Assembly: GCA_964523725.1 (NCBI GenBank)
Contig: CAZGAU010000005.1
Coordinates: 609 to 64,608, forward strand
Direction: 5' to 3'
DNA: 64,000 nucleotides
From: an uncultured Saprospiraceae bacterium
GTDB taxonomy: Bacteria > Bacteroidota > Bacteroidia > Chitinophagales > Saprospiraceae
In this document: in pieces, positions 1 through 64,000 of the stretch
Layout of the letters: each line of letters begins with the position of its first letter
How positions within the stretch are numbered: the first letter of the stretch is position 1
Made by a program: the position numbers and the translations under genes
Notes under the pieces: generated by a model
The model's input: only the letters and a program-made list of their open reading frames with translations
What the model was told of the DNA's origin: nothing
Databases searched by the model: none

Positions 1-8
1 TATTAGGT

Positions 9-857
9 ATGCTCGCTTCCTGTGGCATCAATAAAACAACATCAACAAGCGAGGTAAATTCATCAAAAACAATGAGTAACAAACAAATCGTAGGCGCTTT
101 CTTAGGTGCTGTAGCCAAGCAAGATGTAGAAACCATGCGCAAATTTGCCAATGCGGATTACATTCAGCACAATCCGTTTGTTCCTACAGGACTTGAGCCT
201 TTTATCGGATTACTTCCAGTTTTAAAAGAACATGGAACCTATGCCGAAAACGTGCGACTATTTCAAGATGGCAACTATGTGTTTATGCACAACATCTGGA
301 AAAACGCCAAACCTTTTGGGGCGGATGAAATGGTAGCATTTGATATTATCCGTGTAGACAAAAACGGCAAAGTAGCCGAACATTGGGACGCGATGACCGC
401 ATTGGTAAAAGAAACTGCCAGTGGAAGGTCTCAAACCGATGGACCTGCCACCGTTGAAGACTTAGACAAAACCGAAGCGAATAAAGCATTAGCTGTTGCC
501 CTCATTGAAGATGTTTTAATGGGTAAAAACCCAAGTAAGATCACCGAATACATTAGTGCCGAAGAATATCACCAACACAACCCACAAATAAAAGATGGAT
601 TGAGTGGCATTGTAGAAGCCGTACAATACCTCACTTCACAAAACAACATGTTCAAGTACACCAAAATCCACAAGGTATTGGGTGAAGGAAATTTTGTGCT
701 TACGGTGAGTGAAGGCGAGTGGAAAGGAGGTAAACCACACGCGTTTTACGACTTATTCCGAATGAAAGCGGGTAAGATTGTAGAGCATTGGGATGTGATT
801 CAAGCCATTCCTACTACGGGATTGGCGAACAATAATGGCATGTTCGGAGGATTTTAA
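9..857 (+). CDS. SnoaL-like/NTF2-fold protein with two tandem domains (COG4922-like), possibly a lipoprotein; the 5' end may lie left of the window
   Basis: Two homologous ~130-aa halves, each ending in a ...VEHWD... motif (KVAEHWDAM and KIVEHWDVIQ). The frame is open back to nt 1, and 'LASC' at the very start looks like a lipobox, so the true start may be upstream. The alternative start is the ATG at 72. Confidence 0.65.
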   Translation: MLASCGINKTTSTSEVNSSKTMSNKQIVGAFLGAVAKQDVETMRKFANADYIQHNPFVPTGLEPFIGLLPVLKEHGTYAENVRLFQDGNYVFMHNIWKNAKPFGADEMVAFDIIRVDKNGKVAEHWDAMTALVKETASGRSQTDGPATVEDLDKTEANKALAVALIEDVLMGKNPSKITEYISAEEYHQHNPQIKDGLSGIVEAVQYLTSQNNMFKYTKIHKVLGEGNFVLTVSEGEWKGGKPHAFYDLFRMKAGKIVEHWDVIQAIPTTGLANNNGMFGGF

Positions 858-890
858 TAATAACCGTTAACACCAATAACAAGAGTAATC

Positions 891-1424
891 ATGACTGAAA
901 ATTCAATTTCTACACTCGCTCTGGTACTGTGTATGATACCAGGCATTCTTCACTCATTGGAAGTAGCTTTTCCCATGTTGGCTCGTTTGATTGTCAATTA
1001 TGTACTTCCATTGTTTGAACCGGGCTTGCCCAAGGGTAAGCATCAAATGACTGCGCATGAGCAGACGGCGATGCTGGATGCAGCCATTGCAGCTGCGCCA
1101 GAAGGGAAGAAAACAGCAGCGAAAGATTACATATTTCTCCTACTTTTTGAACAACGCCAAAATTCTCTGGCTTTATGGGCGGTTATAGCCGGCATCATTT
1201 ACGCCTGGCAGCTGCCCTTGGATGAGCGTGCTACGCTGCATTTCTTATTAATAGTGATGTCTGCATTGTTTATGCTGATCAATGCCAATCATGCGGGTAT
1301 TCCTTTTTTGGGTCACCACCCGAAAGTATCCAGAAATGGTCGAAATGTAGGTATCGTGTTTGTTCCTTTCTGGCTCGCTTCAACGGTGCTTAATTATTTA
1401 GCTTTTACTTATGCTTCTAATTAA
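891..1424 (+). CDS. hypothetical integral membrane protein
   Basis: 177-aa ORF with several hydrophobic helices and no recognisable motif. Confidence 0.5.
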   Translation: MTENSISTLALVLCMIPGILHSLEVAFPMLARLIVNYVLPLFEPGLPKGKHQMTAHEQTAMLDAAIAAAPEGKKTAAKDYIFLLLFEQRQNSLALWAVIAGIIYAWQLPLDERATLHFLLIVMSALFMLINANHAGIPFLGHHPKVSRNGRNVGIVFVPFWLASTVLNYLAFTYASN

Positions 1425-1460
1425 CCACACATTTTTAATCAATTTCAAAATAAAATAAAA

Positions 1461-2330
1461 TTGAAAAATATAATCATCACCGGAAGCAGCAACGGATTTG
1501 GCTTAAAAGCCGCTAAAGACTTTGCTGATAGAGGCTATCAAGTTTTTGCTACCATGCGTAATCCTGATGGAAAAAATGCAGCAGCAAAAGCCGAATTAGA
1601 AGCACATTCTGCCCACATCAAAGTGGTGGATATGGATGTTACCAACGATGCATCTGTAAAAGAAGCGATGGCAAGTATCCTTGCAGAAGCAGGAAATATT
1701 GACATCCTCATCAACAATGCCGGGATTATGTACCTGGGCATAACCGAAGCTTTTAGCGTGGCTCAGGCACACCAGCAGATGGAAACCAACTATTATGGCG
1801 CGATTAGAGTCATGCAAGCGGTTTTACCTTCCATGCGTAAAGCGGGTTCAGGCTTAATCATCAATACCTCTTCGTTGGTGGGTCGTATGTCGCCGCCATT
1901 TTTTGGCACCTATACCGCCACCAAACACGCCTTAGAAGGCTACGCACAAGCGTTACGCTACGAGGTGTCTCCTTTTGGAGTTGATATTGTCATAGTAGAG
2001 CCAGGTCCATTTGGCACAGGATTATTGGCATCAGGTCAAGCTCCTGCACATAATGAAATTTTACAAACTTATGGCGAATTAGCTGGGGTTCCAACCGCAA
2101 TGGGCGAAAATTTTGCTCAAATGTTACAAAGCGAAAATGCCCCCGACCCACAATGGGTAGTGGATGCGTATTTGAAATTAGCTGATTTGCCATTTGGAAG
2201 TCGTCCTACAAGAACGGTTGTCGGTATCACTTGGGGTACTGACGAAATCAATACACTAACACAACCTATTCAAGACAGAATTTTGAAAGAAATGCAACTC
2301 GACACAGTTTTGGGTGGTGTTTCTGCTTAA
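1461..2330 (+). CDS. short-chain dehydrogenase/reductase (SDR) family oxidoreductase
   Basis: N-terminal TGSSNGFG Rossmann motif, NNAG, and the YxxxK catalytic motif (YTATKHALEG). TTG start. Confidence 0.85.
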   Translation: MKNIIITGSSNGFGLKAAKDFADRGYQVFATMRNPDGKNAAAKAELEAHSAHIKVVDMDVTNDASVKEAMASILAEAGNIDILINNAGIMYLGITEAFSVAQAHQQMETNYYGAIRVMQAVLPSMRKAGSGLIINTSSLVGRMSPPFFGTYTATKHALEGYAQALRYEVSPFGVDIVIVEPGPFGTGLLASGQAPAHNEILQTYGELAGVPTAMGENFAQMLQSENAPDPQWVVDAYLKLADLPFGSRPTRTVVGITWGTDEINTLTQPIQDRILKEMQLDTVLGGVSA

Positions 2331-2359
2331 TCATTGAACGTACTTTCAATTTAATAAAG

Positions 2360-2392
2360 TCACAAGAGTTTCGGTTCTTGTGATTTTTTTTT
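2360..2392 (+). terminator. rho-independent terminator after the SDR gene
   Basis: TCACAAGA (2360-2367) pairs with TCTTGTGA (2376-2383) and is followed by a run of 9 T. Confidence 0.75.
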
Positions 2393-2517
2393 GTAAAGTA
2401 TTTTTTAGTGCCGTTTCGTCCTAAAATTGGCTACAACGGTCGGTGTATGTGGCGTAGCTGCGTTTAGCAGCTATGAACATCATAAAAGCAGCAGAATTTA
2501 ATTTACACTGCCGAAAC

Positions 2518-2590
2518 AAACGCACGGTAGTTTTTTGCAAACGCACGCTTGCTGGAAGTAAACGCACGCATTGAACTGGCGGATGCACGC
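2518..2590. repeat. four copies of AAACGCACGC-like motif at about 21-bp spacing
   Basis: AAACGCACG at 2518, AAACGCACGC at 2539 and 2560, ATGCACGC at 2583. They lie in a 325-bp gap between convergent genes. Confidence 0.6.
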
Positions 2591-2656
2591 TCCAACTTCA
2601 AACCTTTGAACTTCAAACTCCAACCTTAAACTATTAAACTTTCCAACCTCCAACTT

Positions 2657-3949
2657 TTAAACGCTTTCCCGCTCAATTGGGCAGGTCATGCAATGCGAGC
2701 CGCCCCGCGCGCGCGAAAGTTCATTGGAAGGTAAGGTAATGATCGTGTTCTCCAGCTTTTGCGGATCCAGTCTGCCTTCTTTGTAAGCCTTTAGAAAATC
2801 ATAGGCATGCAGGATGGTGTAACCCGCCGCCTGGAAAGCTTCTTCGGTTTGCACATTGCGGTCGTAAGTGATGGCTACGCCGGGCTTGATCGCCACGAGA
2901 TTGCAACCGTCTGTCCATTGCTCGCGCTCCTGGTAGGGCGATTCACCATTGCCACTGAGGATAAAACGCATGTTGGGGTTGATCTCTTCAAGCATAAAGT
3001 CCCTGATCGAATGGTAGAAGCCGGGCTTGCCCTGTTGGCGATGTACTTCCACATTGGAGGCGAGTCCGTCAATCACGATCGGCTTGAATGCCACCGTGTG
3101 ATCCTGTCTGATCTGTGTGAAAATGGTATCGATGTGCATGTAGGAGCGATCGTTGGGGATGTTGATCTGCACGACATTCTTGACCACGTTTTTTTCAAAC
3201 AATACATCGCGCAAAGAGCGGATGGCGTGCGCGGTGGTGCGTTCGCTACAGCCGATGAGCAGATAATCTTTGTTGATGATCATCATATCTCCGCCTTCGA
3301 TGGAGATCATTTCGCCGCGTTTGGAAGGCGGAAACTCTTCTACTTTGTTCATATTGATCACCCGGCCTTCCTCGCGCAGGCGTGCAAAGATAGGATGCGC
3401 CCAACAAATAAAGCGGGTGAGGAAGTTTTCGCGGAAACGCGCTTCCTTGGCGGCTTTGGTCACGACTACATGGTCGTTGACGGTTACCGCGATGTCGCGG
3501 GTGAAGATGAAATTCGGGATGGGGTCAAATAACACCCGGTCATCATCAGCGTAATAGCCGGAGATCAGGACTTCCGCGAGTTTTTCGTCATCCAGATCGA
3601 GGAGCATGTCTTCGTAACTGGTGGGTAATTCTTCGTAATCCACGATGAGATGGATCATTTCCTTGCGGCTTTCGTCGCCGGATTGGAGAGCTTCGATGAG
3701 CAATTGTCTGGTTTGCAATACATTTTCTTCCCCGATGAATGCTTTCAGGATACTGGTAAAAACGTCGTGTTCGGCCTGCATTTGCGGCAGGTAAACGATG
3801 TCGTCAAATAATAATTCTTCGGCGTCTTTCGGGGAAATACGTGAAATGCCTTCGTCCGGGCGGTGTACGATCACGCGTTTCAGCATTCCGATTTCTGAGG
3901 ATACGTGTACTTTGCTGTTGGTCATATGGTTAGGTTTATTTTGCCCCAT
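2657..3949 (-). CDS. arcA: arginine deiminase family protein (guanidino-group modifying enzyme fold)
   Basis: FIFTRD, MHIDT and the C-terminal GGSHCMTCP catalytic-Cys motif. The ~430-aa length fits ArcA-type enzymes. Confidence 0.75.
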   Translation of the reverse strand: MGQNKPNHMTNSKVHVSSEIGMLKRVIVHRPDEGISRISPKDAEELLFDDIVYLPQMQAEHDVFTSILKAFIGEENVLQTRQLLIEALQSGDESRKEMIHLIVDYEELPTSYEDMLLDLDDEKLAEVLISGYYADDDRVLFDPIPNFIFTRDIAVTVNDHVVVTKAAKEARFRENFLTRFICWAHPIFARLREEGRVINMNKVEEFPPSKRGEMISIEGGDMMIINKDYLLIGCSERTTAHAIRSLRDVLFEKNVVKNVVQINIPNDRSYMHIDTIFTQIRQDHTVAFKPIVIDGLASNVEVHRQQGKPGFYHSIRDFMLEEINPNMRFILSGNGESPYQEREQWTDGCNLVAIKPGVAITYDRNVQTEEAFQAAGYTILHAYDFLKAYKEGRLDPQKLENTIITLPSNELSRARGGSHCMTCPIERESV

Positions 3950-4027
3950 GGTTTTCTGGTTTCATGGGCTCAAAGTATTAATCATTTAAAAATGAAACAA
4001 TGCAACACGGAAGCCGTGCAACCATGT

Positions 4028-4534
4028 TTATTTATTCGTCCAAAAATAAAAATTTACTGAATTTTCCAATTCAAATCCGGTGGCCGGATATAATTGATTT
4101 CCGATGTGATTGTCTTTGGTGGTTTCCAGCAGTAGCCCCGCGGCATTGGTTTCCCTTGCCAGTTCCTTGCAGCGCTCGATCAGTTGTTTGGAAACACCCT
4201 TACCCCGGTGTTCCGGTTTGACATAAAGATCATTGAGTATCCAGAGCCGCTGCATCCGCGTGGAAGAATAGGAGGGGTATAATTGCGTAAATCCAACAAA
4301 TTCGCCGTCAGGGGTTTGGGCTAAATAAATGATGGAGTCTTTTCGGTCAAAAATACCTTTGAGAAACTTGCCAGCGCCTTCGGGATCGGAGGCTTTTTTG
4401 TAAAACACGCGATAAGCATCGAACAGGGGAACGAGTGCGTCGAGGTGTTTTGATGCTGCCTGGATGATTGTAATCATGGTTGATCGGTTGAAGGGTTGAA
4501 ATGTTGATACAGAAAACAGTTTATTTGAGACCAT
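4028..4534 (-). CDS. GNAT family N-acetyltransferase
   Basis: RGKGVSKQLIERC acetyl-CoA binding motif. The start overlaps the stop of the upstream gene (TAATG). Confidence 0.8.
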   Translation of the reverse strand: MVSNKLFSVSTFQPFNRSTMITIIQAASKHLDALVPLFDAYRVFYKKASDPEGAGKFLKGIFDRKDSIIYLAQTPDGEFVGFTQLYPSYSSTRMQRLWILNDLYVKPEHRGKGVSKQLIERCKELARETNAAGLLLETTKDNHIGNQLYPATGFELENSVNFYFWTNK

Positions 4535-5676
4535 TAATGGATCAACTTTTCAACTTCGTATATGGAATTGATCTTACCGGCAAATATGCAATAAAAACGT
4601 GGATTTTCCCGCAAAATGGAAATTTCGGTGGGGCGGCCGTCGTCGATATAATTGGCTTTCAATTTCGACTTAATAGTGAAAAGCGAAGAAAAGTATTGGA
4701 AATCAATATTTTCGGAGAAATACTGCTTCATTTGAGACAACATTTTTCGATAGCTTGATTCGGGTTGTGCCGGACAGTTGTTGCAATTGGCAGGAAAATC
4801 GGGCCGGCAGTTGGTATTGATTTGCTGACAGTTGAAAGTGGGAAGGTTATCATATGATACCTTGTGATGCGTGTAAGCCACGGAGGACAGGGACAGCAAT
4901 CCAGATAATCCGTAGGGCATCATAGAGCCAAACGGTCCGTCCATGACGGTGAGCCCGAGATTTTTAACCTGAGGTGAGGTAACAAACGCAATCTCCGAGA
5001 TTTCGTGCATGAGTTGAATATCGGAAACACCGAAGAGCCGGTTGATGGCGTTGCTGCCGGAGTAGGTAGCGTTGATGACTTGCGCAGATGCGAGATGCCA
5101 GATGTCAGATGCCTGCCGGTGGACGTCAATAATCCATTGATTTTGCTGGGTTTCAGCTGCAAATACTTCTGAAGATGTAAAAACTGTAATATTTTTTTCC
5201 CCAGATATTTTTTGCTTATAATATTCTGCGATTAAAAAAGGATCAAATGAATATTCTACCGTTTTGTATAATGCCTCGATCCGGTTGAAATTAAAAAGCG
5301 GATGATCGCAGATGCGCTCGCAGGGGATGTGGATGTATTCGCAGAAGCGCTCGAATTGCTGGGCATCGGTGAAAGAACCAAATTTGTCGATTGCGTAGTA
5401 TTTCTCGAAATGGAAGTTGATAAAATCCTGATGTTCAGCGGTAAAGCGGGCTTTATTGTCGTCCGACATGAGGGCGGTCGCTACGCTGCGCGGATAATGA
5501 TAGCCTCCGTGCAGCCGTGCCTGATTCACGATGGACGCTTTTTTGAATAGCTCTGCCTCTTTTTCGATGATACAAACCCGCTGTCCCCGCTTCGCCAGGT
5601 ACAGAGCCGCATACGCACCAAAAATGCCACCGCCGATCACCACCGTATCAAAATATTCTCTTTGCATTCTCTTCAC
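4534..5676 (-). CDS. FAD-dependent oxidoreductase
   Basis: N-terminal VVIGGGIFGAYAALYLAKRG...IIEKE dinucleotide-binding motif. Contains a 4-Cys segment, CQQINTNCRPDFPANCNNC. Confidence 0.8.
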   Translation of the reverse strand: MKRMQREYFDTVVIGGGIFGAYAALYLAKRGQRVCIIEKEAELFKKASIVNQARLHGGYHYPRSVATALMSDDNKARFTAEHQDFINFHFEKYYAIDKFGSFTDAQQFERFCEYIHIPCERICDHPLFNFNRIEALYKTVEYSFDPFLIAEYYKQKISGEKNITVFTSSEVFAAETQQNQWIIDVHRQASDIWHLASAQVINATYSGSNAINRLFGVSDIQLMHEISEIAFVTSPQVKNLGLTVMDGPFGSMMPYGLSGLLSLSSVAYTHHKVSYDNLPTFNCQQINTNCRPDFPANCNNCPAQPESSYRKMLSQMKQYFSENIDFQYFSSLFTIKSKLKANYIDDGRPTEISILRENPRFYCIFAGKINSIYEVEKLIH

Positions 5677-5678
5677 AT

Positions 5679-6605
5679 TCAGGCATTTGAAGTAAGCTTT
5701 TGCAAGCTTGAAAACACATCTGCGTAGTCGTAACGTTGAAGCTGCTCAAAAAATTCCACGGTGTCCGCCAATTGTTCTGATTTCGAAGGACCTATGAGAA
5801 TGCTGGCCACGTCTGGGCTGTACCAGGACAAAATCATTCCGAGATGGTTCATTTTACTCAATTTCGGGCGATCTGGCACTTGGTTAGCTTCGGTCAAAAT
5901 TTGCCGCAATGGCACTGCGATGGGATGTTCGGCGGCTACGTCTCCGCCTCGGGCTTTGAGCGAGCTGCCTGTTCTGTAATCTTCAGGATTTAATTTGATG
6001 CCGCCGGCATTAATGCCATATGTAATAAATCTTCTTTTTCCATGAAAAAATTGATATTTTTGATAATCTGATTGTAATAAATTGTGTTTAATTTGAATAA
6101 AAAAATCAAACTGGAAGGTTTTATTTAGTTGCGCATAAAGTTCCGGATGGCGAATGCCGGAGAGTCCGGTCTGCAAGTTATGGGCACGCACGATCTCAAA
6201 GGCTTCCAGCGTTTGCCGGATTTCGTTGCTATCATCGCGATTATCCCAGTGGATCATGAACATGGCGAGGTTGGAGCCATATTTAAAACGGTATTCATCC
6301 AGGTTCATCAGGATAAAGCTCTTGCTCAGGTTGTGTTCGGGGCTGCGCATGTTGTTAATGCTGCCGATTTTTACGATGACTTCCAAATCCTTGACTCCGT
6401 GAGTTTTAATCCATTCGAGTAAAATATTTTCTGCTTTGCGGAAATCTTCGGGACGTTTATTGATCGGGTAGTTGGTGGCTGTGTCTATTTGGCGAAAGCC
6501 AGATGCATAGAAATGATCCAGCAGTTCAAAACAGGTTTTTTCGGGGATTGTCCAGCCCCACATGGCGGTGCCGAGGGTTAGCATTTCATGATTTTCTTGT
6601 TTCAT
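5679..6605 (-). CDS. aldo/keto reductase
   Basis: The AKR-like N-terminus (GTAMWGW...GFRQIDTATNYP) and length are typical of the family. Confidence 0.75.
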   Translation of the reverse strand: MKQENHEMLTLGTAMWGWTIPEKTCFELLDHFYASGFRQIDTATNYPINKRPEDFRKAENILLEWIKTHGVKDLEVIVKIGSINNMRSPEHNLSKSFILMNLDEYRFKYGSNLAMFMIHWDNRDDSNEIRQTLEAFEIVRAHNLQTGLSGIRHPELYAQLNKTFQFDFFIQIKHNLLQSDYQKYQFFHGKRRFITYGINAGGIKLNPEDYRTGSSLKARGGDVAAEHPIAVPLRQILTEANQVPDRPKLSKMNHLGMILSWYSPDVASILIGPSKSEQLADTVEFFEQLQRYDYADVFSSLQKLTSNA

Positions 6606-6707
6606 GGTTTTCTTGTTTCGCTTGGTCTGTCGTAATGATGATTCTGACGATAAATTTCAGTAAGATTCCAAAATTAGGGCTAAATTTCATGATTTAAAAT
6701 CAATACC

Positions 6708-7133
6708 ATGATCGATAAAATTAAACAAACAATCAAAGAACTATCAGAAGCCGTTCAGGAACAAGCTTCTACCTTTGGCGCCGGTGCAAAAGAAAAGAGC
6801 TATGAAATCATTGAAGACTGGTTACAGATTTTCCCGAAACTGGAATTGTACAAGCTGAAAATTACGAGTTTTTCCTTGGGCGTGGCGATTAGCCCTTCGC
6901 TGGAGGTAGAGCTCGTGGGGGATCACAAGGATTTCACGCCGGAGCGTTTGCAGGAAATTCTGGCAGAAACGAAAGGCAGTACCGGGCTTCATCTGGTTTT
7001 TAATACCATCAAAACCGCGTACTCACTACATCGCCGGACTTATGCCACCTTAAGTGATCCTTTGATTGTAAAAATTAAAATCAGGATATCTCCGGAAGTG
7101 CGCGTATTCATCGGGGAGCCGCTGATTCAGTAA
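6708..7133 (+). CDS. hypothetical protein
   Basis: 141-aa ORF with no motif recognised. Confidence 0.45.
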   Translation: MIDKIKQTIKELSEAVQEQASTFGAGAKEKSYEIIEDWLQIFPKLELYKLKITSFSLGVAISPSLEVELVGDHKDFTPERLQEILAETKGSTGLHLVFNTIKTAYSLHRRTYATLSDPLIVKIKIRISPEVRVFIGEPLIQ

Positions 7134-7277
7134 ATCAATGTTTCGGGAATGTGAATATTTCCGGGTTTTTATAGGAAGGAGTTGAACCATATTGGAATAG
7201 TTCATAACTTTGACTATTTGGGTATTTACAAACCTCTTTTACATTAAAGTGTTCTAAATATTTACCAGCGTATAAAT

Positions 7278-8972
7278 ATGAACTTTCCATTACAAAATAT
7301 AGAGGCGCACCTGGACGAGACGTCGCTGCTGCTCGGCGAGCAATTGCTGGAAGAAGGGCGTGTACGGGATTTGCGAGAGCTGGAGCGGCATTTTTGGGTG
7401 GCGCAGGTACAGGAAACCGGAATTTTTGAGGTAGAAATAAAAATTACACCTTCCAAAGTAAAGGCGGCAACTTGTGAATGTAATCGGTTCCAAGAATTGG
7501 GAAAATGCGAGCATATCGCAGCGGTTTTACTTAAACTCAGACAGCAACTTACCAAGCCGGAGCCGCCGGAAGAACCCAGCAATAAAGAAATCGAGGAGGA
7601 TAGCCCGCGCCGCCTAACCACGGGCGTAGTACTGGAACAAGTAGATCATGATGAATTGGTCACTTTTGTAAAGCAATACGCCAAAACCAACCGGAATTTT
7701 GCGCTGGCCCTGAAAGCCCGTTTTGCGCCGAATGTGTCGAGTATCGATAGTCGCGAAAAATACCTTCAGCTTTTGGAAAGCACGATTAGTGCAGCTCGTC
7801 GCCCTGACCGGACGTTCACGCAACGCGGTGCGAATAGCATTTATAAAGTGTTGCTGGAAATTCAAAGCCAGATTGATGATGCGATTGCACAAGGCTATCT
7901 CGCCGAAGCGGTGGTCATGGCGCAAAGTATCATTGAAAAAATCACACCACTGTTGCGCAAAATGCAGGCCATGCAGGAAGAAATCCGGGAACAGATACGC
8001 GAGGCATTTGACGTCTTGCACCAGGTATTGGCGCTCTCTCCGCCGCCGGCGCTGAAGGAGTCGATCTGGGAATACAGCCTGCAGGAGTGCAGGAAATTGT
8101 TGTACCGAAACGCCGAAATCGACCAGTTTTTTTTCAAATTATTGATCCGGATGGCAGAAGAGTCGGTGCATGCCGAACAATTGCTGGAACTACTAGACGA
8201 ACAAATTCACCGGTATTATTTTGAAAAACGAGAATTGGCGAGACTTTTGCTGGCAAAATTGACCTTGCTTGAAAAGCTCGATAGGGTAGAAGAAGCCCAG
8301 GAATTTATCCACCGCTATATCGCCAATGATGAGGTATTGCTATTTGCTATTCGGCAATCGATGAACAAAGGCAATATCAAACGCGCCAAAAATCTGGCAA
8401 AATCCGGACTTGAAAATTCGGTTTCCAAAGAAACCAAAGCGCTGTTGGAAGAAACCCTGCTCAAGATCGCGCAATTGGAAAAAGATACAGCGGCAATTCA
8501 ACTCTACGGGGAAAAACGATTGATAGAAACTCTTGATTTTGAGTATGTCGAACTATTGAAAGAAAATACGAAAGAGCATTGGTTTGAGCTTTTTTCTGTT
8601 CTGCTGGAGCGCATCAGGGAATTACCCTTCTCGGTTGAAAAGCAACGGCTGATTGGGGCAATGTTGTACGAGGAAGGACTTTATAGCGACCTGCTGGTAT
8701 ACCTGCGTGAAACGCAGTCGCTGGATCTGGCGAGCGAATTCGCGCATTTGCTGTTGCCTTATGAACGACTAAAAGTCAGCCAGTTTTATCAGGAATTATT
8801 TGAATTGTACCTGAGTAATCACATCGGGAGGAAGCCTTCCGCGAAAATCAGGATCATCATCCGGGCGCTTTTTGAAAACAATGAAGAAGAACTGGCGGAA
8901 ACTTTAGTGGAAAACCTGCGCAATAATTTCCCGGAACGGCATACTTTAATGGAAGAGTTGGAATTGTTTTAG
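7278..8972 (+). CDS. SWIM zinc-finger domain protein with a long helical-repeat C-terminus
   Basis: CxC...CxH signature in ATCECNRFQELGKCEHIAAVLL. The rest is helical and repeat-like. Confidence 0.75.
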   Translation: MNFPLQNIEAHLDETSLLLGEQLLEEGRVRDLRELERHFWVAQVQETGIFEVEIKITPSKVKAATCECNRFQELGKCEHIAAVLLKLRQQLTKPEPPEEPSNKEIEEDSPRRLTTGVVLEQVDHDELVTFVKQYAKTNRNFALALKARFAPNVSSIDSREKYLQLLESTISAARRPDRTFTQRGANSIYKVLLEIQSQIDDAIAQGYLAEAVVMAQSIIEKITPLLRKMQAMQEEIREQIREAFDVLHQVLALSPPPALKESIWEYSLQECRKLLYRNAEIDQFFFKLLIRMAEESVHAEQLLELLDEQIHRYYFEKRELARLLLAKLTLLEKLDRVEEAQEFIHRYIANDEVLLFAIRQSMNKGNIKRAKNLAKSGLENSVSKETKALLEETLLKIAQLEKDTAAIQLYGEKRLIETLDFEYVELLKENTKEHWFELFSVLLERIRELPFSVEKQRLIGAMLYEEGLYSDLLVYLRETQSLDLASEFAHLLLPYERLKVSQFYQELFELYLSNHIGRKPSAKIRIIIRALFENNEEELAETLVENLRNNFPERHTLMEELELF

Positions 8973-8991
8973 CTACTTGAATTAAAAGTAC

Positions 8992-9465
8992 ATGAAAATC
9001 GAATTTTGGGTCATTGGAAAAACCAACGAAGCATATCTTGAAGAAGGTATTTCTATATATTTGCAGCGGCTACGGCATTATGTGCCTTTTGAAATGATAA
9101 CCTTGCCGGATGTGAAAAATGCAGGTAAACTGGAGAGTGATCAATTAAAAGCAAAAGAAGGCGAGATCGTGCTGAATCGCTTAAAAAAAGAGGATTTGCT
9201 CCTATTGCTCGATGAAAGAGGCAAATCTTATACTTCTGAAACATTCGCCAAGTTCCTGGAACAAAAGCTGCAAATGCCCGGCAAAAAGCTTGTGTTTCTG
9301 GTGGGAGGCGCTTATGGATTCTCCGATGCAGTGTATACACGTGCGGATAGTAAATTGTCGCTTTCAACTATGACTTTTTCGCACCAGATGGTACGGCTGT
9401 TTTTTGTAGAACAACTTTACCGCGCGATGACGATTTTAAGAAACGAACCATATCATAATAGCTGA
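8992..9465 (+). CDS. rlmH: 23S rRNA (pseudouridine1915-N3)-methyltransferase
   Basis: 157-aa SPOUT protein with LVFLVGGAYGFS and C-terminal TFSHQMVRL motifs. Confidence 0.9.
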   Translation: MKIEFWVIGKTNEAYLEEGISIYLQRLRHYVPFEMITLPDVKNAGKLESDQLKAKEGEIVLNRLKKEDLLLLLDERGKSYTSETFAKFLEQKLQMPGKKLVFLVGGAYGFSDAVYTRADSKLSLSTMTFSHQMVRLFFVEQLYRAMTILRNEPYHNS

Positions 9466-9518
9466 AAAGGTCTTCAATAAACGACGAAACTTCTCAGCAT
9501 TCTAAACGCAAGACAAAA

Positions 9519-10163
9519 ATGATAAGTCTCACCCTCGTACTGATTATTATGACAGGACTCATTTCCTACCAGGCTTTTGCTCGCCCGGAAATGAAGGCCC
9601 GCCTGATGTTCTACCCCGTACAAATGAAAGCCAATGGCGAATGGTATCGCTTTATTACTTACGGATTTATTCATGCTGACTGGCAGCATTTGCTAGTGAA
9701 TATGTTCGTTTTGTATATGTTCGGCGAATACCTCGAAGGTGCAATGCTCTCCATTTTTGGAGCAAGCCTGGGACGATTGATGTATTTGCTTCTGTATCTT
9801 AGTGCAATTGTTGCTTCTTCTGTACCATCTTATTTCAGACAGAAAGACAACCGGGGCTATGCAGCTGTTGGTGCTTCCGGAGCGACCTCGGCGCTGGTTT
9901 TCGCTTTCATTTTGTTTGACCCCTGGCAATGGTTCCTGTTTCCGCCGCTGCCGGCAATTTTATTTGGAATTGCCTATCTCTGGTACTCCAATTATATGGA
10001 AAAAAAGGGTATGGATAACATCGGTCATAATACGCACTTCTGGGGTGCAATTTATGGTTTATTCTTTATGATCCTTACGGCTTATGCTTTTCAGCCTCGC
10101 CTGTTAGAATATTTCCTGGATCGTCTGTTGGCAGGACCCACCGCACCAGGCTTTTTGCAATAA
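9519..10163 (+). CDS. rhomboid family intramembrane serine protease
   Basis: Multi-TM protein with HADWQHLLVNM, GASGA (catalytic Ser) and a later His in a TM helix. Confidence 0.85.
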   Translation: MISLTLVLIIMTGLISYQAFARPEMKARLMFYPVQMKANGEWYRFITYGFIHADWQHLLVNMFVLYMFGEYLEGAMLSIFGASLGRLMYLLLYLSAIVASSVPSYFRQKDNRGYAAVGASGATSALVFAFILFDPWQWFLFPPLPAILFGIAYLWYSNYMEKKGMDNIGHNTHFWGAIYGLFFMILTAYAFQPRLLEYFLDRLLAGPTAPGFLQ

Positions 10164-10216
10164 CTTAATAAGGGCGGCTCATTTCAAGAAGCCATGAAAC
10201 CGTGAAGTAATAGAAT

Positions 10217-10768
10217 ATGGAAGAAAATCCCTGGAAAACCCTCAGTATCAAGGAAGTATATGACAACCCATGGATAAAGATTACGCATCGGGAAGTTATC
10301 AATCCATCCGGGAATCCGGGAATTTACGGACTGGTTCACTTTAAAAACCTGGCCATTGGCATTGTACCACTCGATGAGAATATGAATACCTGGCTGGTTG
10401 GGCAGTACCGCTATGCGCTTGGTCAATATAGTTGGGAAATTCCGGAGGGGGGCGGGCCGCACGGAACACCGCCACTAGAAGCTGCGCGGCGCGAATTACT
10501 GGAAGAAACCGGTATCACTGCTCAGCGCTGGACGAAAATCCTGGACTTGCATACTTCCAATTCGGTGACCGATGAAACCGGCCTCGTCTTTGTGGCTCAG
10601 GAACTTAGTTTTGGAGAAGCCATGCCCGAAGAAACCGAGCAATTGCAGCTCCGAAAGCTTCCATTTGCGGAAGCCTTGGCAATGGTAATGAACGGTGAAA
10701 TCACAGATTCCCTGTCGATGGTTGCCCTAATGAAAGTTAAGCTACTCCTGGATACCGGCCAACTCTGA
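10217..10768 (+). CDS. NUDIX hydrolase (ADP-ribose pyrophosphatase-like)
   Basis: Nudix box: EGGGPHGTPPLEAARRELLEETG. Confidence 0.85.
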   Translation: MEENPWKTLSIKEVYDNPWIKITHREVINPSGNPGIYGLVHFKNLAIGIVPLDENMNTWLVGQYRYALGQYSWEIPEGGGPHGTPPLEAARRELLEETGITAQRWTKILDLHTSNSVTDETGLVFVAQELSFGEAMPEETEQLQLRKLPFAEALAMVMNGEITDSLSMVALMKVKLLLDTGQL

Positions 10769-10784
10769 TCTTCCTGCCAACTGA

Positions 10785-11774
10785 TTAATTGTAAGCCTTA
10801 TCAATCGTGCGTCTTAGCGCTTCGTACAAACTTATTTTCCGATCCATATAAATTTCCATGTTATCATTTAGTACATTATAATAACGTTTGGCAATGCCGT
10901 GCATTTCCATATGCGGCTGATGCTCAATGCCTTGCTTGGCTAATGCTTCTTGCGTGGATTTTCCTACGATATAAAACAGCACCATATGCCAAAAATCGTA
11001 AGGAGGCTCCTTACCCAAAATCTTGCTTGCGCGCGCAATATTACTACTGATTGCACCGCTATCCTCACTGATAATGGTATGACTGGCTTCATGGAACAGC
11101 ATTTCGATAAACTGAGTACCTTCCACGCGCTCATTGGCTGTGGAAACCAGAATAATCGTCGGGTTCAGAAAATTATATCCACCGCTACGACTGGCGTGCA
11201 CCGACAAATCCACCCGCATTTTGCCTTCGGGCCATTCTGCCTGAGCTGATGTTGCAATGTTTTGGAAGACCTCCGATTCAATTTTTTTGATCGTCGGAAG
11301 ATATTTATTTAGCACTTCTTTATTACGGTCGCTGTGTAATTTCCAGAAATGTTTTTTGTAAACCGGATTAAAATTCTTCAGCAATTGTACATAAGAAGCC
11401 TCAATGGAATCGCTTGCCGGCGTGTCTTTCTCACCGAATTGAATCAGCCAGCGACGCAGATCTTCCATGACTTCATCTCTCACCAGCGTACGTTTCGCGA
11501 GGTATTTTTTATAAAATTCCAGGGATTCGTCGTAAATCTTTTTTTCTTCTTTGCTTAAACCTGCAATTAGTTGATTTTCAATACTATCTGTAACAACGGC
11601 AGCATGCGCGGTTTGGGATTTTTCGTACAAAAAATGATGCAGGTTTGTCCAGTAATTATTGAAAAATTCAAATTTAGCGGTGGTTGCGATTGGCTGCTCC
11701 TTAGCCGCAAAGAGCGTAGCTGTTGAAAAAAAGAGTGCCAAACAAACGGGGGTAATGGATGTAAAGCGTTTCAT
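10785..11774 (-). CDS. secreted hypothetical protein with an HExxH motif
   Basis: N-terminal signal peptide. FHEASH suggests a possible zinc-metallopeptidase-like site, unverified. Confidence 0.45.
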   Translation of the reverse strand: MKRFTSITPVCLALFFSTATLFAAKEQPIATTAKFEFFNNYWTNLHHFLYEKSQTAHAAVVTDSIENQLIAGLSKEEKKIYDESLEFYKKYLAKRTLVRDEVMEDLRRWLIQFGEKDTPASDSIEASYVQLLKNFNPVYKKHFWKLHSDRNKEVLNKYLPTIKKIESEVFQNIATSAQAEWPEGKMRVDLSVHASRSGGYNFLNPTIILVSTANERVEGTQFIEMLFHEASHTIISEDSGAISSNIARASKILGKEPPYDFWHMVLFYIVGKSTQEALAKQGIEHQPHMEMHGIAKRYYNVLNDNMEIYMDRKISLYEALRRTIDKAYN

Positions 11775-11874
11775 CGGTTTGTATTTGTATATTAAGATAA
11801 GGCAAATTAAATTTGTAGGACATTGATTTTGAAATATTTACAAACAATCGGTAACCAATAACCAATAACAATAT

Positions 11875-12231
11875 TTACCGGGCACAATTTACACAAAAAC
11901 TGCTTTGTGGCATTAATAAAAGTCGACCAATTGGAATCGATTTTCCGCATCTTGCGCACAAACCAAAGTTGGGTTCGCCTACTTTATTGAGCATGACTTG
12001 CAAGCGTCCAAGCTTCTCCTCTGCTTGGCGCAGCGCGGCTTCGGTCACGGCTTTATTGTTGATCGCATCCATGCGCGACACCCGCCCGATGGCATTATCC
12101 GGCGACACCGGCTGCGACATATCCCGGAAGTCCAGGATCATTTGCTCGGTTTTGATGATCTCCGATTCGATTTTTGCCTTTATTTCCTGCAAAGTAGATT
12201 CGTCCATGAGACAGCTTGTATTTTTTATCAT
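11875..12231 (-). CDS. DksA/TraR family C4-type zinc-finger protein
   Basis: Coiled-coil N-terminus plus CARCGKSI...FCVNCA (CxxC-x17-CxxC). Confidence 0.8.
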   Translation of the reverse strand: MIKNTSCLMDESTLQEIKAKIESEIIKTEQMILDFRDMSQPVSPDNAIGRVSRMDAINNKAVTEAALRQAEEKLGRLQVMLNKVGEPNFGLCARCGKSIPIGRLLLMPQSSFCVNCAR

Positions 12232-12400
12232 TTAAAACAGACCCTAAAATAGAAAATAACGACGAATCCAGGGAGAGAAGCTTGATAAAACGATAATTAG
12301 AAGTGGATTGTTTTTAGGTCAAAAAATTATTTTACTCAGTTGAGATTTTCTGAATATTTTTTAAACAAAAACTATATTAAAATAGCCCCTTCTAATCATT

Positions 12401-13081
12401 TCAATGCATCCGATCTCCCCTCAACTCCAGCTGCCTCATGATCTTCGCTTCATAGTCCAGGTATTCCTGCCAGCGGGTTTTTACTTTTTCCTCGGGGGCG
12501 TAGCGCTTGGCGAGTTCGATGAAGAGCACATAATGTCCGGCTTCGGAGACCATGAATTTGTGGTACCAGTCGCGCAAGGCAGGGTCGCTGATGTGCAGGC
12601 TCAGCAGGCGGAAGCGCTCGCAACTACGGGCTTCGATGAGGGCGCAGGTGAGCAGTTTTTCCAGGAGATTGTCTTCGCGGTTGCCGCCTTTTTGCTGGAA
12701 TTTGAGCAGTTCGTTCACGTACTCGTCTTTGCGTTGCTTGCCGAGCTGGAGCTGGCGTTTCTTGAGTTCGGTGAGCACCATGCGAAAGTGCCCCCATTCT
12801 TCGGTAACGATAGGCGCAAGTTCTTCCACAAGCTCGGTTTTATCGGGGTACTGCTGGATGAGTGAAATGCACGATGTGGCGGCTTTCTGCTCGCAGTAAG
12901 CATGATCGGTCAGGATTTCGGTAAGGTCTTTCTCTGCCAGATTTACCCAGCGTGGGTCGGTGGGGAGTTTCAACCCTAACATTTGTACGGCTCTGAGTTC
13001 CTGTTCTTTGGTTTGCATCTTTGTAAAGGTTCGTCCACAAATTTCGCTGATTTCCGCAGAGCGATCAGCGGGAATATTCAT
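12401..13081 (-). CDS. miaE: tRNA-(ms2io6A37)-hydroxylase
   Basis: Ferritin-like di-iron protein with ...LTDHAYCEQKAA... and ...EEWGHF... motifs as in MiaE. The start is uncertain; internal Met codons are at aa 22 and aa 34. Confidence 0.7.
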   Translation of the reverse strand: MNIPADRSAEISEICGRTFTKMQTKEQELRAVQMLGLKLPTDPRWVNLAEKDLTEILTDHAYCEQKAATSCISLIQQYPDKTELVEELAPIVTEEWGHFRMVLTELKKRQLQLGKQRKDEYVNELLKFQQKGGNREDNLLEKLLTCALIEARSCERFRLLSLHISDPALRDWYHKFMVSEAGHYVLFIELAKRYAPEEKVKTRWQEYLDYEAKIMRQLELRGDRMH

Positions 13082-13085
13082 TGAA

Positions 13086-14288
13086 TTATTTTTCCAGACA
13101 ATTCAGTTGGTTCATAAAAAAGTCAAGATTAAACACTTCATATTCTTCATAGCCGCTGCTCCAGAACATGATCATGCTATCCAGCTCGCCCCGGCGCAAA
13201 ATACTGAGCTGGCTCCGGTCGATTGGGTAGTGCACACGATAAGTCAGGAGTTCCTTTTCGGTATCATAACTTCCCTGATCCATGCGTCCGGCATTTAGTG
13301 TAATAAAATCTCCATTTAGTAACTTTATAATAAGTACGCTATTTTTTTCAATAAAACCATAAGCCTCGCGGGCATTCGGGTACGCAAAACTAAATTGTAA
13401 TGATAAAAACCGGAACCCCGCCATTGAAGTCATAAAACCCTCGCAGCGGAGATATTCCTTGTCTTTGAGATACACGCGCAGGCGCTCGTCGGTGTAAGTA
13501 AACAGCAATTCCTGTTGCATATCGCGGCGCCATTGGCTGGTGGTTTCATCTTTTCCTTCAAAAGCTACATCGCAGCCCTTATCCGGCGGATTGACCATGA
13601 CGTTGTTAGCTTCCCGGATCGAACCGGTTGCTTCATCCAGCGTGACAACGGTTTTGTAAAAATCCTCGAGCAGCGGCTCTACTGTTCCGTTTGGACCCGG
13701 GTTTGTTTTTGCTTGTGCTTTTAATTCCTGCAAAAGCCCGCCTTTACGAGTCAGTTCATCAGCTTTACCGGCTTCCTGGCGCGCCATGCCGGCTTCGCGC
13801 ATGGTTTCCTTTTCGGTGTTGCGGGCGGCGGTCAGGCGGGTATTCAGATTGCGTAAAGTTTCTTCGGGGGCGTTATTTATCTGGGCTTCCCGGAGTTCCT
13901 GCTCCAGTTTTTCGCGTTGCTGCGTAGCTTCCCGAACCCTTTGCTGAGCGATTTGGGCAGCCTCCTGAGCGATTTGGGAGCGTCGAATAAAGATTTTGCG
14001 GGCGTCTTCGTCGGTATTGGCGTACACATTATCCATCGGGAGCACCGTACCGGCAAAAGTAGGATATTTGTCGCCGGTTTCAGCGGGTGTGTAATTCGGA
14101 TCATCTTTGGGATCAAATAAAGCACCGGAAGACACACCGAAATTAGTGAAATATTGCCAGGTGCCGTCGGGGTACACAATAATTTTTTCTCCTTTTTCAT
14201 TCACTCTTAGTTCCTGTGCCTGTAGCGAGAGCGAAAGCCCCATGAATAGTAGGGTGAGCGGTAAAAAATGTTTAAATTGCATATTCAT
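13086..14288 (-). CDS. secreted hypothetical protein with a central coiled coil
   Basis: Signal peptide (LSLSLQA/QE) and a Q/E/R-rich heptad-like middle segment. Confidence 0.5.
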   Translation of the reverse strand: MNMQFKHFLPLTLLFMGLSLSLQAQELRVNEKGEKIIVYPDGTWQYFTNFGVSSGALFDPKDDPNYTPAETGDKYPTFAGTVLPMDNVYANTDEDARKIFIRRSQIAQEAAQIAQQRVREATQQREKLEQELREAQINNAPEETLRNLNTRLTAARNTEKETMREAGMARQEAGKADELTRKGGLLQELKAQAKTNPGPNGTVEPLLEDFYKTVVTLDEATGSIREANNVMVNPPDKGCDVAFEGKDETTSQWRRDMQQELLFTYTDERLRVYLKDKEYLRCEGFMTSMAGFRFLSLQFSFAYPNAREAYGFIEKNSVLIIKLLNGDFITLNAGRMDQGSYDTEKELLTYRVHYPIDRSQLSILRRGELDSMIMFWSSGYEEYEVFNLDFFMNQLNCLEK

Positions 14289-14455
14289 TAGGATTATGAT
14301 TTTATGTATTTGGGTATTAGTACATGTAAAGATCAGACTAAGAAGCCCTTTTATTTAAATTAACCCGAATATTAATACAAAATGCAAAAATAAATAAAAC
14401 CTTAGTTCCATGCCAGCTTTTTAAGCGGCGAAACCCTGTAAAACTAAAAACGACT

Positions 14456-16618
14456 ATGAGCAAATTTCAAGTATGTTTCCTCGGAGGCCTTTTGATTCTA
14501 ACGGCCGGTTGCGAATGGTTTTCTACGAACCAGTCGAGTTTCAAAACAATCAAAGTTACTTACCCAAAAACGCCGAAGGACTTGTCAGTAGTGGATACTT
14601 TTTTTGGAACGTCCGTTCCCGACCCTTACCGATGGTTGGAAAACCGCAATTCTCCGACCGTCAAAGACTGGATTACAGCGCAGCGACAAACGACTCAGAG
14701 TTATCTGAAAAAAATTCCTTTTCACGATGAGATCAAAAACCGGCTGCAAGAACTTTGGAATTATGAGCGTTATGCTTCCCCCAAGCGGGTAAATAATTTT
14801 TATTATGCATTGAAAAACAATGGCTTGCAAGATCATGATGTGCTCTATCGTTTTCAAAGTTTGCAGGATACAAACTGGACCATCGTGCTTGATCCCAATC
14901 GTTTTTCAAAAGATGGCACCATTGCCCTGAGCGATTTCAGTTTTTCAAGAGATGGTTCCTTGCTGGCTTATGAGATTTCAGAAAACGGCTCGGACTGGCG
15001 CACGATTTTGCTAAGGGATTTGAGTAGCAACCGTCCTTTGCTTGATAGCATCCGCTGGGTGAAATATTCTAATATTTCCTGGTTTCGCGATGGCTTTTTT
15101 TATAGCCGGTTTGCAACACCAGAACCTGATATTGCTGGTTTCGGGCAGGTTCGCTTTCAGCAGGTGTACTATCATCGGGTAGGCACACCGCAAGAAAATG
15201 ATGTGCTGGTTTTTGCCGATCGGGCACACCCGCAGCGCAATTTTTCAACTTATACCACAGAAGATGAGCGTTTTTTGATTTTGTACGCAACCGAGTCTTC
15301 TGCTGGGAATGCGTTATATTTTAAAGATTTAAATACAAATCCCATTGAATTTACACCGATTGTGGAAAATTATAATTCAAGTTTTGAAGTAGTTGGCAAT
15401 ATTGGAAATAGCTTGTTGGTTCTGACCGATTTTAAAGCACCTAAATATCGGCTGGTTCAAATTAATACGATCCGCCCGGAAGAGCGATACTGGGAAGAGA
15501 TCATCCCTGAGACGGAAGATGTGCTACAAAAAGTGCATTTTTTCGGTGGAAAACTGGTGGCAACTTATATTCATAACGCTTCAAGTTTGGTAAAAATATT
15601 TAGTCAACGTGGCGCTTTATTACATCAGCTGGAAACCCGGGGAATGGGTAGTGTTAGTGATTGGAGCGGTGATCCTGGTCAACAGCAGTGTTTCTTTTCA
15701 TTTAGTTCATTTACTCAACCTTTAACTATTTTTGAACTGAATCTGAATAATTATGATGCCCGCATTTTCAGAAGCTCTGCTACGCCTTTTGACAGTAATA
15801 ATTACGAAACAAAGCAAGTGTGGTACAAAAGTTATGATGGTACTGAAGTGCCTATGTTTATCATTCACAAAAAAGGACTTAAAATTGATGGCAATCGTCC
15901 GGTATTATTATATGGTTACGGCGGGTTTAATGTAAGTATGTTGCCGGATTTTAATATCACCGGTATGCATCTTTTCCCGGTTGTGCTTGAAAATAATGGG
16001 ATTTGCGCGGTAGCGAATATCCGCGGTGGCGGTGAATTTGGGCAAGCCTGGCATCGGGCAGCAACGAAAGTGGAAAAACACAAATCTATTGACGATTTTC
16101 AGGCGGCGGCCGAATATTTGATAAATAATAATTATACATCTTCCAAGAAACTGGCAATTTACGGCCGCTCGAACGGTGGCTTGCTTGTGGGTGCTTGTAT
16201 TACGCAACGTCCTGATTTGTACAGAGTTGTCATTCCTTCGGCGGGTATTTTGGATATGTACCGGTATCACCAGTTTACCATTGGTTGGGCTTGGGCTGGC
16301 GAGTATGGTACGGTACAAAACCGTGAAGAATTTGATGCTTTAAAATATTATTCACCTATCCATAATGTGGTTCCGGCAAATTACCCGGCTACTTTTATTA
16401 CAACTACAGGCGAGGATGACCGTGTGGTTCCGGCACATTCTTATAAATTTGCAGCCGAACTACAAGCGAACCAAAAGAGTGATTTGCCTGTACTTATTCG
16501 TATCGATACCCATGCCGGGCACGGTGCGGGGAAGTCAATGAACCAAAAAATTAATGAGGCAGCTGATATTCTGGCTTTTATGTTTTATAATTTTCAGCAA
16601 AGTGTAAATTATCAGTGA
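14456..16618 (+). CDS. prolyl oligopeptidase (S9A family)
   Basis: N-terminal DPYRWLE, GRSNGGLL nucleophile elbow, and the C-terminal D...H catalytic region (GEDDRV, HAGHGAG). Confidence 0.9.
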   Translation: MSKFQVCFLGGLLILTAGCEWFSTNQSSFKTIKVTYPKTPKDLSVVDTFFGTSVPDPYRWLENRNSPTVKDWITAQRQTTQSYLKKIPFHDEIKNRLQELWNYERYASPKRVNNFYYALKNNGLQDHDVLYRFQSLQDTNWTIVLDPNRFSKDGTIALSDFSFSRDGSLLAYEISENGSDWRTILLRDLSSNRPLLDSIRWVKYSNISWFRDGFFYSRFATPEPDIAGFGQVRFQQVYYHRVGTPQENDVLVFADRAHPQRNFSTYTTEDERFLILYATESSAGNALYFKDLNTNPIEFTPIVENYNSSFEVVGNIGNSLLVLTDFKAPKYRLVQINTIRPEERYWEEIIPETEDVLQKVHFFGGKLVATYIHNASSLVKIFSQRGALLHQLETRGMGSVSDWSGDPGQQQCFFSFSSFTQPLTIFELNLNNYDARIFRSSATPFDSNNYETKQVWYKSYDGTEVPMFIIHKKGLKIDGNRPVLLYGYGGFNVSMLPDFNITGMHLFPVVLENNGICAVANIRGGGEFGQAWHRAATKVEKHKSIDDFQAAAEYLINNNYTSSKKLAIYGRSNGGLLVGACITQRPDLYRVVIPSAGILDMYRYHQFTIGWAWAGEYGTVQNREEFDALKYYSPIHNVVPANYPATFITTTGEDDRVVPAHSYKFAAELQANQKSDLPVLIRIDTHAGHGAGKSMNQKINEAADILAFMFYNFQQSVNYQ

Positions 16619-16693
16619 TGTTCCGGAAATATTATGGTTATTCCCTGCACGTTTCTATGCATATAACAACAGCAATCCTGAATTGACGAAACC

Positions 16694-17494
16694 ATGACAT
16701 TACTGTTTAAAATAGGATTTTTACCGATTCGCATCTGGGATATTCTCGACATCCTGATCGTGGCATACCTTATGTATCAATTGTACCGGCTGCTCCGGGG
16801 CACCATTGCATTCAATATTTTTATTGGCGTACTCACGCTGTACGTCATTTGGTGGATGGTGGGGCAATTACAAATGGATTTGTTGTCGCAGGTGCTTACG
16901 CAATTTGTAAATGTGGGTGTGATCGTGATCGTGGTCGTTTTTCAGCAGGAAATCCGGCGGTTCTTATTGTTTTTAGGCAATACCACTTTGGAGCGACAGG
17001 TCGAAATCGCGGGACGTTTTTTTGGAAAAAATGAGGCCGTAACCGATGAAAGGGAAAGGCAGAAAATAGCCATTAGACTTGCTATACAACGGATGAGTCG
17101 CCGAAAAACCGGGGCTTTGATTGTGTTGGCCAATGGTGCCAACCTGGAGGGAATTGTCTCTTCCGGTATTGAATTGGATGCCGATATCAGTGAAGCGCTG
17201 CTGGAAAGTATTTTCACCAAGGAAAGTCCTTTGCATGATGGTGCGGTGGTCATCGGCGACGGGAAAATTCAGAAAGCAAGTTGTGTGTTGCCTATTTCTG
17301 AAAATGCAAACCTGCCGGACACAGCGGGCATGCGGCATCGCGCGGCTGTGGGTATTACCGAAAAAGCCAATGTTGCCTCTTTTGTCGTATCTGAAGAAAA
17401 CGGGCGCATTTCGCTGGCTTATAAAGGTGAACTTCACGAAGAACTCACCGAAGAGCAAATCGTGGAAGCATTGAATAAACATTTGCAGGAATAA
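16694..17494 (+). CDS. cdaA: diadenylate cyclase (c-di-AMP synthase), membrane-anchored
   Basis: Three N-terminal TM helices plus DAC-domain motifs: TGALIV, HDGAVVI, GMRHRAA. Confidence 0.9.
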   Translation: MTLLFKIGFLPIRIWDILDILIVAYLMYQLYRLLRGTIAFNIFIGVLTLYVIWWMVGQLQMDLLSQVLTQFVNVGVIVIVVVFQQEIRRFLLFLGNTTLERQVEIAGRFFGKNEAVTDERERQKIAIRLAIQRMSRRKTGALIVLANGANLEGIVSSGIELDADISEALLESIFTKESPLHDGAVVIGDGKIQKASCVLPISENANLPDTAGMRHRAAVGITEKANVASFVVSEENGRISLAYKGELHEELTEEQIVEALNKHLQE

Positions 17495-17561
17495 ATAAAA
17501 CATTGATTTTCAGACTGATTAGATTTTTTACTTATAAAAACTATCCGACTACTTATTAATC

Positions 17562-18092
17562 ATGGAGCTACAGCGGATTGAAGAATACCAGATTGACAAA
17601 ACGACGCACCTTGCGATTCAGGGCTTGTTACAATGTTGCTTTCCGGGTTATCCCGTGGAGCGTTCTTTTTTTAAACAGTTGCCCGATTTTCGTTATTTAC
17701 TCAAAAAAGACGGATTGCTGATTGCGCATATGTCGGTGGAGCATCGTTTGATTAACAACGACGGACAGTTGATCTACATTTTTGGTGTGGCGGATCTCTG
17801 TGTGGATGAAGCCTATCAGCATCAGAAAATAGCTACCCGCTTGTTAACAGAACTGGAAACCTTAGGTAAAATTCACGATATCGATTTTATCGTTTTGCAG
17901 GCAAAAGATCATGAGTTATATCAAAATAATGGTTTTTTATTACAAAATAACCTCTGTCAGTGGCTGCTCGTTAGCGGAAATAAGACCTTGGGCATTGCCC
18001 GGCGCCGACTGGAACAAAGCCTGATGGTAAAACCGCTCGGTGAAAAGCATTGGAAACCAGGCTTGACCGACTTTCTGGGGCATGTTTTTTAA
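17562..18092 (+). CDS. GNAT family N-acetyltransferase
   Basis: VDEAYQHQKIATRLL acetyl-CoA motif; length is typical. Confidence 0.7.
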   Translation: MELQRIEEYQIDKTTHLAIQGLLQCCFPGYPVERSFFKQLPDFRYLLKKDGLLIAHMSVEHRLINNDGQLIYIFGVADLCVDEAYQHQKIATRLLTELETLGKIHDIDFIVLQAKDHELYQNNGFLLQNNLCQWLLVSGNKTLGIARRRLEQSLMVKPLGEKHWKPGLTDFLGHVF

Positions 18093-18163
18093 CGAATACC
18101 AATTGATTTTCACCCGGATTGTTATCTTTACCGCCTGAATCCTAACCATTACAAATAAAGCAG

Positions 18164-19552
18164 ATGCAAGCAATACAAAGCTATATCAATGACCATAAAC
18201 AGCGGTTTCTGAATGAATTACTTTCGCTCTTGCGTATTCCTTCTATCAGTGCTGACCCAAAATACAAGGATGATGTGCTGAAAACCGCCGATACGATCGC
18301 CGATCACCTGCGCAAAGCTGGTCTTGACCGTGCGGACGTGATGCCAACCAATGGCTACCCGGTGGTTTTCGGGGAAAAAATGATCAATAAAAATTTGCCG
18401 ACGGTGCTGGTGTACGGGCATTACGATGTGCAACCGCCCGATCCGCTGGAATTGTGGGATAGCAAGCCTTTTGAGCCGGTCATAAAAAAGACGGCGATCC
18501 ACCCGGATGGCGCGATTTTCGCACGGGGCGCCTGCGACGACAAAGGGCAGTTGTTCATGCATATCAAAGCAGTGGAGGCGATGATCGCTCAGAATTCACT
18601 ATCGTGTAATGTGAAATTTATGATAGAAGGGGAGGAGGAAGTTGGTTCGAAGAACCTGCACAGCTTTGTAGCTGCCAATCGCGATCTGCTTGCTTGTGAC
18701 GTAGTGCTGGTGTCGGATACTTCAATCATGGGTAATGATACGCCCTCCATTACGGTAAGTCTGCGCGGCTTGACCTACATGGAGGTCTTTGTAACCGGAC
18801 CGAATCGCGATCTGCATTCCGGCGCTTATGGAGGTGCAGTGGCAAATCCGGTAAATATTTTATGCGATATTATATCGAAATTACATGATGCCGATCGTCG
18901 CATCACAATTCCGGGATTTTATGATGATGTCCTTGAACTTTCAGCGGAAGAACGCAGAAAACTCAATCAGGCACCATTTGATGAAAAAGCTTACAAAAAA
19001 GACTTGGGAATCAATGCGTTGCTCGGCGAAAAAGGTTACACTCCGCTAGAACATACCGGCATCCGCCCAACCCTGGATGTGAATGGTATTGTGGGTGGCT
19101 ACATTGGCGAAGGCGCGAAAACCGTGCTTCCGGCGAAGGCAAGCGCCAAGATTTCCATGCGTCTGGTGCCGAATCAGAATCCGGATAAAATTGCCGAATT
19201 ATTTACCAAATACGTGCAGGAACTCGCGCCGCCAAGCGTAAAAGTGGAAGTGCACAAGCATTCTACGGGCATGTACAGTCGCACGCCGGTGGATTCAATA
19301 GAATATAAAGCTGCGGATAAGGCAATGGAAAAGGCATTTGGCAAAAAAGTGATCCCTACTTATGAAGGCGGCAGCATCCCGATCGCACCAATGATAAACG
19401 CCGAACTGGGCGCCAACACGGTATTTATGGGCTTTGGGCTGAATTCTGATGCGCTGCATTCCCCCAACGAGCACTATGGCTTATTTAATTATTATAAAGG
19501 AATCGAAACCATTCCTTACTTTTATCAGTATTATGCTGAAATGAAAAAATAA
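18164..19552 (+). CDS. M20 family dipeptidase/deacylase
   Basis: GHYDVQP, ARGACDDKGQ and EGEEE metal-binding motifs. Confidence 0.85.
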   Translation: MQAIQSYINDHKQRFLNELLSLLRIPSISADPKYKDDVLKTADTIADHLRKAGLDRADVMPTNGYPVVFGEKMINKNLPTVLVYGHYDVQPPDPLELWDSKPFEPVIKKTAIHPDGAIFARGACDDKGQLFMHIKAVEAMIAQNSLSCNVKFMIEGEEEVGSKNLHSFVAANRDLLACDVVLVSDTSIMGNDTPSITVSLRGLTYMEVFVTGPNRDLHSGAYGGAVANPVNILCDIISKLHDADRRITIPGFYDDVLELSAEERRKLNQAPFDEKAYKKDLGINALLGEKGYTPLEHTGIRPTLDVNGIVGGYIGEGAKTVLPAKASAKISMRLVPNQNPDKIAELFTKYVQELAPPSVKVEVHKHSTGMYSRTPVDSIEYKAADKAMEKAFGKKVIPTYEGGSIPIAPMINAELGANTVFMGFGLNSDALHSPNEHYGLFNYYKGIETIPYFYQYYAEMKK

Positions 19553-19627
19553 AATACATGGTTGATAATGTTGGAGGTTAAAATTTAAATTTCTTCCACT
19601 TTTCAAGCCTTTAAACTTAATAAAAAC

Positions 19628-20224
19628 ATGAAAAACATTTCTTTAATTTTAAATATTATTTTAATCCTTGCGGTTGGCTTTTTATATATCAAGGTATTTT
19701 CTGGCACTAAAGCTACGCAACCTGCTGCTGCCACTGAAGCTGCTGAACCTCTGAATGTCGTTTATGTAAATGCCGATACACTGTTGGAAAATTATGATTA
19801 TTTCAAAGAACAGCGCGAAGCTTTGCAAAAAAAAGAATCGGATGCTGATGCCAGCCTGAAAGCCAAGGGCCGCGCGTTTGAGAATGAAATGCGCCAGATT
19901 CAGCAAAAAATCCAGCAGGGCTTGCTGGCGCCCAGCGACATTCAAAGGGAAGAGCAACGCATGGCCCAGAAACAACAACAATTGATGGTTGAACAGGAAC
20001 AAATGCAAAGAACACTGTTGGAAGAAAGCCAGAAAATCAATGAAGCGCTGCAAAAAGAATTGCTCGATAAACTCAAATCTATCAAGGAAACCGAGGGTTA
20101 CGACTTCATATTTAGTTATGCTTCGGGTGGGCAGATTTTGGTTGCCAATGACAGCCTCGATATTACCCAGAGAGTGGTGAAAGAATTGAACACCGAGCGG
20201 AAAGAAGCCGCGAAAAAGCAATAA
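19628..20224 (+). CDS. OmpH/Skp family periplasmic chaperone
   Basis: Signal-anchor followed by a long Q/E/K-rich coiled region typical of Skp. It lies in an envelope-biogenesis neighbourhood next to yidC. Confidence 0.8.
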   Translation: MKNISLILNIILILAVGFLYIKVFSGTKATQPAAATEAAEPLNVVYVNADTLLENYDYFKEQREALQKKESDADASLKAKGRAFENEMRQIQQKIQQGLLAPSDIQREEQRMAQKQQQLMVEQEQMQRTLLEESQKINEALQKELLDKLKSIKETEGYDFIFSYASGGQILVANDSLDITQRVVKELNTERKEAAKKQ

Positions 20225-20235
20225 ACAGCAGTGTT

Positions 20236-20661
20236 TTAGCAAAAAATCAGCGCTGGGACCCGGCCTTTTTCTCCGAAAACAATGGCGTGTTGCCCGAATT
20301 GTCGGCCGAGTTCCAGGGCTTCCGTTTTGGAAATTCCCAAAATCAGTAAACTTGCTTCCGGTTCCCAGTCATGATTATTCCCAATGCCTTTGCCTTCGAA
20401 GTAAGAATAGCCGGTATTTTCTACGATTTGTACCAACTTTTGATGGCGCCAATCGTTTTCTTTTGTTGAAAGCAGAGAAGATTTTGGATTCCAGGCGGTT
20501 ATAAAAGCCCAACTTTGGGCTTGACGGGATTCCAGAAGAATATCCAAGTCCCGGTTGGGTTCCCCGATTTTGATTTTTACAACGGGAAAATCCACCTGGT
20601 AAGTCGTATTTAAATAGGCTTGCAGAAGCCGTTGGTCTATATTGCTGTAATTATCGTCCAT
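20236..20661 (-). CDS. DUF3293-like hypothetical protein
   Basis: I place the start at the internal ATG (MDDNYSN...). The longer ORF to 20760 would overlap the yidC start region. Confidence 0.55.
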   Translation of the reverse strand: MDDNYSNIDQRLLQAYLNTTYQVDFPVVKIKIGEPNRDLDILLESRQAQSWAFITAWNPKSSLLSTKENDWRHQKLVQIVENTGYSYFEGKGIGNNHDWEPEASLLILGISKTEALELGRQFGQHAIVFGEKGRVPALIFC

Positions 20662-20744
20662 AGTTGTTATTTTAAACGTAAACAAAATTGTACCTTTGCG
20701 GAGTTTTTGAGTAGAGTGATTTTCAGGAAAATTTTTGAAATTGA

Positions 20745-22652
20745 ATGGATAGAAATACAATCATAGGAATCGTCCTCATTTTCGTACTTTTTATAGTCTG
20801 GCAGCAGTTTTTTGTTGCCCCAGAGGCGAGGAAGCAAGCGGAAGAACAGCAGCGTATGCAAGATTCTATTGCGCTGGTTGAGCAGAGAAAGGATACCTCC
20901 TCCGCGCCGGAAGCAGTGGATACAATAGAACAAGCCGCAGCGAGTGCGCCCGAACCCGATTCGATTCGCCAGCTGCAAAACTCTGCTGTTTATGGACCTT
21001 TCGCGGGGGCAGCGAGCGGTGAAGAGCAATTATACACCCTCGAAAATGATGTTTTTACGGTCACTTTCTCCAATAAGGGAGGCCGGGTTGTAAAAGCCGA
21101 GTTAAAAAACTTCAATAAGATATCGGAAAACGAGAAGAAAAAAGAGATTGAAAGTCCGCTCTACCTGTTGGAAGATGATAAAAACAAATTCGAGTACTTG
21201 CTCCCGGTTGCAGGTATTGCGGGCGGTGTAGTCAGTACGGGGGACTTATATTTCACGGCGACTCAATCTGACAATTCCATTACGTTTCGGGCAGATGCCG
21301 GCAATGGTCGCTATTTTGAGCAAAAATATGCCGTTAGCCCGGGTACTTACAGAATGGACTACTCGCTCCGTTTTGAAGGTCTGAATAGTGTGTTTGATAA
21401 AGATGCAAATAAGATTCAGCTCAATTGGCTTAATTACCTCGATAAACTGGAAAAAAATACCCGCTACGAGCGCACTTATTCTACTGCTTATTACAAACCG
21501 GTGGACGATAATTATAATTATTGTTCTTATACTTCCAACGATACCGAGAATGTAAGTGGCATCAAAATAAAGTGGGTCTCTCATTCAAATCAGTTTTTCA
21601 ACAGCTCACTCGTGGCTAAAGAAAGCTTCGACGGTTCGATTTTACAAGTGGAACAACTGGATGAAGAAGCTGCGGATTTGAAAAAGCTGAGTACCCAGAT
21701 TAATATTCCTTACACCCAGTCTGGCACGGAAACTTTTGTAATGGATTTCTATGTCGGTCCGAACGAATTCAACCGCTTGCAGGCCATCGGCTATGACTTG
21801 GAAGATGTAATTCCATTTGGTTGGAGTATTTTTGGCACGATCAACCGTTGGGTCATTCGACCGATATTCAATTTCCTTTCAATGTTCATCGGCAGCAAAG
21901 GTCTTGTGATCCTGGCTTTGACGTTCATTGTAAAGCTATTATTGTATCCACTGACTTACCGGATGCTGTATTCCCAGTCGAAAATGGGTGCGCTCAAGCC
22001 ACAATTAGAAGGACTGCGTGCGAAGCACAAGGATGATCCGCAACAGCAACAGATGGAAACTATGAAGATTTACCGGGAATTTGGCGTAAGTCCGCTCGGT
22101 GGATGTATGCCAATGGTGTTGCAAATGCCGATCTGGTTCGCCTTGTATCGTTTCTTCCCGGCTGCGATTGAATTCCGCCAGGCGAGCTTTTTATGGGCGA
22201 CCGACTTATCTTCGTATGACGTGTTCTTCCGATTACCGTTTGAAATTCCCTTGGGCTTTGGTTCGCACATCAGCTTGTTTACCCTGCTTTGGGCGGTGAC
22301 CACCCTGATCTACACCTATTACAACTCCCGTCACATGGACTTTTCGGCGCAGCCTGCCATGAAATACATGCAGTATATTATGCCGGTCATGTTCCTGGGT
22401 TTCTTTAATAGTTTTGCTTCGGGTTTAACCTGTTATTTACTTTTTAGTAATATTTTTAATATTCTCCAAACGATTGTAACCAAAAATTACATCATAGATC
22501 AGGAGAAAATAAAGGAGGAACTGGAAGCTTATCGCAAGAAACCCAAGAAAAAAGGTGGATTCCAGGCCCGGTTAGAAACGGCATTGAAAGAACAACAGAA
22601 AATCCAGGCAGAACGCCAGCGCCAGCAGAACAAAAAAAGCAGTAAAAAGTGA
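20745..22652 (+). CDS. yidC: membrane protein insertase YidC
   Basis: Large periplasmic domain followed by the conserved 5-TM core (MxxLQPxxxxL-like, PMVLQMPIWFALY). Basic C-terminal tail. Confidence 0.9.
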   Translation: MDRNTIIGIVLIFVLFIVWQQFFVAPEARKQAEEQQRMQDSIALVEQRKDTSSAPEAVDTIEQAAASAPEPDSIRQLQNSAVYGPFAGAASGEEQLYTLENDVFTVTFSNKGGRVVKAELKNFNKISENEKKKEIESPLYLLEDDKNKFEYLLPVAGIAGGVVSTGDLYFTATQSDNSITFRADAGNGRYFEQKYAVSPGTYRMDYSLRFEGLNSVFDKDANKIQLNWLNYLDKLEKNTRYERTYSTAYYKPVDDNYNYCSYTSNDTENVSGIKIKWVSHSNQFFNSSLVAKESFDGSILQVEQLDEEAADLKKLSTQINIPYTQSGTETFVMDFYVGPNEFNRLQAIGYDLEDVIPFGWSIFGTINRWVIRPIFNFLSMFIGSKGLVILALTFIVKLLLYPLTYRMLYSQSKMGALKPQLEGLRAKHKDDPQQQQMETMKIYREFGVSPLGGCMPMVLQMPIWFALYRFFPAAIEFRQASFLWATDLSSYDVFFRLPFEIPLGFGSHISLFTLLWAVTTLIYTYYNSRHMDFSAQPAMKYMQYIMPVMFLGFFNSFASGLTCYLLFSNIFNILQTIVTKNYIIDQEKIKEELEAYRKKPKKKGGFQARLETALKEQQKIQAERQRQQNKKSSKK

Positions 22653-23215
22653 GATTCGAACGCCAGGTAATTTGGTTATCTCTGATTGCTTTGTTGTTTA
22701 TAGCCTGTAATCGCAGGATTGGTACTTCTGCTTATCCACAGCCTCCGGCTATTGTAGATGCCACGAAATTGGAGGAAGCAGACGCAGCTGTTCAGCAAGA
22801 ACAAATGATTCGGGATAGCCTGGCTCAGCCCTACCTCGTGATTATGCTGAAACGTACCGGTTGCTACGGAAATTGTCCGGTTTTTGAGGCGAAAGTTTTC
22901 TCTGATGGCCAAGTGACTTACGATGGTATCAGGCATGTGGAGCTGATAAGCTTGTTTGAATCCTCAGTGGATAGTACCTGGATACAGCGTGTTTTTGAAA
23001 GGGCAAAAGAGATCAATTATTTTGACCTTGACGAAGCTTATCCCTCGGGCGGAGAACCTATTCCGGACTTACCTACAACCATTACGTACCTTCGGCTTGG
23101 TGAAAAAGAAAAGACAATCCGTAATAATTTTGACCCGCCGAAAGCACTGGTTGATTTTGAGCAGTGGCTGGAACGAGAATTGAAAAAGCTGGATTGGAAG
23201 AAAAAAAGGGATTAA
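22649..23215 (+). CDS. lipoprotein, DUF6438-like
   Basis: Lipobox LLFIAC. The GCYGNCPVFE motif is as I recall it for DUF6438. GTG start overlapping the yidC stop. Confidence 0.55.
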   Translation: MRFERQVIWLSLIALLFIACNRRIGTSAYPQPPAIVDATKLEEADAAVQQEQMIRDSLAQPYLVIMLKRTGCYGNCPVFEAKVFSDGQVTYDGIRHVELISLFESSVDSTWIQRVFERAKEINYFDLDEAYPSGGEPIPDLPTTITYLRLGEKEKTIRNNFDPPKALVDFEQWLERELKKLDWKKKRD

Positions 23216-23254
23216 AAAAAGCGCCGAGAGAATAGAACTTTTCAGCGCTTTTTT
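23214..23254. terminator. bidirectional intrinsic terminator
   Basis: A7-GCGCCGAGAG...TTTTCAGCGC-T6 between convergent genes. Confidence 0.65.
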
Positions 23255-23275
23255 GTTGGAATGCTTCTTAAAATA

Positions 23276-25015
23276 TCAATTGATATAAAGTCGTTGAAAC
23301 GGCACAATAACTTCACTCTCACTCAGGTTATTTAACATGCGCAAGCGCTCTACGGAAATACCGTACATCCGGGCAATTCGGTAAAGCGTTTCACCATCTT
23401 TCACCGTATGTGTTGCTCTCTTAACAGAGCTGGCTGCTTCATATCCCTGCGGAACTGTTTGGTCATAAGTGTTTGTAGTAGAGCTTCCTGAAGTATTGGC
23501 AGCTCGTCTTGCCAGTTCCGGGCTGAGGCTTACGCCGCCTTTTGCCTGAATATCCGCATCCATATCCGAACGCATATAAAACTGTGGTGTGATGCGCTCT
23601 TCGTTGCCGAAATTATAGTTGTTTTGATTTTGGAGGGGAGTTTTGATCGTTAGATCAGAACCCTGAGGACCGAACGTATTACTGAATTCCGTAGGACGTG
23701 TCGAAGTTGCAGGCGTAATTACAGTTCCCGGAGGACAATCGGTTGTTTTGAGTGGTTGACCGATTCTTACGATCTCATCAGGTCCCAGTCCATTGACATC
23801 CCGGAAACGGGCTTCTGTAAAGCCATATTTTAATGCGATCGAAGCCACGGTTTCTCCCGGCAAAACGACATGATAGCCATTGGTTTTTTCCCAGGCTTTT
23901 TCCCAGGCAGCTACACTTTTGGGAGTCATGGTGTTGTCGTAAGGGGCGGGCACTGTAACCGCAGGGGTCTTGTCAATTCCTGCAATCGTTGTTGTGGCAG
24001 GGCTTTTTACAGTAGTATTGGTCGCCGCTACCTGTAGTTTATCACAAGGGTAAATCGTATTGGATTGTAATTTATTCCATTCTTTTACCTGAGAAACGGT
24101 TACATTGTAGGCTTTGGAGATCCGGTACAAGGTTTCCCCTTTTTGTACAAGGTGGTAACCTGGTCCTGCTATCTCGCCGCAAGGGGTATTGGCAGCGGTA
24201 GTTTTGGCTGTTACTGGTGTTTTGGGCGTTTGGTCGAGTTCCTTCGGGACTGTTTTTGCTGTTAAATCAGTAGTATTTGCTACCGGTCTTTCAACGCACA
24301 ACAAACGCAAGTATTCTTTTGGCGTATAATCATTTACCTTTTCGAGGCGCAGCACATTATTGAATGCATCGTTGGCATTGGCGCCGCTTCTGTCTTCGCT
24401 CAGACCGATTTCGGGAATAAATACAAAATCTGTGTGAGGCTTATCCTCTTTAGGTGCAATTCGTCTAAATAAAAAAGCGCCACTGCAATCGGTTTCCAGC
24501 TTGCCTTCAAAGAAAATCTCACTATTCCGGGTTTTGCCGACGGAAATATCCTCACCGATAACGCCCCGGTCTTTATTCAGCGCGAAGCTATAGCGGTCGG
24601 AAATGTAGGTCATCGTCTCACCGATGTACTGGAAATAAGCAGCCCGCTGGACTTTATTGATACCGTATTTATTATTGGGCAGGCGAAGCACCAGATGCAC
24701 CTGGTCGCGGTTGTTATTGATGTTTTCTACAAACTTTTCCCCGTAAAGGTTACTTCCACAGGAATAAACCTGCGTAGGCAAAAATTCCTGAGTCAGTTGA
24801 TCTTCTGTACCGATTTCCAGATAAATGAATTCTACCGGATTGATTTTAATACGATACGCAATATGCTGGCTCATAGCGCCATTGCTGGTCTTGGAATAGA
24901 CCAAACGATCCATGCAGCTATTGTCCTGTAGAATATAAATATTGGCTGCCTGAGCACTTTGAATGGAAAAAACAAAGAACAAACAAATCGTTAGAAGTTG
25001 AAATCTGGTATTCAT
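23276..25015 (-). CDS. secreted protein with three LysM peptidoglycan-binding domains
   Basis: Signal peptide, then three LysM repeats (HLVQKGETLYRISKAY..., HVVLPGETVASIALKY..., HTVKDGETLYRIARMY...). Confidence 0.85.
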   Translation of the reverse strand: MNTRFQLLTICLFFVFSIQSAQAANIYILQDNSCMDRLVYSKTSNGAMSQHIAYRIKINPVEFIYLEIGTEDQLTQEFLPTQVYSCGSNLYGEKFVENINNNRDQVHLVLRLPNNKYGINKVQRAAYFQYIGETMTYISDRYSFALNKDRGVIGEDISVGKTRNSEIFFEGKLETDCSGAFLFRRIAPKEDKPHTDFVFIPEIGLSEDRSGANANDAFNNVLRLEKVNDYTPKEYLRLLCVERPVANTTDLTAKTVPKELDQTPKTPVTAKTTAANTPCGEIAGPGYHLVQKGETLYRISKAYNVTVSQVKEWNKLQSNTIYPCDKLQVAATNTTVKSPATTTIAGIDKTPAVTVPAPYDNTMTPKSVAAWEKAWEKTNGYHVVLPGETVASIALKYGFTEARFRDVNGLGPDEIVRIGQPLKTTDCPPGTVITPATSTRPTEFSNTFGPQGSDLTIKTPLQNQNNYNFGNEERITPQFYMRSDMDADIQAKGGVSLSPELARRAANTSGSSTTNTYDQTVPQGYEAASSVKRATHTVKDGETLYRIARMYGISVERLRMLNNLSESEVIVPFQRLYIN

Positions 25016-25258
25016 ACCGCTTGTTTTATAACAGATGCAGTATCTGCGGGTGTAATGATTAATAAATCAATAACTTATACAAAGTTTCAAATAAAAAGTG
25101 AATAAAACAATACGTTTAACGGATTATTAATCAAAAAGATTGCGATTTGCGCAAAAAAGTGAAAAAAATTGAAATTTTACAGATAACTACGCACAAATGA
25201 AAGCAATCTACTACCTGCAATTGGGGAATCAACTAATTTGACGGAAGACTAAATGGTG

Positions 25259-25903
25259 CTAAGATCGCTCTACAATACCGGTATTAACTGCATATAAAAC
25301 CAATTCCGAGGAGGTATTCAGATTTAATTTTTTCATAATCTTTTTCCGGTGGGTATATACCGTGTGCGGACTGAGATTTAATTCATCTGCTATCTCCTTG
25401 GCAATCAAGCCTTTGGATATTAGCTTAACGATCTCTATTTCACGAGGCGTAAGTGGAGTAGGGGCGCAGTCTTCGCCTTTAGCGAAAGATTTTTCGAGTA
25501 AATAGTCCAGAACTTTTGTACAAAAGAATTTTTGTCCTCTTGCGGTTGCGTTGATAGCATCTATGATTTCTTCTTCACCGCAGGTTTTGGTAAGGAAGCT
25601 ACTGACACCATGCTCAAGCACGTCGTAAATAGAATTTTTATTATTGTCTTCGCTGATCACCAGAATCCTGGACTTAGGCGAAATATGTTTAATTTGATCC
25701 AGCGTCTTGTGGCTGAAATGCTCCGGATGATTGTAATCAAGAATTACTACCTGCGGCTCGTGGAGCTTCAATTCTTCCAATAACTCTTCTTCATCGCCGG
25801 CTTCTCCCAATACCTCGAATGTGGCAATACCTTCGAGTAGGCGCCTGAGTCCTAGTCGGGTAAGGTATTGAGCATCAGCCAAAACGATGGATATTTGTTG
25901 CAT
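25259..25903 (-). CDS. response regulator, NarL/LuxR-type HTH output
   Basis: Receiver domain (VVILDYN, ILVISED, K in FLTK) plus a LuxR HTH (LTPREIEIVKLISKGLIAKEIADELNLSPHTVYTHRKKIMKKL). Confidence 0.85.
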   Translation of the reverse strand: MQQISIVLADAQYLTRLGLRRLLEGIATFEVLGEAGDEEELLEELKLHEPQVVILDYNHPEHFSHKTLDQIKHISPKSRILVISEDNNKNSIYDVLEHGVSSFLTKTCGEEEIIDAINATARGQKFFCTKVLDYLLEKSFAKGEDCAPTPLTPREIEIVKLISKGLIAKEIADELNLSPHTVYTHRKKIMKKLNLNTSSELVLYAVNTGIVERS

Positions 25904-25986
25904 TGTATATTGATAATTCCTGCACGAAATTAGGAAGCAATCGTCGGTTAAACAAATTTATTTAGACTTAGTTTAGATTAATCAAA

Positions 25987-26598
25987 TTAAAGCGATCGTT
26001 TCCGTAATTCAATAAACAACTCCCTGCCAGCTCTCGGTTGAATGGAGTCCTGGCTGATTTCCATCTGTAATATATGAAAATAAGGCGAGAAAATACGCTG
26101 ATAAGCTTCTTTTGTACCACCGAAGGGCGGTCCCTGGTGTTCGAAAGGGTGAGTAAACAACAAACCGACTAATTTACCTTGCGGGTATAAAAGTTCGGCA
26201 GTCTTCCTGGCATATTCAGACCGCTGAGAAGGATCAATGGCACTGAAAAAGGTCTGTTCCAAGATCAGATCTACTTCCAAATCCAGCTTGAAAAAATCAT
26301 TTACCAGTAAATGAGCCTCGGGAAATTCTGGCGCTTGTTGGCGAAGATTATCAAATGCAGCAGGTGCCCAATCGCAAACATAAACATTGGAAAACCCCTG
26401 CTGGTGGGCATAAATGGCCTCATAAGCGCTGCCTGCACCCGGGATAAGAATGCGCAGCGTTTTATCGGATAATTTGTCCAGGTACTTCTTCAATGGAGGC
26501 GATACATCGCCAATGTCCCAGGGAGTATTGTGTTGTTGGTAACGCTCATTCCAGTAACCGGGTGTTAAGTGTGGTTCGAACATAGCCCTACTTTCCAA
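25987..26598 (-). CDS. SAM-dependent methyltransferase, TPMT-like
   Basis: YWNERY...TPWDIG N-terminus and ILIPGAGSAYE motif I, as in thiopurine/halide methyltransferases. Confidence 0.7.
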   Translation of the reverse strand: MESRAMFEPHLTPGYWNERYQQHNTPWDIGDVSPPLKKYLDKLSDKTLRILIPGAGSAYEAIYAHQQGFSNVYVCDWAPAAFDNLRQQAPEFPEAHLLVNDFFKLDLEVDLILEQTFFSAIDPSQRSEYARKTAELLYPQGKLVGLLFTHPFEHQGPPFGGTKEAYQRIFSPYFHILQMEISQDSIQPRAGRELFIELRKRSL

Positions 26599-27814
26599 AT
26601 GCAGATGCAGAAGTAAACTCGGGGTTCAGCTCTTCATTTCCGGGGCTTCCTGGTACCTGGCGGAATTGCACTTTTATCTTGTAGCGTTTGTTCAATCCAT
26701 TAACCACCGGAATAAACATGGTATTCATCAGTTCTACCGCCTGAGCTTTGGCTTTGTCCAGCACCTGGTCATTTTGTATGGCATCCCGTCGGAATTCTGC
26801 GCGCAAGACATTAAAACTCCGGTTCAAGTCGACATTTTTCACCTCGCGCAACCAGCCAATGTCCAGCTTATCGATTTTGGGATAAACCTCATGCGACAAA
26901 ACAGTCGGCTCTGGCAGGGTAATGGTGACTACTCCGGCTTTCGAATTTAAATTGATATCAAAGTATTCGTTTAGTTTGAAACCGGCTTTTAAAATGCTGA
27001 TTGCAGTCACCTCAAAATCGGTTTCGGAAACCGAGAATCCCCATATTTTGGTTTGTAACTGACGGCTGATCCCTTTTTTATCCCTGATTTCTATCGTGGC
27101 GAGTTCTGCGACTACTCGTTCCACTTTTTCCTGCATCAAGCCCTTGGATTTGCTAAAATCCTCAATTGCTGCACGGTCTTCCATACGCTTCATCAAAGGC
27201 TCCAACGCTTCTGCCATCGCTACGCCGCAAGGGGTATCCACGCTTTTACCACGGGCGTAGATACTGCCATTCGTGGTTTCAATCAGGGAAGTAATTACAT
27301 GATTAACCAGAAAGCAGGTATATTTAGAAGCTACTTCCCGCAGAATGCTTACCGCGTTGGTTGATTCATTATCGTACCAGGTTTGGTAAAGATTGGAAGT
27401 CGTGTCCTTGATCGTAATAAAATCGTTGTAATATAAGTCTTTTAGGTAAGGATGATGCTTTTCGTACTCGTCCTTAATTTTGGATTTCACCGCATCGCTG
27501 AGCCCCATCCGGTTTGCTGTGTGGTTCAGGATGGAAATATTTACATCATAAATGAGTTGGTTGAACTCGCGGCGATTGCGCTGAGGGTTGGAAAGTGTCA
27601 CCAGGGCATCTTCCTCATCAATATTAATCGCAAATTCAGCAGGCTTGTAATTGATTTGCAATTCTTTGGGAATAACTGTATAGTCGCTGAGGTTATTTTT
27701 ATAAAATCGATAGAATAAAGCTGCTACCAATACCACAAACAATAAAGCCACGACCAGTCTGCCCAAACTCATTCGATTGTCAGTGGGTGGTGGACTTTGG
27801 TCTCGTCTTGCCAT
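26588..27814 (-). CDS. membrane-anchored hypothetical protein (DUF4230-like C-terminus)
   Basis: Single N-terminal TM helix. Overlaps the downstream methyltransferase gene by 11 nt. Confidence 0.5.
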   Translation of the reverse strand: MARRDQSPPPTDNRMSLGRLVVALLFVVLVAALFYRFYKNNLSDYTVIPKELQINYKPAEFAINIDEEDALVTLSNPQRNRREFNQLIYDVNISILNHTANRMGLSDAVKSKIKDEYEKHHPYLKDLYYNDFITIKDTTSNLYQTWYDNESTNAVSILREVASKYTCFLVNHVITSLIETTNGSIYARGKSVDTPCGVAMAEALEPLMKRMEDRAAIEDFSKSKGLMQEKVERVVAELATIEIRDKKGISRQLQTKIWGFSVSETDFEVTAISILKAGFKLNEYFDINLNSKAGVVTITLPEPTVLSHEVYPKIDKLDIGWLREVKNVDLNRSFNVLRAEFRRDAIQNDQVLDKAKAQAVELMNTMFIPVVNGLNKRYKIKVQFRQVPGSPGNEELNPEFTSASAFGK

Positions 27815-28014
27815 TTTCTAATTTATTTCTTTTAATTGCATTGTTATGACGTCCATTTTTCTTGAAAGTCACACTTCATTATGAGTACGCATCAGATGAA
27901 CAAAAGTTTGTTTTTTGCGCTCAAATCATGCAATTATCCTTTTTGTAATCAGAATGTGAAAATATTAGCTTTTATTTAATTTTTATAACTTTGAACCCTA
28001 ATAAATTTTAAAAA

Positions 28015-28872
28015 ATGTTCCATCCTCAAAGGACGCTGAACTGCAACGGAAAACTACTTGATTTAGAGCAACCTGTGGTCATGGGCATCCTCAATGTGAC
28101 GCCGGATTCTTTTTTCGATGGTGGGCACTATGTTGGCGAAAGTGCTGTGTTACAGCAAGTTGAGAGCATGTTGGCAGCAGGAGCCTCAATCATTGATATC
28201 GGTGGCATGTCATCCCGGCCGGGCGCCAAGATCATCAGTGATGAGGAGGAATTATCCCGGGTAATTCCTGTTATTGAATTGATTATCAAAAAGTTTTCCG
28301 ACATCATTATTTCTATTGATACCGTAAAGTCTGTGGTGGCCCGGCGCAGCACGGAGGCAGGTGTGAGCATTGTGAATGACATATCTGCCGGACGGCTGGA
28401 CAAGAACTTATATGAAACCGTAGCTGATCTTGGCGTGCCCTACGTGCTGATGCATATGCAGGGCACTCCGGGTGATATGCAGAAAAACCCTGTTTATGAG
28501 GATGTTACGCAAGAAGTGCTGGACTTTTTTATCCGGGAGGTGGGCAAACTACGTACACTCGGTATCAAAGATATCATCCTGGATGTGGGGTTTGGTTTTG
28601 GCAAAACCGTAGAACATAACTTTCAACTCTTGCGTAATCTCCACGTTTTTCAGATATTGGATCTGCCAATTTTAACGGGGCTTTCACGCAAATCTATGGT
28701 TTGCCGCACCCTGGACGTAACACCTACAGATGCATTGAACGGTACAACAGCTTTACATATGGTGGCTTTGCAACAAGGTTCACGTATCTTGCGGGCACAT
28801 GATGTCCGGGAAGCAATAGAAGTAATCAAACTTTGGCAACAATTGGAACAAGTGAATGATGAAAAAGGATAA
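28015..28872 (+). CDS. folP: dihydropteroate synthase
   Basis: GILNVTPDSFFDGG, DIGGMSSRPG and GFGFGK motifs. Confidence 0.92.
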   Translation: MFHPQRTLNCNGKLLDLEQPVVMGILNVTPDSFFDGGHYVGESAVLQQVESMLAAGASIIDIGGMSSRPGAKIISDEEELSRVIPVIELIIKKFSDIIISIDTVKSVVARRSTEAGVSIVNDISAGRLDKNLYETVADLGVPYVLMHMQGTPGDMQKNPVYEDVTQEVLDFFIREVGKLRTLGIKDIILDVGFGFGKTVEHNFQLLRNLHVFQILDLPILTGLSRKSMVCRTLDVTPTDALNGTTALHMVALQQGSRILRAHDVREAIEVIKLWQQLEQVNDEKG

Positions 28873-28911
28873 TTGCCTCATCGACCAATTACCCCACGAC
28901 CCAATTAAAAA

Positions 28912-30321
28912 ATGACGGAGAAAGAAGTCAATAAGGCTGCTCTGAGCGCACTTCGCTCTTATTATCGCTTCCGGATCAAATCGGGTTCGCCAGAAGTAAT
29001 CTCCGATATTCGCGGCGCCGGTGGCATTATTGCCGATGGATCGTATGCTTTTCAGACCCCGGAAGGAGACCGGTTTCTGGCGACGGTGGAAGCCACTTCC
29101 CATGAGACACGTGATGAGGTTTATTTTAAACTTCAGCGGTGGTTGCTCATTTGGGACAGCAGTGTTTTTGCCAGTATTATGATGCTTGTGATCTTTGGCT
29201 GGGCTTATTTATCCGGTTGGTATTGGTTGCTGGAGTATGGCTGGATCAAAACCATATTTTTACTGCTGGTGATTGCTTTGATTCTGGGGATTATCTACTT
29301 CCGTATTTTCGAACATTTCAGGCGCTATCGCTACATTTATGCAGTGGAGCAATTTAAACGCTATCATGCTGATGAACAATGGATTGCGATTGCTGATAAT
29401 GTATTTGAACAAAATAACGATCGTTATTACGCAGAACTTAGAAATCAATGTATTTATAATGGTTTCGGATTGATCGTAGTCGATCAGACGCTTCGCCCGC
29501 ACCTGGCAATTACACCTGCACGAAGGGAAATTTTTGGCGGCACCAGACAAATTGTACAGTTCTTTTCTAAAAGTCAGATCACTCGTCTTATCCAGCGCGG
29601 AGGCAATATCCAGGAGTGGTGGAAAAAATTTAGTAAAGGGATACCCTTGCAATGGAAAACTTCTGACCCCGAATACTTTCTGCGGTTTCGGCGCTCGGTT
29701 TGGAATCAAATCATTCTTTGCAGTATTTCCTGGTTGATGATCGGGGGGATAGTTTATGACGAATGGCAGGACCGGCCGTTGCGATACGTCGGGCAGGAAG
29801 TTTATGAATCGGAGGTTGTTACCCGGCAGGTGCAGAGTGAACCCGAACCCAGACGTCCGATCATTCCGATTGGAGATTCGCTTTATATAGAACCATTTGA
29901 TAACAAGGTAATTCCATACTTATTACTTTTGCAAATAGAAAAGGTAAGCCCGTCAATTGTAGCACTTGATCTCAAAGACAATGAGGTTTTGATCGGAATG
30001 TTTGAAAATGTGTTAATTGAATATGATTGTGAAAGATTATATAATTTTAAAAAGCCCAAATACATTCTCCAGGAAGGTATTTATCCGGATTTTGAATCGC
30101 TGATGGCACGTATGAATCAATTGATGGCGGCAGGGATGGAGGTTAATAGCCTCTGGTTGGGGTGTTTCACTGAAAATGATCAGCGTTATATTCTTTATTT
30201 TGGTTTAATGCTAGATCAAATGCAACAGTCTCAAAACGCATTGGAAAAATACAGCAATCAACTGAAAGACAATCAAATAAACGCAACTATTTCCATTAAA
30301 ACTTTAATGCCAAAACGCTAA
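28912..30321 (+). CDS. hypothetical membrane protein, possibly SPOR-like C-terminus
   Basis: Central TM helices. The last ~80 aa (YILQEGIY...RYILYFGLM...) weakly resemble a SPOR domain. Confidence 0.45.
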   Translation: MTEKEVNKAALSALRSYYRFRIKSGSPEVISDIRGAGGIIADGSYAFQTPEGDRFLATVEATSHETRDEVYFKLQRWLLIWDSSVFASIMMLVIFGWAYLSGWYWLLEYGWIKTIFLLLVIALILGIIYFRIFEHFRRYRYIYAVEQFKRYHADEQWIAIADNVFEQNNDRYYAELRNQCIYNGFGLIVVDQTLRPHLAITPARREIFGGTRQIVQFFSKSQITRLIQRGGNIQEWWKKFSKGIPLQWKTSDPEYFLRFRRSVWNQIILCSISWLMIGGIVYDEWQDRPLRYVGQEVYESEVVTRQVQSEPEPRRPIIPIGDSLYIEPFDNKVIPYLLLLQIEKVSPSIVALDLKDNEVLIGMFENVLIEYDCERLYNFKKPKYILQEGIYPDFESLMARMNQLMAAGMEVNSLWLGCFTENDQRYILYFGLMLDQMQQSQNALEKYSNQLKDNQINATISIKTLMPKR

Positions 30322-30330
30322 TTCGAAAAC

Positions 30331-31293
30331 ATGCCATTGCTTCAAAGATCGACTTACCGACCGCCCGTATTTCTGCGGAACGGTCATCTTAATACCATAT
30401 TTGCAGGTGCGTTTCGCAAAATCAATGATGTGAGTTATGAGCGCGAGCGCCTCGATACGCCCGATGGGGACTTTCTGGATCTGGACTGGTCGAGGGTTGG
30501 TAGTGAAAAATTGGTAATCGTATTGCACGGACTGGAAGGCAGCGCTGATCGCCCTTACACAAGGGGCATGATTAGGCATTTTAATCAGCATGGTTGGGAT
30601 GGCCTGGGTATGAATTTCCGGGGCTGCAGCGGAGAGCCTAACCGCTTGTTGCGTACCTACCATGTAGGCGAAACGGGCGATCTGGACTTTGTGATTCAAC
30701 ACGTTTTGTCGCTTGACTGTTATCGTGAGGTAGTGCTGGTCGGCTTTAGCCTTGGTGGTAATGTGACTTTAAAATTTACAGGTGAACAGGGGCAGAATAT
30801 ACCCAAAATAGTGAAAAAAGCAATCGCGCTCTCGGTGCCCTGCCACGTGCCTTCTGCGAATAAGGTGTTTAAAAACTGGGAAAACAAGCTGTATATGCAT
30901 CGTTTTATGCAATCCCTGAACCAAAAAATGAAGATAAAAGCAGCACAGTTTCCCGACAAAATTCAGTTAAATGGCAAACTACCGAAAAATTTCGACACCT
31001 TCGATGAGGTATTCACTGCACCGGTGCATGGCTTTGAAAATGCGTTGGATTACTGGACGCGTAACAGCAGCCTTTCATTTTTTGACAATATCGCCATACC
31101 GGCGCTTTTGATCAATGCTGCCGATGATTCATTCCTGAGCCCCGAATGTTATCCTGAGCACTTGGCCAGAAAGCATCCGTATTTTTACCTTGAAATTCCG
31201 GACTGGGGTGGGCATTGCGGCTTTGTGACCCTAGGTAAAAATGGTTTGTATTGGTCGGATGAGCGGGCGCTCGCCTTTGCCGAAGCCGATTAA
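30331..31293 (+). CDS. alpha/beta hydrolase (YheT-like)
   Basis: HGLEGS, GFSLGGN nucleophile elbow, C-terminal GGHCGF. Confidence 0.8.
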   Translation: MPLLQRSTYRPPVFLRNGHLNTIFAGAFRKINDVSYERERLDTPDGDFLDLDWSRVGSEKLVIVLHGLEGSADRPYTRGMIRHFNQHGWDGLGMNFRGCSGEPNRLLRTYHVGETGDLDFVIQHVLSLDCYREVVLVGFSLGGNVTLKFTGEQGQNIPKIVKKAIALSVPCHVPSANKVFKNWENKLYMHRFMQSLNQKMKIKAAQFPDKIQLNGKLPKNFDTFDEVFTAPVHGFENALDYWTRNSSLSFFDNIAIPALLINAADDSFLSPECYPEHLARKHPYFYLEIPDWGGHCGFVTLGKNGLYWSDERALAFAEAD

Positions 31294-31333
31294 TAGAAAT
31301 AACTTGTCTTTAGAAAAGCAGCTTTAATAGTTT

Positions 31334-31369
31334 AAAACCGGCCTTAAGTCTATTGAGGGCAGGTTTTTT
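31334..31369 (+). terminator. intrinsic terminator after the hydrolase gene
   Basis: AACCGGCC...GGCAGGTT stem (7 of 8 bp) followed by T6. Confidence 0.55.
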
Positions 31370-31620
31370 GGCACGAACTGCCATATTTGCCGGTTTAAAA
31401 TAAAAGACCAAGGCTTGTTTTGTAACTTTCGCTGAAAATGGAGTGATATAGGCAACAGCTCTATTAAAACTACGTTAAATTCGGCGTGTTATACATCCCG
31501 ACAATGAAGATGGGGGTCTTATTACCAGGGAGATTTATTTTAATAAGGCCCCGGAATTTAGTAACTTTCTATCCGGGAACGTGTTCAAAAAAAATAGTCA
31601 TTTACATAGAAAAATAAAGC

Positions 31621-34600
31621 GTGTCTATAACATCAGAACAAACTCAGGCAAATAACGAAAAAAATACGGAGGGTATCCTGGCAATTGTCGTGCGATGGTT
31701 GCTGCGCGTGTTTTTCGGGCTCACTGGTCTGCTGCTTGCGTTGATGTTGATTATTCAGTTGCCGCCGGTACAAAGCTGGGCAGTAAAAGCGATCTCCAAT
31801 ACCTTGAGCAAAGAGATGCAGACTGAAGTGCGGGTTGGCTATCTGTATCTGGCATTTTTTGATCGGCTAACGCTGAAAGATTTTTATGTGGAAGACCTTA
31901 CCAAGGGCGACACCTTGCTTTATAGTAATAAGTTGAAGGTCAATATCGTAACTAACCCTTTTGTTTACTTGCGCAAGGGCTTGACCATTGAGGAAATATC
32001 TCTGGAAGGCGCCACCTTTAATCTCCGCACTGCCCCGAACGCCAAGCAATCCAACCTGGAAATCTTGCTGGAACGGCTGCTTCCGGCAAAAGAAAAAACA
32101 AAAAGGTCAAACCGCCCCTTCCACCTGGATGTACGCAGGCTGAATCTGGATGATGTAGTTTTTGTAAAAGATGATAAAGTACGCGGTCAGCAGCTTTACG
32201 CGGGCTTGAGGCAAGGACGGATCGTGTTCAAACGCCTTAATTTTCCTAAGAAAGTAATCGATGTTCGCTCGATTATGCTGGAGGGCCCGATCTTTCGCAT
32301 CAGTGAATTTGAAGGGACCCCGGTGGCGATGGAAGCTGCCATGCGGGAGGTGATCGATACCAGTGCTGTGGATACGAACACTTTAAAGGTAAATATTGAA
32401 ACCTTCAGAATAAATGGTGGGCAATTTTCTTTACATAATTACTTCAGAGCGCCTGTAAAAACAACGCCGGCGGATGAACTTGATTATCAGCACATGGATG
32501 TTTATGATATTGATATGAATATCCGTGACTTTTCTTTTAAAGATGAAGCCTATACCGGAAAAGTAGAGAAAATCTCTTTAAAGGAAAAGAGTGGTTTCGT
32601 GTTGAACGAATTATCCGCTGATAATGCACTTGTATCGCAAGAGCGCACAGAATTACTAGGGCTGAAAATTATCACACCTTACAGTGCTATTGGTGACACG
32701 CTGATCTTCCGGCACCGTGAACTGGCTGATTACATAGTTTTCCCGGATGCGGTCAATATGCAGGCTAATTTCAAGGATGCGAAAGTCGCTTTGCGTGATA
32801 TCATGGTTTTTGCGCCGGGGCTGAAGAGTAATAACTTTTTTGCCAGTAACCGAGATGAGGTACTGGAAGTGGACGGTGAAGTGCGTGGCAGGGTAAACAA
32901 CCTTCGGGGTAGAGACCTGAATATTCGACTATCCGATGGTTCTAATTTACAGGGAAGTTTTAGCTCGCGTAACCTGGCTGTGAAAAATGAAGAATTTCTC
33001 AATCTTCGGCTGGAGCAACTGGTCACTCGCATGAGCACACTTCGGCAATTGATTCCGGGCATCACGCTTCCGCAAAACTTCGATCGTCTAGGGCGGCTCA
33101 ATTTCCGGGGAAGTTTCGACGGCTTTTTTGCTGACTTTGTAGCATTTGGTGACCTGCGCACCGACATTGGCCGTGCGGTGATGGATATGCGCATGAACCT
33201 GAAAAACGGTCGGGGTAAGGCCAATTACTCCGGTAAACTAAGGCTTGAAAATTTTGACCTTGGCAAATGGACTGACAGTGAGGATTTCGGGTTGGTCAAC
33301 TTTTCGTCTGAGGTGAAAAACGGGGTAGGGCTTACCGGACAAACCGCTAGTGCTCAACTTACTGCCGAAATCCAGAGCTTTTATTTCAAAAATTATAATT
33401 ACCAAAACGCCCGGCTCGCTGGTGAACTGAACCGAAATCTTTTTAATGGTTCCCTCTCGATCCAGGATAATAATATGGATCTCAACTTTCAGGGCCTGGT
33501 AGATTACAGGGATAGTATTCCGGTATTTGATTTTCGGGTAGCGGTGGAAAAATTGGACTTACAAGCGCTAAATCTTTCTGAAAAAAACCTGGTGTTGGGA
33601 GGCAATGCAGATATCAATCTTCGCAATGACCGGCTTTCAAAAATTGCCGGCACAATAGATTTAAATAATATAAAAATTATTCACAATCAGGAGAATGTTT
33701 ACCAAATTGACAGCGTATTTGCCAACTCTACCTTTACCGACGACGGAAGGAAAGTTTTTAGTGTAGCCTCCGATATTGCCGATATGCGCATCGAAGGATT
33801 GTTTGACATTGAGCAGATTCCTGACCTGATTACCGGCTATTTTGTAAGAAATTACCCCAAATATTCGAGTCGCTTGGGTATAAAAGCAAAAGATAAAGAA
33901 CTCAGTGTTGCGGATTATATTTTCGATATTCAGATCAAAGACGCCAGCGGACTCCCGAAGATTCTGGACGAACAAATCGGTCAGATTCAGGGCGTTAATG
34001 TGACCGGCTTTTACAACAGCTCAAATGATTCTCTGCTGGTCAAGACCGACGTTTCCAGATTTGAATACGGCAGCGTACGTGTGGAGGACGTAGCTTTTAC
34101 TTTCAACGCTTTGCGCGATCAGGGCTGGGTAGATTTGCAGGTAAATAATACCATTCTGAACGAAAAAACGCAGCTGGAGCCTATTACAGTCATTAGCTTT
34201 TTGAATGGCGATACCCTTGATTTCGGGGTGAATTATTACGCCAGCGGTTTGCTGGACAATCTCAACCTCGAAGGCAAGTTTTATCCAATGGACAGTACTT
34301 TGTTTCAGGTGCAATTCGAGCAGTCCAACCTGGTGATCCTGGAAATGCCCTGGGAGATTGACTCCAGCAATTATATCACATTTGGCAAGAACTTCTTTGA
34401 AGCCAAAAACTTCACCTTGCAGAGCCGGGAACGCAAGATCGTGGTAGAAAGCGTGCGCAACCGGGGCGCCAAGGTTTTACTCACTGATTTTGATTTCAAT
34501 TTCATAGATGAGCTCTGGGATTACGATCCCTTGAATTTTTCCGGGCATTTTGATGCAACGGCGGAGGTTGGAAACGTCTTTGAAATGAAAAACCTCAAGG

Positions 34601-36501
34601 CGACCATTACATCTGACAGTTTTTATATTAATAACGACCCCTACGGTAAGTTTACCCTGGTGGCAAGCGCACCTGATTTAAAGACGCAGCTGAGAGGAGA
34701 CCTAAGAATTGATGATGGCTTGTCCAGCCTTACGGCAAAAGGGTTTTACAACCTGGCTGATCTTGAAGGAGAAGGCAGCAGGGCTGAAAAAGAGAACCGT
34801 TATTTCAATTTTGATTTGGATATTAAACGGTATCCGCTTTGTATGGCGGAATATTTTATCGGAGATGTAATATCCAATACCAATGGGCAACTGGATGGCA
34901 AGTTAAACTTCCAGGGTCAACCTTCCTTGCCCAATGTAAGCGGAGATGTAACCCTCTGGGATGGAACAGTCACTGTGAATTATCTGAAAACCACCTATAC
35001 TTTTGCCAAAGGCAATGTGGATGTAAATAACTTCCTGTTTGATGCCAGCGGTATTACATTGCGTGACCGATATGGCCATACGGCGACCCTTTCCGGTGGT
35101 ATCCGGCACGATCACCTGCGCAATTTTGGACTGGACGCCCGCCTGCGTACCCAGCGTTTCCTGGCTTTAGATACCGAAAAAGGCGACAACAAGCTCTTTT
35201 ACGGGCACGCATTGGGACAGGGTGATGTGCGTTTCAGTGGTCCTTTTGATAAAATCGATATTTACATCAATGCAACGGTGGGCGACAGTACCCGCATTGT
35301 GATTCCCGTGAGTTCTGAAAAAGAAGCTTCTGCTTTAAAATTCATCAACTTTGTAGATAAGCGTAAGGAAAAAGCCGAAGCCGAGCAGCAACAAAATCTG
35401 ACCAATCTCACCGGCGTCAGCGTCGAAATGAACCTCGTGGTGCAGGATGAAGCCCAAATGGAAATTGTCTTTAATGAACAAACCGGCGATATCATCAAAG
35501 GCTCTGGTCGCGGCAATATCCGGGTACTTACGCCACGCAACGGCGATTTCCGCATGTTTGGCGATTATACCATTCAGCAGGGTGATTATTTATTTACTTT
35601 ATATAATGTGGTAAATAAAAAATTTACCGTTCGTCCGGGAGGTTATATTCAATGGACAGGCGATCCATTTGGCGCACAAATTAACATTGAAGCGGAATAT
35701 AAAGGATTGAATACTTCTGTTGCCAATTTTATACAAGAATATTTAGTTGGTGTTAGTCCTCAGGTGCAAAATGATGCCAGCAAGTCCACCCAGGTGATTC
35801 TGGTGATGAATCTCAAAGGCGAGCTCCTACGTCCCGTCATTAATTTTGACATCCAATTTCCGACCCTGACCGGCCAGCTCAAGGCATACGCCGATAGTAA
35901 AATGAATCTGCTGCGGCGCGACCAGAATGAGCTCAACCGCCAGGTTTTCGGCTTGATCGTGGTAGGGCAGTTTTTACCTGATAATGTGGCCATCCAGGGG
36001 AGTGATATTTTATATAATACCGTGAGCGAGTTTGTTTCCAATCAGCTTTCCCTGCTGCTCACCGAGCTTTTCTCCGAAGTAATTGCCGACGGACGGGTGC
36101 TCTCGGGCATCGATTTTGATATTGCATACAATCAGTATCAAAGCGTGGATCTAAGTGGTAGTCAGGACTTTGCGCGTGGCGATGAATTTGAGGTACAACT
36201 GCGTCAGGAATTTTTCAATGATCGTTTGTCTGTTCTGATCGGTGGCAATGTGGACATCGGTACCAATGTGAGCAATGCCTCCACAGCAGGAACTTTCATT
36301 GGTAATGACGTGGTGATCGAATATGCGATCAGTAGAGATCGGAGTCTGAAACTCAAAGTGTATCAGCGTTTGCAGCCAGATATTGGCGGGCGGCGCTTGC
36401 AGGTAGGCACCGGTGTGAGCTTCCGCAAAGAGTTTGATACCTTTGGTGAATTCTGGCGGAGCCTGCGCAATGATGCCAAAAAAATGAAAAATGGCAATTA
36501 A
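31621..36501 (+). CDS. tamB: translocation and assembly module protein TamB (DUF490 C-terminus)
   Basis: 1626 aa with an N-terminal signal-anchor, long beta-rich repeats and a conserved C-terminal TamB-type region. GTG start. Confidence 0.85.
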   Translation: MSITSEQTQANNEKNTEGILAIVVRWLLRVFFGLTGLLLALMLIIQLPPVQSWAVKAISNTLSKEMQTEVRVGYLYLAFFDRLTLKDFYVEDLTKGDTLLYSNKLKVNIVTNPFVYLRKGLTIEEISLEGATFNLRTAPNAKQSNLEILLERLLPAKEKTKRSNRPFHLDVRRLNLDDVVFVKDDKVRGQQLYAGLRQGRIVFKRLNFPKKVIDVRSIMLEGPIFRISEFEGTPVAMEAAMREVIDTSAVDTNTLKVNIETFRINGGQFSLHNYFRAPVKTTPADELDYQHMDVYDIDMNIRDFSFKDEAYTGKVEKISLKEKSGFVLNELSADNALVSQERTELLGLKIITPYSAIGDTLIFRHRELADYIVFPDAVNMQANFKDAKVALRDIMVFAPGLKSNNFFASNRDEVLEVDGEVRGRVNNLRGRDLNIRLSDGSNLQGSFSSRNLAVKNEEFLNLRLEQLVTRMSTLRQLIPGITLPQNFDRLGRLNFRGSFDGFFADFVAFGDLRTDIGRAVMDMRMNLKNGRGKANYSGKLRLENFDLGKWTDSEDFGLVNFSSEVKNGVGLTGQTASAQLTAEIQSFYFKNYNYQNARLAGELNRNLFNGSLSIQDNNMDLNFQGLVDYRDSIPVFDFRVAVEKLDLQALNLSEKNLVLGGNADINLRNDRLSKIAGTIDLNNIKIIHNQENVYQIDSVFANSTFTDDGRKVFSVASDIADMRIEGLFDIEQIPDLITGYFVRNYPKYSSRLGIKAKDKELSVADYIFDIQIKDASGLPKILDEQIGQIQGVNVTGFYNSSNDSLLVKTDVSRFEYGSVRVEDVAFTFNALRDQGWVDLQVNNTILNEKTQLEPITVISFLNGDTLDFGVNYYASGLLDNLNLEGKFYPMDSTLFQVQFEQSNLVILEMPWEIDSSNYITFGKNFFEAKNFTLQSRERKIVVESVRNRGAKVLLTDFDFNFIDELWDYDPLNFSGHFDATAEVGNVFEMKNLKATITSDSFYINNDPYGKFTLVASAPDLKTQLRGDLRIDDGLSSLTAKGFYNLADLEGEGSRAEKENRYFNFDLDIKRYPLCMAEYFIGDVISNTNGQLDGKLNFQGQPSLPNVSGDVTLWDGTVTVNYLKTTYTFAKGNVDVNNFLFDASGITLRDRYGHTATLSGGIRHDHLRNFGLDARLRTQRFLALDTEKGDNKLFYGHALGQGDVRFSGPFDKIDIYINATVGDSTRIVIPVSSEKEASALKFINFVDKRKEKAEAEQQQNLTNLTGVSVEMNLVVQDEAQMEIVFNEQTGDIIKGSGRGNIRVLTPRNGDFRMFGDYTIQQGDYLFTLYNVVNKKFTVRPGGYIQWTGDPFGAQINIEAEYKGLNTSVANFIQEYLVGVSPQVQNDASKSTQVILVMNLKGELLRPVINFDIQFPTLTGQLKAYADSKMNLLRRDQNELNRQVFGLIVVGQFLPDNVAIQGSDILYNTVSEFVSNQLSLLLTELFSEVIADGRVLSGIDFDIAYNQYQSVDLSGSQDFARGDEFEVQLRQEFFNDRLSVLIGGNVDIGTNVSNASTAGTFIGNDVVIEYAISRDRSLKLKVYQRLQPDIGGRRLQVGTGVSFRKEFDTFGEFWRSLRNDAKKMKNGN

Positions 36502-36523
36502 ATAATATCCAAACATCCAAATC

Positions 36524-37186
36524 ATGCTGACCCAACTATCGCTCGGTTTTCTCAAGGATTTAAGCAAAAACAACAACCGTGACTGGTTTCACGATAATAA
36601 AAAGCGTTACGAAAAGGAATTAAAAAAGCCTTTTGAAGGCATGATCGGCGCCATTATTCAGGAAGTGCAGAAAGTTGATCCAACCGTAGTCGTCACACCA
36701 AAACAAGCCATTTTCAGAATTTACCGCGACACTCGTTTTTCCAAAGATAAAAGTCCTTACAAAACACATGTGAGTGCAGTGATTGCGCCCGGCGGTACCA
36801 AACAAAAAGAGTATCCGGGCATGTACATCCACGTGGAACCGGGCATGCTGATGCTGGGCGGCGGCGCTTATTTCCTGGATACCCAATCATTATATCAGGT
36901 GCGGCAGTTTATTACATTAAATGTAAAAAGATTTGAAAACATTATATCCAATCCTGAATTTGTTGAAAAATTTGAAACTTTGAAAGGTGAGAAAAATAAA
37001 CGCTTGCCCAAGGAATTTATGGAAGCTGCTGAGACGCAACCGCTTTTATACAACAAACAATTTTATTACATGGCGGAGTTGGACCCGAAAAATGTGCTTC
37101 GCGAAGACTTTGTGCCCTTTGTCATGGAATATTATCATGCCGCCAAACCATTCAATGATTTTTTGGTAGAAGCGTTGAATTCCTAG
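36524..37186 (+). CDS. DUF2461 (TIGR02453) family protein
   Basis: L..L..NN.R.WF...K..YE N-terminal signature and RIYRDTRFSKDK. Confidence 0.8.
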   Translation: MLTQLSLGFLKDLSKNNNRDWFHDNKKRYEKELKKPFEGMIGAIIQEVQKVDPTVVVTPKQAIFRIYRDTRFSKDKSPYKTHVSAVIAPGGTKQKEYPGMYIHVEPGMLMLGGGAYFLDTQSLYQVRQFITLNVKRFENIISNPEFVEKFETLKGEKNKRLPKEFMEAAETQPLLYNKQFYYMAELDPKNVLREDFVPFVMEYYHAAKPFNDFLVEALNS

Positions 37187-37191
37187 TTATA

Positions 37192-38271
37192 TTACAACTT
37201 AGCCATCCGTTGCCGCAGCCAGTGATCTGCCAGTACCAATGCCGTCATCGCCTCTACGATAGGCACCGCACGCGGGAGCACGCATGGATCGTGCCGTCCG
37301 CGCCCGACTACCGTAACCGCTTCGCCTGCTTCATTCACCGATTCTTGCTCAGGAATGATCGTTGCCACGGGTTTGAATGCTACCCTAAAGTAAATATCCA
37401 TGCCGTTGGAAATACCGCCCTGCACCCCGCCGGAGTGATTGGTGCGGGTTTTGATCAAGCCTTCATCGTTGTAAAACAGGTCATTATGCTCGGAGCCGCG
37501 CAGCGTCACGCCGTCGAAGCCGGAACCGTATTCAAAGCCCTTGGTGGCATTGATGCTCATCATCGCTTTGGCTAAGTCCGCGTGGAGTTTGTCAAAAGCC
37601 GGCTCGCCCAGGCCCGGCGGGCAGCCCTGCACTACACCCGTTACTACACCGCCGATGGTGTCGCCATCCTTGCGCACTGCTTTGATGAGGTCGATCATTT
37701 GTTGTGCCACATCCAGATCGGGGCAGCGTACGTCAGTAGCTTCAATATTATTAAAATCCAATTCCTGATAGCTTTTTTCAACTTTTAAACCGCCCACTTG
37801 ACTCACATAAGCGTTGATCTGAACGCCCTGAGTTTGCAAAAGCAGTTTGGCAATAGCGCCCGCTGCTACGCGTGCCGCCGTTTCCCGGGCAGAGGAGCGC
37901 CCGCCGCCGCGATAGTCGCGAATGCCGTATTTGGCAAAAAAAGTATAATCCGCATGGGAAGGACGGAACTTATCAGCAATGTGGCTGTAATCCCCGGAAC
38001 GCTGGTCGTCATTGTAGATCACCATGGCAATGGGCGTACCCGTGCTTTGTCCTTCAAAAATACCGGACAGAATCTGCACCATATCGCTTTCCTTGCGCTG
38101 GGTTACGATGTTCGATTGTCCCGGGCGCCGCCGGTCGAGTTCTTTTTGAATAAAAGCCTCATCGATCGCTAGGCCTGCCGGGCAGCCATCTATGATAACG
38201 CCAATAGCTTTGCCGTGCGATTCTCCAAAAGTGGTAACCTTGAATACCTGTCCGAAACTATTTCCAGCCAT
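37192..38271 (-). CDS. aroC: chorismate synthase
   Basis: [20 protein letters not shown] and RHDPCV motifs. Confidence 0.95.
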
Positions 38272-38411
38272 TTTTTAAGTCAGAATTACGAGATACGAAG
38301 TCAGAAACCAATTTTATTGGTGGCGAAGATAAATAAATTTCAAACGACAAAAAGACGCCGCTCGATCTTCTGAGAGAAGATACTTGTTTATTCCGGGAAA
38401 GCATCAGGAGC

Positions 38412-39005
38412 TTATTCCTTAAGTGCACCTTCAAATTTCGAAGATTCCAGACCTATGTAACGTTCCATTCTTTCCCGAATGAACTTCGCTTCCTCAATAT
38501 TAGGCAGATCTGCTATCAGTTTATGGGTATCACCTGCATATGTCCGAAATTGAACTTCGTAAGTGTAAGTAGAATTTCCCTTGTACCTGCGTTCTTTTGT
38601 AACGACAAAGAATTGCTTTACTGCAGCCCTTACTATATCCTTTTCGCCGCGCCAGAATAGCGGTTTGATCCGCACCCGGATTTCACGGGGATCCACCTCG
38701 ATGATCGTAGTATTTAAACAACCGGCGAGACCAGCGTAGGTAAGATAAAGTCCCATTAAACCGATAAATAAGACGCCAAGCGTCGTTTCAAAAATACCGT
38801 CTTCTTCGCTCGGCAAAGGACGACCCGCCGCAGATTCTATAAATGCATAAGTAAAATATCCCAGCACTAACCCGCCAAGAATCAGGTTCAGAACATAACT
38901 TGGTGTAAACCAGCGGTAAGCAATAGTCATTTGGTAGTTCCCTTCCCGGATGCGGATGCTTTGGGGAGCTTCGGGTGAAAAAGTCGGGCGATCATACGAA
39001 ATCAT
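38412..39005 (-). CDS. hypothetical two-TM membrane protein
   Basis: I prefer the start at the internal ATG (MISYDRP...). The ORF is open to 39140. Confidence 0.45.
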   Translation of the reverse strand: MISYDRPTFSPEAPQSIRIREGNYQMTIAYRWFTPSYVLNLILGGLVLGYFTYAFIESAAGRPLPSEEDGIFETTLGVLFIGLMGLYLTYAGLAGCLNTTIIEVDPREIRVRIKPLFWRGEKDIVRAAVKQFFVVTKERRYKGNSTYTYEVQFRTYAGDTHKLIADLPNIEEAKFIRERMERYIGLESSKFEGALKE

Positions 39006-39150
39006 CGCATGGGTGTTTTGGTTTTTTAAAGTTAGATTCAAGTTATTGATAAACAAGGCTTCGTGCCATTTTTCTCGACGAAAAGAATACAATTTTACGA
39101 CCAATTTGAATAAACGCCCTTCTCTTTTCAAACCCTTCAATACTCCAATT

Positions 39151-39573
39151 CTATCTTTCTATTAACTCCTGATACAATTCCCAGGAACTGCGCTCCACCC
39201 AGCACTCCGCCAGTTTGCCGTCGCGTACCGCCCAGATAGCGATGCCCGTAAAAGAAATCGGCGCACCGTCGGCGGGTAAACCCAGGATGCCATTGTTCTT
39301 GCCCGTGCAGACCCAACGCGATACCACGCGGTCACCCGCAGAATTGGCGAATACCTCCACATTCTCAGTGCGCGCCTCCAGCAGGCGCTCTTGAAACGCC
39401 CGAACCCAATCTTTGAAAGCAGCCCTGCCCACGATCGGCTTGCCGCCGGTGGTGATCACATAATCCTCGGTCATGAGTTCATCGATCGCATTCAGGTCGT
39501 GGACGTGCCCGCCCCACACGCGATTCAGAAATTCCAACGCCAGTTGCGCTGCGGATGATTCCTTGTTTTGCAT
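39151..39573 (-). CDS. SnoaL-like/ester cyclase family protein
   Basis: 140-aa NTF2-like protein starting MQNKESS. The tracked ORF extension to 39807 runs into the repeat array and is probably non-coding. Confidence 0.7.
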   Translation of the reverse strand: MQNKESSAAQLALEFLNRVWGGHVHDLNAIDELMTEDYVITTGGKPIVGRAAFKDWVRAFQERLLEARTENVEVFANSAGDRVVSRWVCTGKNNGILGLPADGAPISFTGIAIWAVRDGKLAECWVERSSWELYQELIER

Positions 39574-39672
39574 GGTGTTTTTTTGAAAAGAACAGCGCGA
39601 GGAGGGAGGATGGTTGAAGGAGGCTCCGCTCTTTTCATTTGATATCCTTTGAGACCTATATATTCCTGTTCT

Positions 39673-39925
39673 ATAATTCGACATTGCCCTTCCAGATAGG
39701 AACATTGCCTCATTAGACGGCAACTTTACTATCTGGAATAGGAAATTTGACTTGTCAGATAGCAAATTTGCTATGCCGGGAGTCATTTTTCCTATTCGAA
39801 GAGTCAAATTTGATACTCAAAGAGTCAATGTTGATAGGTGGGGTAGGAATGTTCCTCTGTAGCATAGCAACATTGCTTCGCTGGATAGCAACGTTGGGTA
39901 GAAAAGGGGAAAAGTTGACTTAGCT
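39673..39925. repeat. degenerate tandem array, about 12 units of 20-22 bp, many with NNAAnnTTNN dyad cores
   Basis: Units start near 39673, 39694, 39715, 39735, 39757, 39778, 39798, 39819, 39840, 39861, 39883 and 39904. Cores include ATAGCAAATTTGCTAT (16-bp perfect palindrome, 39759-39774), TCAAATTTGA, TCAATGTTGA, AGGAATGTTCCT, AGCAACATTGCT and CAACGTTG. Confidence 0.8.
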
Positions 39926-39931
39926 GGGAAC

Positions 39932-40333
39932 TTATTGCACCCAATTCTCAACTTTCAGGTTAGGGACTCGTCTAAACTCTCTTTCATTATTCGTGACAAT
40001 TGTGATATCCAGACTTTTAGCGTGAGCCGCAATGAGCATATCTAAAGCGCCAATCGGTTGTCCCGTTTTTTCAAGGTGGACACGCAATTCGCCATAAACT
40101 ACTGACGCCTCATAATCAAACTCCACAATTTCAAGCGGAATTAAAAACTGTTGCAGCGCCTGTTGATTTTTTTCTGGCTGTGTGCTTTTGGCAACGCCAT
40201 ATTGCAACTCCGACAAAGTAATAGTGGAAATGCCTACATCGCCAAGGGGCAGTGATTGAAAGCGTTCGAGCACCTCAACCGGTTTTTTCTTGATGATGTA
40301 AATACAAGTATTGGTATCGAGTAGATATTTCAT
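39932..40333 (-). CDS. vapC: type II toxin, PIN-domain VapC
   Basis: MKYLLDTNTCIYIIK... with conserved acidic residues (D6, E43-like, D97-like) and TNNEREF near the C-terminus. 133 aa. Confidence 0.85.
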   Translation of the reverse strand: MKYLLDTNTCIYIIKKKPVEVLERFQSLPLGDVGISTITLSELQYGVAKSTQPEKNQQALQQFLIPLEIVEFDYEASVVYGELRVHLEKTGQPIGALDMLIAAHAKSLDITIVTNNEREFRRVPNLKVENWVQ

Positions 40334-40569
40334 TAGTCAAGCGATTCACGTTCTTGTTGGGCGGGCTGATCGCGGTCATCCATAAAATCCGGCGTGAAGT
40401 TGTTCAGACTTTCAAAAAGGCTCTGCCAGGGATTGTGAAAAGGAATGACATATAAAGTATTACCAAGCTTGCGCAGATATACTTTATCATCGGCAATCTT
40501 CATCCGCTCGGGTATGCGAATGATTTGAGCGCCGTTGGTCTGTTGAATGTCTATGGCTTCGAAGGTCAT
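40333..40569 (-). CDS. vapB: type II antitoxin, AbrB/SpoVT-like VapB
   Basis: 78 aa with an N-terminal swapped-hairpin-like GAQIIRIPERM motif. The stop overlaps the vapC start (TAATG). Confidence 0.75.
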   Translation of the reverse strand: MTFEAIDIQQTNGAQIIRIPERMKIADDKVYLRKLGNTLYVIPFHNPWQSLFESLNNFTPDFMDDRDQPAQQERESLD

Positions 40570-40591
40570 TGGCTTTTATTTTCTTTCAAAA

Positions 40592-40614
40592 CAAAGATAA
40601 CAAAAAGAACGTTC
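40592..40614 (-). promoter_or_regulatory. putative vapBC promoter -7 box (TATCTTTG) with an adjacent GAACGTTC dyad
   Basis: On the minus strand, TATCTTTG (40592-40599) fits the Bacteroidetes TAnnTTTG -7 consensus about 23 nt before the vapB ATG. The perfect 8-bp palindrome GAACGTTC lies at 40607-40614. Confidence 0.35.
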
Positions 40615-40627
40615 CGTGCGCGGGTAG

Positions 40628-40783
40628 GGGCGAGCTTTAGTCGCCCGTGTAATATTTAGTCGCTCTCCCGTTTTAATCGAGTCTCTTGCAAAGGACTCGA
40701 TTGGGTAGGATGTGTTGTGGGATATGATACTACATTGCCGAGTCCCGCCACGCGCAGGCTTGGGCGCGGGAGACTCGGCGGGG
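40628..40783. other. three GC-rich stem-loops between the TIR-like gene stop and vapB
   Basis: A: GGGCGA (40628-33) with TCGCCC (40641-46). B: AATCGAGTC (40675-83) with GACTCGATT (40694-702). C: GCCGAGTC (40737-44) with GACTCGGC (40772-79), with an inner CGCGC/GCGCG pairing and an alternative CCCGCC/GGCGGG pairing. Confidence 0.7.
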
Positions 40784-40794
40784 ACGGAAATGAT

Positions 40795-41811
40795 TTATTT
40801 TGAAATAAGATTTGAGTTTTTTATTTCTTTTTGCAATTCATACTTCCATCCACGATTACTATCAATATTAATATATATCAAACCTGAAACATCACTGGGC
40901 ATTTCGACACCTTTATCTACAAGAATAATAGTCCTGCTGCGTCCTAATTTTGCCAAAAAGTAGCCAAGTTCTAAAATAACATTTTGTCTAGCTCTGGGTC
41001 TTAGGTCTTTTATATCATTATAATTCTTTATGCTACCTATATCGTCGCCTGTAAGTAAAATGATTGCATGCATAGCTTCAGAAGCAGCCTTTTCAAATTT
41101 TTCGATTAACGTTTGTCCTTCATTTGGGCGCTCATGAAGAATAATTGATTTAATTCCTAGTTCATTTTCTACAAACCTGGCGACTTCAAATTTAATGCTA
41201 CTGTCATGACCATGAACAATAAATACCTTATCTGGAATTGGACTTGTAGCTGTGCTTGAAAAAGATACATTCCCAAAATAATCTGGAAGATCATTATAAA
41301 GAATTTTTTCTACTTTTCCTGAGATTTCTAAAGCCCTTTCAGATTGAGGTTCAATTTCTAGCATCGCTTTTTTAGAAGATTCTTCTAAAATATTATACTT
41401 GTCGCCAGGGATCAAACGACTACTTTTTAGAACACTATCATATGTATCTCGTGAAATAATTTCTAACGCCTTTTTATTGGCTCCAGATTTAAGTACAACC
41501 GCAAAAACGGTAAGATTAGCACTTAATTCACATAATAAACCTACATTGTTATCATGTAAAACATTCAAATCTTTAGCGATTACGATGCTTAAATCCCTTG
41601 CTTTATCCCATATTCTACCATCATCTGCATGTTTTTCAAGATTATTAAGCATCGTAATATTATCAGATTCTTCAATGTTTAGTTTTTTTGCTATGATTTT
41701 AATATGATTCTGGATAATTTTTGCACTGTCATAATGTTTACGTTCTAATAAAGAAGCATATCGAATTATTTCAATTCCTAAATTAAAAGCCAAGCCGTAA
41801 TTCTGATTCAT
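40795..41811 (-). CDS. TIR-like domain protein (Cap12/PycTIR-type, PF10137-like C-terminal domain) with an uncharacterised helical N-terminal domain
   Basis: aa ~195-325 read KVFIVHGHD...HAIILLTGDD...RARQNVILELGYFLAKLGRSR...EMPSDVSGLIY. The N-terminal ~190 aa have no motif I recognise. The gene is strongly AT-rich relative to its neighbours. Confidence 0.75.
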   Translation of the reverse strand: MNQNYGLAFNLGIEIIRYASLLERKHYDSAKIIQNHIKIIAKKLNIEESDNITMLNNLEKHADDGRIWDKARDLSIVIAKDLNVLHDNNVGLLCELSANLTVFAVVLKSGANKKALEIISRDTYDSVLKSSRLIPGDKYNILEESSKKAMLEIEPQSERALEISGKVEKILYNDLPDYFGNVSFSSTATSPIPDKVFIVHGHDSSIKFEVARFVENELGIKSIILHERPNEGQTLIEKFEKAASEAMHAIILLTGDDIGSIKNYNDIKDLRPRARQNVILELGYFLAKLGRSRTIILVDKGVEMPSDVSGLIYINIDSNRGWKYELQKEIKNSNLISK

Positions 41812-41858
41812 AATTCTACATTTATTAGTTGTTAGTTAATAGTGAAGAACCATCTTTA

Positions 41859-41866
41859 CAAAAATA
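41859..41866 (-). promoter_or_regulatory. putative -7 promoter box (TATTTTTG) for the TIR-like gene
   Basis: Matches the Bacteroidetes TAnnTTTG consensus about 48 nt upstream of the ATG. I saw no well-spaced -33 TTG. Confidence 0.3.
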
Positions 41867-42028
41867 AAAAACGGATTTAATTTCAAAAAGCACCAAACGC
41901 TTAATTTATTGAATAAATATTATTCTAAGAGGAACTCTCCCCGCCCAAATTTGTTTCTTCTCAAAGCACGAGGTACGAAGTTGGTTGGAAGTACGGTAAA
42001 AGAAGTACGAGGGCTTTTGTACTTTTGT

Positions 42029-42128
42029 TGGAATATTGGAAGGATGGAATGCTGGAATACAGGAAAGTAAGGGCGGCTGTCGCTTTGGGATTCCAATTTT
42101 CCACCGTTCCAACATTCCATTACTCCAA
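42029..42128. repeat. imperfect ~33-bp inverted repeat built from TTGGAA/TTCCAA words
   Basis: The left arm TTGGAATATTGGAAGGATGGAATGCTGGAATAC matches the reverse complement of the right arm (42088-42128) at about 25 of 33 positions by hand alignment. Confidence 0.6.
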
Positions 42129-42162
42129 GCCTTAAGGGCAAAATTCAGAACATTAGAAGAAA

Positions 42163-44547
42163 ATGTTATTAGAACCGAAAGATTTATACGAACGACTGGA
42201 ATTTGACAAGGTGCTGGAACTGGTGGAGAGCGAGTGTCTCGGCGAGCTGGGACGCGAGGCAGTGCAGGCGATCCGGCCCGATACGCGGCGTGGCTCCATC
42301 GAGCAGCGGCTGCTGGAGGTGAAGGAATTTAAGCTTACGCTGGACAAAGGCGATATTTTCCCGATCACCGAGTATTTCGACATCGCGGAAGACCTGTATT
42401 ACCTGCGCATCGAGGATTATGTGCTCAGCGAGGAGAGCTTCAAGCGCCTGGCGATCGTGCTGCGCTTTGTGCGCGATATTTTCTGGTATTTCAATCCAAC
42501 CCGCCGCGAGATTTATCCGAATCTGTATCGCATTATCCAACCCATTGTGTTTGAGGAGTCTTTGATCAAATCAATTGAAAAAGTCATTGACGATCAGGGG
42601 AATATCCGACCCGATGCCTCACCGGAATTGCAGAAAATCCGCAAACAAATCCAGGATAAGCAAAAGGAACTCGACAAACGATTCCGCATTCTCATCAACG
42701 ATTTCAAAACCAAAGGCTGGCTGGCGGACAGCGTGGAAAGTATCCGCAACGGGCGCCGCGTGCTGACCGTGCCTTCCGAGCATAAGCGCAAGGTGCGCGG
42801 GATCATCCACGACGAAAGTACAACGGGTAAGACCGCCTTCATCGAGCCGGAGAGCATCATTGAGGTTAATAACGATATTTTCGACCTCGAAACCGAGGAA
42901 CGCCGCGAGATTTACCGCATTTTGAAAGAATTGAGCGCGACCATCCGACCCTATGCCGACCCGATTCAAACTTATATGGATTTGCTGGTGCGCTTCGACG
43001 TGATCCGCGCCAAGGCGAAGATCGCGCAACGCATGAACGGCAAGATGCCGAGGTTGTTCGACAAGCCGAATTTCGGGTTTAAAGAAGCCTATCATCCGCT
43101 ATTGTTGCTGAAAAACAAGCAGTTAGACCGGAAAACGGTTCCGTTTGACATGATCCTGATCGGGAATAATCGCATTGTGATGCTGAGCGGCCCGAACGCT
43201 GGGGGTAAGTCGATTACCTTGAAATCGGTGGGCTTGTTGCAACTCATGCTGCAATCGGGTATGCTGGTGCCGGTGGATGAGCTGTCGGAATTCGGGATTT
43301 TCCAGCATATTTTTGCGGACATCGGCGACCAGCAATCGCTGGAGGATGACCTGAGTACTTACTCTTCGCATTTGTCGAATATGAAGCTTTTTGTAGAAAG
43401 TGCTGATAATAAGACGCTTATCCTGTTTGATGAATTTGGCGCAGGTACCGATCCCAAAATTGGCGGCGCGATTGCGGAAGCGATCCTGAATGAATTGAAC
43501 CGGAAAAATGTGTACGGCGTGGTAACGACGCACTATTCCAACCTGAAAATTTATGCTTTCAAGACGCGGGGTATCGTGAATGGCTCGATGTGGTTTGATA
43601 AGGATACACTTTCGCCGACCTATGAATTTAAGGTTGGGCGACCGGGAAGTTCCTATGCGTATGAAATTGCGCAAAAAACTGGCTTACAGAAGAAAGTACT
43701 CGATTATGCCCGGCATCGGACAGGTAAAAATGAGCAAGCGGTTGATCAATTGTTGATTGATTTGCAACGTGAAAAACAGGAGCTGGAAGATCAGCTTGCC
43801 AAAATCGGCGAGCGTGAGCAGCAGTTAGAAAAATTGATTAAGAATTATGACCAGTTGCACCGGGAGTTGGAATTCCGTCGCAAGAAGCTGAAGTTGGAAT
43901 TAAAAGAAAAAGAATTGCAGCAGATTGCCCAGGAAAACAAGGAGTTAGAGCGTCTGATGCGTGAGATCAAAGAAGAGAAAAACCTGGAAAAAGCGAAGGA
44001 ATTGGCTGCCAAAGTCCGCGAGGAGCGTAAGCAAAAAGCGGAAGAAGTGGCTACCATCGTGGAAGAAGTCTATCATGAACCGGCAAAGGTCAACAAAAAA
44101 GCGCCGATCAAGGAAGGAGATTTTGTGCGGCTGGTCTCAGGCAGCGCCACGGGTAGGGTAGTGTCGGTAGACAAAAAGCAAGCTGTAGTGCTCATCGGCG
44201 ATATGCGGATGACCGTGAAGCTCAGAGATTTGGAGCATTCTAGAGAGCCTTTGGATGTAAATGCTTCCAAGAGTGTGCAAACCGATCTGACTCAGAACTC
44301 AGCTTTCCAATCTAAACTTGATATCCGGGGCCTGCGCCCGGAGGAAGCGATGAAAGTGCTGGAAGATTTTTTCGATCAGGCGTTAATGACCAATACCAAT
44401 AATCTGCGCATTTTACATGGTAAAGGAACTGGCGCTTTGCGCAATGCGGTACGCTCCAAGCTAAAGGAATATAATGTAGCGATGAATATCAGCCATCCGC
44501 ATCCGGAGCTTGGCGGAGATGGGGTGACACTGGTGGAGTTTAAATAG
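42163..44547 (+). CDS. mutS2: endonuclease MutS2 (MutS domain V ATPase plus C-terminal Smr)
   Basis: Walker A GPNAGGKS, DEFGAGTDP, a long coiled coil, and the Smr domain (LDIRGLRPEEA...LRILHGKGTGALR). Confidence 0.92.
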   Translation: MLLEPKDLYERLEFDKVLELVESECLGELGREAVQAIRPDTRRGSIEQRLLEVKEFKLTLDKGDIFPITEYFDIAEDLYYLRIEDYVLSEESFKRLAIVLRFVRDIFWYFNPTRREIYPNLYRIIQPIVFEESLIKSIEKVIDDQGNIRPDASPELQKIRKQIQDKQKELDKRFRILINDFKTKGWLADSVESIRNGRRVLTVPSEHKRKVRGIIHDESTTGKTAFIEPESIIEVNNDIFDLETEERREIYRILKELSATIRPYADPIQTYMDLLVRFDVIRAKAKIAQRMNGKMPRLFDKPNFGFKEAYHPLLLLKNKQLDRKTVPFDMILIGNNRIVMLSGPNAGGKSITLKSVGLLQLMLQSGMLVPVDELSEFGIFQHIFADIGDQQSLEDDLSTYSSHLSNMKLFVESADNKTLILFDEFGAGTDPKIGGAIAEAILNELNRKNVYGVVTTHYSNLKIYAFKTRGIVNGSMWFDKDTLSPTYEFKVGRPGSSYAYEIAQKTGLQKKVLDYARHRTGKNEQAVDQLLIDLQREKQELEDQLAKIGEREQQLEKLIKNYDQLHRELEFRRKKLKLELKEKELQQIAQENKELERLMREIKEEKNLEKAKELAAKVREERKQKAEEVATIVEEVYHEPAKVNKKAPIKEGDFVRLVSGSATGRVVSVDKKQAVVLIGDMRMTVKLRDLEHSREPLDVNASKSVQTDLTQNSAFQSKLDIRGLRPEEAMKVLEDFFDQALMTNTNNLRILHGKGTGALRNAVRSKLKEYNVAMNISHPHPELGGDGVTLVEFK

Positions 44548-44571
44548 GTTGAAAAGTTTAAAGGTTGATGG

Positions 44572-44608
44572 GTTGATAGGTTGAATTGGATCATTTCAAC
44601 CTATCAAC
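44572..44608. terminator. perfect 14-bp hairpin between convergent mutS2 and ndk
   Basis: GTTGATAGGTTGAA (44572-85) pairs with TTCAACCTATCAAC (44595-608) around a 9-nt loop. Confidence 0.6.
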
Positions 44609-44619
44609 GATTAAAAGGT

Positions 44620-45042
44620 TCAACCGAAAATTTCTACGCCTGCGAAGTGGAATGCGCTTTCGATAGCGGCATTTTCGTCGGAGTCGGAACCGTGAACGGC
44701 GTTTTCGCCTACATTTTTCGCGTACATCGCACGGATGGTGCCGGGTTCTGCTTTAGCGGGATCAGTTGCGCCGATCAATTTGCGGAAATCTTCTACCGCA
44801 TTGTCTTTTTCCAAAATTGCAGCCACGATCGGGCCGGAAGACATAAAGTCCACTAATTCGCCATAGAACGGGCGTTCTTTGTGTACCGCATAGAATTCTC
44901 CGGCTTTTTCTTTTGACAATTGGGTCAATTTCATAGCCACGATGCGGAAGCCCGCTTCATTCATTTTCGCGAGAATTGCTCCGATGTGTCCGGCAGCAAC
45001 TGCGTCGGGTTTGATCATTGTAAATGTTCTGTTACCAGCCAT
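44620..45042 (-). CDS. ndk: nucleoside-diphosphate kinase
   Basis: [15 protein letters not shown]... and NAVHGSDS motifs. Start placed at the internal ATG, giving 140 aa. Confidence 0.92.
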
Positions 45043-45199
45043 TTTCTTACTATATTTTTGATTTTCAGAAACAAGGTTTTTCAAAAAGCAGCGCAAAACT
45101 AAATAAACCGCGTTAAACCTGCTAAACCTCGAAGATAAATTTTGGTTAATTTCCTATTTTTTGTCAACTTCGCATCTTGATTTTTCAGGCGTATAGCAA

Positions 45200-46210
45200 A
45201 TGGAGTATCTGCACGAAATTAAAGAAATACTATCCACGCCAAAGGACATAGTCATTACCACACACCGGAACCCGGATGGCGATGCGATTGGCTCTTCCTT
45301 GGCGATGTTCCACTATCTGAGCAGGATGGGGCACAGCGTAAAGGTTATTTCCCCTTCCGAATATCCTGATTTTTTGGAGTGGATGCCGGGGGTGAAAGAC
45401 ATCATTATTTATGATGTAGAACCTGAAGACGCCAAAGAAGTGGTAGAAAGAGCCGACGTCGTCTTTTTTCTTGACTTCAACGGACTGGATCGGATCGATA
45501 AGCTTGGAGAACTGATTGCCCCTCTGAATTGCACCAAAATCATGATCGATCACCATTTGTATCCAGAACCTTGTGCTGATTATCTTATTTCGGATACGAT
45601 GGTCAGTTCTACCTGCGAGTTGGTGTACGATTTCATCGAGCGTATCGGGGATAAGCAAAAAATTGACGTCGTTATTGCCGAGAGTATTTTTACAGGTATT
45701 TTGACTGATACAGGCTCTTTCAAATACAGTACTTCGCCTAAGCTGTTCAGAATTGTAGCAGATCTGATTGAATTGGGGGCAGATGATTACAAATTGCAGG
45801 ATTTAATTTTTAATAGCCTGAAAGAGAAGAATTTAAGATTGTTGGGGCATTGCCTTAACCGGCGTATGGAGATCCTGGAAGAATACCATACCGGGATTAT
45901 CACGCTTACAAAGGAAGATTATGTCCGTTTTGATATTCAACGCGGAGATACCGAAGGAATTGTCAACTATTTGTTGATGATGAAAAATGTAAAACTGGCA
46001 GCTTTTATTACAGAACAACCGACAATTGTAAAAATATCGCTTCGTTCCAAGGGTGATTTTTCCGTACAGGAGATTGCCAAAAAACACTTTAAGGGCGGAG
46101 GTCACAAAAACGCAGCCGGCGGTTTTTCCTTCCAAAATCTGCGTGCTACGGTGAAAAAGTTTAAGGAATTACTACCGGAATACGAGGGAAAATTGAAAAA
46201 GTTAATTTGA
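45200..46210 (+). CDS. nrnA: bifunctional oligoribonuclease/pAp phosphatase NrnA (DHH/DHHA1)
   Basis: HRNPDGDAIGS, DHH, and GGGHKNAAGG motifs. Confidence 0.88.
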   Translation: MEYLHEIKEILSTPKDIVITTHRNPDGDAIGSSLAMFHYLSRMGHSVKVISPSEYPDFLEWMPGVKDIIIYDVEPEDAKEVVERADVVFFLDFNGLDRIDKLGELIAPLNCTKIMIDHHLYPEPCADYLISDTMVSSTCELVYDFIERIGDKQKIDVVIAESIFTGILTDTGSFKYSTSPKLFRIVADLIELGADDYKLQDLIFNSLKEKNLRLLGHCLNRRMEILEEYHTGIITLTKEDYVRFDIQRGDTEGIVNYLLMMKNVKLAAFITEQPTIVKISLRSKGDFSVQEIAKKHFKGGGHKNAAGGFSFQNLRATVKKFKELLPEYEGKLKKLI

Positions 46211-46236
46211 CGAAAATTATTAATAAACAAATTTTT

Positions 46237-47139
46237 ATGAGAATTTCCTTATTTATTGTTGCTGCTCTATCCATTCTTCTGGTGCAGGGATGCAAAAAAG
46301 AAGAAATGAAAGTGACGCCGAGCGGATACCAGTATATTGTACATAATAGTACTGGCGGTGCAAAGCCCAAGCCGGGCGATTATGTGTATTTCCATGCCCA
46401 GATGCGCGGGGTGGATACGGTATATTTTGCCAGCCGTGACATGGGGCAGGCGCCTGTTTTGCAAATTCCTACGGAAATGGATCAGCAGGCAAACGCTAAT
46501 CGCCCGCCTTCACCAGTGGAGGAAGTATTACGCGATATGGCAATTGGTGACAGTGTAACGGTAATTATCCGTTTGGATACCATGCCGGTAAAACCTCCGG
46601 GTTTGGAAGACGTCAAAGAAATATTCTACGACGTAGTGAGTGTTGACATCAAAGACCAGGCAAAATTTGAGCTGGATGCTCAAAAGGAAAGAGACGCAGA
46701 AAGAACCAAGCGCGAAGCTGCTATGCAACGCGAAGCCGAAGTGGCTGCAAAGGTCAATGATTTTGTTAAACAGTATAATTCAAAGGCTTTAGGCAATAAA
46801 CTGAAGACCACCTCCTCCGGTTTGAAATATATGATGATGGAAGAAGGTTCAGGTAAAAAAGCACAAGCCGGCAAAATGCTGAACGTACATTATTACGGTG
46901 CTTTGACCGATGGTACGATGTTTGACAACTCTTTCTCCAGAGGTACGCCGCACGCTTTTATGATCGGACAGAATGCAGTGATTCCAGGCTATGAGGAAGG
47001 CGTAGGTATGCTGAAAGAAGGCGGTAAAGCTATTCTGGTGATTCCGCCGGATCTGGGTTACGGTGCTGAAGGTGCTCCCCCTAGCATTCCAGGCAATGCC
47101 GAGCTTATTTTCTACATCGAGCTGGAAAAAGCGAACTAA
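46237..47139 (+). CDS. FKBP-type peptidyl-prolyl cis-trans isomerase lipoprotein
   Basis: Lipobox LVQGC. The C-terminal FKBP domain reads VHYYGALTDGTMFDNSFSRG...IPGYEEG...PPDLGYG. Confidence 0.85.
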   Translation: MRISLFIVAALSILLVQGCKKEEMKVTPSGYQYIVHNSTGGAKPKPGDYVYFHAQMRGVDTVYFASRDMGQAPVLQIPTEMDQQANANRPPSPVEEVLRDMAIGDSVTVIIRLDTMPVKPPGLEDVKEIFYDVVSVDIKDQAKFELDAQKERDAERTKREAAMQREAEVAAKVNDFVKQYNSKALGNKLKTTSSGLKYMMMEEGSGKKAQAGKMLNVHYYGALTDGTMFDNSFSRGTPHAFMIGQNAVIPGYEEGVGMLKEGGKAILVIPPDLGYGAEGAPPSIPGNAELIFYIELEKAN

Positions 47140-47161
47140 TTCAGCTGTTTTTTTATTGTAG

Positions 47162-47210
47162 ATATTGGAATAATGAAGCTTCAGTTTCGTTATTCCAATA
47201 TTCATTTTTA
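47162..47210 (+). terminator. intrinsic terminator after the FKBP gene
   Basis: Perfect 12-bp stem, ATATTGGAATAA (47162-73) with TTATTCCAATAT (47190-201), followed by tcattttt. Confidence 0.65.
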
Positions 47211-47225
47211 CAAAAAACTATCATT

Positions 47226-48321
47226 ATGACTATCGAACAATTAAAAGGTCTGAAAGACAGGCTTGCTTCTCTTAGGAGGTATCTTTGACGTCGATCGGCG
47301 TCTGATACAAATCGAAGAGAAAGAACAACTTACACTTAACCCTAATTTTTGGGATGATCCCAAGGAGGCACAAAGCGTTCTGAAGGATTTAAAAAGTCAT
47401 AAAAATTGGGTAGAACAGTACAAGCAGGTGGCTCGTCAGGTGGAAGATGCCGAGGTACTGCTTGAGTTTTTCAAGGAGGGTGAAGTCAGCGAAGAAGAGG
47501 TAGATACAAAATACCGGGAAGCGCTGGCTACTGTAGAAGATTTGGAATTCCATTCTACGCTCAATCAGCCGGAAGACGAACTCGGTTGCATTTTGGAAAT
47601 CAATGCCGGCGCTGGTGGTACGGAAGCCTGTGACTGGGCGGAGATGCTCTACCGAATGTACCTGATGTGGGGCGAAAGCAAGGGCTACAAAATCAACGAA
47701 CTCTATCGACAGGATGGCGATGTGGCTGGTCTTAAGAGTGTTTCCCTGGAAATCGATGGCGATTTTTCTTACGGCATGCTCAAGGGAGAAAACGGTGTAC
47801 ACCGCCTGGTGCGCGTGAGTCCGTATAATGCTCAGGGCAAGCGAATGACTTCCTTTGCCTCGGTTTTTGTGCATCCTTTAATTGACGAACGCATCGAGGT
47901 GGAGATTAATTCTGCCGATTTGGAATGGGATACCTTCCGGGCCAGTGGTGCGGGTGGACAACACGTTAACAAAACTGAATCGGCAGTGCGGGTTCGTCAT
48001 ATTCCTTCGGGTATTGTTGTAGAATGTCAGCAGGAACGTTCTCAGATTCAAAACCGGGAAAAGGCCATGCAAATGCTGAAATCCCGTTTGTATGAAAAGG
48101 AATTAGAGCGACAACGTGCCGAAAAAGAGAAGGTCGAGTCCACCAAAATGAAAAATGAGTGGGGTTCTCAAATTCGCAGCTACGTGTTGGATGACCGCCG
48201 GGTGAAAGATCACCGAACCGGTTATCAAACTAGCCAGACAGATGCAGTGCTGGACGGTGATATCGACGAATTTTTGAAGGCATTTCTAATGCATCACGAG
48301 GAAGCGGAGTATCAGGAATAA
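47226..48321 (+). CDS. prfB: peptide chain release factor 2, made by programmed +1 frameshift (join 47226..47285, 47287..48321)
   Basis: Frame 0 encodes MTIEQLKGLKDRLASLRRYL and then TGA. The +1 frame continues DVDRRLIQIEE... and carries SPYNAQGKR and GGQHVNKTESAVR (GGQ). Confidence 0.92.
47271..47289 (+). promoter_or_regulatory. RF2 autoregulatory +1 frameshift site
   Basis: CTT AGG AGG TAT CTT TGA C: an internal Shine-Dalgarno-like AGGAGG, a 3-nt spacer, the slippery CTT, and an in-frame TGA followed by C. Confidence 0.9.
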
Positions 48322-48359
48322 ACAGTTGGTAGCAGGCAGTTTTTGGAAAAAATGACTGC

Positions 48360-48677
48360 CTACTGCACGCTGCTTACTTCGTCTCTTATCCACTTTTCAT
48401 AGGCTTCATTGGCTTCCACTTCAAATTTCATGATACAAGGTACTTCATAAGGGTGTACTTTTTCCACTTCTGATTTTACTTTTTCCCAATTTTCCAGGGT
48501 AGTTTTTACAATGGAAACCCATTCATTCTCATGTTGAATCGAACTTTGCCACCAGTAAGCACTCATGATCGGGAATATATTGGCACAGGCCACGTGTTTT
48601 GTCTGCAAAAGATGATCGCTGACCCTTTGGGCTTCTGCTTCGCTGCTATGTGTAATATAAATAATTGCAAAACTCAT
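48360..48677 (-). CDS. cutA: divalent-cation tolerance protein CutA
   Basis: 105 aa with HVACANIFP...SAYWW... and YEVPCI motifs typical of CutA1. Confidence 0.85.
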   Translation of the reverse strand: MSFAIIYITHSSEAEAQRVSDHLLQTKHVACANIFPIMSAYWWQSSIQHENEWVSIVKTTLENWEKVKSEVEKVHPYEVPCIMKFEVEANEAYEKWIRDEVSSVQ

Positions 48678-48762
48678 GTTTCAAATTTATTGATTTTCTT
48701 TGCAAATTACCGCTTGCACGGATTTTTCAAAATAACATTTTACTATCAGCAATTTTACAACA

Positions 48763-49635
48763 ATGCGCGAAGCCCGGTTCAATAAAATATTCCTGATCGT
48801 ACAAATTGCTACGGCAACTGTATTTTTGGGCAGAGCCTGGCAACATTGGTTTTGGGAAGCACCTTACCGAACTTTATTGTGGGATGAAAACTGGATGCGA
48901 CCGTTGATTGAAGGCATATTTGGCACCTCTTGGGATATCTACGTGACCACTTCGGATGCTAAGATTCAAATATTCATCAAAATAATCAGCGGATTATACT
49001 TGATTTGCGCTTTGGCTGCGATTTTTATTCACCGATGGAAAAAAATTGCGATCGTACTCCTTACACTCGGCGGTTTTAGCCTGATTTTTTTAGCAGCTTT
49101 GTACTGCAAAGAGAAATTTTTTCATCTCGGTCAGTTCCTGGAATATTCTTTACAGTGGAGTAGCCCGTTTTTTCTGATTTGGTTGTACAAAAGTCAGGAA
49201 ATTACGCCAAAGATGATTCTTGGAATGAAAATTGCTGTTGCGCTCACCTTTATTTGTCACGGACTATATGCGGTGGGATATTACCCGCGTCCCGCCGGGT
49301 TTATGGAAATGACGATGAATATTTTACCTATAACCGAGGCTGGGGCGGTTCGTTTTTTACAAATTGCGGGTGTACTTGATTTCGTAGCCAGTGTTCTTAT
49401 TTTTCTGCCGGGTAGAATAGGAATAGGAGTAGTAGCGATCGGTTATTGCCTGGTCTGGGGTTTTTTCACCACCACTGCCCGTATCTGGGCACATTTCTAC
49501 CCCGAATTTTTAGAAAACCTGCTGATGCAATGGGTGCACGAAAGCGTTTACCGCTTCCCACATTTTTTGATCCCGCTGGCGATTTTACTTTGGCAAATAG
49601 CCTTAAATCGCAAGGACTTCCGCCAGACGCAGTAG
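48763..49635 (+). CDS. hypothetical multi-pass membrane protein
   Basis: 290 aa with about 7 hydrophobic helices. The 3' end overlaps the convergent pfkA by 33 nt. Confidence 0.5.
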   Translation: MREARFNKIFLIVQIATATVFLGRAWQHWFWEAPYRTLLWDENWMRPLIEGIFGTSWDIYVTTSDAKIQIFIKIISGLYLICALAAIFIHRWKKIAIVLLTLGGFSLIFLAALYCKEKFFHLGQFLEYSLQWSSPFFLIWLYKSQEITPKMILGMKIAVALTFICHGLYAVGYYPRPAGFMEMTMNILPITEAGAVRFLQIAGVLDFVASVLIFLPGRIGIGVVAIGYCLVWGFFTTTARIWAHFYPEFLENLLMQWVHESVYRFPHFLIPLAILLWQIALNRKDFRQTQ

Positions 49636-50586
49636 GTCTTCGTTCAATTCTTTAGGTTTGCTGATTGTATCCTCCAGTGGGGTGTAGCTAATTTTATCAT
49701 TGATGATACCTGCCATTACATTTTTTTGTCCTTTGAGCAAGCCTTCAACTGCGGCAAAACCCAGCCGGCTGGCCAGCACTCGGTCAATAGCCGTAGGGGC
49801 GCCACCTCTTTGCAGGTGGCCTATAATCGTCACTTTCGTATCATAATAGCTAAAGCGCTCCTTCACCATATCGGCAACCTGATTGGCATTGCCCAGTTTA
49901 TTACCTTCAGCCACGATTACCAGGCTAAACAGTTTTTGTCGTTTGGCGCCTTTTTTCAGCGTTTCAATCAATGATTCAATCGAAGTTTCCGTTTCCGGGA
50001 TCAGTACACTTTCAGCGCCGCTCCCAATGCCTGTATTCAGTGCAATAAAACCGGCGTGACGCCCCATGACCTCCACAAAAAACAGTCGATTGTGCGAATC
50101 GGCGGTATCCCGAATTTTATCAACTGCTTCAATCGCCGTGTTTACAGCGGTATCAAAGCCGATGGTGAAATCAGTGCCATATAAATCATTATCAATTGTG
50201 CCCGGGACACCAATGAAAGGAATATCGTATTCTTTGGAAAAAATATTTGCACCTGTGAATGTACCATCTCCCCCAATCGCAATGCAGGCGTCAATATCAT
50301 ACGCTAGCAGCGACTCATAAGCTGAACGCCGACCCTCAGGAGAGCGAAAGCGTTCACTCCGGGCGGTGCGCAGGATGGTACCTCCTCGATGGATAATATT
50401 GCCCACATCCCGCGGTTCCAATCGCTTCAGGTTACCGTCGATCATACCTTCATACCCGCGCTGGATACCGTACACGTGTAAGTTATTGAATGAAGCAGTA
50501 CGTACCACCGCCCGAATGGCAGCATTCATTCCCGGGGCATCACCGCCAGACGTAAAAACGGCTACACGTTTGATTTCTTTGCTCAT
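49603..50586 (-). CDS. pfkA: ATP-dependent 6-phosphofructokinase
   Basis: TSGGDAPGMNAAIRAVV, GGDGT, PGTIDND and MGRHAG motifs. Confidence 0.93.
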   Translation of the reverse strand: MSKEIKRVAVFTSGGDAPGMNAAIRAVVRTASFNNLHVYGIQRGYEGMIDGNLKRLEPRDVGNIIHRGGTILRTARSERFRSPEGRRSAYESLLAYDIDACIAIGGDGTFTGANIFSKEYDIPFIGVPGTIDNDLYGTDFTIGFDTAVNTAIEAVDKIRDTADSHNRLFFVEVMGRHAGFIALNTGIGSGAESVLIPETETSIESLIETLKKGAKRQKLFSLVIVAEGNKLGNANQVADMVKERFSYYDTKVTIIGHLQRGGAPTAIDRVLASRLGFAAVEGLLKGQKNVMAGIINDKISYTPLEDTISKPKELNEDLLRLAEVLAI

Positions 50587-50595
50587 ACCTAGTAC

Positions 50596-51456
50596 TTAAT
50601 TTACCAAAGAGGACGATGTGTGAAAGTGCGCTAAGTTGTCAATTGGTTTTTGTATAAAACTTCCACATTGCATGGCGCGTTCTTCCAGAACTACTTTAAT
50701 GAAATCCTGGAAATGATAGGCGACCGATCCTATAAAATGCACCGGCAAAGATATATGATTTTTGTATTTGCGGACATGCCGGTCAATAAACTCTTCAAAA
50801 GAGGCGTATAATAGTTTTTGAATAAAAATATGATCTCTGTGTGCCGCAAAAAAAGGTACAAACGAAGCGAGATATACATTAGGTGTTTTCTCTCCATATA
50901 CTTTATCCAGAATTTCTGATTTGCCGCCAGGATAGGCAATGTCAAATTGTTCCAATAAATCATGTGGCAACTCCCGGTAAAAATATGCCCGAACCAGTTT
51001 TTTCCCCAGGAAAGTGCCACTGCCCTCATCGCCGAGCATGAAACCCAGATTAGTAATATTGTCAATCACTTCTTCTCCGTCGTACAGACAGGAATTAGAG
51101 CCCGTACCCAAAATACAGGTAATTCCGGCATCCCGGGCACATGCAGCTCGGGCAGCGCCGAGTAGATCGTGCTCCACTCGAATATCGGCATTAATGAAAA
51201 TACGACTTAAAGCGTTAGAGATAACACTTTTTCGTTTAACATCCCAACCGCCGGCGCAGTAAAAAAATATTTGCTGCACTTGATCCAGAAAGGATTTATT
51301 TTCAAATGCCTTGTTTACTTCCGTGTAAATCAGCTCTTCAGCATGAAAAACGGGATTGAAGCCCATGGTACTGAGGCTGAAGTTGGTCTGGTCGCCAATA
51401 ATGCGCCAGTCAGCTTTGGATGAACCACTATCTACTACGATAATCATAAGCGTCAC
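50596..51456 (-). CDS. BadF/BadG/BcrA/BcrD-type ATPase (N-acetylglucosamine kinase-like)
   Basis: DSGSSKADW phosphate-1 and ILGTGSN phosphate-2 motifs of the ASKHA fold. Confidence 0.75.
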   Translation of the reverse strand: MTLMIIVVDSGSSKADWRIIGDQTNFSLSTMGFNPVFHAEELIYTEVNKAFENKSFLDQVQQIFFYCAGGWDVKRKSVISNALSRIFINADIRVEHDLLGAARAACARDAGITCILGTGSNSCLYDGEEVIDNITNLGFMLGDEGSGTFLGKKLVRAYFYRELPHDLLEQFDIAYPGGKSEILDKVYGEKTPNVYLASFVPFFAAHRDHIFIQKLLYASFEEFIDRHVRKYKNHISLPVHFIGSVAYHFQDFIKVVLEERAMQCGSFIQKPIDNLAHFHTSSSLVN

Positions 51457-51645
51457 AAATTGGAATCATAAAGGTAGTGTAATTTTTACACTAAGTTTCT
51501 ACATCGGGGTCAAAAATACAGACTTCTTTGGTGGTAAAAAAGCTTTGCTCTTCACATTTTACTCACGCCTAACTTTTTGTTTTAAAAATATTGTTTTTTA
51601 AAAATAATTGTTTTAAATTTACCGCTGTATTTCTAACAAAAAGTT

Positions 51646-52503
51646 TTGATTATGCAAGCTGGAACCTTATATACGCAACAAAGTTATGCCTCAGCCTATC
51701 GCATGAGTCGCAAATCCGGAGTGGTGCAGCGCTATTGGTTTCAATCCTTGATTTTCGGGCTGGCAGTGTATGTGCTTTTCAGCAAGGATGTGAGTATCGA
51801 ATTTGGATTAAGCACAGGTGGGTTGCTTTTAGCAGATGCTAGTACCATCTCAACTCAACCTGCTCCGGAACAAAGTGCGGTGGCTCTGCCAACTGCTTTC
51901 CAGGAAGAAAAACCGACAAATGTTTCTACGCATACGCATCAAAAACTGAAAAAAAATGAAGTTCCGGTTGCTAATACGATGGCAAATCTGACGCCAATTC
52001 TGAGCCCTACCTATGCGCGACGCAAAGGGATTCCCCAAGCGGTGGTGGATCAAAAACTGGCGGTTTGTAAGTCTTACATCCAGCGTTATGCGCAGATAGC
52101 TCTCCAAGAAATGGAGCAATTCGGCATTCCGGCGAGTATCACTTTGGCACAGGGTTTGCTGGAGTCAAATGCCGGGGAAAGCCGCCTGGCGATGGAATCG
52201 AATAATCATTTTGGCATCAAATGCCGCTCCAAGTGCCGGGGCTGTACCTGTCGCAATTATTCAGACGACGATATTTATGATATGTTTCGGGTATTTGATT
52301 CTGCCTGGGAAAGTTATCGCGAACACTCGGAATTGCTGAATGGTGGGCGTTACAAGCACTTGAAGAAATACGGAAACGACTACAAAAGCTGGGCGCATGG
52401 CTTGAAAAAGGCAGGCTATGCCACCGACAAGCGCTACGCTGAAAAATTAATTCAAATCATCGAATTCCTAAATCTGGATCGCTACGATCGGGTAAATGTT
52501 TAA
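51646..52503 (+). CDS. glucosaminidase (mannosyl-glycoprotein endo-beta-N-acetylglucosaminidase) domain protein
   Basis: IPASITLAQGLLESNAGESRLAMESNNHFGIKC and YATDKRYAEKL motifs. Confidence 0.85.
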   Translation: MIMQAGTLYTQQSYASAYRMSRKSGVVQRYWFQSLIFGLAVYVLFSKDVSIEFGLSTGGLLLADASTISTQPAPEQSAVALPTAFQEEKPTNVSTHTHQKLKKNEVPVANTMANLTPILSPTYARRKGIPQAVVDQKLAVCKSYIQRYAQIALQEMEQFGIPASITLAQGLLESNAGESRLAMESNNHFGIKCRSKCRGCTCRNYSDDDIYDMFRVFDSAWESYREHSELLNGGRYKHLKKYGNDYKSWAHGLKKAGYATDKRYAEKLIQIIEFLNLDRYDRVNV

Positions 52504-52706
52504 AAATATAAATTGTTGGAGTATGGAATAATAGGTAAATGATTACAATGTGCCAGAACTCCATGACTACAAAAAATAGCATTTGTGATAGTTCTTCGTC
52601 CGGGGTTGCAGCGCAGCTTCGGATTTTTTTATTTAGTATTGGTACTCAGTCAAGTTTTGCAAATCTTTTGTAATTTTCCCCTCTTGCAAAATAAACATTG
52701 TAAAGC

Positions 52707-53258
52707 ATGCTGAAACAACTCGAAAAGCTTGCAGATTGGATCGATTGGTTCAATGAAAGAGTGGGGCGTGGCGTCGCCTGGCTGAATACGTTGCTCGTGT
52801 TGCTGGTTTGTTTTGAAGTAGCGCTCAGTGTATTTGATAAATCCGCGAACTGGCTGACCGAGTTGGAATGGCACATTTTTGCACTGATTTTCTTGCTGGG
52901 GGCGGGTTATGCCTTTAAGCATGACCGCCACGTGCGGGTGGATTTGTTTTATGCAAAATTCGCACCCAAAGATAAAGCACTGACCGATTTGCTTGGAAAT
53001 ATTCTTTTCCTGATCCCCTGGTGCATCATCGTTGGTTATTTTTCTTTTTTCTATGCCTGGGAATCTTTCAGGATCAATGAAGGTTCGCCTGATCCGGGTG
53101 GCTTGCCGGCAAGATATATTATTAAGTTTTCTATTGTAATTGGCATGATCCTCTTGCTTTTACAGGCAATTTCGAGCACGATCCGCGCATTGTTGGTCTA
53201 TACCGGTCAAACGCCTCCCGAATCTTTACACCCCGACGAATTTCAGGAAACTTTATAA
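52707..53258 (+). CDS. dctQ: TRAP transporter small permease subunit
   Basis: 183-aa 4-TM protein directly upstream of the large permease. Confidence 0.75.
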   Translation: MLKQLEKLADWIDWFNERVGRGVAWLNTLLVLLVCFEVALSVFDKSANWLTELEWHIFALIFLLGAGYAFKHDRHVRVDLFYAKFAPKDKALTDLLGNILFLIPWCIIVGYFSFFYAWESFRINEGSPDPGGLPARYIIKFSIVIGMILLLLQAISSTIRALLVYTGQTPPESLHPDEFQETL

Positions 53259-53277
53259 AAACACCTAAGCCCAGTCC

Positions 53278-54582
53278 ATGGAAATCATCGCTATTATCCT
53301 GTTTATCAGTATTTTCGTGCTTATTTTATACGGCTATCCAGTGGCGTTTACGTTGGGAGGGCTCTCCATTATATATGCACTTTGCTTTCTTGATCCGGTG
53401 ACTTTCAACGCACTGCCTTTGCGCATTATGGGGGTGATGACCAATTACGTGCTGATCGCGGTTCCACTGTTTATTTACATGGGCATCATGCTGGAACGGT
53501 CGGGGCTCGCCGAAAGTTTATTGGAGACAATGGCGATTCTCTTCGGACAAATGCGCGGCGGATTGGCCATTTCGGTGGTGCTGGTCGGCGCTTTGCTTGC
53601 GGCTTCCACAGGAATCGTGGGCGCTACCGTTGTGACGATGGGATTAATCAGTTTACCAACGATGCTCAAGCGCGGTTACCAACCTGAATTGGCAACCAGT
53701 TCTATCGCAGCTGCAGGTACACTAGGGCAGATCATTCCTCCGTCGATTGTGCTGGTGTTACTGGGCAGCGTACTGAATCAACCCGTTGGCGCCTTATTCA
53801 AAGCCGCATTTATTCCCGGATTCCTAATGGTTGCCGTGTATGTGCTTTACATTGTTATTATTTCTATATTAAAACCCAACTACGCGCCAGCTATGCCGCC
53901 TGAGGAGATTGAGGCTTTTAAAGAAAAAGGCTTTGTCTTGAGGTTGATCCGGGCATTTATTATGCCTTTAATCCTAATTATTGCGGTGCTGGGCTCGATC
54001 TTTGCCGGCTGGGCAACGCCTACACAGGCCGCTGCGGTAGGAGCGCTGGGCGCAACTTTGCTCACGATTGTGCAAAGAAAATTCAACATGGAGACGCTAA
54101 ATAAAGTCATGCGCGAAACGACGCATCTTACCTGCATGGTGTTTGTGATCTTGCTGGGTGCTACCACTTTTTCTTTTGTTTTTCGGGAAATGAACGGCGA
54201 CATTTATCTGGCGGATTTAGTTCGAAATGCGAATCTGACACCCGCGATGTTCCTGCTGGTGGTCATGGTGGTGGTATTTATAGCCGGATTTTTCATCGAT
54301 TTCATTGAGATTGTTTTTATCATCGTGCCGGTAGTGGCGCCGATTTTTCAGCAAATGGGCGTTGATTTAGTCTGGATAGGTATTTTGATTGCCATTAACT
54401 TGCAAACCAGTTTCCTGACGCCGCCTTTCGGCTTTTCGTTGTTCTATTTAAAAGGCGTGGCGCCGCCAACGATTACTACACAACATCTTTATCGTGGCAT
54501 TGTGCCTTTTGTGATTATTCAATTATTATTTTTGTTGCTGATTGCTTTGTTTCCGGGCATTGCAATGGGTTTTGTAAAATAA
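53278..54582 (+). CDS. dctM: TRAP transporter large permease subunit
   Basis: 434-aa polytopic protein with a DctM-like composition and length. Confidence 0.85.
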   Translation: MEIIAIILFISIFVLILYGYPVAFTLGGLSIIYALCFLDPVTFNALPLRIMGVMTNYVLIAVPLFIYMGIMLERSGLAESLLETMAILFGQMRGGLAISVVLVGALLAASTGIVGATVVTMGLISLPTMLKRGYQPELATSSIAAAGTLGQIIPPSIVLVLLGSVLNQPVGALFKAAFIPGFLMVAVYVLYIVIISILKPNYAPAMPPEEIEAFKEKGFVLRLIRAFIMPLILIIAVLGSIFAGWATPTQAAAVGALGATLLTIVQRKFNMETLNKVMRETTHLTCMVFVILLGATTFSFVFREMNGDIYLADLVRNANLTPAMFLLVVMVVVFIAGFFIDFIEIVFIIVPVVAPIFQQMGVDLVWIGILIAINLQTSFLTPPFGFSLFYLKGVAPPTITTQHLYRGIVPFVIIQLLFLLLIALFPGIAMGFVK

Positions 54583-54584
54583 TT

Positions 54585-55109
54585 TCAAAATCGTTTGCCG
54601 ATTCCGATCGCAAAAGTCCAGGTATCATTGGCTTCAAAGCGTGTATCGTAAAACACCGTAGGCGAGAGGTCCCAGTGATGGTGGAGTTCAATTTCATATT
54701 CAACGCCGGCACGTATTAGAAAAAAACTTTCATTTGACTCAATTTCGTAACCCGGCCCGACGCCAAAAACGAGTCCATTTGGCAGTTTATAAAGCGCATC
54801 CAGCGTCAATACCAGTGGAAATTCTCGTTCCAGTACTTCATCACCATCTTTTTCAATCAAAAATGACTGGATTTCTATGTCGTTATGCAAACCAATGGCA
54901 ATTCGCTCGTTGAACCAATATTCTACATCCAAACCCCAGGAAGGAATCACCATGCGTGCTTGCGCGGAAACAGAAGTCGGGATAAAGGTATGTCCGATCA
55001 ACCCGGCAATTCTGAAATGGGGAAAGCTCTTTTCAGCAGAATCGTGGTTTTGTCCAAATGCGCTGATAATCAAGTGAATAGCTGCAAGGGTAAATATGTA
55101 CTTTTTCAT
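54585..55109 (-). CDS. secreted hypothetical protein, possibly a small beta-barrel
   Basis: Start placed at the internal ATG (MKKYIFTLAAIHLIISAFGQ signal peptide). Alternating beta-like pattern; the C-terminal residue is F. Confidence 0.5.
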   Translation of the reverse strand: MKKYIFTLAAIHLIISAFGQNHDSAEKSFPHFRIAGLIGHTFIPTSVSAQARMVIPSWGLDVEYWFNERIAIGLHNDIEIQSFLIEKDGDEVLEREFPLVLTLDALYKLPNGLVFGVGPGYEIESNESFFLIRAGVEYEIELHHHWDLSPTVFYDTRFEANDTWTFAIGIGKRF

Positions 55110-55186
55110 GACGCGACTTTTGATTGCAAAATTATGCTGCAACCCGAAGTCGCTTTGTAACCTTTGTAACAGAACAGAAAATTTTT

Positions 55187-56299
55187 TCAAATTTCCAGGC
55201 TGTTGTAAAATTGTTTCTCCGAAATCTTGGCCCAGTTGGTCGCCTTTTTGCGGAAGCTATCATAGGATTCGTACACGCGTTTGGTGAACGCATCTTTCGC
55301 GGTCATTTCGCCGATCACCTGATTGGTATAAATGCGCAATTGATCCAGTACTTCCTGCGGGAAGGTGCGAATATCCACGCCTTCAGCCAAGAGTTTGGTG
55401 AGCGTTTCACTGTTTTTGGCTTCCATTTGTGCAAACATCCAGACGTGGCTGTGCATGGCTGCGGAGCGCAGAATAGCTTGTAAATCAGCCGGTAAGCTAT
55501 CAAATTGTTTTTTATTAAAAATAAACTCCAGCGCAGTGCCGGGTTCGTGCCAGCCGGGAGTGTAATAATATTTGGCAATATCCTGGAAGCCCATCAAATA
55601 ATCATGGAAAGGGCTCAGCCATTCGCTCGCATCGATCACGCCAAGTTCCAGGCTCGTATAAATTTCGCCGCCGGCCAGTAAAACAGGGGAGCCGCCGGCT
55701 TTGGCCAGGACGTCTCCACCCAGCCCCGGGATACGCATTTTCAGACCTCGCAAATCCGCAATCGAATTGATTTCCCGGTTGAACCAGCCGCCCATTTGCA
55801 CGCCGGTGTTGCCGCCAACCATCGGAATCAGACCAAAATCGCGATACAATTCTTCCCACAGTTGCAAGCCGCCACCCGCCACGATCCAGGAAGTCACTTG
55901 CTGCGCATTCATCCCGAAAGGCACCGAAGCAAAAAACTGCGCCGCCGGGCTCTTCCCCGCCCAGTAGTAAGCTGCGCCATTGCCCACTTCTGCCGTGCCG
56001 CTCGCCACTGCATCAAAAGTTTCCAAGGCTGGAACCAGCTCGCCGCCGCCGAAAACGCGGATTTCCATGCGTCCGCCGGACATTTCTTTTACTTTGTCGG
56101 CAAATAACTGGCAAGCCTCTCCAATCACCGGAAATCCCGGGGGCCAGGTGGTCACCATCTTCCATCGGTACTTTTTATCGCTGATAATGTTCGCCGAACT
56201 GTTATTCTGAGCAATGCTATTGCCAGTCAAAGCCCGGATGATCACAGGTGCGGAGATCGTGCCAATTGCCAGTCCCTTAAAGAAATCTTTGCGCTTCAT
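55187..56299 (-). CDS. dctP: TRAP transporter substrate-binding protein (DctP family) with a Tat-like signal
   Basis: MKRKDFFKGLAIGT... leader, 370 aa, DctP-like. Confidence 0.8.
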   Translation of the reverse strand: MKRKDFFKGLAIGTISAPVIIRALTGNSIAQNNSSANIISDKKYRWKMVTTWPPGFPVIGEACQLFADKVKEMSGGRMEIRVFGGGELVPALETFDAVASGTAEVGNGAAYYWAGKSPAAQFFASVPFGMNAQQVTSWIVAGGGLQLWEELYRDFGLIPMVGGNTGVQMGGWFNREINSIADLRGLKMRIPGLGGDVLAKAGGSPVLLAGGEIYTSLELGVIDASEWLSPFHDYLMGFQDIAKYYYTPGWHEPGTALEFIFNKKQFDSLPADLQAILRSAAMHSHVWMFAQMEAKNSETLTKLLAEGVDIRTFPQEVLDQLRIYTNQVIGEMTAKDAFTKRVYESYDSFRKKATNWAKISEKQFYNSLEI

Positions 56300-56435
56300 G
56301 ATGTTGGTTTACAGTGTAACGGTTTAACGGTGTTGCGGAGCAAAATAAATAAAAATTCGGTGAATTCACATTGAACTTGCTTTTGAAAACTTTTTGTTTT
56401 AAATTTGATTCGAATTTAAACATTAAACAAAGAAC

Positions 56436-57500
56436 TTGAAACAAAAAGAGCCATATTTGCGGGGTAGGGGCGCGCAGATCAACACGCCCAATAAATACCA
56501 TAATCTTGAGTATGATAAGGAGCCAATTCCTTATGAAGAGTGGGAAGAAGGTGCTCAAATAAAAACCGATTACATTGAGGTGTACCCCAAAACTATGCTC
56601 AACAAGGTGGACAGCCCCGACATCGGGATGGGCTACTCGCTCAATCCTTATCAAGGGTGTGAACACGGCTGCATTTATTGCTATGCCCGCAATACCCACA
56701 CCTATTGGGGTTACAGCGCCGGTCTGGAATTTGAATCAAAAATTCTGGTGAAAAAAGACGCCCCGAAAATCCTGGAAAATACCATCAAAAAACCGTCCTG
56801 GCAAGCCGTGCCGATTATGCTCGCCGGCAACACCGATTGTTATCAGCCCGCAGAACGGAAGTTTAAGATAACCCGCCAAATCCTGGAAGTGCTCTGGAAA
56901 TACCGGCATCCGGTGGGGCTTATTACTAAAAATAGCTTGATCCTGAGAGATTTAGACTTGCTAAAACAATTGAATGCCTTCGATTTGGTGCATGTGGCGA
57001 TTTCAGTCACTACCTTAGATGAAGAGCTACGGCAACTGCTGGAGCCGCGGACTGCTTCGGTGCAAAGCCGTTTAAAAACGATTCAAAAACTGGCTGAACA
57101 CCACATCCCGGTCAATGTGATGCTGGCGCCGATTATCCCAGGATTGAACGATCATGAAATTCTGAGCATGGCAGAAAAAGTTGCTGAAATGGGCGCTACT
57201 TCTATCGGCTCCACGGTGGTACGTTTGAACGGTGACATTGCCGAGATTTTTGAAGACTGGATCAGAAAAACCATGCCCGACCGCGCCGACCGCGTGCTCA
57301 ATCGCATCCGGGACTGCCACGGTGGCAAACTTAATGACAGTCGTTTTGGTACCCGTATGCGCGGCGAGGGCAATATCGCCGAGATCATCCAGCAGCAGAT
57401 CGCGCTGGCTAAAAACCTGTATTTCAAGGATAAAGTGAAACGCCCTTACAATTTAACTTTACATGAACAATATAAAAACGGGCAGTTGAAATTGTTTTAA
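56436..57500 (+). CDS. radical SAM protein (PA0069-like family)
   Basis: RGRGAQINTPNKY N-terminus and the CEHGCIYCYA CxxxCxxC cluster. TTG start. Confidence 0.8.
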   Translation: MKQKEPYLRGRGAQINTPNKYHNLEYDKEPIPYEEWEEGAQIKTDYIEVYPKTMLNKVDSPDIGMGYSLNPYQGCEHGCIYCYARNTHTYWGYSAGLEFESKILVKKDAPKILENTIKKPSWQAVPIMLAGNTDCYQPAERKFKITRQILEVLWKYRHPVGLITKNSLILRDLDLLKQLNAFDLVHVAISVTTLDEELRQLLEPRTASVQSRLKTIQKLAEHHIPVNVMLAPIIPGLNDHEILSMAEKVAEMGATSIGSTVVRLNGDIAEIFEDWIRKTMPDRADRVLNRIRDCHGGKLNDSRFGTRMRGEGNIAEIIQQQIALAKNLYFKDKVKRPYNLTLHEQYKNGQLKLF

Positions 57501-57504
57501 GCTT

Positions 57505-59244
57505 TTACTTCAATTGAAATGCCTTAAAATTAAATCCACCATGCAATGCTTTGATTCGAATTACATTATTACCTTTTTTTAAGCGAATTCCTTTGATTTC
57601 CAAGTCTTTCCATGTTTCCATTCCATTGGAGTTTGGAATGGAAACTGCTTGTTTTATAGAAATACCATTTACTGAAATTTCCAACTGACCATTTGCGTGG
57701 TCGGCGGCAACCATAAGCACCAGTGTGAATTTTCCCTTGCGGCTCGCTTCCACCGTATATTGCAACCATTCCCCCGATTGAAAGTGTGAAACGTAGTAAT
57801 CACCGGGGATTCCAGTGATATCTACGCCATCGTTGCGATAAACATGCCCCTGATTTCCTGAGGTGCGCGCGCCGCCCGTAGAGATGTAATAATTCCCGGT
57901 ATCGCGGTCTGCGTAAGCAAAACCATTTCTGCCTAAATCATAATCGACAGCCCGGATTGTAATATTGTCTTTTAAAACATGATATTTAAAAGCTTTGGTC
58001 GCGTCGGTTTGCACTTGGCGGAACATGGCATCGATCACGTCTTTATGTATGATACAATTCTCTAATTTTAAATTTTCGGTGAGTTCCATTAAGCCCTGGT
58101 AGGCTTCTTCGGGCGAAGGTTTGGGGCCTTTTTTGCCCCAGTAATCCAGAATTTTCTGATAATTTGCGGGCACTTTTACTTCCAGCGGATTGTTAAACCC
58201 AAGTTTTTTCAAAGGCCACCAGGCCCAGCCAATGCCATTACTCTCCACCAAATGAATCGCGTCGCGGAACCAAACATTGGAGTTTTCGCCCGATTCGCCC
58301 AGCCAGATTGGCGCGTTTTGCGCTTCCCGAATGTCAAGATATTTTTGAATGTCTTCCTGAAGATTGAAATTCCAGTACTTATGAAAACTAATTACCATGT
58401 TATCATCCCATAATGGAAAAATTCCATTGTAATTATTACCCCAGCAATTGCCTTCTACAATGATAATGTGCCGCTTGTCCACTTCCCGGATGGCTTTTGT
58501 AATATCCATCATTAAATTTTTAAGCGGTTTATTTAGTTGTTCATTACATCCATTACGGTCTTCCGGGCTTTCGAAGCCCCAGTTGGGTTCGTTGATGATA
58601 TCATAAGCGCCAAGCCAGGGTTCATCGGCGTAACGCTCGGCAAGCTTGCGCCAGAGTGCAATTGTCTTTTGTTGATTGGCCTCGCTTTCCCAGAGCGAAG
58701 GCTTATCTGGATCGCGATCAGAGATATTCAAATCATTACCCTGTCCGCCCGGCGCCGCGTGCAAATCCAGGATCAGATACATATTATTGGTTTTACACCA
58801 TTGTAATAAGCTGTCTGTCAGTTCAAAACCTGCTTCCAGCCAGGTTTGCTCACCGGGAATGGGTTCTTCTTCAGCGGGCAGCGTAAACAGATTGTAATGC
58901 ATGGCCAATCGCACGGAATTGAAACCCCAGGCAGCCATCGAATCAATGTCAATACGGCGGGTATGATTGGCCAACCAGGCCTTGTAAAATTCAGTCGTTT
59001 TTTCCGTTCCAACTAAATATTCAATATTTTCTTTAACCACATGTTGCTGTTGTCCAATGCCTTGTACGCGCAGCATGTAGCCTTCCTGCAACATCCAGCC
59101 GCCCAGCCCCATGCCCCGCAGGAGCACCGCTTTTCCTTCTTCATTCACAATTTGTTGACCTTCCACACGGAGAAATCCTTGTGCATACACACCTGAAGAT
59201 AAGATTATTGTCAAGAGCAAGGTGACTGAAGATAGTGGGTTCAT
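57505..59244 (-). CDS. glycoside hydrolase family 5 enzyme with a C-terminal CBM6-like module
   Basis: Signal peptide; GH5 motifs (NSVRL, IINEPN acid/base, LGESG nucleophile region). The C-terminal ~130 aa beta module contains AVDYDLG...Y. Confidence 0.8.
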   Translation of the reverse strand: MNPLSSVTLLLTIILSSGVYAQGFLRVEGQQIVNEEGKAVLLRGMGLGGWMLQEGYMLRVQGIGQQQHVVKENIEYLVGTEKTTEFYKAWLANHTRRIDIDSMAAWGFNSVRLAMHYNLFTLPAEEEPIPGEQTWLEAGFELTDSLLQWCKTNNMYLILDLHAAPGGQGNDLNISDRDPDKPSLWESEANQQKTIALWRKLAERYADEPWLGAYDIINEPNWGFESPEDRNGCNEQLNKPLKNLMMDITKAIREVDKRHIIIVEGNCWGNNYNGIFPLWDDNMVISFHKYWNFNLQEDIQKYLDIREAQNAPIWLGESGENSNVWFRDAIHLVESNGIGWAWWPLKKLGFNNPLEVKVPANYQKILDYWGKKGPKPSPEEAYQGLMELTENLKLENCIIHKDVIDAMFRQVQTDATKAFKYHVLKDNITIRAVDYDLGRNGFAYADRDTGNYYISTGGARTSGNQGHVYRNDGVDITGIPGDYYVSHFQSGEWLQYTVEASRKGKFTLVLMVAADHANGQLEISVNGISIKQAVSIPNSNGMETWKDLEIKGIRLKKGNNVIRIKALHGGFNFKAFQLK

Positions 59245-59286
59245 AATGTTATTTGTTTGTTTAAAAACTATAATAAAAAGCTGAAT

Positions 59287-59745
59287 TTAGTAAATGGAAT
59301 CAATCACAATTTGCCGGTTGCTGAATGTGATTTTATCCCCTTTTTGCTTGTTATTCAGTGCTTTACCAATTGGAGCGGCTATTGAAATGGCATATAATGT
59401 CTGCCCATCAATTATTATTTTTCCGATGCCAACAGCAATAAAATAAATCCCCTGACTGGTGACCACCAAACTCCCCAAATCAGCCTTGTTGTTTTTCCGT
59501 TCCGGTTTAATCGTGGCTAGCAATTGCTTCGCCTCCAGCGCTTCGGACAGCTGTGCCTGGTTTTTGGCTTCTTCCATTTGCATCATGGCTCGCCCGGTTT
59601 CGTATTTATCTCCCACGCTACTTTTGGATTCGTTGTTTCGCGAATCTTCAATTCGCATTAGCGCGTCTTGAATGGTGTTTATTCTTTTAAAAATCAAAGC
59701 GTTACAGTGTTCTAAAGCGGCAATTTTCAGTTCGGTGAATTTCAT
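59287..59745 (-). CDS. conserved Bacteroidota protein, GreA/GreB C-terminal-like
   Basis: SSVGDKYETGRAMMQMEE motif. I recall this family being annotated as GreA/GreB-like, and sometimes mis-annotated as 3-oxoacyl-ACP synthase. Confidence 0.5.
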   Translation of the reverse strand: MKFTELKIAALEHCNALIFKRINTIQDALMRIEDSRNNESKSSVGDKYETGRAMMQMEEAKNQAQLSEALEAKQLLATIKPERKNNKADLGSLVVTSQGIYFIAVGIGKIIIDGQTLYAISIAAPIGKALNNKQKGDKITFSNRQIVIDSIY

Positions 59746-59771
59746 ACGGCAATTCCGGGGTTTGTTTTTAC

Positions 59772-60347
59772 TCAGTTAGAATTTTCTACTTTTTTAAACG
59801 TAAAAACTCCAAAAAAAATACCCAATAAAGTAAAAGCAACTAAATGATCGAACACATTGGCAACGGTATAATCCAACGGAAATAAAAACCAGTTCATCTG
59901 AGCAAAATCGCTGACCAGCCCAATAATGGCGCCGATAATGACGCAGGTGGACCAAACAGAGGAGAAAGATTTGTCTTGCAATTTGCTGAGCACAATGAGT
60001 TCCAAAATGACCGTCAGTAAATTCAAAATACCACTGATGACAAAGGTTTTGGGGTCGAATAGGGTAGTGCCGCCGGCTTTGTAAACTATGAGCGTGATTC
60101 TCGGTCCGGTCTGGATCTTTGCTTCCAGTTCCTTCCAGCTTTGCGGCGATTCATCTTCCGGCAGCCCAGGATAGTGGAAAACACCATCGTACGGCATTAT
60201 TTGCTGAATATTAGCCGTATCAATCACCGCAGCCGGCAGATTCGTCAGGCTGTTGGTATGAAAAGGCAGAAACATCCAGGAAACAGCATTCCAGGCAAAA
60301 AGAATTACGGTTCCGAAAATTACGGAAAAGAAAATGCGCACGCTCAT
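59772..60347 (-). CDS. hypothetical membrane protein
   Basis: 191 aa with about 4 TM helices. Confidence 0.5.
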   Translation of the reverse strand: MSVRIFFSVIFGTVILFAWNAVSWMFLPFHTNSLTNLPAAVIDTANIQQIMPYDGVFHYPGLPEDESPQSWKELEAKIQTGPRITLIVYKAGGTTLFDPKTFVISGILNLLTVILELIVLSKLQDKSFSSVWSTCVIIGAIIGLVSDFAQMNWFLFPLDYTVANVFDHLVAFTLLGIFFGVFTFKKVENSN

Positions 60348-60371
60348 AGCTTTGTTTGTTTCTAAACCAAG

Positions 60372-62624
60372 TTATTTTTTCATCAAGGTTTTCGACAGTA
60401 CCTTTTGAGAATTACTGCCTACCATGATGTCGAATTCTCCCGGCTCCACAATAAATTTACCGGTATTGTCATAAAACCCAAGCTCGGCATCAGTCAGTAC
60501 AAATTCTACTACCTTCGATTCGTTGGGCTGCAACATAAATTTATGGAAACCCTTCAATTCCTTAACCGGGCGCACTACGCTCGCTACTTTATCACGGATG
60601 TAGAGTTGAGCTACTTCCTCTCCCGCTACTTTGCCCGTATTGCTCACGGTAACGCGGACTTTAACTGAAAATTGATTGGAGTCATCTATCTGTAAATCAG
60701 TGTATTCGAAATTGGTATAGCTCAAACCATAACCGAAAGGATACAAGGGCTGATTGCTTTCATCGCTGTAATGCGACCAGAAAACTTCGGGCTTGGGTCC
60801 AGGACGTCCTGTGCTGTAATGGTTGTAATAAATGGGGACTTGCCCGACACTCCGTGGAAAAGTCATCGGAAGTTTACCGCTTGGGTTATAATCGCCAAAC
60901 AATACCTGTGCAATCGCATTGCCGCTCTGGGTACCCAGTTGCCATGCCTCCACGATGGCAGGCACATGCTCATCTGCCCAGGTAACCGCCAGCGGGCGAC
61001 CGTTCATCAACACGAGGACAATATTTGGATTCACAGCATGCACCGCCTCCAGCAATTCCTGCTGAACGCCCGGCAAATCAAGCTGCGTACGGCTACGTCC
61101 TTCGCCACTTTGGAAGCCATGCTCGCCCAACACCATAATGACCACCTCTGATCCTTTGGCCAGTTTAATGGCTTCCGCAAACCCGCTTTTATCGGTTTCG
61201 TTGATTTTTACTTCGTTGATGAAATTGGTTGCACCAATGGCCAGATCAGCGCCTTTGGCGTACTTGAAATTATTGGTGTAATTCTTAAGTCCTTCCAGTA
61301 CCGATACAGCTGTATTGTCGTCCGAACCGATGCGCCAGCTACCCAGGGGACTATTTTTATCATTTGCCAATGCTCCAATTACAGCTATCTTTCGTTGCGT
61401 TTTCTTAAGCGGAAGTAACTGCTTCTCATTTTTTAGCAAAACGATGGATTTTTTCGCCATATCAAGCGCGGCCGCCATGTGATCGGGATGATAAATCAAT
61501 TCCTTTTCGCGTTGTAGATCACAATATTTGTAAGGATCGTCAAAAAGACCCAATTCAAATTTCACGCGCAGAATTCTTCTCACTGCATCATCAATCACGC
61601 TCATTCTTACTTTGCCAGCCTCAACCAATTCTTTCAAATGCGTAACATAAGCGTAGGATTCCATATCCATATCCGAACCGGCATTTGCTGCCAATTCTGC
61701 AACCTGCTTCAAATCCCGGGCAAAGCCGTGGTCGATCATCTCCAGCCCCGAACCCCAGTCAGAAATAATAAAACCATCAAAATTCCACTTGTCTTTTAAA
61801 ATGTCTCTTTGCAAAAATTCATTGGCAGTAGCCGGAATGCCATTCAATACATTGAAGGAATTCATCACTGTGCGAACGTTATTGTCCACTGCTGCTTTAA
61901 AAGGAGGAAAAATCACATTGTAAAGCGTAGAAGTACCGACATCCACGGTGTTATAATCCTTGCCCGCTTCAGCAAAACCGTAGCCCGCAAAATGTTTTGC
62001 AGTAGCCGCAATTGTATTAGGCGCAGATAAGTCATCTCCTTGGAACCCCTTGATCCTGGCAACTCCGATTTTTGAACCCAAGTATGTGTCCTCACCGGCG
62101 CCTTCCATTACCCGACCCCAGCGCGCATCTCTTGAAATATCAACCATCGGTGCAAAGGTCCAATGGATACCCACTGCCGAGGCTTCGATCGCAGCAATTC
62201 TCGCTGATTTTTCAATCGCCGCCAAATCCCAGCTGGCAGCTTCCGCTAAAGGTATAGGTGACAAGGTTTTATGCCCATGAATGACATCAAAACCAAAGAT
62301 TAGCGGGATGCCTAATCTTGTTTCTTTCACGACCAATTCCTGGAGTTTACGGGTGTCAGCCGCACCTTTTACGTTGAGCATGGATCCCACCAAGCCTTGT
62401 TTCAGGTGCTCATATTTTAATTTGGCGGTTCCTTCTTTCGGGGCTGGACCGGTCACCTCCCAAAAACCGTTGTATTGATTCATCTGACCCACTTTCTCTG
62501 TAAGTGTCATAATGAGTAGAAGAGAATCAATTTTGGCTTCAATAGCTTTGGATTGTGCAGAAATTGAATTGGCAATCAATAAACACAAAGATATCCCGAC
62601 TAATAGGTTTAGCTGTTTCATCAA
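60372..62624 (-). CDS. bglX: glycoside hydrolase family 3 beta-glucosidase
   Basis: Signal peptide; GFIISDWG nucleophile motif; 750 aa with the C-terminal FnIII-like domain typical of BglX. Confidence 0.9.
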   Translation of the reverse strand: MMKQLNLLVGISLCLLIANSISAQSKAIEAKIDSLLLIMTLTEKVGQMNQYNGFWEVTGPAPKEGTAKLKYEHLKQGLVGSMLNVKGAADTRKLQELVVKETRLGIPLIFGFDVIHGHKTLSPIPLAEAASWDLAAIEKSARIAAIEASAVGIHWTFAPMVDISRDARWGRVMEGAGEDTYLGSKIGVARIKGFQGDDLSAPNTIAATAKHFAGYGFAEAGKDYNTVDVGTSTLYNVIFPPFKAAVDNNVRTVMNSFNVLNGIPATANEFLQRDILKDKWNFDGFIISDWGSGLEMIDHGFARDLKQVAELAANAGSDMDMESYAYVTHLKELVEAGKVRMSVIDDAVRRILRVKFELGLFDDPYKYCDLQREKELIYHPDHMAAALDMAKKSIVLLKNEKQLLPLKKTQRKIAVIGALANDKNSPLGSWRIGSDDNTAVSVLEGLKNYTNNFKYAKGADLAIGATNFINEVKINETDKSGFAEAIKLAKGSEVVIMVLGEHGFQSGEGRSRTQLDLPGVQQELLEAVHAVNPNIVLVLMNGRPLAVTWADEHVPAIVEAWQLGTQSGNAIAQVLFGDYNPSGKLPMTFPRSVGQVPIYYNHYSTGRPGPKPEVFWSHYSDESNQPLYPFGYGLSYTNFEYTDLQIDDSNQFSVKVRVTVSNTGKVAGEEVAQLYIRDKVASVVRPVKELKGFHKFMLQPNESKVVEFVLTDAELGFYDNTGKFIVEPGEFDIMVGSNSQKVLSKTLMKK

Positions 62625-62789
62625 TATTTTTAGTTTTAATTTGCTACTAAATTTTCAATTCCAAATATATTCCCAAATTGCCAGATAGAAAAATCCGATT
62701 GCCTTTCAAAACAAATTGCTGTATCTTTTTTTGTCACGTCCACCATTTCCTCTATCTTTCGAGCCGCCTAACCAATAAAGATTAAAACG

Positions 62790-64000
62790 ATGAGATTACT
62801 TGCTTTTCTAGTTCTCCTTCTGAGTTCGGTAGCGATGCCGGCACAACAATTTTCTCAGGCTGAAATTGCGCGCTGGCAGCAACAGGCACAGGGTGTCACC
62901 ATCATGCGTGATAACTGGGGCATTCCGCATATTTATGGCAAAACGGATGCCGATGTGGTCTTTGGTTTGATGTATGCGCAATGCGAAGATGATTTTGCCC
63001 GGGTGGAAATGAACTACATCGACGCGATCGGGCGTATGGCGGAAGTAGAAGGCGAATCAGGTTTGTACCATGATCTGCGTGCCCGGATGTTTCTGACGCC
63101 GGAACAAGCAAGAGCGACTTACGAAAAAAGCCCCTCCTGGATGAAAAAACTCCTCGACGCTTTCGCGGATGGCATGAATTATTATTTGTATAAAAATCCG
63201 GAAAAGAAGCCCATTCTTATTACACGCTACGAACCCTGGATGCCGCTGACTTTCACCGAAGGCAGTATCGGCGGCAACATCACCGGGATCTCGCTAAACC
63301 GGATCAAAGCGTTTTATGAAAATTACAAATTCACCTCCTCCCGGACGGACTTTTTGAAAGAGCTGGATCGCGAGCCCGTTGGTTCCAATGGTTTTGCCAT
63401 TGCGCCATCGAAAAGCGCTAGCGGGAATGCATTGTTATTGATAAATCCGCATACTTCTTTTTATTTTCGAATTGAAGCGCAAATGGTAAGCGAGCAGGGG
63501 ATGAATGCCTACGGGGCTTTGACCTGGGGGCAATTCTTTATCTATCAGGGTTTTAATGAAAATTGTGGCTGGATGCACACGTCCACTTATGCTGACTTTC
63601 TGGACGAATATCTGGAAACGGTGGAAAAGCGCGACGGCAAGTTCTTTTACAAATACGGCGAAGAATGGCGCCCGGTTACAGAAGAAAAAGTGGTTTTGCC
63701 CTATAAAGACGGCGACCGCATAGCGCAAAAAGAGTTTACGATTTATAAAACACATCACGGACCTGTGATTGGCGAGCAAGACGGTAAATGGCTGACCATA
63801 CGCATGATGAACCAACCGATTGATGCGCTGGCTCAATCTTACCTGCGCACCAAAGCCAAAGACTACAGAAGTTTCAACAAGGTGATGAAAATGCGCACCA
63901 ATTCTTCAAATAATACGGTTTTTGCGGATCGCAAGGGTAATATCGTGTACTGGCACGGCAATTTTATGCCCAAAAGAAATCCAGGATTTGATTACAACGA
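62790..64000 (+). CDS. penicillin acylase (S45/Ntn hydrolase) family protein, 3' end beyond the window
   Basis: My own translation from the ATG at 62790 stays open to the window end. It shows a signal peptide, RDNWGIPHIYG, and PVGSNGFAIAP (the beta-subunit N-terminal Ser). It is absent from the ORF track because there is no stop codon. Confidence 0.8.
   Translation, partial: MRLLAFLVLLLSSVAMPAQQFSQAEIARWQQQAQGVTIMRDNWGIPHIYGKTDADVVFGLMYAQCEDDFARVEMNYIDAIGRMAEVEGESGLYHDLRARMFLTPEQARATYEKSPSWMKKLLDAFADGMNYYLYKNPEKKPILITRYEPWMPLTFTEGSIGGNITGISLNRIKAFYENYKFTSSRTDFLKELDREPVGSNGFAIAPSKSASGNALLLINPHTSFYFRIEAQMVSEQGMNAYGALTWGQFFIYQGFNENCGWMHTSTYADFLDEYLETVEKRDGKFFYKYGEEWRPVTEEKVVLPYKDGDRIAQKEFTIYKTHHGPVIGEQDGKWLTIRMMNQPIDALAQSYLRTKAKDYRSFNKVMKMRTNSSNNTVFADRKGNIVYWHGNFMPKRNPGFDYN

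What the first reader, a model, noticed from the sequence alone, without database searches (positions are those of the whole stretch)
39673..39925. About 12 degenerate 21-22 bp tandem units with self-complementary cores that vary between units
Directly downstream of vapC and upstream of the SnoaL-like gene, the DNA is periodic at 20-22 bp, about two helical turns. Most units carry a core of the form N2-3 AA nn TT N2-3. Examples: ATAGCAAATTTGCTAT (16-bp perfect palindrome, 39759-39774), TCAAATTTGA (perfect), TCAATGTTGA, AGGAATGTTCCT, AGCAACATTGCT and CAACGTTG (perfect 8-mer). The outer bases differ between units (GC..GC, TC..GA, GG..CC, AGC..GCT, AGG..CCT) yet stay self-complementary. No intact ORF spans the array. 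TAG stops are frequent on the plus strand, and the minus-strand ORF entering it (to 39807) gives only a weak heptad pattern. This is not a CRISPR array, because there are no conserved repeats alternating with unique spacers. Possible explanations are an iteron- or centromere-like protein-binding array left from a mobile element, phased operator or decoy sites, or a decayed 7-aa-repeat coding region.
Basis: seen in the sequence. Interest (0 to 1): 0.65.

Follow-up and report, generated by a model that had tools for sequence, protein, structure and literature searches.

The report
Phased palindrome array beside defence genes
Between a toxin-antitoxin operon and a SnoaL-like gene, a Saprospiraceae chromosome carries ten to twelve 21-bp units, each an imperfect copy of one palindrome; the array is non-coding and evolves more slowly than neutral sites, and it most likely binds a still unidentified dimeric DNA-binding protein along one face of the helix.

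Summary
The array is real. Twelve units lie in exact 21-bp register (39671-39922), and the lag-21 autocorrelation is the strongest periodic signal in the 64-kb window (z about 8). The unit is dyad-symmetric, with consensus GATAGCAA-nn-TTGCTATC.

It is not coding. Every frame has stops, substitutions show no codon bias, orthologues differ by a 1-nt indel, and no bacterial repeat protein matches.

It is under constraint. Against the orthologous array in L183, units 2-11 differ at 7.6% of sites, compared with about 26% at fourfold sites and 22% in flanking intergenic DNA. Core columns are the most constrained.

Arrays with the same motif and phasing lie 3' of a candidate defence operon (PDC-M62) in Marinifilum fragile and two metagenome contigs. 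Their interiors cannot be aligned between orthologous loci.

Best reading: a phased same-face array of operator-like sites for a dimeric protein. An Lrp/AsnC-like protein is a lead, from the half-site and the two-turn spacing. The binder is unidentified, and I found no description of this family in the limited searches I ran.

The parts
39692..39901 (.). Core of the array: units 2-11, ten 21-bp units. Consensus cnaGATAGCAActTTGCTatG, a 7-2-7 dyad with invariant AA..TT.
   Evidence: Register and column counts. Dyad symmetry r = 0.878. Only 16 of 210 sites differ from the orthologous array in L183, against about 26% at fourfold sites.
39671..39691 (.). Unit 1, the degenerate boundary unit on the SnoaL side.
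   Evidence: Matrix score 2.3. 6 of 21 sites differ from L183, about the neutral rate.
39902..39922 (.). Unit 12, the degenerate boundary unit next to the vapC stop.
   Evidence: Matrix score 7.6. 6 of 21 sites differ from L183.
39759..39774 (.). Best site: the perfect 16-bp palindrome ATAGCAAATTTGCTAT in unit 5.
   Evidence: Sequence. Highest matrix score, 16.6. The same 16-mer occurs in the L200 array. In L183 it carries one change in an arm, so palindromy is not strictly kept.
39932..40569 (-). vapB (40333-40569) and vapC (39932-40333). VapB is an AbrB-type antitoxin and VapC a PIN-domain toxin. The array starts 9 bp after the vapC stop.
   Evidence: ORFs. PF01850 PIN. Homologues named tRNA(fMet)-specific endonuclease VapC.
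39151..39573 (-). SnoaL-like (ester cyclase, NTF2-fold) gene on the same strand. Its start lies 98 bp beyond unit 1.
   Evidence: PF07366 and PF12680.
39574..39670 (-). Spacer between the array and the SnoaL start. It evolves at about the neutral rate, except for roughly the last 50 nt before the ATG, which are also kept in L188.
   Evidence: 23 of 103 sites differ from L183. Alignment and deletion variant.

Best explanation
The array is a cis-acting DNA element. It holds ten well-kept and two decayed copies of one imperfect 16-18-bp palindrome (GATAGCAA-nn-TTGCTATC), set exactly two helical turns apart so that all sites face the same side of the helix.

Inferred mechanism: each unit binds one homodimer of a sequence-specific DNA-binding protein. 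Neighbouring dimers contact each other, which builds a long cooperative and probably DNA-wrapping nucleoprotein complex of about 210-250 bp. This complex sits at the 3' boundary of a toxin-antitoxin or defence operon. Its likely effect is to control or block transcription across that boundary: read-through from vapBC into the SnoaL-like operon here, and convergent transcription in the Marinifilum-type loci.

The binder is not encoded next to the array. An Lrp/AsnC-type protein is the best lead. The half-site TAGCAA matches E. coli Lrp yAGhAw, the centre is A/T-rich, the sites are clustered and imperfect, and the spacing is two turns.

Shown: periodicity, dyad symmetry, non-coding nature, purifying selection, and a shared motif in unrelated loci. 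Inferred: protein binding, the identity of the protein, and the effect on transcription.
For: The periodicity is exact and far beyond chance. The unit profile equals its own reverse complement (r = 0.878, 0 of 2000 shuffles). There is no covariation of the arms, as expected for double-stranded sites of one dimer rather than hairpins.

Purifying selection against L183: units 2-11 differ at 16 of 210 sites, fourfold sites at 84 of 324 (p = 5.5e-8), and flanking intergenic DNA at 30 of 134 (p = 1.4e-4). Core sites differ at 5 of 120 and spacer sites at 11 of 90 (p = 0.036). No substitution falls in columns 7, 8, 10-12, 14 or 15.

The window-derived matrix finds 11, 11 and 6 sites at multiples of 21 (+/-1) bp in the arrays of L183, L200 and L289, with few hits elsewhere in those loci. 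Marinifilum fragile carries about 14 such units. L200 shares 59 bp (78%) with window units 3-5. In L188/L189 a deletion leaves 3 units, and one remnant has lost an otherwise invariant A.

Literature: Lrp-family targets are clusters of imperfect palindromes with an A/T-rich centre, spaced two or three helical turns apart, with DNA wrapping (PMC2995911). The Lrp consensus is yAGhAwATTwTdCTr (PMC5554404). Six BvgA dimers bind inverted heptads at 22-bp spacing (PMC7250471).
Against: No binding experiment exists, and no candidate protein is encoded next to any array. No AsnC/Lrp gene was found among the 43 window ORFs scanned with Pfam; 15 of the 58 candidate ORFs were not scanned.

The match to Lrp came after I compared many consensus sequences from memory, and the two half-sites sit 1 bp closer together than in E. 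coli Lrp. Ten to nineteen sites is more than described Lrp or BvgA targets carry.

No single sites of the motif occur in promoters elsewhere in the window. All ten top hits lie inside long ORFs, so there is no sign of a regulon.

Spacer columns are also constrained (11 of 90, p = 0.007 against fourfold sites), which simple site recognition does not require. Array interiors cannot be aligned between orthologous Marinifilum-type loci although the flanks are 72-87% identical. A static operator does not predict that.
Confidence: 0.5

Rival explanations
1. The array is a recombination or cassette-boundary element. Its repeated palindromes, with an 8-2-8 layout like serine-recombinase crossover sites, serve as crossover points. 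These could act site-specifically or simply through repeat homology, and they would let defence or toxin-antitoxin cassettes and their neighbours be exchanged.
For: L200 and L296 are 86.6% identical up to the first two units, unalignable through the array, and 72% identical beyond it. The last 300 nt of the HNH gene are 95% identical and the next 131 nt are 97.7% identical, although the whole HNH protein is only 63% identical. In L183 against L188, fourfold divergence is 0.118 in vapC but 0.288 in the SnoaL-like gene (p = 0.04). The L188 deletion ends in a TCAAC half-site. The region between aroC and MutS2 is a variable island.
Against: No recombinase gene lies next to any array. Any repeat array attracts unequal crossing-over, so mosaic boundaries may be a consequence rather than the function. 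The low substitution rate and core-biased constraint between the window and L183 point to sequence-specific recognition, which the binding model already covers. The central dinucleotides differ between units, which would block most serine-recombinase exchanges.
Confidence: 0.15
2. The array works as RNA: a string of small hairpins in the 3' UTR of vapBC or the 5' UTR of the SnoaL-like gene. Such an RNA could act as a protein sponge, a stabiliser, or a type III-like antitoxin for the PIN toxin.
For: Both strands fold much better than shuffles (z = -6.0 and -5.2). The array abuts the vapC stop with no terminator-like site. One homologous unit is a perfect palindrome with different arms in L183 (GATGGCAA/TTGCCATC) and L200 (GACCCCAA/TTGGGGTC).
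Against: There is no covariation in 38 units or within arrays. By my own hand count from the pair lists, G-T and A-C mismatches are about equal (9 and 7), so neither strand is favoured. Substitutions between the window and L183 break the best predicted hairpins, in units 4-6. A 2-nt centre cannot form a loop, so stems would be only 4-6 bp. Good folding is automatic for palindromic repeats. There is no Rfam match. The same array family occurs where there is no vapBC. Clustered changes that perfect a palindrome can arise from template switching (established knowledge).
Confidence: 0.1
3. The array is an iteron or centromere-type array derived from a plasmid or phage. It is either a relic, or it is kept by the host as a decoy that titrates an invader's Rep, Par or repressor protein.
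For: Unit length, phasing and copy number resemble iteron control arrays and sopC (12 repeats, each with a 16-bp inverted repeat; PMC3177203). A metagenomic Rep_3 plasmid (L227) has five 21-bp iterons containing ATAGGAAATTTG. The arrays sit in defence islands. Homologous units occur in unrelated contexts.
Against: No rep or par gene was found among the 43 window ORFs scanned (15 candidate ORFs were not scanned) or beside the other arrays. There is no similarity in 72,556 plasmids or 50,697 phages. A viral scan for a perfect site plus a phased neighbour gave only 5 isolated coding hits. Units are symmetric, whereas iterons bound by Rep monomers are directional. Units are only about 55% alike. 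The L227 match was forced by the search pattern.
Confidence: 0.1
4. The array is a decayed, or still active, coding region for a protein with 7-residue repeats.
For: 21 = 7 codons. The + frame starting at 39680 stays open for 61 codons and reads x-[N/K]-[I/F/V]-[A/D]-x-x-x. The core AGC AAC ATT GCT (S-N-I-A) is the same 12-mer that encodes NTSNIAT heptads in phage fibres and adhesins. In Marinifilum fragile a 175-codon ORF is called across the array.
Against: Stops occur in all six frames. Substitutions against L183 fall 11, 9 and 8 in the three codon phases. A 1-nt indel lies inside the array between orthologues, and L200 has three phase shifts. In Marinifilum five ORFs of 55-175 codons on both strands cover the array, so openness is a by-product of the motif. 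That ORF has a stop at codon 15 in L200. A search of 1.84 billion proteins found only AHNAK-like eukaryotic repeats and translated satellites.
Confidence: 0.03
5. The array is a neutral minisatellite with no function.
For: Neighbouring units resemble each other (6-8; 4-5; 10-11), as expected after local duplication. One lineage lost nine units without losing the flanking genes.
Against: Divergence is three times lower than at neutral sites, and lowest in the core. The motif is shared by distant Bacteroidota.
Confidence: 0.03

Closest known systems
Lrp/AsnC-family (feast/famine regulator) multi-site targets
   Same: Clusters of imperfect palindromes with an A/T-rich centre, adjacent sites on the same helix face two or three turns apart, and cooperative dimers or octamers that wrap DNA (PMC2995911). 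The half-site TAGCAA fits E. coli Lrp yAGhAw (PMC5554404).
   Different: The half-sites lie 1 bp closer together than in the E. coli consensus. There are 10-19 sites instead of about 2-6. The array sits at the 3' end of a defence or toxin-antitoxin operon, not at the promoter of a metabolic gene. No Lrp gene was identified and binding is untested.
BvgA (NarL/FixJ family) promoter arrays of Bordetella, such as Pptx and Pfha
   Same: Head-to-head dimers bind inverted heptads with centres every 22 bp on one helix face. Up to six mostly weak, degenerate sites work together (PMC7250471).
   Different: Those arrays abut the -35 element of an activated promoter. Here no promoter could be placed, and in the Marinifilum-type loci the array lies between convergent genes. 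The sequence differs. A NarL-type regulator exists in the window (25259-25903) but nothing links it to the array.
F-plasmid sopC and other tandem-repeat centromeres (parC of R1 and pSK41)
   Same: About a dozen direct repeats, each carrying an inverted repeat bound by a dimer, located downstream of an operon (sopC: 12 x 43 bp with a 16-bp inverted repeat; PMC3177203).
   Different: There are no partition genes. The period is 21 bp, not 43. Units are degenerate. The setting is chromosomal.
Plasmid iterons and iteron control arrays (Rep_3 type; P1 incA from memory)
   Same: Units of 19-22 bp in helical phase, 5-9 or more copies, and arrays that can act by titration. Example with a Rep_3 gene: L227.
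   Different: Iterons are directional, nearly identical to each other, and lie next to rep. These units are symmetric, about 55% alike, and have no rep gene nearby.
Toxin-antitoxin operators (vapO of enteric vapBC; Rickettsia felis VapBC2 operator)
   Same: AbrB-type VapB dimers read roughly 10-bp pseudo-palindromes, and hetero-octamers bind two of them (PMC3326315; PMC3378870). The array lies beside vapBC.
   Different: Operators overlap the promoter upstream of vapB, number two, and lie 14 bp apart in R. felis. The conserved GGAACGTTC palindrome in this vapB promoter resembles the array no more than chance allows. Other vapBC cassettes lack the array, and the same array family occurs without vapBC.
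Type III toxin-antitoxin RNA repeats (ToxI and relatives; from memory)
   Same: A non-coding tandem repeat lies next to a toxin gene in a defence context.
   Different: ToxI-type units are about 34-45 nt, precede the toxin gene, and pair with ToxN-type RNases. Here units are 21 bp, follow a type II pair, and show no RNA covariation.

Membership tests
Lrp/AsnC-type binding-site cluster | (Semi)palindromic sites with an A/T-rich centre | tested here: met
   Consensus GATAGCAA-nn-TTGCTATC. AA and TT are at least 90% conserved in 38 units. Dyad symmetry r = 0.878.
Lrp/AsnC-type binding-site cluster | Clusters of imperfect sites spaced two or three helical turns apart on one face | tested here: met
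   12 units at exactly 21 bp. The criterion comes from PMC2995911.
Lrp/AsnC-type binding-site cluster | Match to a determined Lrp consensus (yAGhAwATTwTdCTr) | tested here: inconclusive
   The half-site TAGCAA fits yAGhAw, but the halves are 1 bp closer together (14 against 15 bp). The comparison was post hoc.
Lrp/AsnC-type binding-site cluster | Bound by an Lrp/AsnC protein | not testable with these tools
   No AsnC gene was found among the window ORFs scanned. The rest of the genome is not available.
Plasmid iterons | Tandem 17-22-bp units in helical phase | tested here: met
Plasmid iterons | Next to the cognate rep gene or origin; units nearly identical and directional | tested here: not met
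   No rep gene found. Units are about 55% alike and symmetric. No plasmid match.
Tandem-repeat centromere (sopC/parC type) | Adjacent parA/parM and parB/parR genes | tested here: not met
   Pfam scans of neighbouring ORFs show none.
CRISPR array | Conserved repeats alternating with unique spacers, period about 60-75 bp | tested here: not met
   The period is 21 bp, no repeat/spacer split appears in the unit alignment, and no cas-type domain appears in the Pfam scans run.
Type III toxin-antitoxin RNA repeats | Repeats of about 34-45 nt upstream of a ToxN/CptN/TenpN-type toxin, with conserved RNA structure | tested here: not met
   Units are 21 bp and lie downstream of a type II vapBC pair. No covariation and no Rfam hit.
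vapBC operator (vapO) | Inverted repeats overlapping the vapB promoter and similar to the array motif | tested here: not met
   The array is 3' of vapC. The promoter palindrome scores 4.9, a value reached by 0.2% of window positions, so about a 40% chance in 230 bp. The array is absent from other vapBC cassettes.
Protein-coding heptad repeat | Open frame, codon-biased substitutions, homologous proteins | tested here: not met
REP/BIME-type dispersed palindromes | Many dispersed intergenic copies in the genome | tested here: not met
   Outside the array the ten best matrix hits all lie inside long ORFs. Only 64 kb of the genome could be examined.
NarL/BvgA-type activator array | Inverted heptads every 21-22 bp, with the last site abutting the core promoter | tested here: inconclusive
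   The architecture is met. No Bacteroidota-type promoter (TAnnTTTG, consensus from memory) could be placed between the array and the SnoaL-like start by reading the sequences.

The most novel reading that the evidence does not exclude
These arrays may be a so far undescribed class of cis element tied to defence islands of Bacteroidota. Each is a long phased array (10-19 units) of one conserved palindrome at the 3' edge of a toxin-antitoxin or candidate defence operon (vapBC here, PDC-M62 in Marinifilum). Under this reading the array works as part of the immune locus. It could be a titration or decoy platform for an invader-encoded DNA-binding protein (Rep, partition protein or repressor), or a nucleation site that silences or insulates the toxic operon. 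Rapid unit turnover between strains would then reflect an arms race.
Probability: 0.15. Interest if true: 0.8.

Novelty: new variant of a known kind. Interest (0 to 1): 0.5.

Why it matters
Phased multi-site operators are well known, but two features set this case apart. First, the array is unusually long and is demonstrably under selection. Second, the same motif recurs next to defence or toxin-antitoxin operons in two distant Bacteroidota lineages, Saprospiraceae and Marinifilum, with no cognate protein encoded nearby.

Non-coding parts of defence islands are hardly charted. A conserved cis element there would offer a handle on how toxic immune genes are insulated, silenced or exchanged. It would also name a testable DNA motif for an unknown Bacteroidota DNA-binding protein.

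If the array proves to be only an Lrp-type operator cluster for the SnoaL-like operon, it is an ordinary regulatory region of unusual size.

Tried and rejected
- Tandem Repeats Finder sees only 2.3 units. Autocorrelation was needed.
- Rfam found nothing relevant.
- A strong sigma-70-like promoter match on the + strand (TTGAGA-17-TATAAT, 39649-39677) points into the array. It is not kept in L183 (TTGTAA...TACCAT), and Bacteroidota use a different promoter type (from memory), so I dropped it.
- Synteny through the SnoaL-like gene failed: the closest outside homologue (L002, 83%) has no array.
- The four-unit KSAANNTT scan of viral contigs returned mainly high-identity coding repeats.
- The two-unit metagenome scan returned mostly unrelated iterons, duplications and a eukaryotic contig. 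Only L200 was a true relative.
- The idea that VapB binds the array was tested through the conserved GGAACGTTC palindrome in the vapB promoter. The similarity is not significant.
- Proteins next to other 21-bp arrays (203 aa in L007/L045, 119 aa in L202/L243, 155-160 aa in L200/L289/L296) show no significant similarity to each other and have no homologue in the window.
- The protein search with the translated array hit only AHNAK-like and satellite translations.
- Plasmid, phage and viral searches were empty or gave chance hits.
- One literature search with match 'anywhere' was wasted. The FitAB half-site TGATAGCA, which resembles GATAGCA, remains an unverified memory and is not used as evidence.
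- I compared many operator consensus sequences from memory (PurR/LacI, FNR, Fur, ArsR, MarR/SlyA, CopY, IHF, Fis, sigma-54, ECF sigma). None fits the 7-2-7 spacing.

Full report
**1. What is in the sequence**

All genes around the finding lie on the minus strand:
- aroC, 37192-38271
- a 242-codon ORF of unknown function, 38412-39140
- a SnoaL-like gene, 39151-39573
- vapC (39932-40333) and vapB (40333-40569)
- a TIR-domain gene, 40795-41811

MutS2 follows on the plus strand. The 358-bp gap between the SnoaL-like gene and vapC holds the array.

Written in rows of 21 from 39671, twelve units line up without a single gap. The lag-21 autocorrelation of a 275-bp window is 0.547. The mean over the whole 64 kb is 0.275 (sd 0.034), and this is the highest value for any lag from 5 to 60 anywhere in the window. 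Lag 42 at the same place ranks second. A four-unit degenerate pattern matches 4 times against 0 in 100 shuffles. A thirteenth 'unit' overlaps the vapC stop and is not one.

**2. The unit**

For units 2-11 the consensus is cnaGATAGCAActTTGCTatG. The unit profile correlates 0.878 with its own reverse complement at a single offset (null 0.39 +/- 0.09; 0 of 2000 shuffles). Each unit is therefore an imperfect copy of one 7-2-7 palindrome with an A/T-rich centre. The array is a direct tandem of dyad-symmetric sites two helical turns apart.

It does not hold. Within-unit complementarity is 27 of 72 pairs, no higher than when right arms are dealt out among units (29.6 +/- 4.5). In 38 units from four arrays, 65.4% of cells pair against 66.0 +/- 1.7% in shuffles, and there is no excess covariation.

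**3. Organism and locus**

aroC relatives place the window in Saprospiraceae, Bacteroidota. In more distant Saprospiraceae (L014, L015) MutS2 lies directly beside aroC. The stretch from the 242-codon ORF to the TIR gene is therefore a 3.9-kb variable island. The TIR gene matches the PADLOC candidate defence family PDC-S35.

**4. Orthologous arrays and selection**

VapC homologues led to three related lineages with the same gene order.

L183-L186 carry the full array. Between the window and L183:
- Fourfold-degenerate sites of vapB, vapC, the SnoaL-like gene and aroC differ at 84 of 324 positions.
- The intergenic DNA on either side of the array differs at 30 of 134, which does not differ significantly from the fourfold rate (p = 0.48).
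- Units 2-11 differ at only 16 of 210 (p = 5.5e-8 against fourfold sites; p = 1.4e-4 against flanking DNA).
- Core columns 7-18 are the most constrained, at 5 of 120 against 11 of 90 in the spacers (p = 0.036).
- Columns 7, 8, 10-12, 14 and 15 carry no change.
- The two boundary units evolve at about the neutral rate.

Substitutions fall 11, 9 and 8 in the three codon phases. L183 also has a 1-nt insertion between units 8 and 9 that L188 shares. The constraint therefore acts on nucleic acid, not on a protein.

L188/L189 have lost nine units through a deletion between two TCAAC motifs. The three remaining units include a change at an otherwise invariant A. This is a weak hint of relaxed constraint once the array is short.

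**5. Not coding**

- All six frames contain stops.
- The longest open stretch (61 codons, + strand) translated and searched against 1.84 billion proteins hit only AHNAK-like vertebrate repeats and translated satellites.
- The core 12-mer AGCAACATTGCT also encodes S-N-I-A in NTSNIAT heptads of phage fibres and adhesins. That resemblance is coincidental.
- In Marinifilum fragile a 175-codon ORF was called across a related array. Five ORFs on both strands cover that region, and the same ORF stops at codon 15 in L200.

**6. Not evidently RNA**

Both strands fold far better than shuffles (z = -6.0 and -5.2), but that is automatic for palindromic repeats. Four further points argue against RNA:
- There is no covariation.
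- By my own hand count from the pair lists, G-T and A-C mismatches are about equal, so neither strand is favoured.
- Substitutions between orthologues break the best predicted hairpins.
- There is no Rfam match.

One homologous unit is a perfect palindrome with different arms in L183 and L200. A single template-switch event can produce such clustered changes (established knowledge), and the overall tests are negative.

**7. A family beyond this locus**

A two-unit pattern scan of metagenomes returned mostly unrelated iterons and duplications. One example is a Rep_3 plasmid with five identical 21-bp iterons.

L200 is different. It carries about 19 units at 21/22-bp spacing, and 59 bp of it are 78% identical to window units 3-5. 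Its neighbour led to L289 and to Marinifilum fragile (L296), which have 12 and about 14 units of the same motif. The window-derived matrix finds 11 (L200) and 6 (L289) sites at multiples of 21 (+/-1) bp in those arrays, with few hits elsewhere in the loci.

In all three loci the array lies about 150 bp 3' of a two-gene ATPase/HNH operon that matches PADLOC candidate system PDC-M62, a Septu-like system. It faces a convergent 155-160-codon gene. The recurring context is therefore 'just downstream of a toxin-antitoxin or defence operon', not 'upstream of a SnoaL-like gene'.

Between these orthologous loci the flanks are 72-87% identical, but the array interiors cannot be aligned. The identity level also changes across the array (95-98% on one side, about 72% on the other). 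Point substitution is slow, but whole units turn over and recombination junctions fall in the array.

**8. Who binds?**

No candidate is encoded beside any array.
- VapB is the only DNA-binding protein adjacent in the window. The conserved palindrome in its own promoter (GGAACGTTC, kept in five cassettes) resembles the array no more than chance allows. More distant vapBC cassettes lack the array, and the Marinifilum-type arrays have no vapBC.
- The ten best matrix hits elsewhere in the window all lie inside long ORFs.
- Plasmid, phage and viral collections hold nothing similar.

Among described systems, the architecture fits multi-site targets of oligomerising dimeric regulators best:
- Lrp/AsnC-family targets are clusters of imperfect palindromes with an A/T-rich centre, spaced two or three helical turns apart, with wrapped DNA (PMC2995911). 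The E. coli Lrp half-site yAGhAw equals TAGCAA (PMC5554404), although the halves here are 1 bp closer together.
- BvgA places up to six dimers on inverted heptads every 22 bp (PMC7250471).

These are resemblances, not tests. The Lrp match was found after many comparisons from memory.

**9. Verdict**

Its 'compensated palindrome' element is not. The array is a selected, non-coding, dyad-symmetric, helically phased element, and it belongs to a small family found beside defence or toxin-antitoxin operons in distant Bacteroidota.

The best-supported mechanism is cooperative same-face binding of a dimeric DNA-binding protein that forms a large nucleoprotein complex at an operon boundary (confidence about 0.5). 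An Lrp/AsnC-type binder is a lead.

A role as a recombination junction, an RNA role, an iteron or decoy role, a coding remnant and neutrality are ranked below it, for the reasons given. The family is a new variant of a known kind. Its link to defence islands is the part most worth following up.

Noticed in passing
L007:6963-7200 and L045:9165-9500: Two other Saprospiraceae carry a different degenerate 21-bp-phased array (11-16 units; cores GGGAnnTCCC and CTGGrG..CCCAG). It lies 210-270 bp upstream of a homologous 180-203-codon gene with no significant Pfam domain (74% identity between the two). The arrays have diverged almost completely but keep the period.
   Followed up: partly
window 40570-40790 (upstream of vapB); L187:4403-4650: A roughly 190-bp hairpin-rich, G+C-rich element precedes vapB. 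It ends in a conserved leader (GGAACGTTC palindrome plus TATCTTTG). In L187 it occurs again immediately after vapC, in front of the next gene. The leader is also kept in a distant cassette (L191). It looks like a portable promoter/operator module of island cassettes.
   Followed up: partly
window 38412-41811; L183, L185, L187, L014, L015: The aroC-MutS2 interval is a variable island. It holds a TIR gene (PDC-S35) in the window, a 90-codon ORF in L183-L186 and an EAD11-domain gene in L187, and nothing in L014 and L015.
   Followed up: partly
L200:1551-1681; L296:5030-5160: The 131 bp between the HNH gene and the array are 97.7% identical in L200 and Marinifilum fragile, and the last 300 nt of the HNH gene are 95% identical, although the whole HNH proteins are only 63% identical. 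The stretch contains three small hairpins, two of them with CACTCCA(A)GTG. It is either a recent recombination tract or a conserved non-coding element.
   Followed up: partly
window 39649-39677 (+): A near-consensus sigma-70-type promoter match (TTGAGA-17-TATAAT, 11 of 12) points into the array, antisense to vapC. It is not conserved in L183.
   Followed up: yes
window 39151-39807 (-): The SnoaL-like reading frame stays open for 78 codons upstream of its ATG, into the array. In L183 the intergenic length differs by 4 nt, so the extension is not conserved.
   Followed up: yes
L202:6955-7100 and L243:267-539: Metagenome contigs carry 6 to 13 or more units of GAGTATAGCAAGATCGCTAAA (21 bp) about 90 bp upstream of a 104-119-codon gene. 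In L243 a gene with a type I restriction HSDR_N domain lies nearby.
   Followed up: partly
L014:7786-8000: In a distant Saprospiraceae the short MutS2-aroC intergenic region holds five (A)TTTGCC motifs about 9-12 bp apart. They resemble the right half of the array unit.
   Followed up: no
window 25259-25903 (-): A NarL/FixJ-type response regulator (receiver plus GerE HTH) lies 14 kb from the array. The family binds 7-2-7 sites, but nothing links it to the array.
   Followed up: no
L110, L131, L134, L137, L177 (viral contigs): Long fibre- or adhesin-like ORFs have NTSNIAT heptad repeats encoded by 21-bp repeats. Their core (AGCAAYATTGCT) is the same 12-mer as the array consensus.
   Followed up: yes
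L045:8001-9051: In this long-read assembly aroC matches in three pieces in different frames. These are probably assembly indels, so reading frames in L045 are unreliable.
   Followed up: no

Follow-up and report, generated by a model that had tools for sequence, protein, structure and literature searches.

The gene examined here lies on the minus strand of a 64-kb window, by which we mean the whole stretch of DNA that was analysed, and forms a complete open reading frame of 338 amino acids that begins with ATG. A preliminary description of this DNA had read from it the same ORF, a series of TIR-like motifs and a candidate catalytic glutamate, Glu281. The ORF is present as described, every quoted motif is found where it had been placed, and the Glu281 codon was correctly located, reading TTC on the plus strand and GAA on the minus strand (Table 1). 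In the numbering of the 338-residue protein, the motifs are KVFIVHGHD (residues 195–203), HAIILLTGDD (248–257), RARQNVILELGYFLAKLGRSR (273–293) and EMPSDVSGLIY (303–313). The identical protein is recorded in NCBI and Logan assemblies, and the exact protein occurs in just two assemblies.

Table 1. Features of the TIR gene and its immediate surroundings (positions are those of the window).
Feature	Position	Strand	Source
vapB-vapC toxin-antitoxin pair (vapB 40333-40569; vapC 39932-40333), directly downstream of the TIR gene	39932..40569	-	NCBIfam, Pfam
Strain-specific cassette (~1.29 kb): TIR gene plus flanking sequence of its own on both sides, in the mutS2-vapBC variable slot	40645..41930	.	BLASTN against syntenic loci
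GC-rich stem-loop (~16 bp), starting 16 nt past the stop codon	40737..40779	-	folding
Complete ORF: helical module at the N-terminus, linker, TIR-like domain at the C-terminus	40795..41811	-	ORF list
PF10137 CAP12/PycTIR-type TIR domain, aa 195-317	40861..41229	-	Pfam, PADLOC, PDB, Foldseek
Glu281 codon, putative catalytic glutamate within NVILELGY	40969..40971	-	alignments
Inter-domain linker, aa 182-194	41230..41268	-	low pLDDT
N-terminal module, aa 1-181, predicted eight-helix bundle, putative sensor/regulatory domain	41269..41811	-	AlphaFold2
TAttTTTG, -7-like promoter box of the Bacteroidota type, 48 nt before the ATG	41859..41866	-	pattern search

The C-terminal part of the protein is a TIR domain of the CAP12-PCTIR_TIR family. 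A Pfam search aligns residues 195–317 with PF10137 at an E value of 7.4e-36 (123.2 bits against a gathering score of 24.7) over profile positions 1–118 of 119, a match far beyond chance and in agreement with the span of about residues 195–325 that had been predicted. Among PDB sequences, HMMER matches the domain to Cap12 (9lmq) and PycTIR (8jsj). The best Foldseek matches of the modelled domain are the TIR-STING structures 9lmq and 7un8 (E 3e-5 to 9e-5), followed by the TIR domains of MyD88, SPARTA and SARM1, with nucleoside 2'-deoxyribosyltransferase and DNPH1 enzymes as weak matches (E about 0.1). The predicted model of the protein (pLDDT 89.6) shows the flavodoxin-like alpha/beta fold of TIR domains with the conserved glutamate in place.

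Lack of conservation of Glu281 had been named among the findings that would count against the idea of a TIR effector; the residue is in fact invariant across an alignment of 27 sequences that includes the unrelated TIR_2 domain of a second protein, P0121. In the HMMER alignment, counted from its printed start at residue 47, residue 86 of 9lmq_A pairs with Glu281. A TIR-STING study reports E86 as catalytic and the E86A variant as dead (PMC12421889), and we infer that 9lmq is the protein of that study and shares its numbering. By alignment, then, Glu281 corresponds to a residue reported as catalytic in a TIR-STING and has a putative catalytic role. The intact ORF also keeps all residues that are invariant or nearly so in the family, as judged from the 27-sequence alignment; the last ~8 residues of a C-terminal tail shared by most relatives are absent. 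Cleavage of NAD+ is a putative activity of this PF10137 domain.

The N-terminal half is of a different character. Its ~190 residues match no family in Pfam, NCBIfam or PADLOC. Modelled alone with AlphaFold2, the module forms an eight-helix bundle (pLDDT 92, pTM 0.89), and the same helices recur in the full-length model. There the linker residues 187–191 fall below a pLDDT of 50 and the whole-model pTM is 0.64 despite two confident domains, so that the orientation of the module relative to the TIR domain is undefined in the model. Foldseek returns no usable match for the module from the PDB (best E 0.34, NasR, TMq 0.42) or from BFVD (best E 0.27), and neither sequence nor fold reveals any likeness to STING, SAVED, cNMP-binding, CARF or SLOG domains. 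The suspicion of an unrecognisable helical module at this end of the protein therefore holds for family, for fold and, in a confident model, for all-helical content. A PCNA match, the sole return of its profile among PDB sequences, is spurious and unusable, and a HEPN-like nuclease is discounted by the lack of a conserved Rx4-6H motif, P0121 having no histidine at the matching place.

P0121 is the only relative of the module. An exhaustive HMMER search of 1.84 billion representative proteins, which also recovered the self-match, finds P0121 and no other (E 5.5e-4), and pairwise BLAST aligns the two at E 2e-12 with 25% identity over 188 amino acids. They have in common the motifs AFxLG..RYAxL, VGLLCEL and GANK, and the conserved polar residues are R17-Y18, E95 and G110-A-N-K113, conservation here being that between two sequences. 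Automatic patterns for the module run against genome contigs gave 97 candidates, none of them confirmed, and the pattern VGLLCEL-13aa-GANK gave no match in genome contigs and none in viral contigs. In metagenome contigs the latter pattern found P0121's own contig and one other locus (L003), where no ORF spans the match and chance accounts for it. Among about 15 billion predicted proteins, the module has been seen twice.

The TIR domain of P0121 is a TIR_2 domain whose best match in both PADLOC and the PDB is SpbK. Because P0121 joins the module to this different, SpbK-like TIR, the module is portable between TIR types; the comparison of the two proteins identifies it as a real, portable domain. 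The modules have been shuffled, and the presence of the same rare N-terminus on two TIR clades indicates that one-gene TIR systems swap their sensor and effector halves as units. The wider family fits this pattern. The N-termini of the top 119 TIR relatives, whose TIR domains are about 55% identical, fall into at least 15 unrelated BLAST clusters, and those of relatives on viral contigs into at least 10 more. Of 72,556 plasmids, 1160 carry TIR-domain relatives, which are also present in 5 phage records and on at least 70 IMG/VR contigs. Judged by these sequences, the family is a mobile one in which a conserved TIR effector carries a highly variable front end.

The gene itself is recently and horizontally acquired, strain-specific accessory cargo. 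Its GC content is 31.4% against 44.5% for the window. A syntenic locus with 98% identical flanks (L015) has neither the cassette nor vapBC, and four loci with ~90% identical flanks (L016–L019) carry in the same slot a 443-bp segment with an unrelated 90-residue ORF. The accessory, defence-like character suggested in the preliminary description is upheld by this presence/absence polymorphism between close strains, by the low GC content and by the relatives on plasmids and viral contigs. The promoter-like box upstream of the gene falls within the strain-specific segment, with the nearest upstream TTTG at 17 nt, below the usual 19–21. The pattern behind it, TAnnTTTG, is a consensus described for Bacteroides promoters. 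Downstream, the intergenic region 40570–40800 folds at -74.6 kcal/mol (z -5.2), and none of 200 shuffled sequences is as stable. Its stem-loop is missing from the terminator scan because it has no U-tract; it is probably a transcript end or an insulator between the TIR gene and vapBC. A sigma-70 promoter scan (11 sites against 7 expected) and a scan for U-tract terminators (none) are both uninformative for this organism. Rfam detects no family at E ≤1 over 38–44 kb, and the notion that the two intergenic regions are copies of a dispersed repeat was dropped, no further copy being present within the window.

The vapBC pair had been named as the nearest neighbour, and it does lie immediately downstream; VapC is an NCBIfam equivalog (188 bits, cut-off 140) with a PIN domain and VapB a subfamily match (63 bits). 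It is an independent module and no partner of the TIR gene, since L016–L019 possess vapBC without the TIR gene. Beyond vapBC, all the genes are housekeeping genes, and the locus is no defence island. A Pfam scan of the 45 other window ORFs of at least 150 amino acids, overlapping antisense ORFs set aside, detects no CD-NTase/SMODS, class III cyclase, SAVED, STING, cNMP-binding or SIR2/SLOG domain and no further TIR. The only nucleotide cyclase in the window is the housekeeping diadenylate cyclase CdaA (16694–17494), 24 kb away. Six sampled homologues likewise have no signalling partner and no adjacent cyclase or effector gene beside them, so that the claim of a TIR gene without a signalling partner withstands both comparisons. 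Their neighbourhoods often contain defence-like or mobile genes (AAA_15/AAA_21 ATPase, SLFN_AlbA_2, DNA methyltransferase, transposases, EVE, and three consecutive PF10137 genes), but their enrichment in defence genes is only weak.

The preliminary description had also placed the gene outside every named system, a claim that does not stand. Five PADLOC models of PDC-S35 match residues 185–334 at E values of 5.6e-61 to 4.4e-38 (best 205 bits), spanning profile positions 110–254 of 264 and 44% of the protein, the TIR half. As the profiles match this half only, the gene might fall short of the coverage that PADLOC demands for a call. The source preprint presents its 145 PDC systems as untested candidates and nominated the PDC-S35 family from its embedding inside BREX, DISARM or RM systems (10.1101/2024.01.29.577857). 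A full-text literature search for 'PDC-S35' returned no paper, and no experiment on this protein or on PDC-S35 members was found. With thousands of PDC-S35 members the protein shares the PF10137 TIR clade at about 55% identity, the single-gene organization, the C-terminal TIR with its conserved tail, and occurrence on plasmids, phages and variable chromosomal sites. In contrast, its N-module is longer than the dominant PDC-S35 N-terminus (181 residues against about 100–150) and unrelated to it; an hhalign probability of 0.3% disposes of the idea that it is a diverged copy.

Abortive-infection systems in which a single TIR protein carries an N-terminal sensor for something other than a nucleotide have, moreover, already been described. 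SpbK from the Bacillus subtilis element ICEBs1 likewise combines, in a single chain, a helical bundle at the N-terminus with a TIR NADase at the C-terminus (an activity that is putative in our protein), has no partner gene and is borne on mobile DNA. Its helical N-domain docks on the phage portal and clusters the TIRs. However, the SpbK TIR is of the TIR_2 type rather than PF10137, and its N-domain is a four-helix bundle without detectable similarity to the eight-helix module. PADLOC yields no spbK model match for our protein, and SpbK is absent among the best 50 PDB fold matches listed for the N-module. The likeness is one of architecture, not homology. One-gene TIR systems of E. coli protect their hosts, need the conserved TIR active-site residue and are triggered by phage structural proteins (portal, tail fibre); the C-terminal TIRs of TIR-V and TIR-IX, both of which respond to portal proteins, superimpose, whereas their N-termini differ (PMC11350192). 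We liken TIR-V and TIR-IX to the present protein by description, and nothing suggests an N-module in common.

Cap12 (TIR-STING) and PycTIR belong to the same Pfam TIR family and provide the closest solved structures (9lmq, 7un8 and 8jsj). They share the glutamate context R-x-N-V-x-x-E-x-G, and NAD+ hydrolysis on oligomerisation would be expected here as well. Here, however, the STING or cNMP-binding domain and the adjacent CD-NTase or pyrimidine cyclase are absent, and the TIR that is N-terminal in Cap12 is C-terminal. The NCBIfam Cap12 equivalogs align with the TIR part alone and reach 37 bits, where the cut-off is 450; PADLOC models of CBASS and PycTIR effectors reach 39–52 bits against 205 for PDC-S35, with PycTIR at 38.7 bits in the TIR part. 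A two-gene locus of IncI plasmids (a PF10137 'nucleotide-binding protein' with DUF4238) is similar in its C-terminal TIR, in its ~200-residue N-terminus of a non-PDC-S35 kind and in matching PDC-S35 with the TIR half alone. It differs in having the DUF4238 gene directly after, on the same strand, where our locus has none, and the N-terminal regions are unrelated.

On balance we lean slightly towards a TIR NADase of the abortive-infection type that is self-contained in one polypeptide, senses its trigger directly, is activated by clustering and is encoded by recently acquired cargo. In such a scheme the eight-helix bundle would stand in for the STING, SAVED or cNMP-binding sensor of Cap12/PycTIR systems and would hold the protein in an inactive state, to be released by direct binding of a trigger. 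The likeliest trigger would be a multimeric phage protein or assembly, comparable to the portal recognized by the helical N-domain of SpbK. Binding would cluster the TIR domains into a composite active site that uses Glu281, and NAD+ would be hydrolysed solely when several TIRs are brought together, as in Cap12 and PycTIR. The clustered TIRs would then deplete NAD+ and stop phage production. Direct sensing by the N-module is proposed by analogy, because the module has no recognisable binding site or homologue; NADase activity, a defence role and activation by clustering are likewise the functions that we would expect of the protein.

It is unlikely, in our estimation, that the gene has no role in phage defence and is instead a selfish or addiction toxin, an enzyme for some other nucleotide substrate, or a silent or decaying recent arrival. 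The surroundings of housekeeping genes and one toxin-antitoxin pair would suit such a reading, as would the occurrence of the exact protein in two assemblies only and a C-terminal tail shorter than that of its relatives, but the ORF is intact with its invariant and nearly invariant family residues and both domains are confidently modelled. The fold is one that TIR domains have in common with nucleoside 2'-deoxyribosyltransferase and DNPH1, the weak Foldseek matches noted above, yet the match to the TIR-STING NADase structures is far closer than that to the deoxyribosyltransferases. The spread of the family over phages and plasmids, its hypervariable N-termini and its nomination on the strength of members embedded within BREX, DISARM or RM systems also speak for defence.

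Quite improbable, though in keeping with every characterised PF10137 system (Cap12 and PycTIR, all ligand-activated), is an orphan effector whose N-bundle binds a diffusible small molecule, either a nucleotide messenger or an NAD-derived signal, and so makes the TIRs oligomerise in the manner of CBASS and Pycsar. The signal could come from a cyclase or TIR elsewhere in the genome, from host housekeeping enzymes or from the phage. A TIR-SAVED protein is reported to sense host c-di-AMP and so to work in the absence of its cyclase (10.1101/2025.06.19.660554), the window encodes the housekeeping CdaA, and the N-module has polar motifs that might form the walls of a pocket. Against this, the module matches none of the STING, SAVED, cNMP-binding, CARF and SLOG domains and, in being all-helical, resembles the protein-binding N-domain of SpbK; no cyclase lies beside any sampled relative; and the many unrelated N-termini found on a single TIR type are more readily explained by an arms race against a variety of phage proteins than by the reading of a few conserved messengers.

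A signal maker of the Thoeris ThsB type, which would sense infection and make a cADPR-like or other NAD-derived messenger for a distant effector, is very improbable: signal generation is common among bacterial TIR proteins (10.64898/2025.12.03.692087) and some ThsB proteins directly sense phage capsid proteins (PMC11312562), but the window ORFs of at least 150 amino acids include no Thoeris gene, and PADLOC gives no ThsA/ThsB model match for this protein or its neighbours (the protein's matches other than PDC-S35 are CBASS and Pycsar TIR effectors). Domains of the SIR2, SLOG and Macro kinds are absent nearby, and neither this gene nor any of six relatives has a ThsA-like or other effector gene beside it. 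PF10137 is a TIR clade of its own, distinct from ThsB-type TIRs (10.64898/2026.04.30.722052), and a systematic Thoeris survey put stand-alone TIRs aside as non-signalling (10.64898/2025.12.03.692087).

Returning to the single-polypeptide NADase, a bolder version of it can be advanced tentatively, as one that we think may well prove wrong. Here the N-module would be a previously undescribed, portable infection sensor that operates on two unrelated TIR NADase clades (Cap12/PycTIR in our protein, SpbK in P0121), and would define a new single-protein TIR defence system whose trigger, probably a component of phages of a Bacteroidota-like host, and mode of activation are unlike those of the named systems.

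Most probably, this gene acts as a one-gene anti-phage "suicide switch" whose general kind is already known but whose front end is new. There are many stand-alone TIR proteins, yet surveys usually skip them or list them as candidates. The present locus offers a clean test case, namely a 1.3-kb self-contained cassette, a comparator with near-identical flanks that lacks it, and a sister lineage with other cargo in its place. This protein and P0121 are a matched pair with which to ask what the sensor responds to and whether it can drive either type of TIR. If the proposed function is true, the finding would leave current understanding in place and would add a new sensor fold to the direct-sensing, NAD-depleting defences.

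The minus-strand open reading frame that the preliminary description took for a TIR gene is real; every motif quoted from it lies in its place, and the codon for Glu281 falls where it was expected. The anticipated PF10137 (CAP12-PCTIR_TIR) domain over residues ~195-325 is confirmed by a Pfam match to residues 195-317 that covers nearly the whole profile (E 7.4e-36; 123 bits, gathering score 24.7). The only solved sequence relatives of this domain are Cap12 (TIR-STING; 9lmq, E 2e-5, and 7un8) and PycTIR (8jsj, E 2.8e-4). When a confident AlphaFold2 model of the protein, computed from a 27-sequence alignment (mean pLDDT 89.6), was compared with the PDB by Foldseek, TIR-STING filaments supplied the best-matching TIR domains (E 3e-5 to 9e-5), ahead of those of MyD88, SPARTA TIR-APAZ and SARM1. 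Glu281 is invariant in the 27 sequences, is matched in the alignment by the glutamate that an unrelated TIR_2 domain carries, and pairs with residue 86 of chain 9lmq_A in a HMMER alignment in which the position was counted by hand. In TIR-STING, E86 is reported as catalytic and the E86A variant as dead (PMC12421889); we infer that 9lmq is the protein of that study.

The protein scores 37 bits against the NCBIfam Cap12 equivalogs (cut-off 450), 39-52 bits against the PADLOC models of CBASS and Pycsar TIR effectors, and up to 205 bits (E 5.6e-61) against the five models of PDC-S35, a PADLOC single-gene candidate family. Judged by these scores, it is orthologous to neither Cap12 nor PycTIR. The PDC-S35 matches are confined to residues 185-334, corresponding to profile positions 110-254 of 264, and membership as read from these alignments is that of the TIR half only. 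The preliminary description was thus right about the identity of the gene through PF10137 and, by analogy, about a likely defence role; its placement of the gene outside the catalogued systems does not survive the PDC-S35 matches. The PDC families comprise 145 candidates of untested activity, whose nomination rests on members found inside loci of the BREX, DISARM or type I RM kind (10.1101/2024.01.29.577857).

Homologues of the TIR half number more than 4,900 proteins, typically ~55% identical over the C-terminal 45% of the query only. Among the best 119, the final ~145 residues are always the TIR domain and a conserved tail, and BLAST sorts the N-terminal 40-240 residues into at least 15 mutually unrelated clusters, including a dominant type (n = 83) and one that is a canonical TIR_2 domain. 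TIR-domain relatives occur in 1160 of 72,556 plasmid records, mostly conjugative plasmids of Klebsiella and E. coli, in five phage records, some of them E. coli phages with the annotation 'TIR-like domain-containing protein', and on at least 70 IMG/VR contigs, where the N-termini add at least 10 clusters. Six sampled chromosomal neighbourhoods all lack a cyclase or nucleotide-sensor gene and often hold defence-like or mobile genes (AAA_15/AAA_21 ATPase, SLFN_AlbA_2, DNA methyltransferase, transposases, EVE and, at one locus, the PF10137 array described below). A constant effector paired with a highly variable N-terminus and spread by mobile DNA is what direct-sensing defence proteins usually show; that the window gene is inactive or serves some purpose other than defence appears unlikely.

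Two arrangements elsewhere were also observed. In another genome, three consecutive stand-alone TIR-like genes of the PF10137 family (287, 191 and 386 aa; L010 4092-9161), which differ in their N-termini, make up a local array directly 3' of mutS; genes for a transposase and for an N6/N4 DNA methyltransferase lie next to it. On a Klebsiella IncI plasmid (NZ_CP071822.1; L008 5347-7640), similar to many others matched in Klebsiella and E. coli, where such matches abound, the gene of a 367-aa PF10137 protein is followed directly by a DUF4238 gene; like the window protein, the 367-aa protein matches PDC-S35 in its TIR half only, and the gene pair may constitute a two-gene TIR/DUF4238 system.

The N-terminal module of the window protein (residues 1-181) is predicted, from a two-sequence alignment, to fold as an eight-helix bundle (pLDDT 92, pTM 0.89). 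The linker to the TIR domain is short and disordered in the model (residues 187-191), and with a whole-model pTM of 0.64 the inter-domain orientation is undefined. When 1.84 billion representative proteins were searched exhaustively with HMMER, a single relative emerged, the metagenome protein P0121 (E 5.5e-4 for the whole library), encoded on a 3.2-kb soil-metagenome contig. The two align from residue 1 to ~180 (pairwise BLAST E 2e-12, 25-27% identity), begin at the same position and have the motifs AFxLG..RYAxL, VGLLCEL and GANK in common. The C-terminal half of P0121 is a TIR_2 domain rather than PF10137, with SpbK as its top match in both PADLOC and the PDB. One rare module therefore occurs on two TIR clades, which argues that it is a genuine, transferable domain operating together with a TIR, as far as two sequences, too few to define conservation, interfaces or pockets further, can indicate. 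Word-indexed searches with the N-terminal 190 residues or a two-sequence profile missed even the database entry identical to the window protein, which HMMER recovered along with P0121; we therefore do not trust their negatives and rest the rarity of the module on the exhaustive search and on pattern scans, in which a degenerate DNA pattern of its two best motifs found nothing further in genome, metagenome and viral collections. Foldseek searches of PDB and BFVD (best E ~0.3) and a profile search of PDB sequences gave no usable match. The dominant PDC-S35 N-terminus was also compared and rejected as a counterpart (hhalign probability 0.3%).

The TIR gene stands apart in composition: both halves have alike low GC (31.4% for the gene), against 44.5% for the window and 49-54% for aroC and mutS2. 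On one side of it lie vapBC and, further out, a SnoaL-like gene, a gene without known function and aroC; on the other side lies mutS2. Homology with syntenic loci from other assemblies breaks at ~41931, just after the conserved GGGCGGGGAGAGTTCC, and at ~40644, and therefore delimits a strain-specific cassette of ~1.29 kb. The slot between mutS2 and SnoaL/vapBC exists in three states. In L015, which matches the window at 98.3-98.5% identity in its flanks, the slot is empty (12628-13758), and aroC, a hypothetical gene, SnoaL and mutS2 follow one another with neither vapBC nor the TIR gene. In L016-L019 (L016 7312-8001), with flanks ~90% identical, vapBC is accompanied by a 443-bp segment with an unrelated 90-aa ORF of 31% GC that has no PADLOC match. 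In the window, vapBC is accompanied by the TIR cassette. As vapBC is found without the TIR gene, it is an independent neighbour.

Upstream of the gene, a pattern search found TAttTTTG, which we take to be a Bacteroidota-type -7-like box, and the downstream ~150 bp of the cassette open with a GC-rich stem-loop of ~16 bp. The gene thus has the look of a transcription unit of its own, placed in a small hotspot of variation. The intergenic region between its stop codon and vapB (51% GC vs 31% in the gene) is predicted to form a very stable RNA fold (-74.6 kcal/mol, z -5.2) of three hairpins, in two of which GAGTC/GACTC forms the core, and has no Rfam match and no second copy in the window.

Features of the window and of the TIR protein
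Feature	Position	Strand	Remarks
TIR gene	40795-41811	-	ATG start, 338 aa; Glu281 codon 40969-40971
Strain-specific cassette	40645-41930		ORF with ~120 bp upstream and ~150 bp downstream
Presumed -7-like box, TAttTTTG	41866 to 41859		within the ~120 bp upstream of the ORF
TIR stop-vapB intergenic region	40570-40794
vapB/vapC pair	39932-40569		neighbours the TIR gene
CdaA-type diadenylate cyclase	16694-17494	+	DAC and CdaA_N domains; housekeeping; 24 kb from the TIR gene
564-aa protein	7278-8972	+	sole Pfam signal a weak SWIM zinc-finger (E 7e-5), otherwise unannotated
N-module helices, predicted	aa 3-23, 27-43, 50-61, 67-85, 88-109, 113-129, 136-152, 158-181

Two further elements were seen around the slot. 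A GC-rich 8-mer lies at each cassette end, as GGCGGGGA and as the reverse complement TCCCCGCC (40777-40784 and 41938-41945). By expectation, 64 kb would contain ~0.5 copies per strand, and just one further copy occurs, at 55954. The pair may be a remnant of how the cassette was inserted, or a coincidence. The 'unusual repeats' of the preliminary description are a long imperfect hairpin of GGAAT/ATTCC-like units upstream of mutS2 (42026-42128). L015 (~13630-13745) and L016 carry a hairpin at the same place built from different units, GCAAG/CTTGC, with no detectable sequence similarity to that of the window despite the 98% identical L015 flanks. The fold z-scores are modest (-3.4, -1.6 and -2.2), and the hairpin could be a rapidly turning-over structured element of the mutS2 leader or promoter region.

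A Pfam scan of the 45 other window ORFs of at least 150 aa, overlapping antisense ORFs excluded, found no CD-NTase/SMODS, class III cyclase, SAVED, STING, cNMP-binding, SIR2/SLOG or TIR domain, which bears out, for these ORFs, the earlier claim that the window holds no CD-NTase, pyrimidine cyclase, nucleotide sensor or Thoeris partner. The sole nucleotide cyclase among them is the housekeeping CdaA. An orphan effector sensing a diffusible nucleotide has a precedent in a TIR-SAVED effector that is reported to respond to host c-di-AMP without its cyclase (10.1101/2025.06.19.660554), the one context in which CdaA, which has no link to the TIR gene, is relevant; we regard such an effector as rather improbable here. 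A ThsB-like TIR that produces a signal is very improbable; neither ThsA nor ThsB, which define Thoeris, is present.

What is observed here is the identity of the domains, the conserved glutamate, the lack of partners in the ORFs scanned, the exchange of modules, mobility and polymorphism between strains. Beside this, SpbK, TIR-V and TIR-IX serve as analogues from which NADase activity, a defence role and direct sensing may be proposed, and we consider it somewhat probable, and the reading with the best support, that the window protein is a direct-sensing, single-polypeptide NADase of abortive-infection type. In SpbK an N-terminal four-helix bundle precedes a TIR; the N-domain attaches to the dodecameric phage portal at the portal's clip domains, leading to TIR clustering and NADase activity, a principle its authors extend to STING-TIR, SAVED-TIR, Pycsar, SARM1 and plant NLRs (PMC12847820). 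[quoted passage not shown] By analogy, the TIR domains of the window protein would rest apart or in a non-productive arrangement; the N-terminal bundle would bind the trigger directly, probably a multimeric phage component; the TIRs would then cluster and form a composite active site around Glu281; and the depletion of NAD+ would leave the infected cell unable to support phage growth.

The effector domain places the protein in PF10137 and, more narrowly, in the PDC-S35 clade of PADLOC. It lacks the STING and CD-NTase of Cap12 and the cNMP-binding domain and cyclase of PycTIR. It resembles the SpbK-like single-protein TIR systems in architecture, although it is not homologous to SpbK, and by that analogy it probably works as they do. 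Stand-alone TIRs were explicitly set aside in a recent systematic survey of TIR proteins (10.64898/2025.12.03.692087). On the sequences compared here, the novelty lies in the N-terminal module and in its presence on two TIR clades.
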